The notes beneath the pieces are model-generated. The model had not been told where the DNA came from and did no database searches. It was given only the letters and a program-made list of their open reading frames with translations. From Prorocentrum cordatum (Eukaryota), in NCBI GenBank assembly GCA_963575745.1, contig CAUYUJ010000237.1, positions 496,001 to 560,000 of the forward strand: a stretch of 64,000 bases of DNA, in the 5' to 3' direction. This document shows positions 1 through 64,000 of this stretch, one piece after another. The translations under genes were made by a program, and so were the position numbers. Position 1 is the stretch's first letter. The number at the start of each line of letters is the position of its first letter.

Positions 1-21
1 TGGGTCGGACGGAGGACGTCA

Positions 22-195
22 GGGGCACCGTTAGGGGAGGATCGGCTCAGGGGGGGGGGCGCATCGACTCCTGATCGCCCATGGACTGCCGGCGGGGGCT
101 CGACTGCGCACCCCGCCCAGGAGGGTGTGGCTTCGCTGTCGGGGGCTTATCGCCGATCTATCGGCACTGCATCGCCGATTCCCGCTCGATTACCC
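22..195 (+). repeat. Dispersed repeat family E, rich in GATC/ATCG palindromes
   Basis: Colinear similarity to ~62680-62860. Related GCATCGCCGATGCATCGGCG motifs at ~5370-5480, 32520-32570 and 50520-50640. Confidence 0.6.
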
Positions 196-644
196 CTCGG
201 CCTCCGCCCCCTCAGCCTGTCCCCCCTTCCCTTCCCCCTCAGGCCCCTGAGGAGGGGGGGGGGATGGGGAGGGGTTGGGGGACGAAACCTGCTGGAGGCA
301 GCTCGTTTCGGTCCCGCCGCCCGGCGTGGGGATGCAGCCCCTGGCGCTGAGATGCGGCGAGAAAGCCAGCTGCGCGAGCTGATTCGCTAGCGCCCCCCGT
401 TGCAACACCCCCTTCCGTTCGACCCGAGACGTGTCGCAACCCAGCATGTGTGTGTGTGTGTGTGTGTGTGTTTGTGTGTAACCCCGCTCAGCTCCACCGA
501 TAGCGCGCAGCCTGTGTCGGCCCTTACTGCACCGTCTGCGTCGTAACTGCACGGCTTCGGTGGACAAGCAGCCTTGGGCCCCATTGCTCGTTTTGATGAT
601 CAGCGACAGATGCAACCATTCCTCTGCTTCGTCGCCGCCATTCG

Positions 645-676
<32 letters not shown>

Positions 677-688
677 GTTCGTCGTCGT

Positions 689-736
<48 letters not shown>

Positions 737-2295
737 TCGTCGTCGTCGTTGTCGTCAGTTGTTGTCGTCGCCCCGATGGAGAGGGGTCCCGAGGCTTTCA
801 GCCGTTTCCGGGCTCCATGGGTCCCTCCCGTGCCTCAAGGGCCGTCGAAGAGACGGCTCGGGATGAGGGATGAGGGACTGCAGCCAAGTGAAAGCCCCGG
901 GCTCCCGAGTGGGAGGAGGAGGCGGATCGATCGATCGATCGAGCTCTCGGGCCGTTCGGTGCTACTCTGCCTCGACTAGAGCATGAGAGCTGTCTCAAAT
1001 CTAGTGCGGCCTGCCAGTGGTCACTTTGTCGAAAGGGGGTCTCTGACGCCAGTTGTCGTGCGGGCTCGACGGGAGGAGGAGGAGGAGGAGGAGGAGGAGG
1101 AGGAGGAGGAGGAGGAGGAGGAGGAGGAGGAGGAGGAGGATTCTGACGTTTTAGATTTTCGGGGAGCCTCCTAGGGCCTAGGGGCGTCCGCGGTAAGGTT
1201 TGGACGCGCCTCTAAGCATTGGTCAGGATGTGGTGTCCAGGAGGGGACAGCTGACTCCTTCGGAGCGAGAGCGCATGGGCCGACCCTGAGACCTCAGAGC
1301 GCCACGAAAGCATAGAGCGCCGGACGTTTTCTTACAGTCCAGGCATCCAGGGGCTCTTCTCGGGCCCAGGAGCCTTCAGGAAGCCATCCGCGACGAAAGA
1401 CTCACTTCAGTGAGGCTACGTTTACATCCTTGCTTGGTCGGCCCATTCTCGGCCATTTCTTCAGCATAGGCGCGGCTGCAATTGTTTCAACATCGGTTCT
1501 CTCTGGCATACCATCCTTACTTTGTATCTTGTCCTTGCTGCAATCGTTGCCTGACTCACCACCCCACCCCTGAGCTCAGAAGTGGTAGATCGATCTCTGG
1601 GTCTCGTGGGTGGGTCTCATGTGTCTGTGGCGCCTCCCGGTGATCGCATGGAGGCTCCAGAGGTTTTAGATTTGGCTGTCGCTGGTTTCAGGGCAGCTTC
1701 AGATGGTTCCGAAGTGTCATTGGATGGACTTGAGGTGTCTGCTGCTTTTGGGGCACCTTCCACTGGTCTGGGGGCGGCTTCCGATGGTCTCGAGGTGGCC
1801 TCTGATGGTTCCGAGGCGGCGCCCGATGGTTCCGACGTGGTTTTCAATGGTTTAAGGAGGGGGGGGGTCTGGAGGGTTTTCTTCCCTCGACTTCTCTTCC
1901 TCTTCCTCCTCTCTCTCGTCCCTTCCTTCCGATTGCTCTTGACTCCTCCCTCGTGCCTGCTATTCCCTCTTCCAGCCAATACAAACTCCTCGTACTCCTC
2001 CATCTCCCATAGCGGCGGCGGCGGCGGCGACGACGACGACGAGGAGCCGCGGCGGCGGCGGCGGCGGGGAGGCCCCACCCGCGCGCGCGCCCCGAGGCGG
2101 AGAGAACGGCCCAGGCCCCGGGGGGCCCGAGCAGATGTGGACGACGACGACGACGACTTCGACGTCGACTCCGCCGCCGCCGGCGACGACGCCGACGGCG
2201 TCGTCGCCGGGAGCGCCACGAGATCTGCTGCCGCTGCTGCCGATGACTGAGAGTCGGCGGCGCGACCGGGGGCGAAGGCAGAGGGGTCAGGCCCT

Positions 2296-2546
2296 CAGTG
2301 GGCCCTGGGAACGACAGGGCCGTTTTTTTACCGGTTCCGTTTTGCCGTTTTTTTTGCCGGTTCCGTTTTGCCGTTTTTTTTATACCGGTTCCGTCGCCGT
2401 TTCTTGACCGGTTTTGGCTGCGGTTCCAATCCTGGAGCTGTTTTTTTGCCGTTTCCGGTCGCCGTTTTTTTGCCGTTTCCATTTTCCAGGGACACTTTTT
2501 TTTGGAAACGGTGAAAAAACGGCCCTTCCGTTCCCGGGGCCCACTA
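2296..2546. mobile_element. MITE with ~35-bp imperfect TIRs and internal CCGTTTT/CCGGTT repeats
   Basis: CAGTGGGCCCTGGGAACGACAGGGCCGTTTTTT ... AAAAAACGGCCCTTCCGTTCCCGGGGCCCACTA. Flanks GGGTCAGGCCCT / AGGTCAGGCCTT. Confidence 0.75.
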
Positions 2547-2976
2547 AGGTCAGGCCTTCTCAAAAAGTCTCAGATGGTTGGTAGTCCCCAAACGTGGTGG
2601 TGACAACACCTGGCGGTGAGTCTCGGGCGATTCGGTGTCACCACCCGGTTTGGGGACTCGTGCGGTTTTCCGAGGATGTCCCGGACGCTGGTGGGTCCAG
2701 GAGTCACAAAACCCGGCGGTGACCCCGCGTCCCCAAACCCAGCGGTGACCTTTTTGGGGATTCCAGGTCGCCACCTGGTATCTCACCACCCGGTTTGGGG
2801 GTTCCCAAGATGGCCTCCGACCTGCTGAGGAGCTCTTGGAGCCTCCTCCGGGGCCGCAGGGGACTCCTCGGGAAGGCCAGGGGGGGGGCTTCCGAGGAGC
2901 CCCGCCGCCCGCTGCGCAGGTCTGCCCCCCCCCTCCCACTTCCCCCCTCGGCGCGTCGCCGGGAGACGCGCGTGGC

Positions 2977-3137
2977 TCAGGAAGGGAAAAAACACACAGA
3001 CACAATTCATCGTCGATTCCCTCGAAAATATGGGAAAATATGGGAAGTGGGGGGGAAGACAAAAACCCAGAAAACATAAGAAAATATGGGGAACCATTTA
3101 ATTTGTGTATTTATTTGTGTGTTTGTGGGCCCCTTCA
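2977..3137 (+). mobile_element. ~160-bp dispersed element family A (solo-LTR-like or MITE), copy 1 of 8
   Basis: Ends TCAGGA...GGCCCCTTCA, flanks GTGGC/GTGAC. Other copies: 15312-15472, 20222-~20400, 20745-20913, 41868-42030, 43302-43464 (+); 18256-18334 partial and ~44762-44925 (-). Confidence 0.85.
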
Positions 3138-3542
3138 GTGACTCTGTTCACGGGGGGGCGTTCAAGAGGTGGCCTTGATTTCGGCGCATGTCGCCTTTGG
3201 TCGATGCTGGCGGACGCCGAAGTACAGTCGGGGCGCTGACGAAGGAACCCTTTTCGCTGGGGAGGGGCTCGGTGTTCCTTGATTGTTTCAAAGTTTGCCT
3301 CGGGTTTTCCTGAGGTTTCCCATAGGAAATCGAGGTTGAACTTATGGGAAAAAGGGGCCTCGTTCCTTATTTGGGGTTCCTTAGGTCAACACCCCGACTG
3401 TAGAACGGTGGCCAGTCCGCGGGCGGAAGGTCGGCGGAAAGCGTCGGGAGTAGACGTGAGGCTTCAACATATGGGGCTCAGGGTTTCCGGAGGCGCCCAC
3501 GCGGTGATGAGGTGTGCCGCCTCAGGCATGTGAGCGACGCTA

Positions 3543-3680
3543 AACACAAGGTCGTCTGCGCCGACATTGGCGCGTCAGCTTCCCGCGTGAGGTCGCGCAC
3601 AAGCGCCCTCGTCTCCAATGTAGCGTGCCGCGCTGGCGGCCCGCGTAAGCCCCCGCGGAAGGTCGCTATGCCATCCCGTG
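3543..3680 (+). repeat. Dispersed ~140-bp repeat family K
   Basis: Colinear similarity by eye to ~19570-19705 and ~46326-46465 (GCAAGCTG..CGCGTGAGGTCG...GTGCCGCGC.GGC.GCCCGCG.AAGCC...GGTCGCT). Confidence 0.7.
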
Positions 3681-4211
3681 CAAGACCCGTTTTTGATCGT
3701 CGCCCCTGTGGGGCTGTCTCGCGACGACGCCCTGTGAGTTACTTTTGGGTTTGCTGTGGGCGCTTCGGTCCCAACTCGCGGCACCTGTACTCTGGATCGC
3801 TTGATAATCGCCCCCCCCTTGGAGTGCCCGGGGGGGTTAGCCGCGGCGCGTCCGCGGGGTTGCCAGGGGGGGTCTGGGGTCCGTTCCCTTCCCCGCTGGG
3901 GTGCGGGGTGGTGCCGGGGGGGGTTGGCCGCGCCGCGTTTTCACCTTCGTCACCCCCTGGTTTTATGATGTTCCAACCTACTTTAGCCTTGATCACCAGA
4001 AAGAATTTCGAGCCTACCCCAAAACTCGAGGGTTTTCACGTGTCGGGCCCTGGGAGACACTCTCTCGGCACTCTCTCGACACTCTGTCGACACTCTCTCG
4101 ACACCTTTTCGACACTCTTCTGGGTGCTCGAAATTACTTCTGGGATGCGGTCCTTACGTAGGAGGGGAGCAACATAACTCTGGTTGATTCACAAGAAGTT
4201 CGGAGTAAGGT

Positions 4212-4337
4212 ACCTCACCGAGGGGCCCATTCCTCGATACATAGCCGCCTCCAGCGCCGGGAGGCGCCAGGAAAATCAGCTACGTGAGCTGATTCGCACC
4301 CCCCCCCTTTGCTATCCCCCCCTTTCGCCCGACCCGA
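4212..4337. mobile_element. Short dispersed (SINE-like) insert flanked by a 19-bp direct repeat
   Basis: AAGAAGTTCGGAGTAAGGT at 4193-4211 and 4338-4356. The internal GAAA..CAGCT.CG.GAGCTGATTCGC...CGACCCGA segment recurs at ~340-430. Confidence 0.65.
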
Positions 4338-5662
4338 AAGAAGTTCGGAGTAAGGTGAGCACAGCGCAGCGCAGTCGCTGCCTGCGGCCGGCTTCGGCTT
4401 GGGCTCCCCCCCCGGGCGGCTTCTTCGGTGCACGGTGGCCGGCGCCACGAGAGGCCCCCTCCTCCTCCTCCTCCTCCTCCTCCTCCTCCTCCTCCTCCTC
4501 CTTCTCCTTTTCCTCCTCCCGCTCCTCCTCCTCCTCCTCCTCCTCCTCCTCCTCCTCCTCCTCCTTTTCCTCCTCCTGCACCTCCTCCTCCTCCTCCTCC
4601 TCCTCCTCCTCCTCCTCTGGACCTCCCGACCACCTCCCCGCGAGGTGGCTGTTCCAACCCGGGACCTTTTTTGACGGTCCCGAGCGTCGAGAACAGCTCC
4701 CGGGTATCGAGATGACGAGACGAGAGCCGTCGTGATTTTTCTGGGCGTTGGGAGCCTGGTCGACGAAAAGCAGCATAAGCCCAAGAGTTCGGTTGTCTGC
4801 GCGGTTTTGCCCCCGTGGCGCGCTCCGGGAGGCCACGGTCCGTCGCCGACCCAAGAGGTCCGCACCCACCTCGGAGAGTTTTTGGTTTATGTGTATCTCG
4901 GCTTCTGGGGTTCTGGATCGTGGGCGAAAGCAGATCCGTATAGGCCTCGGAACAAATTAGCGCACACATGCCACATTCATCCGTCAACGCCTGCCCCTCC
5001 CCCCAATGTTCAAAGTTGGCGGTGGGTCTGACGGGATGCACTTCGACCGCAGTCTGTCCCGCGCGTGCCAACGTCGAGTTTGGAGGGGAGGGGGAGTGTT
5101 CAGTAATTGTTTCCCTCTACCATATCCACAACCTCGCGGGCTGGCCCCCTGGGCCGCGGCCCCGCGGGCACGGAGCACTTGTTCGCCGATTGCCCCCGCG
5201 CGGAGCGCATCCGTGCGACAGCGTGTCCGCAGGATTACGCCCCCGGGGCCAGACCGCGAGTGCGCGGGTACGGACATGTTCGCAGCTCGCGACCTAGCGA
5301 CGTTGGAGTTCTGTCGTATAGCCCCCCCCGCTTTCCAGGTCTCCCGAATTGGCCAGAGTAGGTGGGGCCAGGGGATCGCGCCGCATCGCCGCTGCATCGG
5401 CGACGCTGCTCGATCTGGAGCCCGATCTTCTCCACCCCGACGCCGCCGATGCACCGTCGATGCGTTGCGATCCTCCGATCGGACCCACTGTGGCCCGACT
5501 TGCGGCGTTCCAGCAAGGACCTCGCCTTCGAGGGATTGAGGGGCAGGTACCTCTTCCACGGCGGAAGCCGATGGAAGCAAGAAGGGAGCGGCTCCGTTGG
5601 CGGAAGCCGGCGGGAGGCCGGCGCGAACCTTGCAGAAGTAAAACACGTGTCCCTAAGAGAAG

Positions 5663-5881
5663 CGGGGGCCCCCACACGGTGTGGTGACCACACCGTGTGG
5701 TGAGTCGGTGGGGATTTGGGGTCACCGCACGGTTTTGGGACTCGGGTCGTTCTCCGAGGATATCTTGGGCGCCAGGGGTCTCCAGCGTCCCAAAACCGTG
5801 TGGCGTCGGACCGCGTGGGGAAGGTCGTTGGGCATCCCGAGGTCAGCACGCGGTCCGTCATCACATGGTTTTGGGGCCCCG
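5663..5881. mobile_element. hAT-like MITE (family B), ~24-bp imperfect TIR, 8-bp TSD
   Basis: CGGGGGCCCCCACACGGTGTGGTGAC ... GTCATCACATGGTTTTGGGGCCCCG. Flanks AAGAGAAG/AGGAGAAG. Diverged copies at ~2580-2805 and ~19155-19380, partial at ~26955-27000. Confidence 0.7.
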
Positions 5882-6001
5882 AGGAGAAGTTCACCAGTTT
5901 GGAGTGTTTTTTTTTGGAACGGGAGTGAGGAGGCGGAGGAGGAGGAGGAGGAGGAGGAGGAGGAGGAGGAGGAGGAGGAGGAGGAGGAGGAGGAGGAGGA
6001 G

Positions 6002-6023
6002 TCCGTAGCCATTTTGGCTCAAG
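6002..6023 (+). other. Dinoflagellate spliced leader (DinoSL) copy, perfect 22-mer
   Basis: TCCGTAGCCATTTTGGCTCAAG matches the DinoSL consensus DCCGTAGCCATTTTGGCTCAAG at 22/22. It is followed by TCC, not by a GT intron, so it is a retroposed leader rather than an SL RNA gene. Confidence 0.95.
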
Positions 6024-6574
6024 TCCGTAGCGGTGGCTCAGAGACTTTGTATTTTGGCGTGAGGATTTCGCGGCCCCGATTGCCAGCGCAGGTGCTCGCA
6101 CACTCACTCTGTGTACGGTACCGTTCCGCGCGTCTCGTTTCGTAACCTTTCCGATGGATGGCTTCTCTGGTTGGACGTGCACCAACAAGGGGGTGCGGAT
6201 ACAAAGGCAATTGCTCTTGGCGTACGAGCTGCCGCATCTGTGGCTCAGCTCCCCACAGGCTCCCGCCTGGCGGCAATGGGCAGCCAGGTGGTGTCGTCCG
6301 CGGGGCTTGGGTCAAAAGCGCCCCCGTCCAAGACGCCCAAGCAGCCGCAGCAGCAACAGCTCCAGCTCACGGACGAGCTCGTCACGGTGTATGCTCGGAT
6401 ACCCCCAGCTGGCTCCGAGACGCTCGCATGCGACTGGTTGGCCAAGCAGATTGGCCACGTGGCGGCGAGACGTGCCTTCGGCTCTGGCGCCCCCAGCCTT
6501 CGCCGCCAAGGCCGCGCCGGCAGGCCGCGGGCTCGCTCCGCCGGCAGGTCGAGCAAGCCCAGAGTCCCTTCTCA

Positions 6575-6743
6575 CCACCCACCAAACCACCCCAACCCAA
6601 CCCGAAGGCCCAAATTTATTCTCGATTTCCAGTGGGGGGGGGTCGGGGAACATCGAAAAAACACATGGAATCCGTATCCCCCCAACCCGAAATTCGGGTC
6701 AAATTCGGGCCTTCGGGTTGGGTTGGGGTGGTCTGGTAGGTAG
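6575..6743. mobile_element. MITE with long terminal inverted repeats and 3-bp TSD (TCA)
   Basis: Left arm CCACCCACCAAACCACCCCAACCCAACCCGAAGGCCC is inverse to right arm GGGCCTTCGGGTTGGGTTGGGGTGGTCTGGTAGGTAG. TCA at 6572-6574 and 6744-6746. Excision restores a reading frame. Confidence 0.8.
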
Positions 6744-7544
6744 TCACCTTCGACAAAAGTCAGGAGGCCGCGGTCAAAGCCATGCAGCGCATGGCCAACT
6801 GCCGCGCCCCGCTCGGGTTACTCAAGAAGCAGGCTGCAGCAGCAGCAGCAGCCAAGGCCGCCGAGGCCTACAGCGCCATGGCGGGCAAGAGTGGGGTCGA
6901 CCCCAACCAGCAGCTGGCGCAGCTCGAGTCCACGGCGGCGGCGCTATGCGCGGCCGTGCCCGATGAGGCGTGTCAGCTCAATGAGCTCGCCGACGCCATC
7001 CGAGCCACGCTGTCAGCCCCGAGCCGCCAGCTGCGAGTGGAGGCGGCCCCGCGCCAGGCACGGCTGCGGCCGCCGACGCGTCAGCTGCGGGCGGTGCGCC
7101 AGCGGCGGCGCAGTCCGTGCCACCAGCTGCTGGCGGTGCTCCTGGGCCTCTCGATTGGTCTATGTCCACTGATCCCGAAGGCCAGTTCTACAAGGACTTC
7201 GTCGCCGCCCAGGCCAGGCGGAGGCGGAGGCGGAGGCGGAGGCGGAGGAGGAGACGGAGAAGAGAAGGAGAAGGAGGAGAGAATGATGAGGAGGAGAAGG
7301 AGGAGGGAGGAGGAGGAGGAAGATGAGGAGGAGGAGAACGAGTAGGAGGAGGAGGGGGAGGATGAAAAGGATGAGGAAGAGGAGGAATTATAAGACGTAG
7401 CACCCCGCAGATGCGGATAATATTGAGGAGGCGGTGGGGACGCCAGCAGTTTGCGAGACTCTGGAGAAGCCCGCCGCAGTCGCCAATTTTCACAATTTAT
7501 GCAACGAGCTCGCCCCAGGCGCCGATTTTTTCGTTCAACCAATG

Positions 7545-7890
7545 TGGGTAGGTCGCGGGTGGGTCGCAAATGGGTCACGGGTGGGTCGCGGGCGGGTCGC
7601 GGGTGGGTCGTTGTTGGGTCACGGGTGGGTCGCTGGTGGGTCGCGGGTGGGTCGCAAGTGGGTGGCGGGTAGGTCGCGGCTGGGTCGCGGATGGGTTGCG
7701 GGGTGGGTCGCGGGTGGGTCGCGGGTGGGTCGCGGGTGGATCGCGGGTGGGTCGCGAGTGTGTCGCGGGGTGGGTCGCGGGTGTGTCGCGGGTTGGGTGG
7801 CGGGGTGGGCCGCGGGGTGGGTCGCAAGGTAGGTCGCGTGGTGGGTCGCAAGGTGGGTCGCGGTGTGGTTCGCGGGTGGGTCGCGTGTGG
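7545..7890. repeat. 11-bp minisatellite (GGGTCGCGGGT)n
   Basis: Direct reading of tandem units. Confidence 0.9.
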
Positions 7891-7891
7891 G

Positions 7892-7908
7892 ACGACGACA
7901 ACAATCAT

Positions 7909-7939
<31 letters not shown>

Positions 7940-8544
7940 ACCAACAACAACAACACCAACAACAGCAACAACAACAATCACAACAGCAACAACAACAACA
8001 CCACCAACAACAACAATAATACCACCAACAACAACACCAACACCAACACTAACAGCAACACCAACAACAACAATAGCAGCACGACCACCAACAATAACAG
8101 CAACACCAACAACAGCACCAGCAACAGCAACAATACCACCACCAATACCAACACCAACACCAACACCACCAGCAACAACAGCAACAGCAACAGCAGCAGC
8201 AACAGCAACAACAGCAACGCAGCACACATAACCCTCACCAAGCGTCCCCACTTCAGCCACCCACCCAGGGACAATGAATGACCGTTCGTTCCCCTCACTC
8301 TTACTAACCGCAACAACACGAAAACGACTTAGAATACTACGACGACTCATACTACTATCCATACTAAGATGCATCATCTTAACACACATGCTAATACTAT
8401 CAACGCTAGCACTACTAGTGATCATACTACAAAGAATAATACGAACCATTATCATACTATTCATACGATTACTACTATGAATATCCTTAGCATTATTCGT
8501 ATGAGTAATAACGGTGGTACTACTACTACTACTACTACTACTAT

Positions 8545-8579
<35 letters not shown>

Positions 8580-8621
8580 TTACTACTACTACTACTACTA
8601 CTACTACTGCTACTACTACTC

Positions 8622-8662
<41 letters not shown>

Positions 8663-8663
8663 G

Positions 8664-8733
<70 letters not shown>

Positions 8734-8920
8734 AGTACGGAGAAAACCAAGTCTACCAATAGTACGGATACGGTTCCTACGAACAATACCTCATAGACGA
8801 ATAGACGACGACGACACACACTATCATTGTATTTATGAATGCTGATATGATGATATTAAGGCGAGTACTATAATGTAACTACTGCGACTCGTAAGAATAC
8901 TGCGAATAATTTTCATCTAA
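7892..8920. repeat. Compound (AAC/AGC)n and (ACT)n microsatellites with degenerate AT-rich flanks
   Basis: Near-pure (TAC)n at ~8519-8732 and (AAC)n-like at ~7892-8225. Confidence 0.9.
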
Positions 8921-9005
8921 GATGGAGTAGGAAGAGATTGCGGAGGCCGAGGCGGCGGAGGAATAGGAGCAGGAGGAGGAGGAGGACGAGGAGGAGAAGG
9001 TGAGA

Positions 9006-9040
<35 letters not shown>

Positions 9041-10739
9041 GAGGGAGGGAGGAGGGAAAGGAGGGCGGGAGGGAGGGAGGGGGGAGGGAGGAGGGTGGAG
9101 GAGGAGAAGGAGGAGGAGGAGGAGGAGGAGGAGGACTGAGGGGGAGAGGAGCAGGAGGGGTTTTGGAACCCGCCATCTGGGAGGCCGCCACCTCTGCTGC
9201 CCCCCGCTCCCCTCCGGCCCTGGCAGGCCCGAGCACAGAGCGCCGCCACCCTCCGCGCGCAGGGCGCGGAGTCCGGAGGCGTGCGCGCCACCAGGACTCG
9301 CCTTCTCCTCCTCTTCCTCCTCCTCCTGCTCCCCCTCCTCCACCACCTCCTCCTCCTCCTGCTCCCCCCTCCTGCCTCCTCCTCCTCCTCCTCCTCCTCC
9401 TCCTTCTCGTCCTCCACACTCCTCCTCCTCCTCCTCCTCCTCCTCCTCCTCCTGCTCCTCGCCCTCCTCCTCCTCTTCCTCCTCCTCCTCCTCGCCCTCC
9501 TCGTTTTCCTCGTCTTCGTCCTCCTTCCTCCGTTGGCTCTGCGCAGGCTCTGGCAGGCTGGTGGGCTGCGGCGTCTTTCCTTCTTCCTCTCCTCCTCCTC
9601 CTCCTTCGTCTCCATCTCCTCGTCCTCTCCTTCTCCTCGTCCTCCCCCTCCTTCTCCTCCTCCTCCTCCTCCTCCTTCTCCTCGTCGTCCTCCTATATGT
9701 CCTCCTCCAGTGCTCAGTGCTCGCAGCACCGTCGTTGATCGTCTCCTGGTCGATCGGGCCTCCCTCCTGATCGCGCGGGCTCGGCTCGGGTCCGTCTGGC
9801 CCTCGTTCGGGTCGCCTCTCTCGGCTCTCGTGCGTCTTGCTCGTTGTTTGCATTTTTTCCTCCAGGACCCGCCTCTTAGGAGGCAGTCCGATCCATGCTC
9901 CATGCTCCATGCTCCATGCTCCATGCTCCATGCTCCATGCTCCTTGCTCCTTGCTCCTCCTCCTCCTCCTCCTCCTCCTCCTCCTCCTTCCTTCTGCTCC
10001 TCCTCCTCCATCTCCCCCTCCTCCTCCTCTCTCCTCCTCCTCCTTCCCCTCCTCCCTCCTTTTCCTCTTCGTCCTCCTCCCCCTCCTCCTCCCTCTTCCT
10101 CCTTCTCCTCCTCCTCCTCCTCCTCCTTCTTGCTCCTCCTCCTTCTCCTCCTCCTCCTCCTGCTCCTGCTCCTCCTTATTCTCTCCTCCTCCTCCTCCTC
10201 CTCCTCCTCCTCCTCACCCTTGAGGATTGAGACTCGAGGATGTTGGATGTTTCTGGGGGCTCACGGACTCCGCTCGGTCGTTGGCCCCTCCCCCCTCCGT
10301 CCCTCCCTCCCGCACTCCTTCCCTTTCCACTTCCACCCCCTCCTGGAGGATCGAGGCTCGAGGTTGTTTGACGTTTCCAGGGGTCGATGGGCTCCGCTTG
10401 GTCGTTGGCTCCTCCGTCCTTCCTCCCCCCCACACTCCATCCCTCCCCTACTTCTTCCCTTCGTCCCAAGAGGTTCCCAGAGACCTCTGAAAAGTGTTCC
10501 ACCATTTCCGAAATCGAGGATCGCTCTTCCATCCGTCCTTCCTGCCTCGCCTCCCCAGGAGGAGGCCGCCAGAGATGATCAGTAGGTCCAGTGTAAATCC
10601 AGGATGCGTCAGCGATGCTGCAATACACCCTCCCGTCCCAAGTGCCTTCCTTACAAGTCTCTACAAACTTCCTAGTCCACTACAAGAAGTGCCCCGTGAA
10701 GGCATATAGGTCAAGGAGTCTTTGTGCCAGTCATTCCAG

Positions 10740-11305
10740 CGAGAGCCCAGTTTTGACATGGAACTGCCTCCGTCTATCGAGTGATACAGAGCGCGAGCTG
10801 ATCATACAAGTTCAACGGTGTGTCCAAGGAGCCCCCCCATTTGTACAGCTGTTGCGCCATGATCTAATTCTGGCCAGTAAGCTTGAGGGGCTTTGAAGCG
10901 TGAGTCCCAGTTTTAGACGGACCTGCCCTCCATCCGTGCATCGGCTACATATGTTCAACCTTCTAGTAGCAGCATGCGAGCCAGTCTCAAGCGAGAGTCG
11001 CGTGTTGAAACTGACCTGTCCTCCATCCTCGTGGCTGCAAGAAACGTCTAGGACGAATGCGCGCGGCGCTAAGACGCGTGCCCCGCTCTGAACACCACAC
11101 CCTCCATCCATGTAGCCGTTGCAAACTGTTACGACGAACGCGCGCGGCGCTCAGACCAGATGCCCATTTTGAAAACCACCACCCTCCATTCACGTAGCTG
11201 TTGCTTGCTTTGGCTAGCTTTTTAGTCGAATGCGCGCGGCGCAATGGCGAGGGCCCCATTTTGAAAACGACCTGCCCTCCATTCATACAACTGTTGCAAC
11301 TTTCA
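10740..11305 (+). repeat. ~70-bp degenerate tandem repeat family
   Basis: Recurring GCGCGCGGCGCT...TTTTGAAA..ACCTGCCCTCCAT.C.TG.AGCTGTTGC. Related arrays at ~30385-30540 (same orientation) and ~37410-37660 (reverse complement). Confidence 0.75.
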
Positions 11306-11589
11306 GTCGTCAGGGGCATACTTGGTGGTACGCATGGCCCGCCCTATTGTCACGTCTGGAGTGCGACAGGTAGGAGTTATCTGGGCGGTGGAAGTGGGGT
11401 AGTGGGAGGGGGACGGGGGGAGAAAAAGGTCGGCGGGAGAAGGAGCATGAGGAGGAGGAGGAGGTGGAGAAGGGATTGGGGGGGGGGCAAGCCAGGTGCA
11501 CTCGCGTCATATCTAACGTCCTATCCCTCCCTCCCATCCCCTACCATGGCGTAGATCCCCTTTCTATTCGCACAATCGGATGTCGTAAC

Positions 11590-12650
11590 ATGGTCAAAGT
11601 GTGGGAGGGGGCTTCCCTGATCCACACAATCAACGAACCGACAGCGCATGTGTAACCATATCCCATGGTCTCTTCGGGATGCCATTTATGATGTTGGTGC
11701 CTGTTTGGAAGGACCAAAAAACCATGTCGTGGCATGGCATGGGAAACAATGACGCCAGCGCTGCAGCGGGAGCACGATTCTGAACGAGTGGAAGCGCGGT
11801 AATGAGGCCAACGCTGCAGCGGGAGCAGGATTCGGAACGAGCGGTGGCCCGAAAATGAGGCCCGCGCTTCAGCGAGAGCAGCATTTTGAACAAACAACCC
11901 AAGCGTGGAAGCGCGGAAATGAGGACGCGTAGCCTGACATAGCATGACGTGGCGACGCCCCAAAGTGGGGGGGGGGCTTCTGCGGCCCAGGAAATTAACA
12001 AATAGACGCCGAATGTGTAATCAATTCCTATGGTGTTTTTCGGGGGGTCATTTTCTAATGTTTGGTGCCATTTGGAAGGACCGAATGACATGCCATGGCA
12101 TGGCGCTGGAAATAATGACGCCAGCGCTGCAGCGGAAGCACGATTCAGAACGAGCGGAAGCGCGGAAATGAGGCCAGCGCTGCAGCGGGAGCACGATTCG
12201 CAACGAGCGGTAGCCCGAAAATGGAGCCAGCTCTTCAGCGAGAGCAGCATTTCGAACAAAAACCCAAAACGCGCGGCAGGGAGGAAATGGGGACGCGCAG
12301 CCTGACATAGCATGGCGTGGCGACGCCCCAAAGTGGGGGGGGGGGCTTCTGCGGCCCAGAAAATCAACGAACCGACACCGAATGTGTAATTCTGATGTTT
12401 TTTTTTCCGGAGGCCATTTACCAAATTTTTGGGTCTATTTGGAAGGACCGAATGACATGCCGTGACATGGCGCTGGAAATAATGACGCCAGCGCTGCAGC
12501 GGGAGCACGATTCGGAACGAGCGGAAGCTCGGAAATGAGGCCAGCGCTGCAGCGGGAGCACGATTCGCAACGAGCGGTAGTCCGAAAATGAGGCCAGCGC
12601 TTCAGCGAGAGCAGCATTTTGAAAAACGCCCAAGCGACCACCAAACTCCC
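11590..12650 (+). repeat. Tandem triplication of a ~365-bp unit containing internal ~51-bp repeats
   Basis: Three copies of AAAGT(G)TGGGG...TTTGGAAGGACC...ATGACGCCAGCGCTGCAGCGG(G/A)AGCACGATTC. Confidence 0.85.
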
Positions 12651-13045
12651 AGGAATCTCGTGCAAAAAAGCCAGTGCGCGGAGGGGGGTCGGACATTTCT
12701 CGGACGCCACCAGGGGAGAGAGGAGAGTAGTATTCATATTGTTGATATGTGGACGGGTCCGGCGTCGAGCGCAAGCTCATTTCTAGACGAGGTCGGTTCG
12801 CGCACAGTTTGGCCAACCACGCGGCGCCAACTTTCGGCTGTCTCCTGAGGTCAGTGATGAGCGGCTCTGGGCGCAGCTTCTAGTAGCGGGGTGTGGTCAC
12901 TGGACTGCGAGTGTAGGCTCCGCAGTGAGTTCGCTCGACGCTGTCACGCTGGGACCTGGGGCCAAAACTCGCACGGCCCCTGGCGGGCCTGGGGTGCCTT
13001 GCCCGGAACTCGGCCACGAGCTGGTGGGGCCCCTCATGTGAGTCT

Positions 13046-13543
<498 letters not shown>

Positions 13544-14189
13544 CGGTGCCGACTGCCGTCTCCGTGATCTAGGAGTGCCCTGGATCGGTCGTTTCCAGGG
13601 CTTTCGAAGCCAATCAATGGGTGCGTGCTAGCGGGGCCGCATGCCATAAGTTGGTCCACTAAGGCCCCCATGTAGAGAGCGACCGCCACCCCATGTTGCG
13701 GTGGTCGCCTGTCTTTCGCGTGGAGGTGCAATCTTCCGCCAGCTCAGCCATGTAGAAGTCCTGTGGTCCGTGGCCAACGCGCAGGGCTTTCAATGAGGTG
13801 ATTGCCCTCCTCATAGTAAGGGCCAAGCTCGCGGGGCAGCGCACAGACGTGGGCCTCCCTATACATCGATGAGAGAGGGCGTGGAGGGGGAGGAGGAGGA
13901 GGAGGAGGAGGAGGAGGAGGAGGAGGAGGAGGAGGAGGAGGAGGAGGAGGAGGAGGAGGAGGAGGAGGAGGAGGGCATGAGGAGGATGAGGAGGAGGAGG
14001 AGGGCGAGGGATAATACTGATGGATGAGAGAGGAGGACGAGGAGGACGAGGAGGATGAGGAGGAGTCGGAGTCGGAGTCGGAGGCGGATGCGGAGGAGGA
14101 GGAGGAGGAGGAGGAGGTGGAGGAGGAATTCTCACGTGCCCCGAACGTGCGCGTGGCTGACACATCAACCCCCACGTGCTCTTCTCGTA

Positions 14190-15130
14190 GTGCCAGATGC
14201 TGCCGCTGCACTCCTTCCCGCAGGAGCTGATTCCAGCGTTGCAGACGATGAGCCTCTGCTGCGCGCTACGCGCAGTGCCAATTGCTGCCACTGCACGCCT
14301 TCTCGCACAAACTGCCCCCAGCCTTGTAGCTGATCGCATGTCGCTCCGTACCTTGCTTCTCGCAGTGACTGCCTCGGCTGCCACTGCATGCGTTTTCTCA
14401 GGCACTAGTATCTGATGACGTGTTGCTCCTGCTCTGCGATGGTGCGCTGGCCAGTGCAGACACACCTTCTCGCACGAGCCGCCTCCAGCATTGCAGTTGA
14501 TCGCGTGCCGCTTCTGCACTTTCGCTGCCTTCTCGCAGGAGCTGCCCCAAGCATTGTAGCTGATGACGTACTGTTCCTGCTCTGCCATGTGGCATTGGCC
14601 TCTGGTGTTGCCGCCGCCACCGCGCGCCCTCTCGCACGAGCCAGCCCGAGCATTGTAGCCGATCGTATGCCGCTCTTGCGTTCTTGCACGTCCCCGCCGT
14701 TGTAGCTGATGACGCGTTGCTCTTGCTGTCGCCACTGCACTCCTTCTCGCGCGAGCTGCCCCCGGCGTAGCAGCTGATCGCATGCCGATCCTGTGCCTTC
14801 GCTGCCTCTCGCACGAGCCGCCCCCAGCGTTGTAGCTGATAGCATGCTGCTTCCGCTCTGCCGCGGTGCGCTGGCCTCCGCAGTCACTGCACACCTTCTC
14901 GCACGCGTCGCCTCCAGCGTCGTAGCTGATGACGTTCTGCTCCTGCAATGCCAGCTTCCAGTGCCACAGCCTGCCTTGTTGCAGGACGCGCTGCCACTGC
15001 CTGCTCCTTGCCTCTTCGGCCGAACCGGCTGCCGCTGCCTGCATTGACGCGAGATCTGATACCAGTGGGGGAGCTGATGATGTACGGCTCGGGCGCCAGC
15101 TCGTTCTGGCAGATCATGCTGCCGTTGTTG
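14190..15130 (-). pseudogene. Degenerate PPR-motif-derived repeat array
   Basis: Minus-strand peptides NVISYDAGGDACEK, HAISYNAGGGSCER, YVISYNAWGSSCEK, AINCNAGGGSCEK, QWQRVL and LAPEPYIIS resemble the PPR motif (P-x-V-I-S-Y-N-A-x-I-S-A-C-E-K-G-x-Q-W). The units fall in different frames. Confidence 0.7.
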
Positions 15131-15311
15131 TCCTCCTTGACTGTTGGCTTCGTCCATCGCCTGGCGCAGCCCTGTCTCCATTTCCTAGTGTTGCCCAATC
15201 TCCTTACTGTAACAGAAGACGTTCGGTCCCCTTGGTTTGGTTGGCTTCAGGCGGCATGGCCATTCCTGAATTGCCGTCTCATCCTTGGGTCCCTCCTGCC
15301 CCGAGAGGATT

Positions 15312-15472
15312 TCAGGAGGGGAAAAACACAGACACAACTAATCGACGCTTCCCCAGAAAACATGGGAAAACATGGGAAGTGGGGGGGGAACACAAAAGCT
15401 CAGAAGATGTAGGAAAATATAGGGGATCCTGTTATCTCTGTTCATTTATGTGTGTGTATCTGGGCCCCTTCA
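15312..15472 (+). mobile_element. Family A element with perfect 5-bp TSD GGATT
   Basis: GGATT|TCAGGAGGGG...GGGCCCCTTCA|GGATT. Confidence 0.85.
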
Positions 15473-15579
15473 GGATTGTCTGAGGAGTTGGAGGAGGACT
15501 CTGCTGGATATTCTGCTACGCAGATCCCACGCCTGATGGAAGACTCGGGCACGGACGGCGCGCCTGCTGCAAATTGCTA

Positions 15580-15749
15580 CACGTTGTTCCTTTCTCTAAT
15601 TCGTCGAAGGTTCTCTGATTTTTTTGGGGGGCCATGATCCTTTCGTTTCCAATTGTTCTATCCTGGGCGTCTTCCTGGCCACTAGGGGGCCAGGAACAAT
15701 TAGAAGCGAGCCCACTTAGACAGGAGCACGATCAGAAATGAACGACGTG
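15580..15749. mobile_element. Tc1/mariner-like MITE (family J) flanked by TA
   Basis: TA|CACGTTGTTCCTTTCT ... AGAAATGAACGACGTG|TA. Second copy at 61181-61355. Confidence 0.75.
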
Positions 15750-16897
15750 TACATGGAGGCCCGTGCGTGGAAGGAAAAACACATACGAGACAAGACGTGC
15801 GGAACTTCTGCTACATCTGCTGTGTGAGAACACGAGTGCACAGTGCGAGTTGTAACTATCTGTCCCCATCCTCGACCTTTGGCGGCCTGGCCAGACACGA
15901 TAGACATATGCAGTGTGTGCGTAGCCTGCCACGAAAACAAAACCCATCCATTGAATACACAAATTTGCGATGACATGTCAACTCATGACCCATTTGCTGC
16001 AGCATTGAACTAGAAGAAGCAACTGGACGGCAACGCTTGGTGATCGCACCCGACCGCACGTTAAGAAAATCAACCCACCACAGAAACTTCGATTTGGACG
16101 ATACTGCAATGGAAGGTTGAGCAACGTGTAGAGATGTAAACAAACGTGCGCACCCACCAATTCTTTGCATAAGGACAGCGGCATGTACCTTACTTGCCCC
16201 GCGGGGCCTGGGCCAGGCTAGCCAGTAAAGGCACCTCTTCACGTGCATGCTGCCGCCGACCCTGTAGTCGAGTTCCGCGCCTGCAGCGCCTTGGATCTCA
16301 AGGCTCCTCGCATCCTTCCGCCGGCGGTGGCATCGGCGTTGGCCTCTCACCACCGGTGGCACCTGCAGTCTCGTCGGCGTGATCTCGCTGGCTGACACCC
16401 TCCGCACCAGCAGCTGCAGGCCCTCTCTGACTGGGGCGCCTGCCTCCGCGCTCGGGACTGCACAGCCCGGGCCCCTCCTGCATCCTCGGTACGGGTCGCC
16501 CTGGGCTCCAGCTACCACCCACGGGATGGTGCCAGCAGGGCCTCGCTGCGGCTCGGGACGTCGCTGCCACCTCGGAGTTTGACGGCCCACCTCGGGGGGG
16601 CTGGCCGGACGCGCACCTCCCGCCCACCGTGAGCGAGACGGCTGGGTTGGAGGGGGAGGAGGAGGAGGAGGAGGAGGAGGAGGAGGAGGAGGAGGAGGAG
16701 GAGGAGGAGGAGGAGGAGGAGGAGGAGGTGCAGGAGGGAGGCCCCCCCCCCCCCCCCCTGCGCGGGGCAGGAGCGCCGGCAGCGCCTCACCGCCGCACGG
16801 CGCCTCCCCCAGCAGGGACCCGAGAAGAAGGCTACGGGCTCCTCCTCCTCCTCGTCCTCCTCCTCCTCGTCCTCCTCGTCCTCCTCCTCCTCCTCCT

Positions 16898-16913
16898 GCC
16901 ATTTTGGCTCGAG
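16898..16913 (+). other. Relict spliced leader (5'-truncated) ahead of a short UTR and ATG at 16968
   Basis: GCCATTTTGGCTCGAG matches the DinoSL 3' end at 15/16, directly after a (TCC)n tract. CCCAGCCATGG follows ~55 nt downstream. Confidence 0.75.
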
Positions 16914-16979
16914 GTTTCTCTGAGCTCGGTGGTGCGTGTTCAGAACGGCACTCTGCAGCACCCAGCCATGGCTCTGCTT

Positions 16980-17694
<715 letters not shown>

Positions 17695-18921
17695 TTCGCA
17701 GTCCGCAGATGGTACGCCATGGCGGCTGGTCCCAGCAGGCGTGGGCTCGCTAGTGCAGCCGCAGCGGCGATGCAGGCGGAGGAGCGGAGCGCTGGCCCGA
17801 GGCCCCTTGGGCCTGTGCTGGCTCGGCAGGCACAGGTGAGCAGGCAAGCCCCGCCTGCTGCTCCCTTTACCGCCCCGCTGGAAGCGCGACGCCTGCGGCT
17901 GCTGCCGCAAGAATCTGTGTGCGTGGGCATCGTACAAGCACTGCTGTGCGGTTCGTGGTGAAGTGGCTGCCGCTCGCGCTCGTGGTGGTCTCAGCGGTGG
18001 GGCCGATGGACCGGCGCGACTACACCGCCCAGGGCCTCTCTGCATGGTGCCTCAGCAGCGAGCCAAGGCTCCCCAGGGTCAGCCCACGGCAGACGAGCTT
18101 ACGACGATGGTCGATTTGCGCAAGCGGGTGGGGGGCAGAGAGGGCACAGCCAATTGGCAGGCAGACGTTGCCAAGGTTGAGTCCCCCGATGGCGCCCCCA
18201 GAAACCATCCAAGCTCGAGTGAACAAGGGCCAGAGTCGTGTTCAGCAGTTGGTATTCCCCCCACTTCCTATATTTTCCTGTGTTTTCTTGGGGATCGACG
18301 ATTGACTGTGTCGGTGTGTTTTTGCCCCTCCTGATCATACCCAGGCGCACTTCGGCCGATCGCTCCTCGCGAAGTCCCCGCGGGGCGCCGGGCGGGCCCA
18401 GGCCCGGGCGACGTGGCTCCACAGCGTTCCCCCTGGAGCGCCCTGGAACGGCCGCGCGGCGTTCGACACGTCCTCCAAAGGAGGAGGAGGAGGAGGAGGA
18501 GGAGGAGGAGGAGGAGGAGGAGGAGGAGGAGGAGGAGGAGGAGGAGGAGGAGGAGGAGGAGAGGAGGAGGGAGGAGGAGGGGGAGGGGGAGGAGGAGGAG
18601 GAGGAGGGAGGAGGAGGAGGAGGAGGAGGAGGAGGAGGAGGCGGAGGAGGAGGAGGAGGAGGAGAGGAGGAGGAGGGAGGAGGAGGAGGAGGAGGAGGAG
18701 GAGGAGGAGGAGGGAGGAGGAGGAGGAGGACGGAGGAGGAGGAGGAGGGAGGAGGAGGAGGAGGAGGAGGGAGGAGGAGGAGGAGGAGGAGGAGGAGGAG
18801 GAGGAGGAGGAGGAGCACGAGGAGGAGGAGGAGGCCGCCGGACCTCAGGGATCTCCGATTTGTCCCAGTCCGATTTTGTCATGGTCCTGGCTTCGTCTTG
18901 GGGTCGGGGGCTCCTAAACGG

Positions 18922-19092
18922 TCGGAGGTGGACAGACCTCCTACCCTGACACGTCGATTAGCGAATTGGCCGTTTTCGGTTCGCGAGAGGGCGTCGCGGC
19001 CGTCATTTTTGCGGGTCCAGGTCCGTCGGTTTCGGTCCCAGGCCGTTTTCACGAAAGGGTGGTTTGCTAAAGGGAGGTTTGTCCACCGCCGA
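18922..19092. mobile_element. MITE family D (~170 bp, ~20-bp TIR)
   Basis: TCGGAGGTGGACAGACCTCC ... GGAGGTTTGTCCACCGCCGA. Second copy at 42504-42674 with the same TIR pattern. Confidence 0.8.
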
Positions 19093-19768
19093 CTCAGGTA
19101 TCTCCGATTTGTCCCAGTCCGATTTTGTCATGGTCCTGGCTTCGTCTTGGGGTCGGGGGCTCCTAAACGGTGCGGTGACCACAAAGGTGTGCTGAGGCAG
19201 TCGGGATTCGGGGTGACCGCGCGGCTCTGGGACTCGGGTCGTCCTCCGATGATGGCTCGGACGACTGGAGTTCCCAGCGTGCTGAAGCCTTGCGGTGACG
19301 GGCCGTGCGGTGAGGTCTCTAGGGATTCCGAGGAGGTCACCACAGGGTCTGTCACCGCACCGTTTCGGGACTCAGCCACGCGCAGAGGGGGGTGGGGGGA
19401 GGGGGGAGGGCTTCTTAGAAGCACCCCTTCTTCTTAGAAGGCGCGGGCCTTCTTTGTAGATGTAAGGCCGGCGCCTTCTGAGAAGCAGCCTCCTTCTAAG
19501 AAGCCTTCCCCCCTCCCCCTACCCCCTTGTGCGCGCCGCCAAGGGACCACAAAGCGAGCGCTGAAGGACAACGGGTTCATCTTCACCGCCGTTGGTGCGC
19601 AAGCTGCCCGCGCAAGGTCGCGCGTGGGCACCCTTTGTTTTCGATGTAGTATGCCGCGCCAGCGGCCCGCGTTAGCCGTGCCGTCAGGTCGCTGCGTCAT
19701 CTCGCGTACGATCCCTTTCTTTTCGTCGCCCAATCTCAGGGAGCAGCGGCAGCCGAGGCCCTCGCACA

Positions 19769-19801
<33 letters not shown>

Positions 19802-19824
19802 TGCGTGGGCGTCGTCGCCGTCGC

Positions 19825-19862
<38 letters not shown>

Positions 19863-19869
19863 TCGCCCT

Positions 19870-19933
<64 letters not shown>

Positions 19934-22900
19934 TCGGGGCTCCGGTTGGGGAGCCGCGGCGGCGCCAGCGGCCGCGGCGGGCGCCGCGCAAAGCGAGGCC
20001 GCCGCGCCTGCCCGGCGACGCCGCCGCCGGCGAGGCCGCGGGGCCGCTGTCGGTGGTGGGCCAGGCGCCTCTCGGCGGAACGGGTCGGGCGTGTCGTTGG
20101 AGGTTCCCTCTGCCAGTGATGGCCCTGAGGCTCGAAGTCTGCAACACCTGCGAGGAGGGAGGGCGGGTGGTTTTTTGGAGATGCCGCTCTCGCGTTCTCG
20201 CCGCGCGCAGGTGCCTTAGTATCGGGAGGGGAAGAAAAGCACACACAATGAATCGTCAACTTCCAGGAAACTGCGAAAGCATGTGAAGTGGGGGGGGTGG
20301 TGGAAGTGGTGGGGGGGGGGTGGAAGCACACAAAAATTGGAAAGCAGGGGGAATCCTGTTATTGGTGTGTAGTTAAGTGTGTGTCCCAGGGCCTCTTTTT
20401 ATTAGGATGTAGCATTGTGGAGGACGATATGTGGAGAGGAGACAGGTTGCCAAATCATTTCCAGATGCCCACGACATGTGTTAAACATGTTCTAAGCATG
20501 GAAAAGCGTGTGCAAAAAAGCATGTTTTGAACATGTCCCGACATCTTGAACACGTTTTGATAAAGTCAAGGATAGGACTGCTAGGGGGTCCACTGTCGTG
20601 GCGTCCACAGCTGTAGCAGCTTCCAGGATGGAGGGCGGCCGGTTTCCAGAGCGTGGCTCTCGCGCTGCGCCGCGAGGCTTCGCCTGACACTGCCTGCAGC
20701 AGCTGCAGGGACGGAGGGCGGCGCCTGCTCTCGACACGTGATGTTCAGGAGGGAAGAAAACACACAGACACAATGAATCGTCGATCCCCCATAACATATG
20801 GGAAGTTATATGGGAAGTGGGGGTGGTGGAAGACCAACACACGGGAAGTATGGGAAAATACGGGGAACCCTGTTATGTGTGTGCATGTCCTTGTGTGTCC
20901 CAGGGCCCCTTCATTATAGTCTGCAGCGGCGTCAAGGGCTCGTGTGGCTGAAGTCCCCAGAATGGTGTTCTAGCACGGTATTTCGGGCCATTAGAGCGCA
21001 ACAGTCACATGGATGCGCGGTGCTGAAGTCGGTTTGGTAGGACGAATGTGGGGGAGGGTTGAAGAGGACGACTGTGAGAAGGCAGGGTGAGCAGGCGAGC
21101 TGATAAGGATGATTGAGGCGGACGGCTCAGGAGTTTCGACGAGGAAGGCTGAGGCAGGCAATCGATGAGGACTCGACCATCATGCGCCTCTTCAGCCCTC
21201 GCTCAGCTGTTTTTCTTTTCCTCCTTCCCTCAAGCCCTCTCCACCTCCAACCCTTTTCCCGGAGACTCATCGTGGAGCTCTCCCTGTGAGCCTCCTTCCG
21301 AGTCGCCCACATTTTCAAGCCTCCTCATCATCCCTCATCAGATTTCAGTATGAACCCTTTCCATCCCCCTCCTCATCAGTTCTCATCCACTATCCTTGCC
21401 ACTTTCGCTCACTTTTCAATTCATGTCTTAGCATATGTCTCTTAGTCGGCCATCCTTCCCGATCCACCTCCACCCCCTCGAATCTTGTATTGCCGGGAGG
21501 AGTTTTGATGCGAAAGGTCTGAGGAACAGGGTCGATGAAAGGAGGTATGACATGTTGCATTACAGTTGTAGCTACAGTCGGGTTTTAGTTGATTTGCAGC
21601 TCTAGTGGGTTGTACCAGAGTTATCGCGATGTAATGGTACATCGCATGGGCTTTTCAGGTTCAGGGCCTCGCCGTAGCTACGATCAGACTTGTTACTATG
21701 GTAGGACTCTGTTAAGATTGCGGGTGCAGCTGTATGCCACCATCTTTCTGAGACGTCCTTCCAACATGACTCTGGCAGGGGCGAAACCAGTTCTGGTAGG
21801 GCGCAATGGGCTTGTATATCTAGTAGGACGACTAATCTGACTGTGGCTCTGATCGGATGTGTTGCAACTTTAGCAGGTTAAGCCAGAGTGTGAGCTCGAA
21901 TCTTAGAGAGACATAGCATGGCCCTGGTTGAGGCACGACTGTGTCACACTCCCATGAACGTGACAACTTCGATATATTCCATATAGAGCCGGCTACAGCC
22001 CGGATTCAACCATTGTAGCTTCAAAACATACGTTGTCCAATTGAAGGTGCACATATGATAGGGTTTTGATCGATCTACACGGCACTACACTTGCAACAAC
22101 GCAAGAGGAGCCCAGTGGCAAGGAAGGGAGGGACGACGACGACGGGGGACGACACGACCAGGGGCGCGGAGGAAGCGGGGGAGGGGGTAGAAAAAGGGGG
22201 GGGGGGGACGCGCGCGCGACGCGCGCGCGCGCGCGCGCGCGCGCTCAGCCGCCCTCCGGGCCCGCGCAGCCCGCGGCAGGCGGGGGCGTGGCGGCGCCTC
22301 CGCCGAGGCGGGTCGCCCGCCGGTGGGCGGCCGCAGCAGCGCTGCGGCCGCGCCGTCGCGAGCCGTGCTCAGCGCGCGGCGCCGGGCGGCAACGCGCCCG
22401 CGCCAGCCTGCCCTTCCAGGTCGCTCAGCAGGGCCCTGGCTGCCTCGAGAAGCGCGGCAGGCCCGTGGGCGGCGGGTTCGGCTGCTGCTGCCGCTTCCAG
22501 CAGCAGCGCCCCCGCGTTCGCGCCCCGCCGGCGCGGTCGCCCGCGAAGGCCCTCAGGGCGGCCGCCTGCTGGCGCAGCGCCGCGGCCCGCCGGCTTCCCA
22601 GAGCGCCCGTGGCCCTGGCTCCATCCCGGGCCCAGCGGGCGCGCCGTCGCCCGGCGGGGAGGGCGGCGGCAGCCAGGCGGCGCTGGCGTCGCAGCCGTCC
22701 TCGCCGGCGTCGGCGTCGGCCAAGCGCTCTCGCTGCCGCGGCGGGGTCACGACCGCGGTCTGGGCGGGCGGGGCCGAGCCCGCCCGGGGTGGAGCGCGCG
22801 GCGTGGGGTCCGGCGAGGACGCTGCGCCGGCCGCCCAGTTTCGCGTGGGCGCGGCCCCCGCCCAACCGCCGTCGGGCACGGCGTCCAGCGACAGGGAGGG

Positions 22901-23141
22901 CGTCCAGTCGCAGGCGTACACGGCCTCCATGCCGTGTTCCCCCTCGTCCAGGGGCAGGGTCGGCACTGCCGGAGGCAGCTCCGTTAATTACCCCGCCGCG
23001 GGGGGGGCCGGCGGCCGGCCACGACGTCCTCCGTCGCCCCGCGGGGACCAGCGCCGGCCTCCCCGCCACGGGCTAGTGTGGCGGGGGCTGTCGCGGGGGG
23101 CCCTCCCAGTGGAAGAGCCCCGCCTCCCTCGCGACCTGCAG

Positions 23142-23195
23142 GACCCGCGCCGCGACCCCCTCGGCCTCGCAGCGCCAGCTCCCTGGACCTCTCTG
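23142..23195 (+). CDS. Possible upstream exon of the WLM gene (DPRRDPLGLAAPAPWTSL)
   Basis: CAG|G acceptor, G|GT donor, 54 nt, phase-compatible with exon 25540. No motif support. Confidence 0.35.
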
Positions 23196-23467
23196 GTGTG
23201 CGTTCTGACCAGGGTTTCGAAGCGAATGCAGCGGCGGTATGGCTAGCTTTTCCTCTTCTTACTTCTCCCTCCCGCCCCTCCTCCCCTCTCTGCCCGCGCC
23301 GACGGCGGCGGCGGCGAGCGCGCAGGCGCCAAAGCCTGGTCACCAGGCGCAGGCCACCAGGCGGCCCGCGCCAGCGCCGGCCAAGTTGCAGAGGACCGCG
23401 GCGAGCCGGGGGCCCGTCCATGTCGGGGAGGGGGAGGTGAAGGAGGGACGCGGGGTGAAACAGGGTA

Positions 23468-23525
23468 ATGATGATGCTGATGATGATGCTGATGCTGATG
23501 CTGATGCTGATGCTGATGCTGATGC

Positions 23526-23577
<52 letters not shown>

Positions 23578-24268
23578 ACTGATGCTCATGCTGTTGATGA
23601 TGATCATGGTGCTGATGATTATAATGGTAATCATGATGCTGCTGATGCTGATGCTGTTGATGATGATGATGATGGTGGTGGTGGTAGTGGTGTTGATGAT
23701 AATGATGGGCGGCGGTGGTGGTGGTGGTGGTGGTGGTGGTTATGCCGACGACGACGACGATTATGATGATGATGATGGTGGTGCTGATGCTGATGCCGAT
23801 GCCGATGATGATGGTGATGATGATGATGATGATGATGTTGATGATGTTGATGCTGATGATGCTGACGATGATGGTGATCATGATGTTGATGATGCTGATG
23901 ATGGGGAGGATGAGGCTAACGATGATGATGCTGTTGCTGCTGCTGGTGATGATGACGATGATGATGCTGCTGATGATGATGCTGATGATGTTCGTGATGA
24001 TGATGCTGATGCTGATGCGGATGATGATGCTGATGATGCTGCTGATGCTGATTATGCTGCTGATGATGGTGCTTATTATGCTGATGATGATGCTGATGAT
24101 GTTCTGCTGATTATTATGTTGATGACGACGACGGTGAAGATGATGATGATGCTGATGATGATGATGATGATGATGACGATGATGATGCTGGTGATGCTAA
24201 TGCTGACGACGAGGATGATGATGATGCTGATGATGCTGATGATGATGCTGATGATGATGATGATGAAC

Positions 24269-24328
<60 letters not shown>

Positions 24329-24543
24329 GTGATGGTGATGATGATGATGTTGTTGATGATGATGAAAATGATGATGATGATGATGATGATGACGATGATG
24401 ATCATGCTGATGGTGGTAATGATGATTCTGATGATGCTGCTTATGATGCTGCTGCTGAAGATGCTGATGGTGGTGGTGATGATGATGCTGGTGATGCTGG
24501 TGATGATGATGCTGATGATGATGATGATGAGGAGGAGGAGGAA

Positions 24544-24634
<91 letters not shown>

Positions 24635-24985
24635 CTGATGATGCTGATGATGGTGATGTTGTTGTTGTTGTTGATGCGGAGGAGGAGGTGGAGGAGGTGG
24701 AGGAGGACGAGGGTGAGGATGATGCTGATGACGATGCTGCTACTTCTGAAGACGCGGAGGAGGAGAAGGAGGAGGTGGAGGAGGAGGAACATATGGAAAC
24801 GGAGGAAGAGGAGGAGGGAGAAGGAGGAGGAGGAGGAGGAGGAGGAGGAGGAAGAGGAGGAGGAGGAGGAGGGGAGGAGGGGGAGGGGAAGGAGGAGAAA
24901 GGAGAGACGGAGGAGGAGGCGAAAGAGGAGGAGGAGGAGGAGGAGGAGGAGGAGGAGGAGGAGGAGGAGGAGGAGGAGGAGGAGG
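23468..24985. repeat. Long degenerate (GAT)n tract grading into (GGA)n
   Basis: Direct reading. A similar (GAT)n tract occupies ~63085-63990. Confidence 0.95.
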
Positions 24986-25539
24986 ATCTCGCTCACGTTT
25001 TTGGACGCCTTTTCGTGCTTTCGGATGTTTTGATATGATGTAGAATGTCTCGAACATGTTTTTCCGATTTCTGCATTTCTCTGGACATTATCAGGAGTTT
25101 GTTTGAATTTTTAGGTGCACGCTCTGATTTCAGCGGCTGCTTTTCCTCGACAGCCGTCTGGGGACGCCGCGATCACCCCGATCCGAACAGCACGAGAGAT
25201 CCGAACGCCTTTCGGGGACGCTGGACTCGGGTGCCGTTCTGTCTCCCCCTCCTCGCGGGCGGGAAGGCCGTGCACGAAGCAGGCCGGAAGCAGGCTTGTG
25301 GCCTGATTTGTCTTTGCAGCCGAGCCGAGCAGCGTCGACGCCATTTGCTGCTCTCGGAGCCCGCGGTATTAGTCATCTCTCCGACGGTGCGCTTCACCTC
25401 CCTCCTCCCCCTCCTCCTCCTCCCCCTCCTCCCCCTCCTCCTCCTCCTCCTCCTCCTCCTTCTCCCCTCCCTCCGCCCCTTCTGCCCGATGTGTCCCCCT
25501 CTCCCCCCGTGCTGCGCACCGCTCGAGAGGACGGACGAG

Positions 25540-48203
<22,664 letters not shown>

Positions 48204-51200
48204 GCCCGCGCGCCCTGGCGAACGCCGCTGGGGGTCAGACGGCCCACCGCCGAGCCTCCAGCTCCTCCTCGGCCTCCTCCTTCCGCCTCCTCCTCCACCT
48301 CCTCCTCCTCTTCCTCCACCTCCTCGTCGGCCTCCTCCTCCTCGTCCTCTGCCTCCCCTTTTCCGCCCCCTTCCTCAGCTTCGCGCGCAGAAATGCCTCG
48401 TGACTCATAATGGAGGAACGTGGATCCGAGAGAGCCCCATGACAGCCCAGGAGGACCCCAAGATGCCGAAGAGAACGCCAACGCGGCCCAGAAACCTCCC
48501 GAGAGGGCCCCAAGCGAAGAGCGAGATGGGAAACCCGAGCATTATTTCGGGCCCTTTCCCCAGGCCCCCAAGACTGCGAACGGCAGTTTGTGATCGTGAC
48601 ATGGGATCGTGCCAGAGTTTTTCCGACGGCTACGGCTGTCTCTCGTCCCGCCAGAAGGGCCGCGGTTCTAGGCGCAGTAGAGCGGGATGCACGCTCGCTC
48701 GCCCCCTCGCTTCCGCCTCCTCGAGGATGCACTTGTATCGGAGATGGATCCGTTTCTGGAGCGTCCCGAGGGCTCCGCCGGCGTGCGAACGCAGTCACAA
48801 CGAGCGTTGCTTCCTTTGCCTCGTCTGCCAGTGCCGTGCGCTTCGGCCACTGCAGAGGTGCTGTTGCATCCTGCCGAGGAGGCGGCGGTCCTCAAAGTGC
48901 GCTACTGGGGCGTTCTGTTGGTCTTCACCCCCCGGAGCAAACAAACAGGGCTCTCGGCCACATGCCGGTCTTCTCTGCCGTCCTGCCCAATAGAGGAAGC
49001 CTTGGTGTGTTTGCGCCGGGCGCCCGCACCTCCCGAGTGGGAGCTCTGCGGCACGGGGCTGCCCCGCCGCGTGCTCGGTGCCGCGTGCGCCCGCTGCCCC
49101 GGGCTGTGGTGCGACGCCGGGCGCCCTGCACACAACCACGGTGCGGCGAGCGTCGCCCCACAGTCCACCCGCATGGCAGGGAGGGGCAAGGTCAGCGGCA
49201 GCTGCAAGGCGCGCGACAGCAAGAACAGGAACCGGAAGGAGGACGAGCAGGAGTTCTGGGAGGAGGGCGCAGGCAAGATCCCAAAGGGTGCCCCTCGCAT
49301 CCTGGCCCATTCGGCCCATGCTTCGCGACTCTTGCCGGCCGTCCTCGTTCGATGACTGCGTGCTGGCTCCGAGGGGCCGCGCCGACGTGGGGTCACTGCG
49401 TGAAGGCGTTGCTGGAAAGGGGTGCCGATTGCGCCACTCGATTCGGCCCACTTCCCCAGCGCCACTCGGAGCCCGAGCGCGCACCGGGAGGGCGGGACAG
49501 CGGTGCGAAGGGTGGCCGCAGGCGGCCACGCTTTGCCGCGCGGGCCGGTACACTCAGCCCACCACCCGCGAGGCGAGCCCGGTATTTCCTACACCTCCCC
49601 GGCGTCCAGGCAGCACCGCGCACGCGCACGGCACGTCCGCGCGGCGCCCCGCAGAGCCCGAAGTGTTGACGCAATTGGACGTTCCAGTCCCCTCGCCGGT
49701 TTTTTTGTTGCCCCCACGTCGCCGCGGCGGGGCCCGCCTCCCTCGGAGAGGCTTGGGGGGGTCGACGCGCGAGAGGCGATCCGTTGCCCGAACGGGCCAC
49801 TGGCGTGAAGCCACCGATTCCACGAATCCACGAAGCCACCAAGGGGCAACCGAGAGCCAGCTAAATCGTCCTGTTCCAAAGCCCTACGGTTTTCGGGACC
49901 ATGAGAACCACGGACATGGCCCCCCGAAGGCCTTTGCATCTTTACCGCGCACTCTTATGATACGGGCTGGCTGTGTGGGGCTCTGTGCCCGGGTGTCCGG
50001 TGGCATCTTGGCCCAGGGCTCGCGCACGGGCTCGTGTCCAAGGGGCCGAGCCGCGTCGCCCTGGCTGGGCGGCCACGCTCGGGTGCCTTCAGCGCCGCTG
50101 CCAACAAGATGTCCAGACCAAAGGCGCCCCGCAGCGGCAGGGGGCCCCCCGGCGCCAGCGGCGACGCTGCCGCCCGCCGCCGCTCTCGCTTGTGCCGCGC
50201 GCCTGCCGAGAGGGAGGGCGCCTCGGGGGCCGCATCCGGTTCCTTAGGTCAACGCCTTGACTGCACGTAGCGGCGATGGTTCCGCCGGCGAGGGATCGAA
50301 GGGGGTCACAGGTCTTAGACCTCTGGGCGCCAACGGGTCCTGAGGGGAAACGGGTCCTGAGGTATTTTGCTGCCGTCTGTGGCTCCTCAGGGCCCTCCAC
50401 GGGCCCCGGGACTGCAGGAAAACCAGTTAGGCTGAACAGCTGGTCCTGGGGCCCAGATCCCGCATTGACCCGTTTCCCTCATGCAAATCCAAGCGCTCCC
50501 ACGTGGAGGTCGGAGAGTTGCACCGCATCGCCGATGCATCGGCGGTGTGGCTCGATGTCATTGGCGATGCATCGCCGAGGCGGCGCGATCCTCCGACCCA
50601 TCGGCGAGGCGGCGCGATCCTCCTCCAATCTGATCCCCATCTAGGAGGCCTCTAAGACCGCCGATCTGGATTCGATTTTCCCCCAATTACTCCCTGCCTC
50701 CCAGACCCCGGACGTCGTGCTTTTGTAACGACGTGGACGTGGACCCCCAGAGGTCTGAAAAAGCGCGTTCTGTGGTCGCTTGGTGGGGGGGGGGGTTGGA
50801 ACCGGACCTCCCCCCGCACCCTTGGATGGAGGGGGGGGTTCGACCCCCCCCCCCACTACCCCCTCGCGTGACGGAGGGGGGGGTTCGACCCCCCCTCGCC
50901 CCCCCTCCACCACCCTCCTCCCCTACTTCTCCTCTCTCCCTCTCCTCGGGCCGGCGCCCGAGGTGGTAGTGGTTGTGGTGGTAGTGGTGGTTGTTGGTGG
51001 TGGTGGTGGTGGTGGTGGTGGTGTGGTGGTGGTTGGTGGTGGTGGTGGTGGGTTGTGGTGGTGGTGTTGGCGGTGGTGGTGGTTGTGGTGGTGGTGGTGT
51101 GGTGGTTGGTGGTGGTGGTGGTTGTGTTGGTGGGCGTTGGTGGTGGTGGTGGTGGTGGTGATGGTTTGGTGGTGGTGTGGAGCCAGGTCCCACTAAACCC

Positions 51201-51860
51201 AGTTCCGCCAACGCCCGATTCTGGGGAAGGGGACCCGCAAGTCCATACTGCAGTCGACATGGACAGAGGTGTTGCCCGCAGGAGTGACCTTCGGTTATGT
51301 CGGGCGTGTCCCCTACAGGGGGATTTTCGACGACAAATGAAACATACCCCAAAAATACTCCGAAGAGGTCAGAAAATACCCCAAGAAATAGTCCCCAGAC
51401 TAGTTTTGGACTCTCTTTCGGCTATGTTTGGGGCACTTTTTATTCTTCGTCGAACACCCCCCTGCAGGGGTACAGGCCCCTGCAGTCGACATGGACAGAG
51501 GTGTTGCTGAGGAGGAGGAGGAGGAGGAGGAGGAGGAGGAAGGCATTTCGGCCGAGAGGCCAGCCTCCGAGCGGAGGCCCGCCCCCATCGGCCGTGCCTC
51601 GGCGCGCCGCGGTGCGCCATAGAGCGGTGGGAGGCCCCAGGCCGACCCCTCCTGCTGCTCTCGAGGCGCGGCGGCCGCGCTGCGCTGCGGACCGCGAGTG
51701 GGTCACCCCGCTGGCGGCTTCGCCGCCCAGATTGCTGGCCACGCCGTCGGACGGGGGCTGGCACAGGCGGGATCGGGCCCGCCGCAGCTCAGCCAGGACC
51801 CTTCTCAGGGTTATCGAGGCGGCGCGGACACTGGAACAACATCATAGTGCACAACAGGGC

Positions 51861-53675
51861 ATGAATCGTCGCGACCAACAGTGGAGCGGCAATGGGAGCA
51901 ATGGATATGCGGGTGGTGGCGGAAGCAACTCATGGCAATGGAAGGAACAGACACCATGGAGGCAGACTCGCAGGACGGGAAGGAGCCAGTCGCGACCAAG
52001 AACGAAGGAGAGGGATGGTACTGGGCAAAACAATAGGTTCGACAAGCTGAATGACACGATCCCGATCGCCACTCAAGAAGACGCGGTTGGCCACCCATCA
52101 TTTGCATGGCCACCCGAGGATAAGGGAGCAGCCAAGGAGCACCGTGCTATGTTGCTACGCCGAATGAACGGGCTCCTCAAGATGATCGCAGCAGCAAAGG
52201 AGGCAAAAGAGACGGCGACGACGCAGATCACGGAGGTATCGATGATAAAATATACCCTCCTCATCATGAGGCCGTCTTATAAGCAGAAGAAGATATTGGA
52301 GCATGACCTGGAGAAGATAGACGGTCAATTACGAAAGATTGGTTTGGATATCAAGAAGCTTCGGGATTCAGAGGTAGAGTTGCGAGGGAAACGTACACAG
52401 ATAGAGGTATTGATGAATGACCTTCAACGTCAGCGTGAAGAGGAGGAAGCTGAGGATGATCGGGAGATGGAGGAAGACAGCGGAGAGGCGGAGAATACCA
52501 GGGCGCGGCCAAGAGTGCTACCCCCGCCTCCGCGGCCTCCTGACGCAATGGAACAGATGCTGCAGCAGATGACTCACTTGACAAGATTGGTCACTGAGCA
52601 GTCGGTCAAGATCCAGCAACACGAGAACATCATGAACCAGCAGATCCTTGGCATGGGATATCTCAAGCAGGCTGCAGCACAAGAAGATCTGCAGAGGCAG
52701 CAACAACATGAAGCCGAGCGACAGCGACAGCTTCAGGTACAGCAGCAGCAGCAGCAGCAGCAGATGTTTCTGCAGCAGCCGCAGCAGCAGCAGCAGCCGC
52801 AGCAGCAGCAGCAGCAGCTCCAGGTACAGCAGCAGCAGGAGATGTTGGTGCAGCATCAACAAGCATATCATGATTGGCTCTACCGACAGCATCAAACAAT
52901 GTTTGCATCAATTTCTAAGGAGGAGCACGAAAGGCAGTTGCAGGAATTCGCGCGAGAGCAGAATGCCCAGGCGGAAGCGGAGGACGTACGCGACTTGCAG
53001 GAGTTCGCGCAGGAGTTTCAAGCATGGGAGGAGAACAAGCGCCAGCAAGTGGAGATCGCCCAGGCTATCAAGAGCTCCATGCAGGGACACCAGGGGCAGC
53101 CTCCTCCCCCCAGGTCTCCAGGGCCGCTACTACCATCTGCTGAGGAAGTTGATCAAGCCCTCCTTCAGCAAAGTCAGGTAAGCCAGGCGACCCCATTCTC
53201 CAGAGATGAACAACTAGCAGAAGAAGAAGAGAGGACACAATCGTTTACTCTTTCCCCGACAGAACCGGCTACATCACAGGTCCCATCAGAACAAAATACC
53301 CCAGTGCGTCAGAGTGATGATCCCTATGTCGGAGCCAGCCCTCTTCATTTTCATCAAGTACCAGCTGGCAAGTACGGGGCAATGAAGCCATTCTTCGAGC
53401 GGAAGGCCAAGTTGCAAGAGATATCGCCGACTCAGCCAATGACACCTATCGGGCTAGATGGTCCAATTTACCATGCGATTGGGACACCACCAGCTGGGGG
53501 TACTCCCCAGGCAGCTACTTCCGACAGTGGGGAAAGTATATTGGGTCGACAGCCTCCGGCAAAAGTACGTATGGGCGAGCGAGAGGGAGGAGATGGTTTC
53601 GAACAGCCAGCTGATCGCACACGGATTTCATCGCAGTCCAAGCCATCAGCTGCATCGAGCTCGTCAAAAAAGTGA
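51861..53675 (+). CDS. LINE ORF1 protein (604 aa): basic N-terminus, coiled coil, polyQ, Pro/Ser-rich tail
   Basis: First ATG 52 nt inside the element. Heptad-like LEHDLEKIDGQLRKIGLDIKKLRDSEVELRGKR. Position upstream of pol. No zinc knuckle recognised. Confidence 0.8.
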   Translation: MNRRDQQWSGNGSNGYAGGGGSNSWQWKEQTPWRQTRRTGRSQSRPRTKERDGTGQNNRFDKLNDTIPIATQEDAVGHPSFAWPPEDKGAAKEHRAMLLRRMNGLLKMIAAAKEAKETATTQITEVSMIKYTLLIMRPSYKQKKILEHDLEKIDGQLRKIGLDIKKLRDSEVELRGKRTQIEVLMNDLQRQREEEEAEDDREMEEDSGEAENTRARPRVLPPPPRPPDAMEQMLQQMTHLTRLVTEQSVKIQQHENIMNQQILGMGYLKQAAAQEDLQRQQQHEAERQRQLQVQQQQQQQQMFLQQPQQQQQPQQQQQQLQVQQQQEMLVQHQQAYHDWLYRQHQTMFASISKEEHERQLQEFAREQNAQAEAEDVRDLQEFAQEFQAWEENKRQQVEIAQAIKSSMQGHQGQPPPPRSPGPLLPSAEEVDQALLQQSQVSQATPFSRDEQLAEEEERTQSFTLSPTEPATSQVPSEQNTPVRQSDDPYVGASPLHFHQVPAGKYGAMKPFFERKAKLQEISPTQPMTPIGLDGPIYHAIGTPPAGGTPQAATSDSGESILGRQPPAKVRMGEREGGDGFEQPADRTRISSQSKPSAASSSSKK

Positions 53676-56600
53676 GGTGGGAGACTCCGACGCGGAAGGC
53701 TGGCCACCGCGCGTCGGAGGTAGTTGCAAAGAGGGCCTCACAAAAGACTCGAATTCAGGGCATTTTGCCATCGTCGTCAACGGAATGTGGGACATCCGCG
53801 ACGACATCACCAACGGCCTCGAATCACATCTCATCTTCTTTGACAACGGCATCCCCAAATACAGATTCTTATGATCAGTCGCAATGCTGTGGTGGTATTC
53901 CATTTCATCGTCATGCTGATCGGGGTGCACGTGACACTGATTTTTTTCTAGGCGAGGAGGGCCGAGAAGTACGTAGGGAAACCACGGCGGATTTGCAGGA
54001 ACACGCTTCTTCAGGAGGTGGAGATCCTCATCCTTCGGCACCTATCTCAAGGTCAGCTCTGTCCATTCCTCCCCCTCCTGGCTTGGAAGGACAGGTGTCG
54101 ACCACGCAGGGCGGCTCGTCAGCACATGAGGTCTTACGCCATCAGGCTCACCCTCAAGGACCAGCTGCATCTGCACATACACAACATCGTCAATTTCTAG
54201 GTTCCGTCTCCCAACCGTCACGACACAAACGGTGCGAGGTGGAGATTCCAAGAACTTTCTTGGAGGTAATCGGCCAGCTGGACTACCCAGTACGACTTGC
54301 TCATGATCTATCACGAGTTGAACTATCGGACATGGCCAAGTCTCCACTGCGTGTGGTTGCAGGGCGACCAGGGGTGCCAGAATCGGGGACAATCTCGGGG
54401 CACCTTTGGACGGACGGCTCCCACAAAGAGTCTGACCCCACCTGTGATGGGTGGGCTGTGGTGGTCGGACTTGGAGATGGGACGGACTGCTTCTATCAAG
54501 GATTTCTATCATCGCGTACTCTTGGCAGCTCACTTCTAGTTTCTGAGGATGGCAACCTAGACAGCACCACTTCTGAGATGGTCGCCATGGTCTGGGCACT
54601 GGTATACGTATTACAGGAGAGCCATTACAGAGATATCACGTGGACGATTACATCAGATTCGAAAGTCACTCTCGGGGTTGTGCATAGACTACATGGGTAT
54701 AAACCCAATGAAGAACTAGCAGCCTTTCTGTCGATTTTAACGCAAGAAGTACAGCACAGGTGCCATGTGGATTTCCGATACACTAAATCACACGATGAAG
54801 ATGGCTGGAACCACCTTGCTGACAACATTGCGAAGGCGAACCTCAAGTTCAACTTAAGGGAACATCATACACAGCTTGCAGGGCTCCTACGTTATCAGCC
54901 AGGCTTAGAATGGACATGGCTCAGGTATTCTCATGAGGACGCCGTATGTTACCCGAAGGTTACGGATGATGGACTCGACTTTTGTATGCCAGCACGTCTT
55001 GCGCATCAAGAACACAGCAGAATTGAGACATTGGGTAAGTTCAAGGAGTGTTTGTACGACACGAAGGCCAGCAACAGGAAGGCAAGATCCTCTCAGGTCT
55101 CATTTAAGATCGCCACGTACAACGCCATGTCCCTGACGGAGGCCAGGTCGAGTAAGTTAAACCGACATCAGAGGGCAGCCAAAAAACATCGGCTCCAACG
55201 GCTTCGTCTACAATTTCAAGATGATCAGCTTCTACTTGTTGGAGTACAGGAAGCTCGTGGAAAAGCCGGACAGCAGTGGGCGGACAATTATATCACGCTT
55301 CGATCGGGAGCAGACGCTGGAGGTCATGGATGTGCACTTTTGGTCTCTACGGCAATACCATATGCACACGACTCGCAGAGCTCAAGGCCCTTTTTCCTGT
55401 CCGACAAAAACTTACGTGTGTTGGTCCGCGAACCGACCCGACTTATGGTTAGAATATCGGCAACTCATCTGAAGCTCACTATCGGTATCTTTCATGCCCC
55501 CCAGCGAGGCCGGCCAGCATCAGAACGAAAGCAATGGTGGGATGAGACGTCGGACATGTTATCTCAACATCCTGTGGACATTCTTTGCATGGACGCGAAT
55601 GCACGGATGGATCACACCACAATGGAACTACCATACGTTGGATGCAAGGGGCCAACAAGCAAAGCAGACGATTCGGGCAGACGGCTTTCGGACCTTGGCC
55701 TACGGCACAAGCTATACATATACAACACTATTCATGGAGGAAATGATGATTGGACGTACACCGATGGCACAGCTACCCATCGCTCCGATTATGTTGGGCT
55801 CAGTCAGGTATGGTATGATTCTGCACAAAGCCTGCGCATCATCAAGGACTTGGACACAGGTTTGCAACAGGAGGATCATCGGCCAGTCACAGTAAGCTTT
55901 AGATGCCAGCACATTGCTCGAACTTGTGATGGACCAGTACCTCTACGGCTTTCATATGAAAAACTTTCAGACCCTGGATTACAGCTCGAATTTCGTCGCA
56001 GGCTCGAGACGCTACGTCCTGGTCACTGGGAACAAGAGGTCAACAATCAGTATGCTGAAGTTATTGGTAGCATAAAAAAGTATGCCAAGGAAATTTTCTC
56101 GAAGGACCTGTTGACTCCACACCAAGCATATATTAGTCGTAACACCATGCAGCTCATCCGATTGCGTCGGTATGTATTGGCAGCTCGGAGGAAATGGAAA
56201 CGCAAGGAGCTGGATGCCTTCGACAACCTATGTAAGTTCCTACCGAGTCAACTGGATACTTACTCCAATGAGGGTGATCCTTGGCATCCACAGGCACAGC
56301 AGCTGGTATTAGGTATTGCTCTACTTCAGGACAAAATGTGGTCATTGCAGGAATTTGCTGCTCAGCTTGACTCGTTCATGGTGGTCACCCAGTCCATACT
56401 ATCGGATAGGTTGGAGAAAGAGAAGGCAGAGAGATTGGAATCTTTTGCTGATCAAATTGGAGAAGCAACACTTGCTGGAGATAACCGTCGAGCATGGCAA
56501 GCTGCAAACAAATTATTGCGCAGCGCTGGGCGGCAACATCCACGGCACACTGGAGGGTCATTTCTTCCGTATCGTGTGGACAATAACGGGGCTGTCATTT

Positions 56601-58741
56601 GTTCTGATGAAGCTATGGGCCACAACAGGATGAAGGTATACTCCAAGCTTGAAGATGCTCGGATTTTGGATGCTGCCTCATACGTGGACGAGTTTATTAA
56701 ATTTCCGAGTACGGCTCTGGACGACATTCCCCTGCACATTGAACATGTCCCAAGTCTTCATTTGGTCGAGAGGATGTTCACTAAGGGACCATCACGCAAG
56801 GCTGCGGGCACAGACGGCATTCAAGAGGAGTTGGTCAAGGCTGCACCTCGACAGGTAGCCCGCCTCATGGCGCCGATTATGACGAAAGTATGCTTGACTG
56901 GTATCGAGCCCATTGCTTTCAAGCACAGCCGGCTTGCGGAGGTCTCCAAGGCTAGTGGTGACCCATCGACCAACAAGGCGTACCGAGCGGTTACCATATG
57001 CAACGTCTTTGCCAAGCACCATTATAGATTCCTCCGACAACAACTGGCTTTTACGATCGACCTCATGCTGCGTGATTCGCAACTCGGTGGCCGTCCACGT
57101 CGTTCTCCGACAATGGCTGCGCATCAAGTCAGGTTAGTCTCGGCCATTGCGGCACGCATGGGGAAATCGGCGGCCTTCCTCTTCTTGGATCTGGTGGCGG
57201 CTTTTCACAGGATCATACGGCAGATGGCATGTGGTATGCAGTATTTGGAAGACGAGCCATTTAGGATCCTGGATGACTGTGATATCCCTGCCAGTCTTGT
57301 GCCGCTGGCTTCTGCGATCATTGCACAACCTGGGCTCCTGGATTCTGCACAAGTTGACCCGCATCTACGGCATCTCGCATCGGAGTCGCAACGTCTCACG
57401 GTATTTGAGGTCGCGGACAACCAACAACTCGGGGTTCCGACCAGAGGATCGAGGCCAGGATGCGCGACGGCCGACTACTTTTTCAATATTGTTTTCTCGA
57501 AGCCACTTAACACTGCTGTGGAGAAGCTGGACTCACTGGGTTTGCTTTTTGATTGCTCTGCACTTGATCAAGACGTCCCACTTGTGCGCAAACACGATGA
57601 CCGTTGCACAAAGTTGGTGGACATCACTTTCGTTGATGATGTCATGATCCCAGCTATCTTGGACAACGACATGGTCGTGGAACATCTTCGGCAAGCGATG
57701 GACACCATGCACGAATCGTTTATCTCGCATTTTATGGAACCCAACTATGGCAGAGGCAAAACGGGTGTGGTGGTCCAAATACGTGGTGCGCAACGGGAAC
57801 AACTTAGACACACGCTATACTCTGAGGATGCCACGGTCATTAAAAGCGATAAGTACAAGTACGAGTTCTACATTGAAAGGCAGTACAAACACATGGGGTC
57901 TATCATATCGTTCGATACATCATGGAATCCAGAGATGGCGCGACGGGTACAACGGCATGAGCATGCAATGGGCCCGATTCGCCGAGGTATTTTGTCAAAA
58001 AGATCAATTTCGACAGCGGCCAAGGTGCGGTACGTTGAGGCCCTGGCTTGCTCTCGCTTATTACAACAGGTTGAGATATGGCACGACATCGGAGTGGTGA
58101 ACGAGGGTAAGGTCAATGCAGCATATATCAAAGCGATGCGGTCGGCCACGGGTATGGTGCATACCACGGAGACTGGCGAACATTTCACAGACCAGGCGGT
58201 GCTCTATTTTGCCCAGCGCCCTGGCTTATCTGACATACGCAGAATTCGTAGGTTGAAGTATATTGCTCGCGTTATACACGACGGGCCTGCCACTCTGCGC
58301 ATGCTAATCGACATCGATGGCCTTCAAGGCACTTGGATGGGCTTACTGGAGAGGGATTTCGAATGGCTTCGCATGACCGTACCCGACCGCACAACCAACA
58401 TTGACACGCTGCAGCAATGGATTTCTTTCATTAGGTCTGGTAGTAAGAGGTACATCGCGATCTGCAATCAAGCTTGGCAACGGCATCGTATTCATTTGCA
58501 GGGCGAGTATCAACTATATGTATGGCGGCGCCACCTTTTGGCATTTCAGGCTAGCCTGGGAACGTTGGGGTCACTGTTGAGAGGTATATCTGTTATGAAT
58601 GTGGCGATACGTTTTCATCACGGCGGGCGTGGCAGGGACATCGGACAAGACTACACAGTGGGGTTACCAATGCTGGTGACTATGCGGAAACAGGATACTG
58701 CAGGGCTTGTGACTCGGACTTTCACACGCGGAAAAGACTAA
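53672..58741 (+). CDS. LINE ORF2 polyprotein: RNase H - APE endonuclease - reverse transcriptase
   Basis: RNase H ~54400-54845 (WTDGS, TSEMVA, TSDSK, KSH..GWNHLADNIAK). APE ~55100-55890 (ATYNA, GVQE, FHAP, MDANA, RSDY, EDHRPV). RT ~56800-57910 (KAAGTDG, YRAVTI, FLDLVAAF, GSRPG, FVDD at 57629-57640, YKHMG). First ATG at 54332. The reading beyond ~58555-58590 is probably out of frame. Confidence 0.93.
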   Translation: MRWETPTRKAGHRASEVVAKRASQKTRIQGILPSSSTECGTSATTSPTASNHISSSLTTASPNTDSYDQSQCCGGIPFHRHADRGARDTDFFLGEEGREVRRETTADLQEHASSGGGDPHPSAPISRSALSIPPPPGLEGQVSTTQGGSSAHEVLRHQAHPQGPAASAHTQHRQFLGSVSQPSRHKRCEVEIPRTFLEVIGQLDYPVRLAHDLSRVELSDMAKSPLRVVAGRPGVPESGTISGHLWTDGSHKESDPTCDGWAVVVGLGDGTDCFYQGFLSSRTLGSSLLVSEDGNLDSTTSEMVAMVWALVYVLQESHYRDITWTITSDSKVTLGVVHRLHGYKPNEELAAFLSILTQEVQHRCHVDFRYTKSHDEDGWNHLADNIAKANLKFNLREHHTQLAGLLRYQPGLEWTWLRYSHEDAVCYPKVTDDGLDFCMPARLAHQEHSRIETLGKFKECLYDTKASNRKARSSQVSFKIATYNAMSLTEARSSKLNRHQRAAKKHRLQRLRLQFQDDQLLLVGVQEARGKAGQQWADNYITLRSGADAGGHGCALLVSTAIPYAHDSQSSRPFFLSDKNLRVLVREPTRLMVRISATHLKLTIGIFHAPQRGRPASERKQWWDETSDMLSQHPVDILCMDANARMDHTTMELPYVGCKGPTSKADDSGRRLSDLGLRHKLYIYNTIHGGNDDWTYTDGTATHRSDYVGLSQVWYDSAQSLRIIKDLDTGLQQEDHRPVTVSFRCQHIARTCDGPVPLRLSYEKLSDPGLQLEFRRRLETLRPGHWEQEVNNQYAEVIGSIKKYAKEIFSKDLLTPHQAYISRNTMQLIRLRRYVLAARRKWKRKELDAFDNLCKFLPSQLDTYSNEGDPWHPQAQQLVLGIALLQDKMWSLQEFAAQLDSFMVVTQSILSDRLEKEKAERLESFADQIGEATLAGDNRRAWQAANKLLRSAGRQHPRHTGGSFLPYRVDNNGAVICSDEAMGHNRMKVYSKLEDARILDAASYVDEFIKFPSTALDDIPLHIEHVPSLHLVERMFTKGPSRKAAGTDGIQEELVKAAPRQVARLMAPIMTKVCLTGIEPIAFKHSRLAEVSKASGDPSTNKAYRAVTICNVFAKHHYRFLRQQLAFTIDLMLRDSQLGGRPRRSPTMAAHQVRLVSAIAARMGKSAAFLFLDLVAAFHRIIRQMACGMQYLEDEPFRILDDCDIPASLVPLASAIIAQPGLLDSAQVDPHLRHLASESQRLTVFEVADNQQLGVPTRGSRPGCATADYFFNIVFSKPLNTAVEKLDSLGLLFDCSALDQDVPLVRKHDDRCTKLVDITFVDDVMIPAILDNDMVVEHLRQAMDTMHESFISHFMEPNYGRGKTGVVVQIRGAQREQLRHTLYSEDATVIKSDKYKYEFYIERQYKHMGSIISFDTSWNPEMARRVQRHEHAMGPIRRGILSKRSISTAAKVRYVEALACSRLLQQVEIWHDIGVVNEGKVNAAYIKAMRSATGMVHTTETGEHFTDQAVLYFAQRPGLSDIRRIRRLKYIARVIHDGPATLRMLIDIDGLQGTWMGLLERDFEWLRMTVPDRTTNIDTLQQWISFIRSGSKRYIAICNQAWQRHRIHLQGEYQLYVWRRHLLAFQASLGTLGSLLRGISVMNVAIRFHHGGRGRDIGQDYTVGLPMLVTMRKQDTAGLVTRTFTRGKD

Positions 58742-59617
58742 TCTACCACCTGAAGTACAGGGACACGGGGTGCCTCGATTGTCTGCGGGCGACAATACCA
58801 CCACTACCAGCATCCCTGGTCGCAGAACTGGACGCCAAGGATGCACTGGAGACGTCGCGGTTAAGATATATGGGATATTCAGAATCGAAGGCGATGGCCC
58901 CGCCAGTGAGAGGCCCCAACTACGTCCGAGGCAGGCATCAGCATCAGGATCAGGTTGAACCTCCAATAGTACACCTTCCTGCTGAACAGGTTCCTGCAGT
59001 TGCCCTTCCTCAGTATATCTTCGATGGATGTTCGGAATCAACAGTGCTGGTTTTTACCGATGGATTGGAGTCTTATTGTGAACTTGAGGCAGAGTTGGCA
59101 GCGCATGAACTTGATGGTCTTGAAATAGTTAGGCATGATATTCGAAAGTTCAAGATGGACGACCTGATCATGCGGGGCCAACATAGTGACCTGATTCGTG
59201 ATATCTCAATGGGCAGGATTTTTGCGATAATATGTGAGGTTGAGTCTATTACTTCAACAGGTATGGATTGGGGTTCTCCAGCAATCAATGGCAGGAGACG
59301 GTCCGAGCTGGACTTTGCAAATACGACACGAAGGTTTTTGACATTATTAATTATGGCTTGCAAGTTGTCTGGCACGCCTCTCAGTATCAAGTCCAGCTTC
59401 AATGAATGGTGTTGGCATGGAAGCGACTTCCAGCCAGGCCCTCCTCAGGTTCAGATCCAATGGCCTGGAGACGCGAGTGAGACGCTATCAATACGACTGG
59501 CTGACGCATGGGAGGGCAGAGATGATCAAGTGCGACGTGCTCGGCTTGGACGTCACGGCCTGCCACGCGGACGGCCTGCAGTCGGCCTTGGAGAAGGTGG
59601 TCCGACCGACCGTCTGA
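58555..59617 (+). CDS. Frameshifted C-terminal continuation of ORF2: two zinc fingers plus a degenerate DNA-methyltransferase-like domain
   Basis: The -1 frame opens after TAG at 58552-58554 and reads YICYECGDTFSSRRAWQGHRTRLH ... CRACDSDFHTRKRLIYHLKYRDTGC, running into track ORF 58870. The 3' end is uncertain: stop at 60165 in this frame, or 59617 after a second shift. Confidence 0.75.
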
Positions 59618-61180
59618 GTCGGACATCGGGCGTGGTCAGCCCCCCTCGGAGGAGCGGCGGGGCCCCCCCCATGGGCCCAATGCCTCCGAGGGGGGCTGCG
59701 ACGGTGTGCCAGCCCCCTGTCGCGCCCCTGGACCCCCCCCATGGGTCCACCCGCGCGGCAGGGGGCTGTTTGGCCGCGGCGGCGTCGTCGGCGCCGTCGG
59801 CCGCGGCCGGGCGCGGCCGCGCCAGTGCGGCCGCGACAAGACACTACGGGCAGCCTGCCCACGGAGCGCGAGCGCAGCAGCAGCAGGAGGAGGAGGAGGA
59901 GGTGGACATGATGGCAACGGCGACCACATCAGCACCGAACGCCGACCCAGCACCGACGATATGTGGCATGCTCGACTGCATCGTCATCCACAACAGCCAG
60001 GACCCGACTGCTGGATGTCAGAACGTCCAGGCGCGGTGCTCCTCGAGCCGCGACCTGGATACTCGTCGCCACAAGCCTCGAACTGCCTCGCTTCATCAAC
60101 CACGTCAGAACGCACGACCGACCACACCACACGTCGTCAGACAACGGAAAACGCCATGCCCGTAACAGGGGCACAAGAAGAGCAACGGGGGCAACCACCA
60201 CGCGATGGCGCCGTGTACGCACGCGAACGAGGCCAACCCCGAGGTGAACGCCCCCTCGAGGACGAGGGGGGGGAGATGCACATGCCCACCTAACAGAGCC
60301 CGCACGGGCGCTAGGACGGGTAGACTACCAGTCGCCCACAAGGGGCCTTCTCAGCGGCATCAGCCAGGCCTCGTTCGCGTCCTTCGATCTCGCCCTCTCC
60401 GATCGCCCAGGAGGCCCTCGTTTCTCGCTTTCCCCCTGGACGCGTTCGCCTGGTTCCGTTTTCCCTGGGCCCGCCTTCCTTCGCTTCGTAACTTAGAGGC
60501 TTCCTCTCCCTGGTGGCGGGTCCCTGGGCCAACATCGGTCGCTCGACTGGTTCGGCGTCGCGTCGCGCAGTAGCGCGCGGCGCGGCGCGGGCTGCGGCGG
60601 AACAGGACCGCCATGCCCGCAGTGTCGCAGGAGGAGGAGGAGGAGGAGGAGGAGGAGGAGGAGGAGGAGGAGGAGGAGGAGGAGGAGGAGGAGGAGGAGG
60701 AGGAGGAGAGGAGGGGGACAGGCCCGACCTAAAGCTCCGGCCCGGGGCTCAGGGCGCACCCCCCCCTCCCAGCAGTGTGGGGCCTGCGCGGCTGGCCCCC
60801 TCTGGAGCCGCGCACCACGGGCCGCTCCTGCCCCGGGGTCACTGAGGAGGAGGAGAAGGAGGAGGAGGAGGAGGAGGAGGAGGAGGAGGAGGAGGAGGAG
60901 GAGGAGGAGGAGGACTAGGAGGAGGAGGAGGAGGCGGAGGAGGAGGAGGAGGAGGAGGAGGAGGAGGAGGAGGAGGGGGGGGGAGGGGGAGGAGAAGCTC
61001 TTGCGTGTAGGCGAAGGTCGTGCTCCCCAGATTTCCGACGATCTGTTTTGGTTCACCCGGCGGCCAGCCTGGCGGCTCGGTGCAATCGAAGTGGGTACGG
61101 GGAGAGTGGGCTTGGCGGCGAAGTCCGAAGCATACACTCGCCGATCATCGATTCAGCCAGCTCGATGGGCGGCGGGGGTA

Positions 61181-61355
61181 CACGTTGTTCGCTTCAAAGT
61201 GTTCGAAAGTCCTTTGATTTTCTGGGGGGCCAAGATCCTTTCATTTCCAATTGTTCTATCCTGGGCCTCTTCCTGGCCACTAGGGGGCCAGGAGGCCAGG
61301 AACAATTAGAAACGAGCACACTTAGAAATGAGCACAAGTAGAAATTAACGACGTG
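61181..61355. mobile_element. Tc1/mariner-like MITE (family J), second copy, flanked by a 46-bp duplication
   Basis: Shares GATCCTTTC.TTTCCAATTGTTCTATCCTGGGC.TCTTCCTGGCCACTAGGGGGCCAGGA with 15580-15749. Ends CACGTTGTT...AACGACGTG. Confidence 0.8.
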
Positions 61356-63153
61356 CACACTCGCCAATCAACGATTCAGCCAGCTCGATGGGCGGTGGGG
61401 GTTGGGTTCGGAATTCTTCACGCTGTCGACATGTGCCACTGCTGTACAAACAAGAGTTACTGCCGTTTGCAGTCCTATCTGTGACGAGGTTGCCCCTCTA
61501 TTCCCTTGCGTTGACACGATGTTTCGACATTTGTGTTCGTCCACTTCACGGATGTCATCTGGGAGTGCTTGTCGGTCTCGTTCGTCTCTGACGTTGCCGT
61601 CTGACTGACTCACACCGAGTGGTCGACCTCTGCGTGATTTTGGTCGCGCCGCCGCGCCATTTTGGCTGCGTCTACTTGCTGGTGGCCACTGGGATTTTCG
61701 GACGCCACTGGGAATGGGTCTCTTTTCGCCCTTCTGAGCTGCCGCTCGTTTGCTGCGCCTGTCTTGCTTTTCCGCTTTTCCGCCCGCTGCCTAGTCGTGG
61801 CCCGGCTAGAGTTTGGACGCCTTTGGACCCGCTTCACGAGGCCGTTGGCCAAAACATACCCCGCCAGCCCGTCCAGAAGCCCTGTCCATGAAATCCGAAC
61901 CCTAGCCCCGCCTCCAATCAATTCGGGAGAATCGATGGTTGATGGGGGCAGGGTTCGTATGTCGCCACCGACTGGTGCGACGACCGGCAGCAGTTCCTGT
62001 CCATTTTGAGCAGGGTTCGCCGTCGGTGTCGCCACGGACGCTGTCCACTGACGGCAAGAAGCCGCCTGCGCAACAGCGGGCGTTGTGGATTTTGGACAGC
62101 ATTTGGCCGTTGGGCATCGTGCCCATTTTTCTGTGCCGATTATGGACGTGCCAAGCGGCGGCGCGCCCGGGCGCGCTCCCGAGATCTCTGGCGATGTGTG
62201 TTTTCAGTCGTCGGGTGTTCCTCGATGTGGGCCTCGGGGGCCCGTTGCCAGGCCCCTGCAGGACCATGACGCATGAACCCTGGGCGGAAAAAACTACCCC
62301 TGGGGAAGGGGTCAGGGCATTCTTTGGGCCGCGCATGGACAAACATATCATACCGTCGGATGTCTGGGAGCGCGCGCCGCGGCAACGCCTCTGGAGGGCG
62401 CCGTGGGGCGGCGGCTGGGGGTCCCGACGGTCCCATTCGGAGAGGGATTGGCCAGGCAGGTCCGGGGAGAGAAGAGATCGGCAAAGATGGGCCAAACGAT
62501 GGGCCGAGGGGGGGGGTCGAAGGAGTTACCGCAACGCAGAGCACAGCTGGTCCCGCCAGGGAGCCCCTTGGGCCCAGGGAGGAGGCGGAAGAGGGTGGGG
62601 GGAGTGGTGGGGCGGAGGCGGCTCAGAGGAGGAACGTCTACTGATATCGCTACCCGTCCCTCGTCGCCACAGCTGGTCAGGGGCAACGATAGGGCTGGAT
62701 AGGAAGAAGGGGGATGCATCGACCCCCAGTCGTCCATTTATCGCCCATAGGGGCCCGATAGCCCTACCCCGCCCAGGAACGGGGGGATTTGCGATCGGAG
62801 GCCTATTGTCGATCTATCGGCGATGTGTCACCGATTCTAGGTCGATATGTTTCCTCCCCAGGCCAGTCTTCCCATGTCGTTGCCCCTCAGCTGGACGCGC
62901 CTCGAAACCCTGGTCAGAGCGCACCGCTGGAGCCTGGTGCGCGCGCTTCTGGATTCTTGGGGCGGCGTCGCCCCGAGACAGGCGAGGGCGGCGACGGCCA
63001 CAAGGACGAGGCAGAAGACGGAAGGCGGAGGGGAGCAGAGAGCAGGAGTGGCAGCAGAAGGGTGGTGATGAGGACAAATAGGAACGAGATGATGATGATG
63101 ATGATCCTGATGATGATGAGGACGAGCAGGAACGCGACGATGATGACGACGCT

Positions 63154-63184
<31 letters not shown>

Positions 63185-63290
63185 CTGTTGATGGTGACGA
63201 TGATGATACAGATGATGGCGATGATGATGATGATGCTAATGATGCGGCTGATGATGATGCAGCTGATGATGATGATGATGATGATGATGC

Positions 63291-63327
<37 letters not shown>

Positions 63328-64000
63328 AATGATGATGATGGTGATGATGATGATGATGGTGACGATGTCGATGCTGATGCGGATGATGATGACGATGCTG
63401 ATGAGGATGATGATTCTGACGATGAGGATGACGATGCTGCTGCTGATGCTGCTGATGCTGATGCTGAACATGCTGATTGTGATGATGATGCTGATAGTGA
63501 TAATGATTGTGATGCTGATGCTGATGATGCTGATCAGGATGAGGATCATGATAGGTATGAGGTGATGCTTAGGACGATGACGCGGATGATGATGACGATA
63601 TTGATGTTGCTGCTGCTGATGATGATGATGATGATGTTGACGATGCTGGTGATGAGTCTAGTGATTGCGATGAAAACGACAATGCTGATACTGGTGCTGA
63701 TGATGCTGCTGCTGGTGACGATGGTGATGGTGATGGTATTGATGATGCTGATGCTGCTGTCGATGACTATGACTAGGATGAAGACGACGATGATGATGAC
63801 GACAATCATTCTGCTGAACTGGTTGCTGATTCTGGTGAAGATGATTGCGAAGTGTATGCTGCTGCTGCTGCTGCTCACGATGAGTATGCTTCTGCTGGTG
63901 ATGATGATGATGATTATGATGACGCTTATGATGATGCTGATGATGATGGTGATATTGATAATGATGATTATGATTATGATGGTCATGGGTGGTGATTCTG

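What the first reader, a model, noticed from the sequence alone, without database searches (positions are those of the whole stretch)
59041..59400. Catalytically dead cytosine-methyltransferase-like domain at the LINE C-terminus
Seen: after the zinc fingers, VLVFTDG..ELEAEL..EIVRHDI..DDL..IRDISMGRIFAII-CEVESITS..WGSPAIN..ELDFANTTRRFL..G. Established: some Symbiodinium LINEs carry a C5 DNA methyltransferase at this position, and C5-MTases need motif I (F-x-G) and the catalytic Pro-Cys. Inference from remembered motif spacing only: this is the same Rossmann-like domain, but FSG reads TDG and the PPC motif is absent. It would be a pseudo-enzyme kept open in an otherwise intact element, suggesting a non-catalytic role or a lineage losing the enzyme.
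Basis: inference. Interest (0 to 1): 0.8.

Follow-up and report, generated by a model that had tools for sequence, protein, structure and literature searches.

The report
Shrunken methyltransferase-like tail of a LINE
The end of this jumping gene's main protein is most likely the withered, inactive remnant of a DNA-methyltransferase-shaped domain that its many dinoflagellate relatives carry intact at the same place, a domain that standard annotation does not recognise.

Summary
The peptide is real: 58555-59529 has 0 stops in 325 codons; the other + frames have 11 and 22. It follows two C2H2 fingers at the end of a LINE (~51.8-59.6 kb).

The premise is wrong as published: SymbioLINE-Dnmt carries its DNMT in ORF1, upstream of the RT. 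But a search with the tail of relative P0005 found 70 long LINE proteins homologous to the window's ORF2. All have a ~330-aa C-terminal domain after the same fingers, with HLFSGRRRxGD, GPPCETWS, LEHP, QG..GA.S.KPT and KEYP.

Pfam hardly sees this domain (PF00145 in 4 of 30, best E 0.047). Its AlphaFold model (pLDDT 85) matches only C5-methyltransferases at the top (Foldseek E 1e-4; VIA Z 8.7-11.2, top 18 rows).

The window's tail sits at that position but is far diverged. The family HMM misses it. Weak collinear similarity remains (hhalign P ~0.02; Smith-Waterman 0 of 300 shuffles, 0 of 89 controls). It keeps Gly, Asp and Cys-Glu-x-x-Ser, lacks Pro-Pro, and the second half is undetectable.

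A paralogue 9% diverged shows no indels. In this copy a 1-nt deletion separates ORF2 from the tail.

Verdict: probably a dead relic of an undescribed LINE methyltransferase-fold domain, under relaxed constraint.

The parts
51800..59600 (+). LINE retrotransposon, approximate limits
   Evidence: G+C falls from 0.76-0.82 to about 0.5 near 51800 and rises to 0.7 or more from about 59550 (profile). No target-site duplication was found between the two ends. Single copy in the window.
51861..53675 (+). ORF1 from its first ATG; contains a poly-Gln tract (CAG array 52740-52838); no DNMT
   Evidence: ORF list; ATG position read from the sequence printed; Pfam gives only two chance-level rows, no PF00145; CAG array.
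53615..58554 (+). ORF2 body (RNase H-like, AP endonuclease, reverse transcriptase) up to the frame break
   Evidence: phmmer E 7.8e-80 to P0005 and E of 1e-15 or better to 71 related LINE proteins. PF03372 at 55115-55585, E 0.0017, and PF00078 at 56972-57214, E 1.1e-4, both below Pfam's cut-offs. RNase H is inferred only from the relatives' PF00075 marks; Pfam found none in 54362-54964.
58554..58555 (+). Frame break: this copy lacks one base that a paralogous copy has
   Evidence: read laying: a contig of run X1 (58300-58661, 17 substitutions) has a C put in behind 58554. ORF2 codons start at positions 2 mod 3, the finger and tail codons at 1 mod 3.
58585..58764 (+). Two C2H2 zinc fingers (P0001 aa 11-34 and 48-70)
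   Evidence: Pfam zf-C2H2_4 E 2.2e-4 and zf-C2H2_fungi_2 E 0.0069, both sub-threshold; aligned to the relatives' fingers.
58765..58911 (+). Post-finger linker shared with relatives (P0001 aa 71-119)
   Evidence: An HMM of P0053, P0059 and P0069 aligns P0001 aa 7-119, E 4e-22, envelope to aa 135; phmmer alignments reach query residues 117-128.
59041..59409 (+). The finding: probable relic of the first half of the C5-methyltransferase-fold domain (P0001 aa 163-285)
   Evidence: Same position as the family domain. hhalign local score 19.7, P 0.02-0.03, reached by 0 of 53 ORF2 control windows and 7 of 313 shuffles. Smith-Waterman against 59 family domains: mean z 4.3, 0 of 300 shuffles and 0 of 89 control windows. 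The family HMM finds nothing.
59056..59064 (+). 'TDG' in the place of family motif I 'FSG'; only the Gly is kept
   Evidence: hhalign global alignment. In the tool's alignment A2 the window's G27 lies in an invariant column.
59233..59247 (+). 'CEVES' in the place of 'PPCETWS': Cys, Glu and Ser kept, the two Pro and the preceding Gly absent (4-residue gap)
   Evidence: hhalign, MAFFT (C84, E85, S88 in invariant columns), Smith-Waterman best alignment to P0043.
59410..59529 (+). Open continuation of the tail with no detectable similarity to the second half of the family domain
   Evidence: Smith-Waterman tests of frames 1 and 2 against the C-terminal half of 59 family domains: z from -1.6 to 1.8, none significant. 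Residues 134-159 of the tail model have pLDDT below 50.

Best explanation
The stretch 59041-59409 is the degenerate, shortened remnant of a C5-cytosine-methyltransferase-fold domain. That domain ends ORF2 in a large group of dinoflagellate-type LINEs with the order RNase H, AP endonuclease, reverse transcriptase, two C2H2 fingers, linker, then a ~330-aa domain carrying HLFSGRRRxGD, GPPCETWS, LEHP, QG..GA.S.KPT and KEYP. In the window's lineage the domain has lost the basic motif-I loop, the Pro-Pro before the catalytic Cys, the 16-residue PRPLR loop, and everything recognisable from the LEHP strand onward. What is left would fold at best into a three-stranded alpha/beta stub. It cannot bind cofactor and substrate as a methyltransferase does, so it is catalytically dead. 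Shown: the position, the family's fold, the missing motifs, the open frame, and the same indel layout in a 9%-diverged paralogue. Inferred: that the tail descends from the domain rather than replacing it; that the lineage dispensed with the activity and now carries the tail as a C-terminal appendage under relaxed but not absent constraint; and that this particular copy is newly broken by a 1-nt deletion at 58554.
For: Family and position: a search with P0005 residues 1900-2186 returned 70 proteins of 1220-3799 aa. All 70 match the domain HMM and all keep Pro-Pro-Cys or Ser-Pro-Cys (63 by regular expression; the rest read). In the 59 full-length ones the protein ends about 194-288 aa after that motif. 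All 70 are homologous to the window's ORF2 (phmmer E 7.8e-80 to 3e-15). Their fingers and linker align to P0001 aa 7-128.

Fold of the family domain: AlphaFold2 on 30 sequences gave pLDDT 85.1 and pTM 0.87. Foldseek against the PDB gave 19 hits at E of 1e-3 or better; every row shown at that level is DNMT1, followed by ZMET2, M.HaeIII, DNMT3A/B and EhMeth. VIA-align against 48,161 chains put C5-methyltransferases in ranks 1-18: Z 11.2, rmsd 4.2 A, 210 aligned for DNMT3B; Z 10.6 for M.HhaI. Generic Rossmann folds follow at Z 8.0 or less. PF00145 is the commonest weak Pfam match, in 4 of 30 members, best E 0.047.

Tail against family: hhalign local P 0.02, placing IFAII----CEVES on GPPCETWS, DWG on LWG, and AN on GN. 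That score was reached by 0 of 53 control windows and 7 of 313 shuffles. Smith-Waterman mean score had z 4.3, with 0 of 300 shuffles and 0 of 89 controls. MAFFT independently gave the same register for the Cys segment. For both the tail (0.84) and the family domain (0.86) the Atlas's nearest named cluster carries PF00145; these are leads only.

Coding: 0 stops in 325 codons, P about 5e-8. Paralogue contigs 58744-59377 (57 differences) and 59286-59593 (41 differences) have no gaps. The 20 listed differences create no stop in this frame but do so in the other two.
Against: The family HMM, run with all filters off on the six frames of 58400-61000, does not report the tail's frame at all. The HMM of the three nearest relatives stops aligning at aa 119. 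phmmer of the tail against 1.84 billion representatives found only a fragment of itself and a repeat protein. There was no PDB sequence hit and no PF00145 hit.

The best single Smith-Waterman score is unremarkable: 11 of 300 shuffles and 7 of 89 controls reach it. The AlphaFold model of the tail was built with the family alignment and so is not independent. It reaches pLDDT 70.9 and matches only generic alpha/beta folds: Foldseek best E 0.02 (RadA); VIA best Z 8.5 (a receiver domain); no C5-methyltransferase among the 50 rows.

MAFFT and hhalign disagree on the register of motif I and of the beta-2 Asp. Only 20 of 57 differences of the paralogue were shown, and 7 synonymous of 18 codons is not significantly non-neutral (simulated P 0.077). 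No RNA run held the stretch, so expression is untested.
Confidence: 0.55

Rival explanations
1. Same origin, a relic of the methyltransferase-fold domain, but retained because it has a non-catalytic job for the element. It might act as a spacer or a nucleic-acid or protein-binding module, much as DNMT3L is a dead DNMT with a scaffolding role.
For: The frame is open over 325 codons. Three diverged paralogue contigs have either no indels or a compensating +1/-1 pair five bases apart. The listed substitutions favour third codon positions (10 third, 7 first, 3 second) and many replacements are conservative, such as V to I, F to L, L to I and E to D. The Gly, Asp and Cys-Glu-x-x-Ser positions are kept.
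Against: Synonymous to non-synonymous codons are 7:11 in the tail against 8:4 in the adjacent end of ORF2 and the fingers. Neither count differs significantly from neutral expectation given 20 of 57 differences. Half of the fold is gone. No partner or activity is known. Differences between LINE copies mix selected and post-insertion neutral changes.
Confidence: 0.2
2. The tail is unrelated to the methyltransferase-fold domain. In this lineage the domain was deleted and other sequence took its place, either a captured fragment or a read-through of former 3' UTR. The resemblance of 'TDG' and 'ICEVES' to motifs I and IV would then be chance.
For: No HMM-level similarity. No relatives in 1.84 billion representatives. 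The structure search gives only generic folds. The distance from fingers to motif I is 152 aa here against about 200 in P0059. hhalign probability is only 2%.
Against: Several statistics exceed every real-protein control: 0 of 89 and 0 of 53. The similar segments are collinear with the family's motif order, and three aligners place the Cys on the catalytic Cys. The linker immediately upstream is homologous.
Confidence: 0.22
3. Not a protein feature at all: non-coding 3' sequence of the element that happens to be open.
For: The frame runs on without a stop into G+C-rich flanking DNA up to 60165. No natural stop or 3' end could be fixed.
Against: The chance of 325 open codons at 50% G+C is about 5e-8, while the other frames have 11 and 22 stops. 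The fingers in the same frame are clearly homologous to protein. The paralogue's listed changes make stops only in the other frames.
Confidence: 0.03

Closest known systems
SymbioLINE-Dnmt retrotransposons of Symbiodiniaceae (de Mendoza et al. 2018, PMC5890265; passages read, supplements not seen)
   Same: Dinoflagellate LINEs that encode a C5-methyltransferase-type domain besides endonuclease and reverse transcriptase. They show long conservation of the domain within the elements. The enzymatic activity of the LINE version was not demonstrated in yeast.
   Different: There the DNMT is a PF00145-positive domain in ORF1, upstream of the RT ORF. Here the domain lies at the C-terminal end of ORF2 after two zinc fingers and is essentially invisible to PF00145. 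The window's ORF1 has no DNMT. The window's own copy of the domain is a relic.
C5 cytosine methyltransferases (DNMT3A/B, DNMT1, M.HhaI, Dnmt2; Pfam PF00145)
   Same: The family domain has their fold. It also has a Pro-Cys catalytic-loop motif followed by an aromatic residue and Ser, a conserved Glu on the next strand (LEHP where they have ENV), an F-S-G start of motif I and an Asp at the end of beta-2. The names and consensus of motifs I, IV, VI, VIII and X are recalled textbook knowledge, not from a call.
   Different: Motif I continues RRRxGD instead of a Gly-rich loop. PCQ is PCE, ENV is EHP, QxRxR is QG..GA.S.KPT, and GN of motif X appears as KEYP. The profile does not hit any methyltransferase chain of the PDB by sequence. 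The window's tail has none of these intact except Gly, Asp and Cys-Glu.
DNMT3L, a catalytically inactive DNMT3 paralogue (recalled, not from a call)
   Same: An example of a methyltransferase fold that lost catalytic motifs yet is kept as a protein.
   Different: DNMT3L keeps the whole fold and has a known partner. The window's tail keeps about half the fold at most, and no role is known.

Membership tests
C5 cytosine methyltransferase (PF00145) | Match to the Pfam profile above its gathering score | tested here: not met
   No PF00145 row for P0001 even at E up to 1. For the family domain, 4 of 30 members match weakly, best E 0.047.
C5 cytosine methyltransferase (PF00145) | Motif I cofactor loop (F-x-G-x-G; consensus recalled) | tested here: not met
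   The window reads V-F-T-D-G-L-E-S where the relatives read H-L-F-S-G-R-R-R; only the Gly is kept.
C5 cytosine methyltransferase (PF00145) | Motif IV Pro-Cys with the catalytic Cys | tested here: not met
   The window reads A-I-I-C-E-V-E-S. A Cys is aligned to the catalytic Cys, but the Pro-Pro is missing behind a 4-residue gap.
C5 cytosine methyltransferase (PF00145) | Motifs VI, VIII and X (the second half of the catalytic domain) | tested here: not met
   No similarity of any + frame from 59392 on to the C-terminal half of 59 family domains. The model is disordered at residues 134-159.
C5 cytosine methyltransferase (PF00145) | Class-I methyltransferase fold closest to solved C5-methyltransferases | tested here: inconclusive
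   The family domain meets this. The tail model, built with the family alignment, matches only generic alpha/beta folds.
C-terminal 'GPPCETWS' domain of dinoflagellate-type LINE ORF2 (defined here) | Position: last domain of ORF2, after two C2H2 fingers and a linker | tested here: met
   Fingers and linker align to the relatives (E 4e-22), and the tail follows directly.
C-terminal 'GPPCETWS' domain of dinoflagellate-type LINE ORF2 (defined here) | Significant match to the family profile | tested here: not met
   hmmsearch with filters off gives nothing for the tail's frame. hhalign gives only local P 0.02, probability 2%.
C-terminal 'GPPCETWS' domain of dinoflagellate-type LINE ORF2 (defined here) | The 24 invariant residues of the 30-sequence alignment | tested here: not met
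   7 of 24 stay invariant when the window is added: G, D, C, E, S, P, D. Two of them lie in the part without significant similarity.
RNase H - AP endonuclease - RT - zinc finger LINEs of dinoflagellates | Homology of ORF2 over its length to members | tested here: met
   phmmer E 7.8e-80 (P0005) down to 3e-15 for 71 proteins, among them entries named Cladocopium goreaui.
SymbioLINE-Dnmt (de Mendoza 2018) | DNMT domain encoded in ORF1 upstream of the RT ORF | tested here: not met
   ORF1 of the window has no PF00145 row at E up to 1.

The most novel reading that the evidence does not exclude
The intact 'GPPCETWS' domain is a so far undescribed, functional pyrimidine-C5-modifying enzyme fused to the reverse transcriptase of a very large and old group of dinoflagellate LINEs. 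It has a methyltransferase fold, an invariant Cys nucleophile and Glu, and a rebuilt cofactor loop. It would be distinct from the published ORF1 DNMT. It would act on the element's RNA, cDNA or target DNA during insertion, in hosts whose DNA is heavily modified at pyrimidine C5. The window then shows a lineage that went on copying after the enzyme had decayed, which would make the activity dispensable.
Probability: 0.35. Interest if true: 0.8.

Novelty: new variant of a known kind. Interest (0 to 1): 0.55.

Why it matters
Retrotransposons that carry their own cytosine methyltransferase are a recent and much-discussed finding, because they turn a host silencing tool to the element's use.

The evidence here points to a second, separate methyltransferase-fold module in dinoflagellate LINEs. 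It is fused to the end of ORF2 and escapes Pfam-based surveys. It is strongly conserved: 24 invariant residues across 30 sequences that are 26-43% identical to the first.

If it is an enzyme, it widens the catalogue of epigenetic tools carried by mobile elements and gives a testable candidate. The window adds a natural experiment: a lineage whose ORF1 and ORF2 are still long and open while this module has shrunk to a stub without the catalytic apparatus.

For annotation, the practical point is that such tails should not be called methyltransferases.

Tried and rejected
- **Own genome:** none is held for this window, so dN/dS over all genomic copies could not be computed.
- **Other copies in the window:** none.
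- **Long fused relatives:** the word-index search with P0001 residues 1-320 found none.
- **PDB by sequence:** nothing for the tail; nothing relevant for the family profile, only a chance Mis18 row at E 1.2.
- **Metagenome scan with the tail:** 3 loci. L001 carries a canonical GPPCETWS domain and is not a close relative of the tail. L002 matches the first finger only. L003 is a bacterial rRNA-methyltransferase-like gene that shares the word RKFKMDDLIMR; I treat this as a product of the exact-word search, not as homology.
- **Frameshift near 59400:** I considered that the domain continues in frame 59351-59617 (by-eye matches to QG..KPT and KEYP). I rejected this because that frame shows no signal and no paralogue has an indel there.
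- **Programmed frameshift at 58554:** considered less likely than a mutation or assembly error, since a paralogue has the extra base.
- **Target-site duplication:** none found.
- **RNA evidence:** no RNA holder listed.
- **Runs X3 and X4:** nothing laid.
- **C5-methyltransferases in the tail model's structure searches:** absent from the rows shown.
- **Earlier findings of the scan:** none.
- **** was a mistaken pattern search and gave nothing useful.

Full report
**What is there**

The window is eukaryotic DNA of about 60% G+C, and no genome is held for it. Between about 51.8 and 59.6 kb lies a stretch of about 51% G+C. It encodes ORF1 (first ATG 51861, stop 53675, with a CAG/poly-Gln tract) and a 1708-codon ORF2 (53615-58741). 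A third open frame, 58555-60165, is kept as P0001.

ORF2 is a LINE polyprotein:
- Pfam sees the AP endonuclease (E 0.0017) and the reverse transcriptase (E 1.1e-4) only below its cut-offs.
- phmmer aligns it to 71 long proteins of dinoflagellate-type LINEs at E 7.8e-80 to 3e-15. Among them are entries named Cladocopium goreaui and EukProt 'Skav' entries.

VLVFTDG begins at 59041. The frame has no stop in 325 codons up to 59529, while the other two + frames have 11 and 22. The chance of this is about 5e-8.

**The frame break**

The fingers and tail are not in the ORF2 frame in this copy. Contigs of a public run (X1) that holds 55% of the stretch's words include diverged paralogues. One of them covers 58300-58661 with 17 substitutions and carries an extra C behind 58554, which joins ORF2 to the finger frame. 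This copy therefore has a 1-nt deletion, or an assembly error, exactly at the junction. It is not 'otherwise intact'.

**The premise**

In the passages of de Mendoza et al. 2018 that I read, the SymbioLINE-Dnmt DNMT is in ORF1, upstream of the RT ORF, and was found with PF00145. A 2026 preprint still lists only SymbioDIRS-DNMT3 and SymbioLINE-DNMT for Symbiodiniaceae. The window's ORF1 has no DNMT match.

**What the relatives have at this position**

- Of the three relatives found with the RT part of ORF2, P0005 carries 'VLVHLYSGRRRAGD' and 'AGPPCETWSVARE' after its fingers. P0006 ends at a finger, and P0007 lacks the region.
- Searching with P0005 residues 1900-2186 returned 70 proteins of 1220-3799 aa. 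This set was selected by the domain itself.
- All 70 match an HMM of the domain. 63 show PC[EQ].[WFY]S by regular expression, and the others read GPPCCTWS, GPPCETWT or GPPCETFT.
- In the 59 full-length cases the protein ends about 194-288 residues after that motif, mostly 212-235.
- The consensus is HLFSGRRRxGD ... ViSxD ... GDL ... GPPCETWSxAR ... GPRPLR ... WGL..L...E..Q...GN.LL ... LEHPA.P ... PSIW ... QG..GA.S.KPT.LL ... G..G.FRTA.LKEYP ... PDY.
- There are 24 invariant columns among 30 sequences that are 26-43% identical to the first.

**What that domain is**

By sequence it is nearly invisible:
- There is no PF00145 call on whole proteins.
- PF00145 appears as a weak match in 4 of 30 isolated domains, best E 0.047.
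- The profile hits no methyltransferase among PDB sequences.

By structure it is clear:
- AlphaFold2 with the 30-sequence alignment gave pLDDT 85.1 and pTM 0.87.
- Foldseek against the PDB gave 19 hits at E of 1e-3 or better, and every row shown at that level is DNMT1. Below them come ZMET2, M.HaeIII, DNMT3A/B, a prophage methyltransferase and EhMeth. TM-scores are low (about 0.3) and rmsd is high.
- VIA-align against 48,161 representative chains put C5-methyltransferases in ranks 1 to 18: DNMT3B Z 11.2 (4.2 A, 210 residues), DNMT3A 11.2, M.HhaI 10.6, DIM2, DNMT5, M.MpeI, Dnmt2, DNMT1, MET1, ZMET2 and M.HaeIII. Generic Rossmann folds follow at Z 8.0 and below.

With the Pro-Cys loop and the conserved Glu on the following strand, this is a derived C5-methyltransferase-fold domain. 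Whether it still methylates is not known. Its motif I continues with three Arg where canonical enzymes have Gly; the motif consensus is recalled, not from a call.

I found no description of it. Searches returned only the ORF1 case. Repbase reports, subscription journals and the supplements of PMC5890265 were not seen.

**Is the window's tail that domain?**

For:
- The position is the same, and the preceding fingers and linker are homologous up to P0001 aa 119-128 (E 4e-22 for an HMM of P0053, P0059 and P0069).
- hhalign of aa 130-285 against the family gives a local score of 19.7, P 0.02-0.03. It places IFAII----CEVES on GPPCETWS, DWG on the invariant WG, and AN on GN. That score is reached by 0 of 53 windows cut from ORF2 and by 7 of 313 shuffles.
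- Smith-Waterman scores of aa 156-285 against 59 family domains exceed the controls. The mean score has z 4.3, with 0 of 300 shuffles and 0 of 89 ORF2 windows reaching it. The top-ten mean has z 3.6, with 1 of 300 and 0 of 89.
- MAFFT independently puts the Cys on the catalytic Cys. When the window is added to the alignment, 7 of the 24 invariant columns stay invariant: Gly of motif I, an Asp, Cys-Glu-x-x-Ser, a Pro and an Asp.
- The Atlas's nearest named cluster carries PF00145 for the tail (0.84) as for the family domain (0.86). Both are leads only.

Against:
- The family HMM with filters off does not report the tail's frame.
- The single best Smith-Waterman score is ordinary: 11 of 300 shuffles and 7 of 89 controls reach it.
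- phmmer against 1.84 billion representatives finds only a fragment of the window itself and a repeat protein.
- Nothing after about 59392, in any frame, resembles the second half of the domain.
- The tail modelled with the family alignment reaches pLDDT 70.9. It shows three strands, a long helix, a disordered stretch and a last helix. It matches only generic alpha/beta folds: Foldseek best E 0.02; VIA best Z 8.5; no C5-methyltransferase among the 50 rows.
- The aligners disagree on the register of motif I.

I put the homology at roughly two in three.

**Is it dead, and is it kept?**

If homologous, it lacks the FSGRRR loop, the Pro-Pro, the PRPLR loop, LEHP, the QG..KPT strand and KEYP. It cannot be a methyltransferase.

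All 70 relatives keep the Cys motif, so this lineage is the exception. The loss belongs to the lineage, not to this copy:
- The paralogue contig 58744-59377 differs at 57 positions (9%) without a single gap.
- Contig 59286-59593 has 41 differences and no gap.
- A third contig has a +1 and a -1 five bases apart.

Only 20 of the 57 differences were listed. They give 7 synonymous and 11 non-synonymous codons and no stop in the tail's frame, against 4:13 and 3:14 with stops in the other frames. A neutral simulation reaches that synonymous share in 7.7% of trials. The adjacent end of ORF2 and the fingers give 8:4.

This fits coding sequence under relaxed constraint. It does not show a retained function.

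**What stays open**

- The natural stop and the 3' end of the element are not fixed. The frame runs into G+C-rich flank up to 60165, and no target-site duplication was found.
- Expression is untested.
- The decisive analysis, many copies from the source genome, could not be run here.

**Verdict**

The more interesting result lies in the relatives. They carry a conserved, unannotated C5-methyltransferase-fold domain at the end of LINE ORF2.

Noticed in passing
P0005, P0008-P0076 (proteins); L001 1200-1650: About 70 long LINE ORF2 proteins from dinoflagellate assemblies and metagenomes end in a conserved ~330-aa domain (HLFSGRRRxGD, GPPCETWS, LEHP, KPT, KEYP). It has a C5-methyltransferase fold that Pfam does not call. 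I found no description of it in the paper library.
   Followed up: yes
window 58554-58555: A single-base deletion relative to a paralogous contig separates ORF2 from its zinc-finger tail in this copy. It could be a real mutation or an assembly error.
   Followed up: partly
L003 3505-3567: A bacterial gene that looks like an rRNA large-subunit methyltransferase shares the 11-residue word RKFKMDDLIMR with the window's tail. It was found because that word was the search pattern, so it is most likely chance.
   Followed up: partly
window 50962-51177, 60629-60718, 60844-60994, 63088-63981: Long trinucleotide arrays flank the element: GGT x71, AGG x30, GAG x51, and a degenerate GAT array of about 296 units. 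They keep several frames open as low-complexity pseudo-ORFs.
   Followed up: no
window 58654-58874: A contig of a run labelled freshwater metagenome (X2) covers 221 bases of the finger region with 5 differences. A close relative of this element therefore occurs in an environmental sample.
   Followed up: no
window 59758-59811: Summed contig depth in run X1 jumps to 46.7 here, against 4-12 over the element. Several contigs have loose ends at 59641-59819. This suggests a separate high-copy G+C-rich repeat just beyond the LINE.
   Followed up: no
window 45370-45469: A run of 100 N, an assembly gap.
   Followed up: no
window 59041-59529: CpG observed/expected is 0.68 in the tail, against 0.88 in ORF2 and 0.84-0.89 in the flanks. 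The sample is small and the figure is not interpreted.
   Followed up: no
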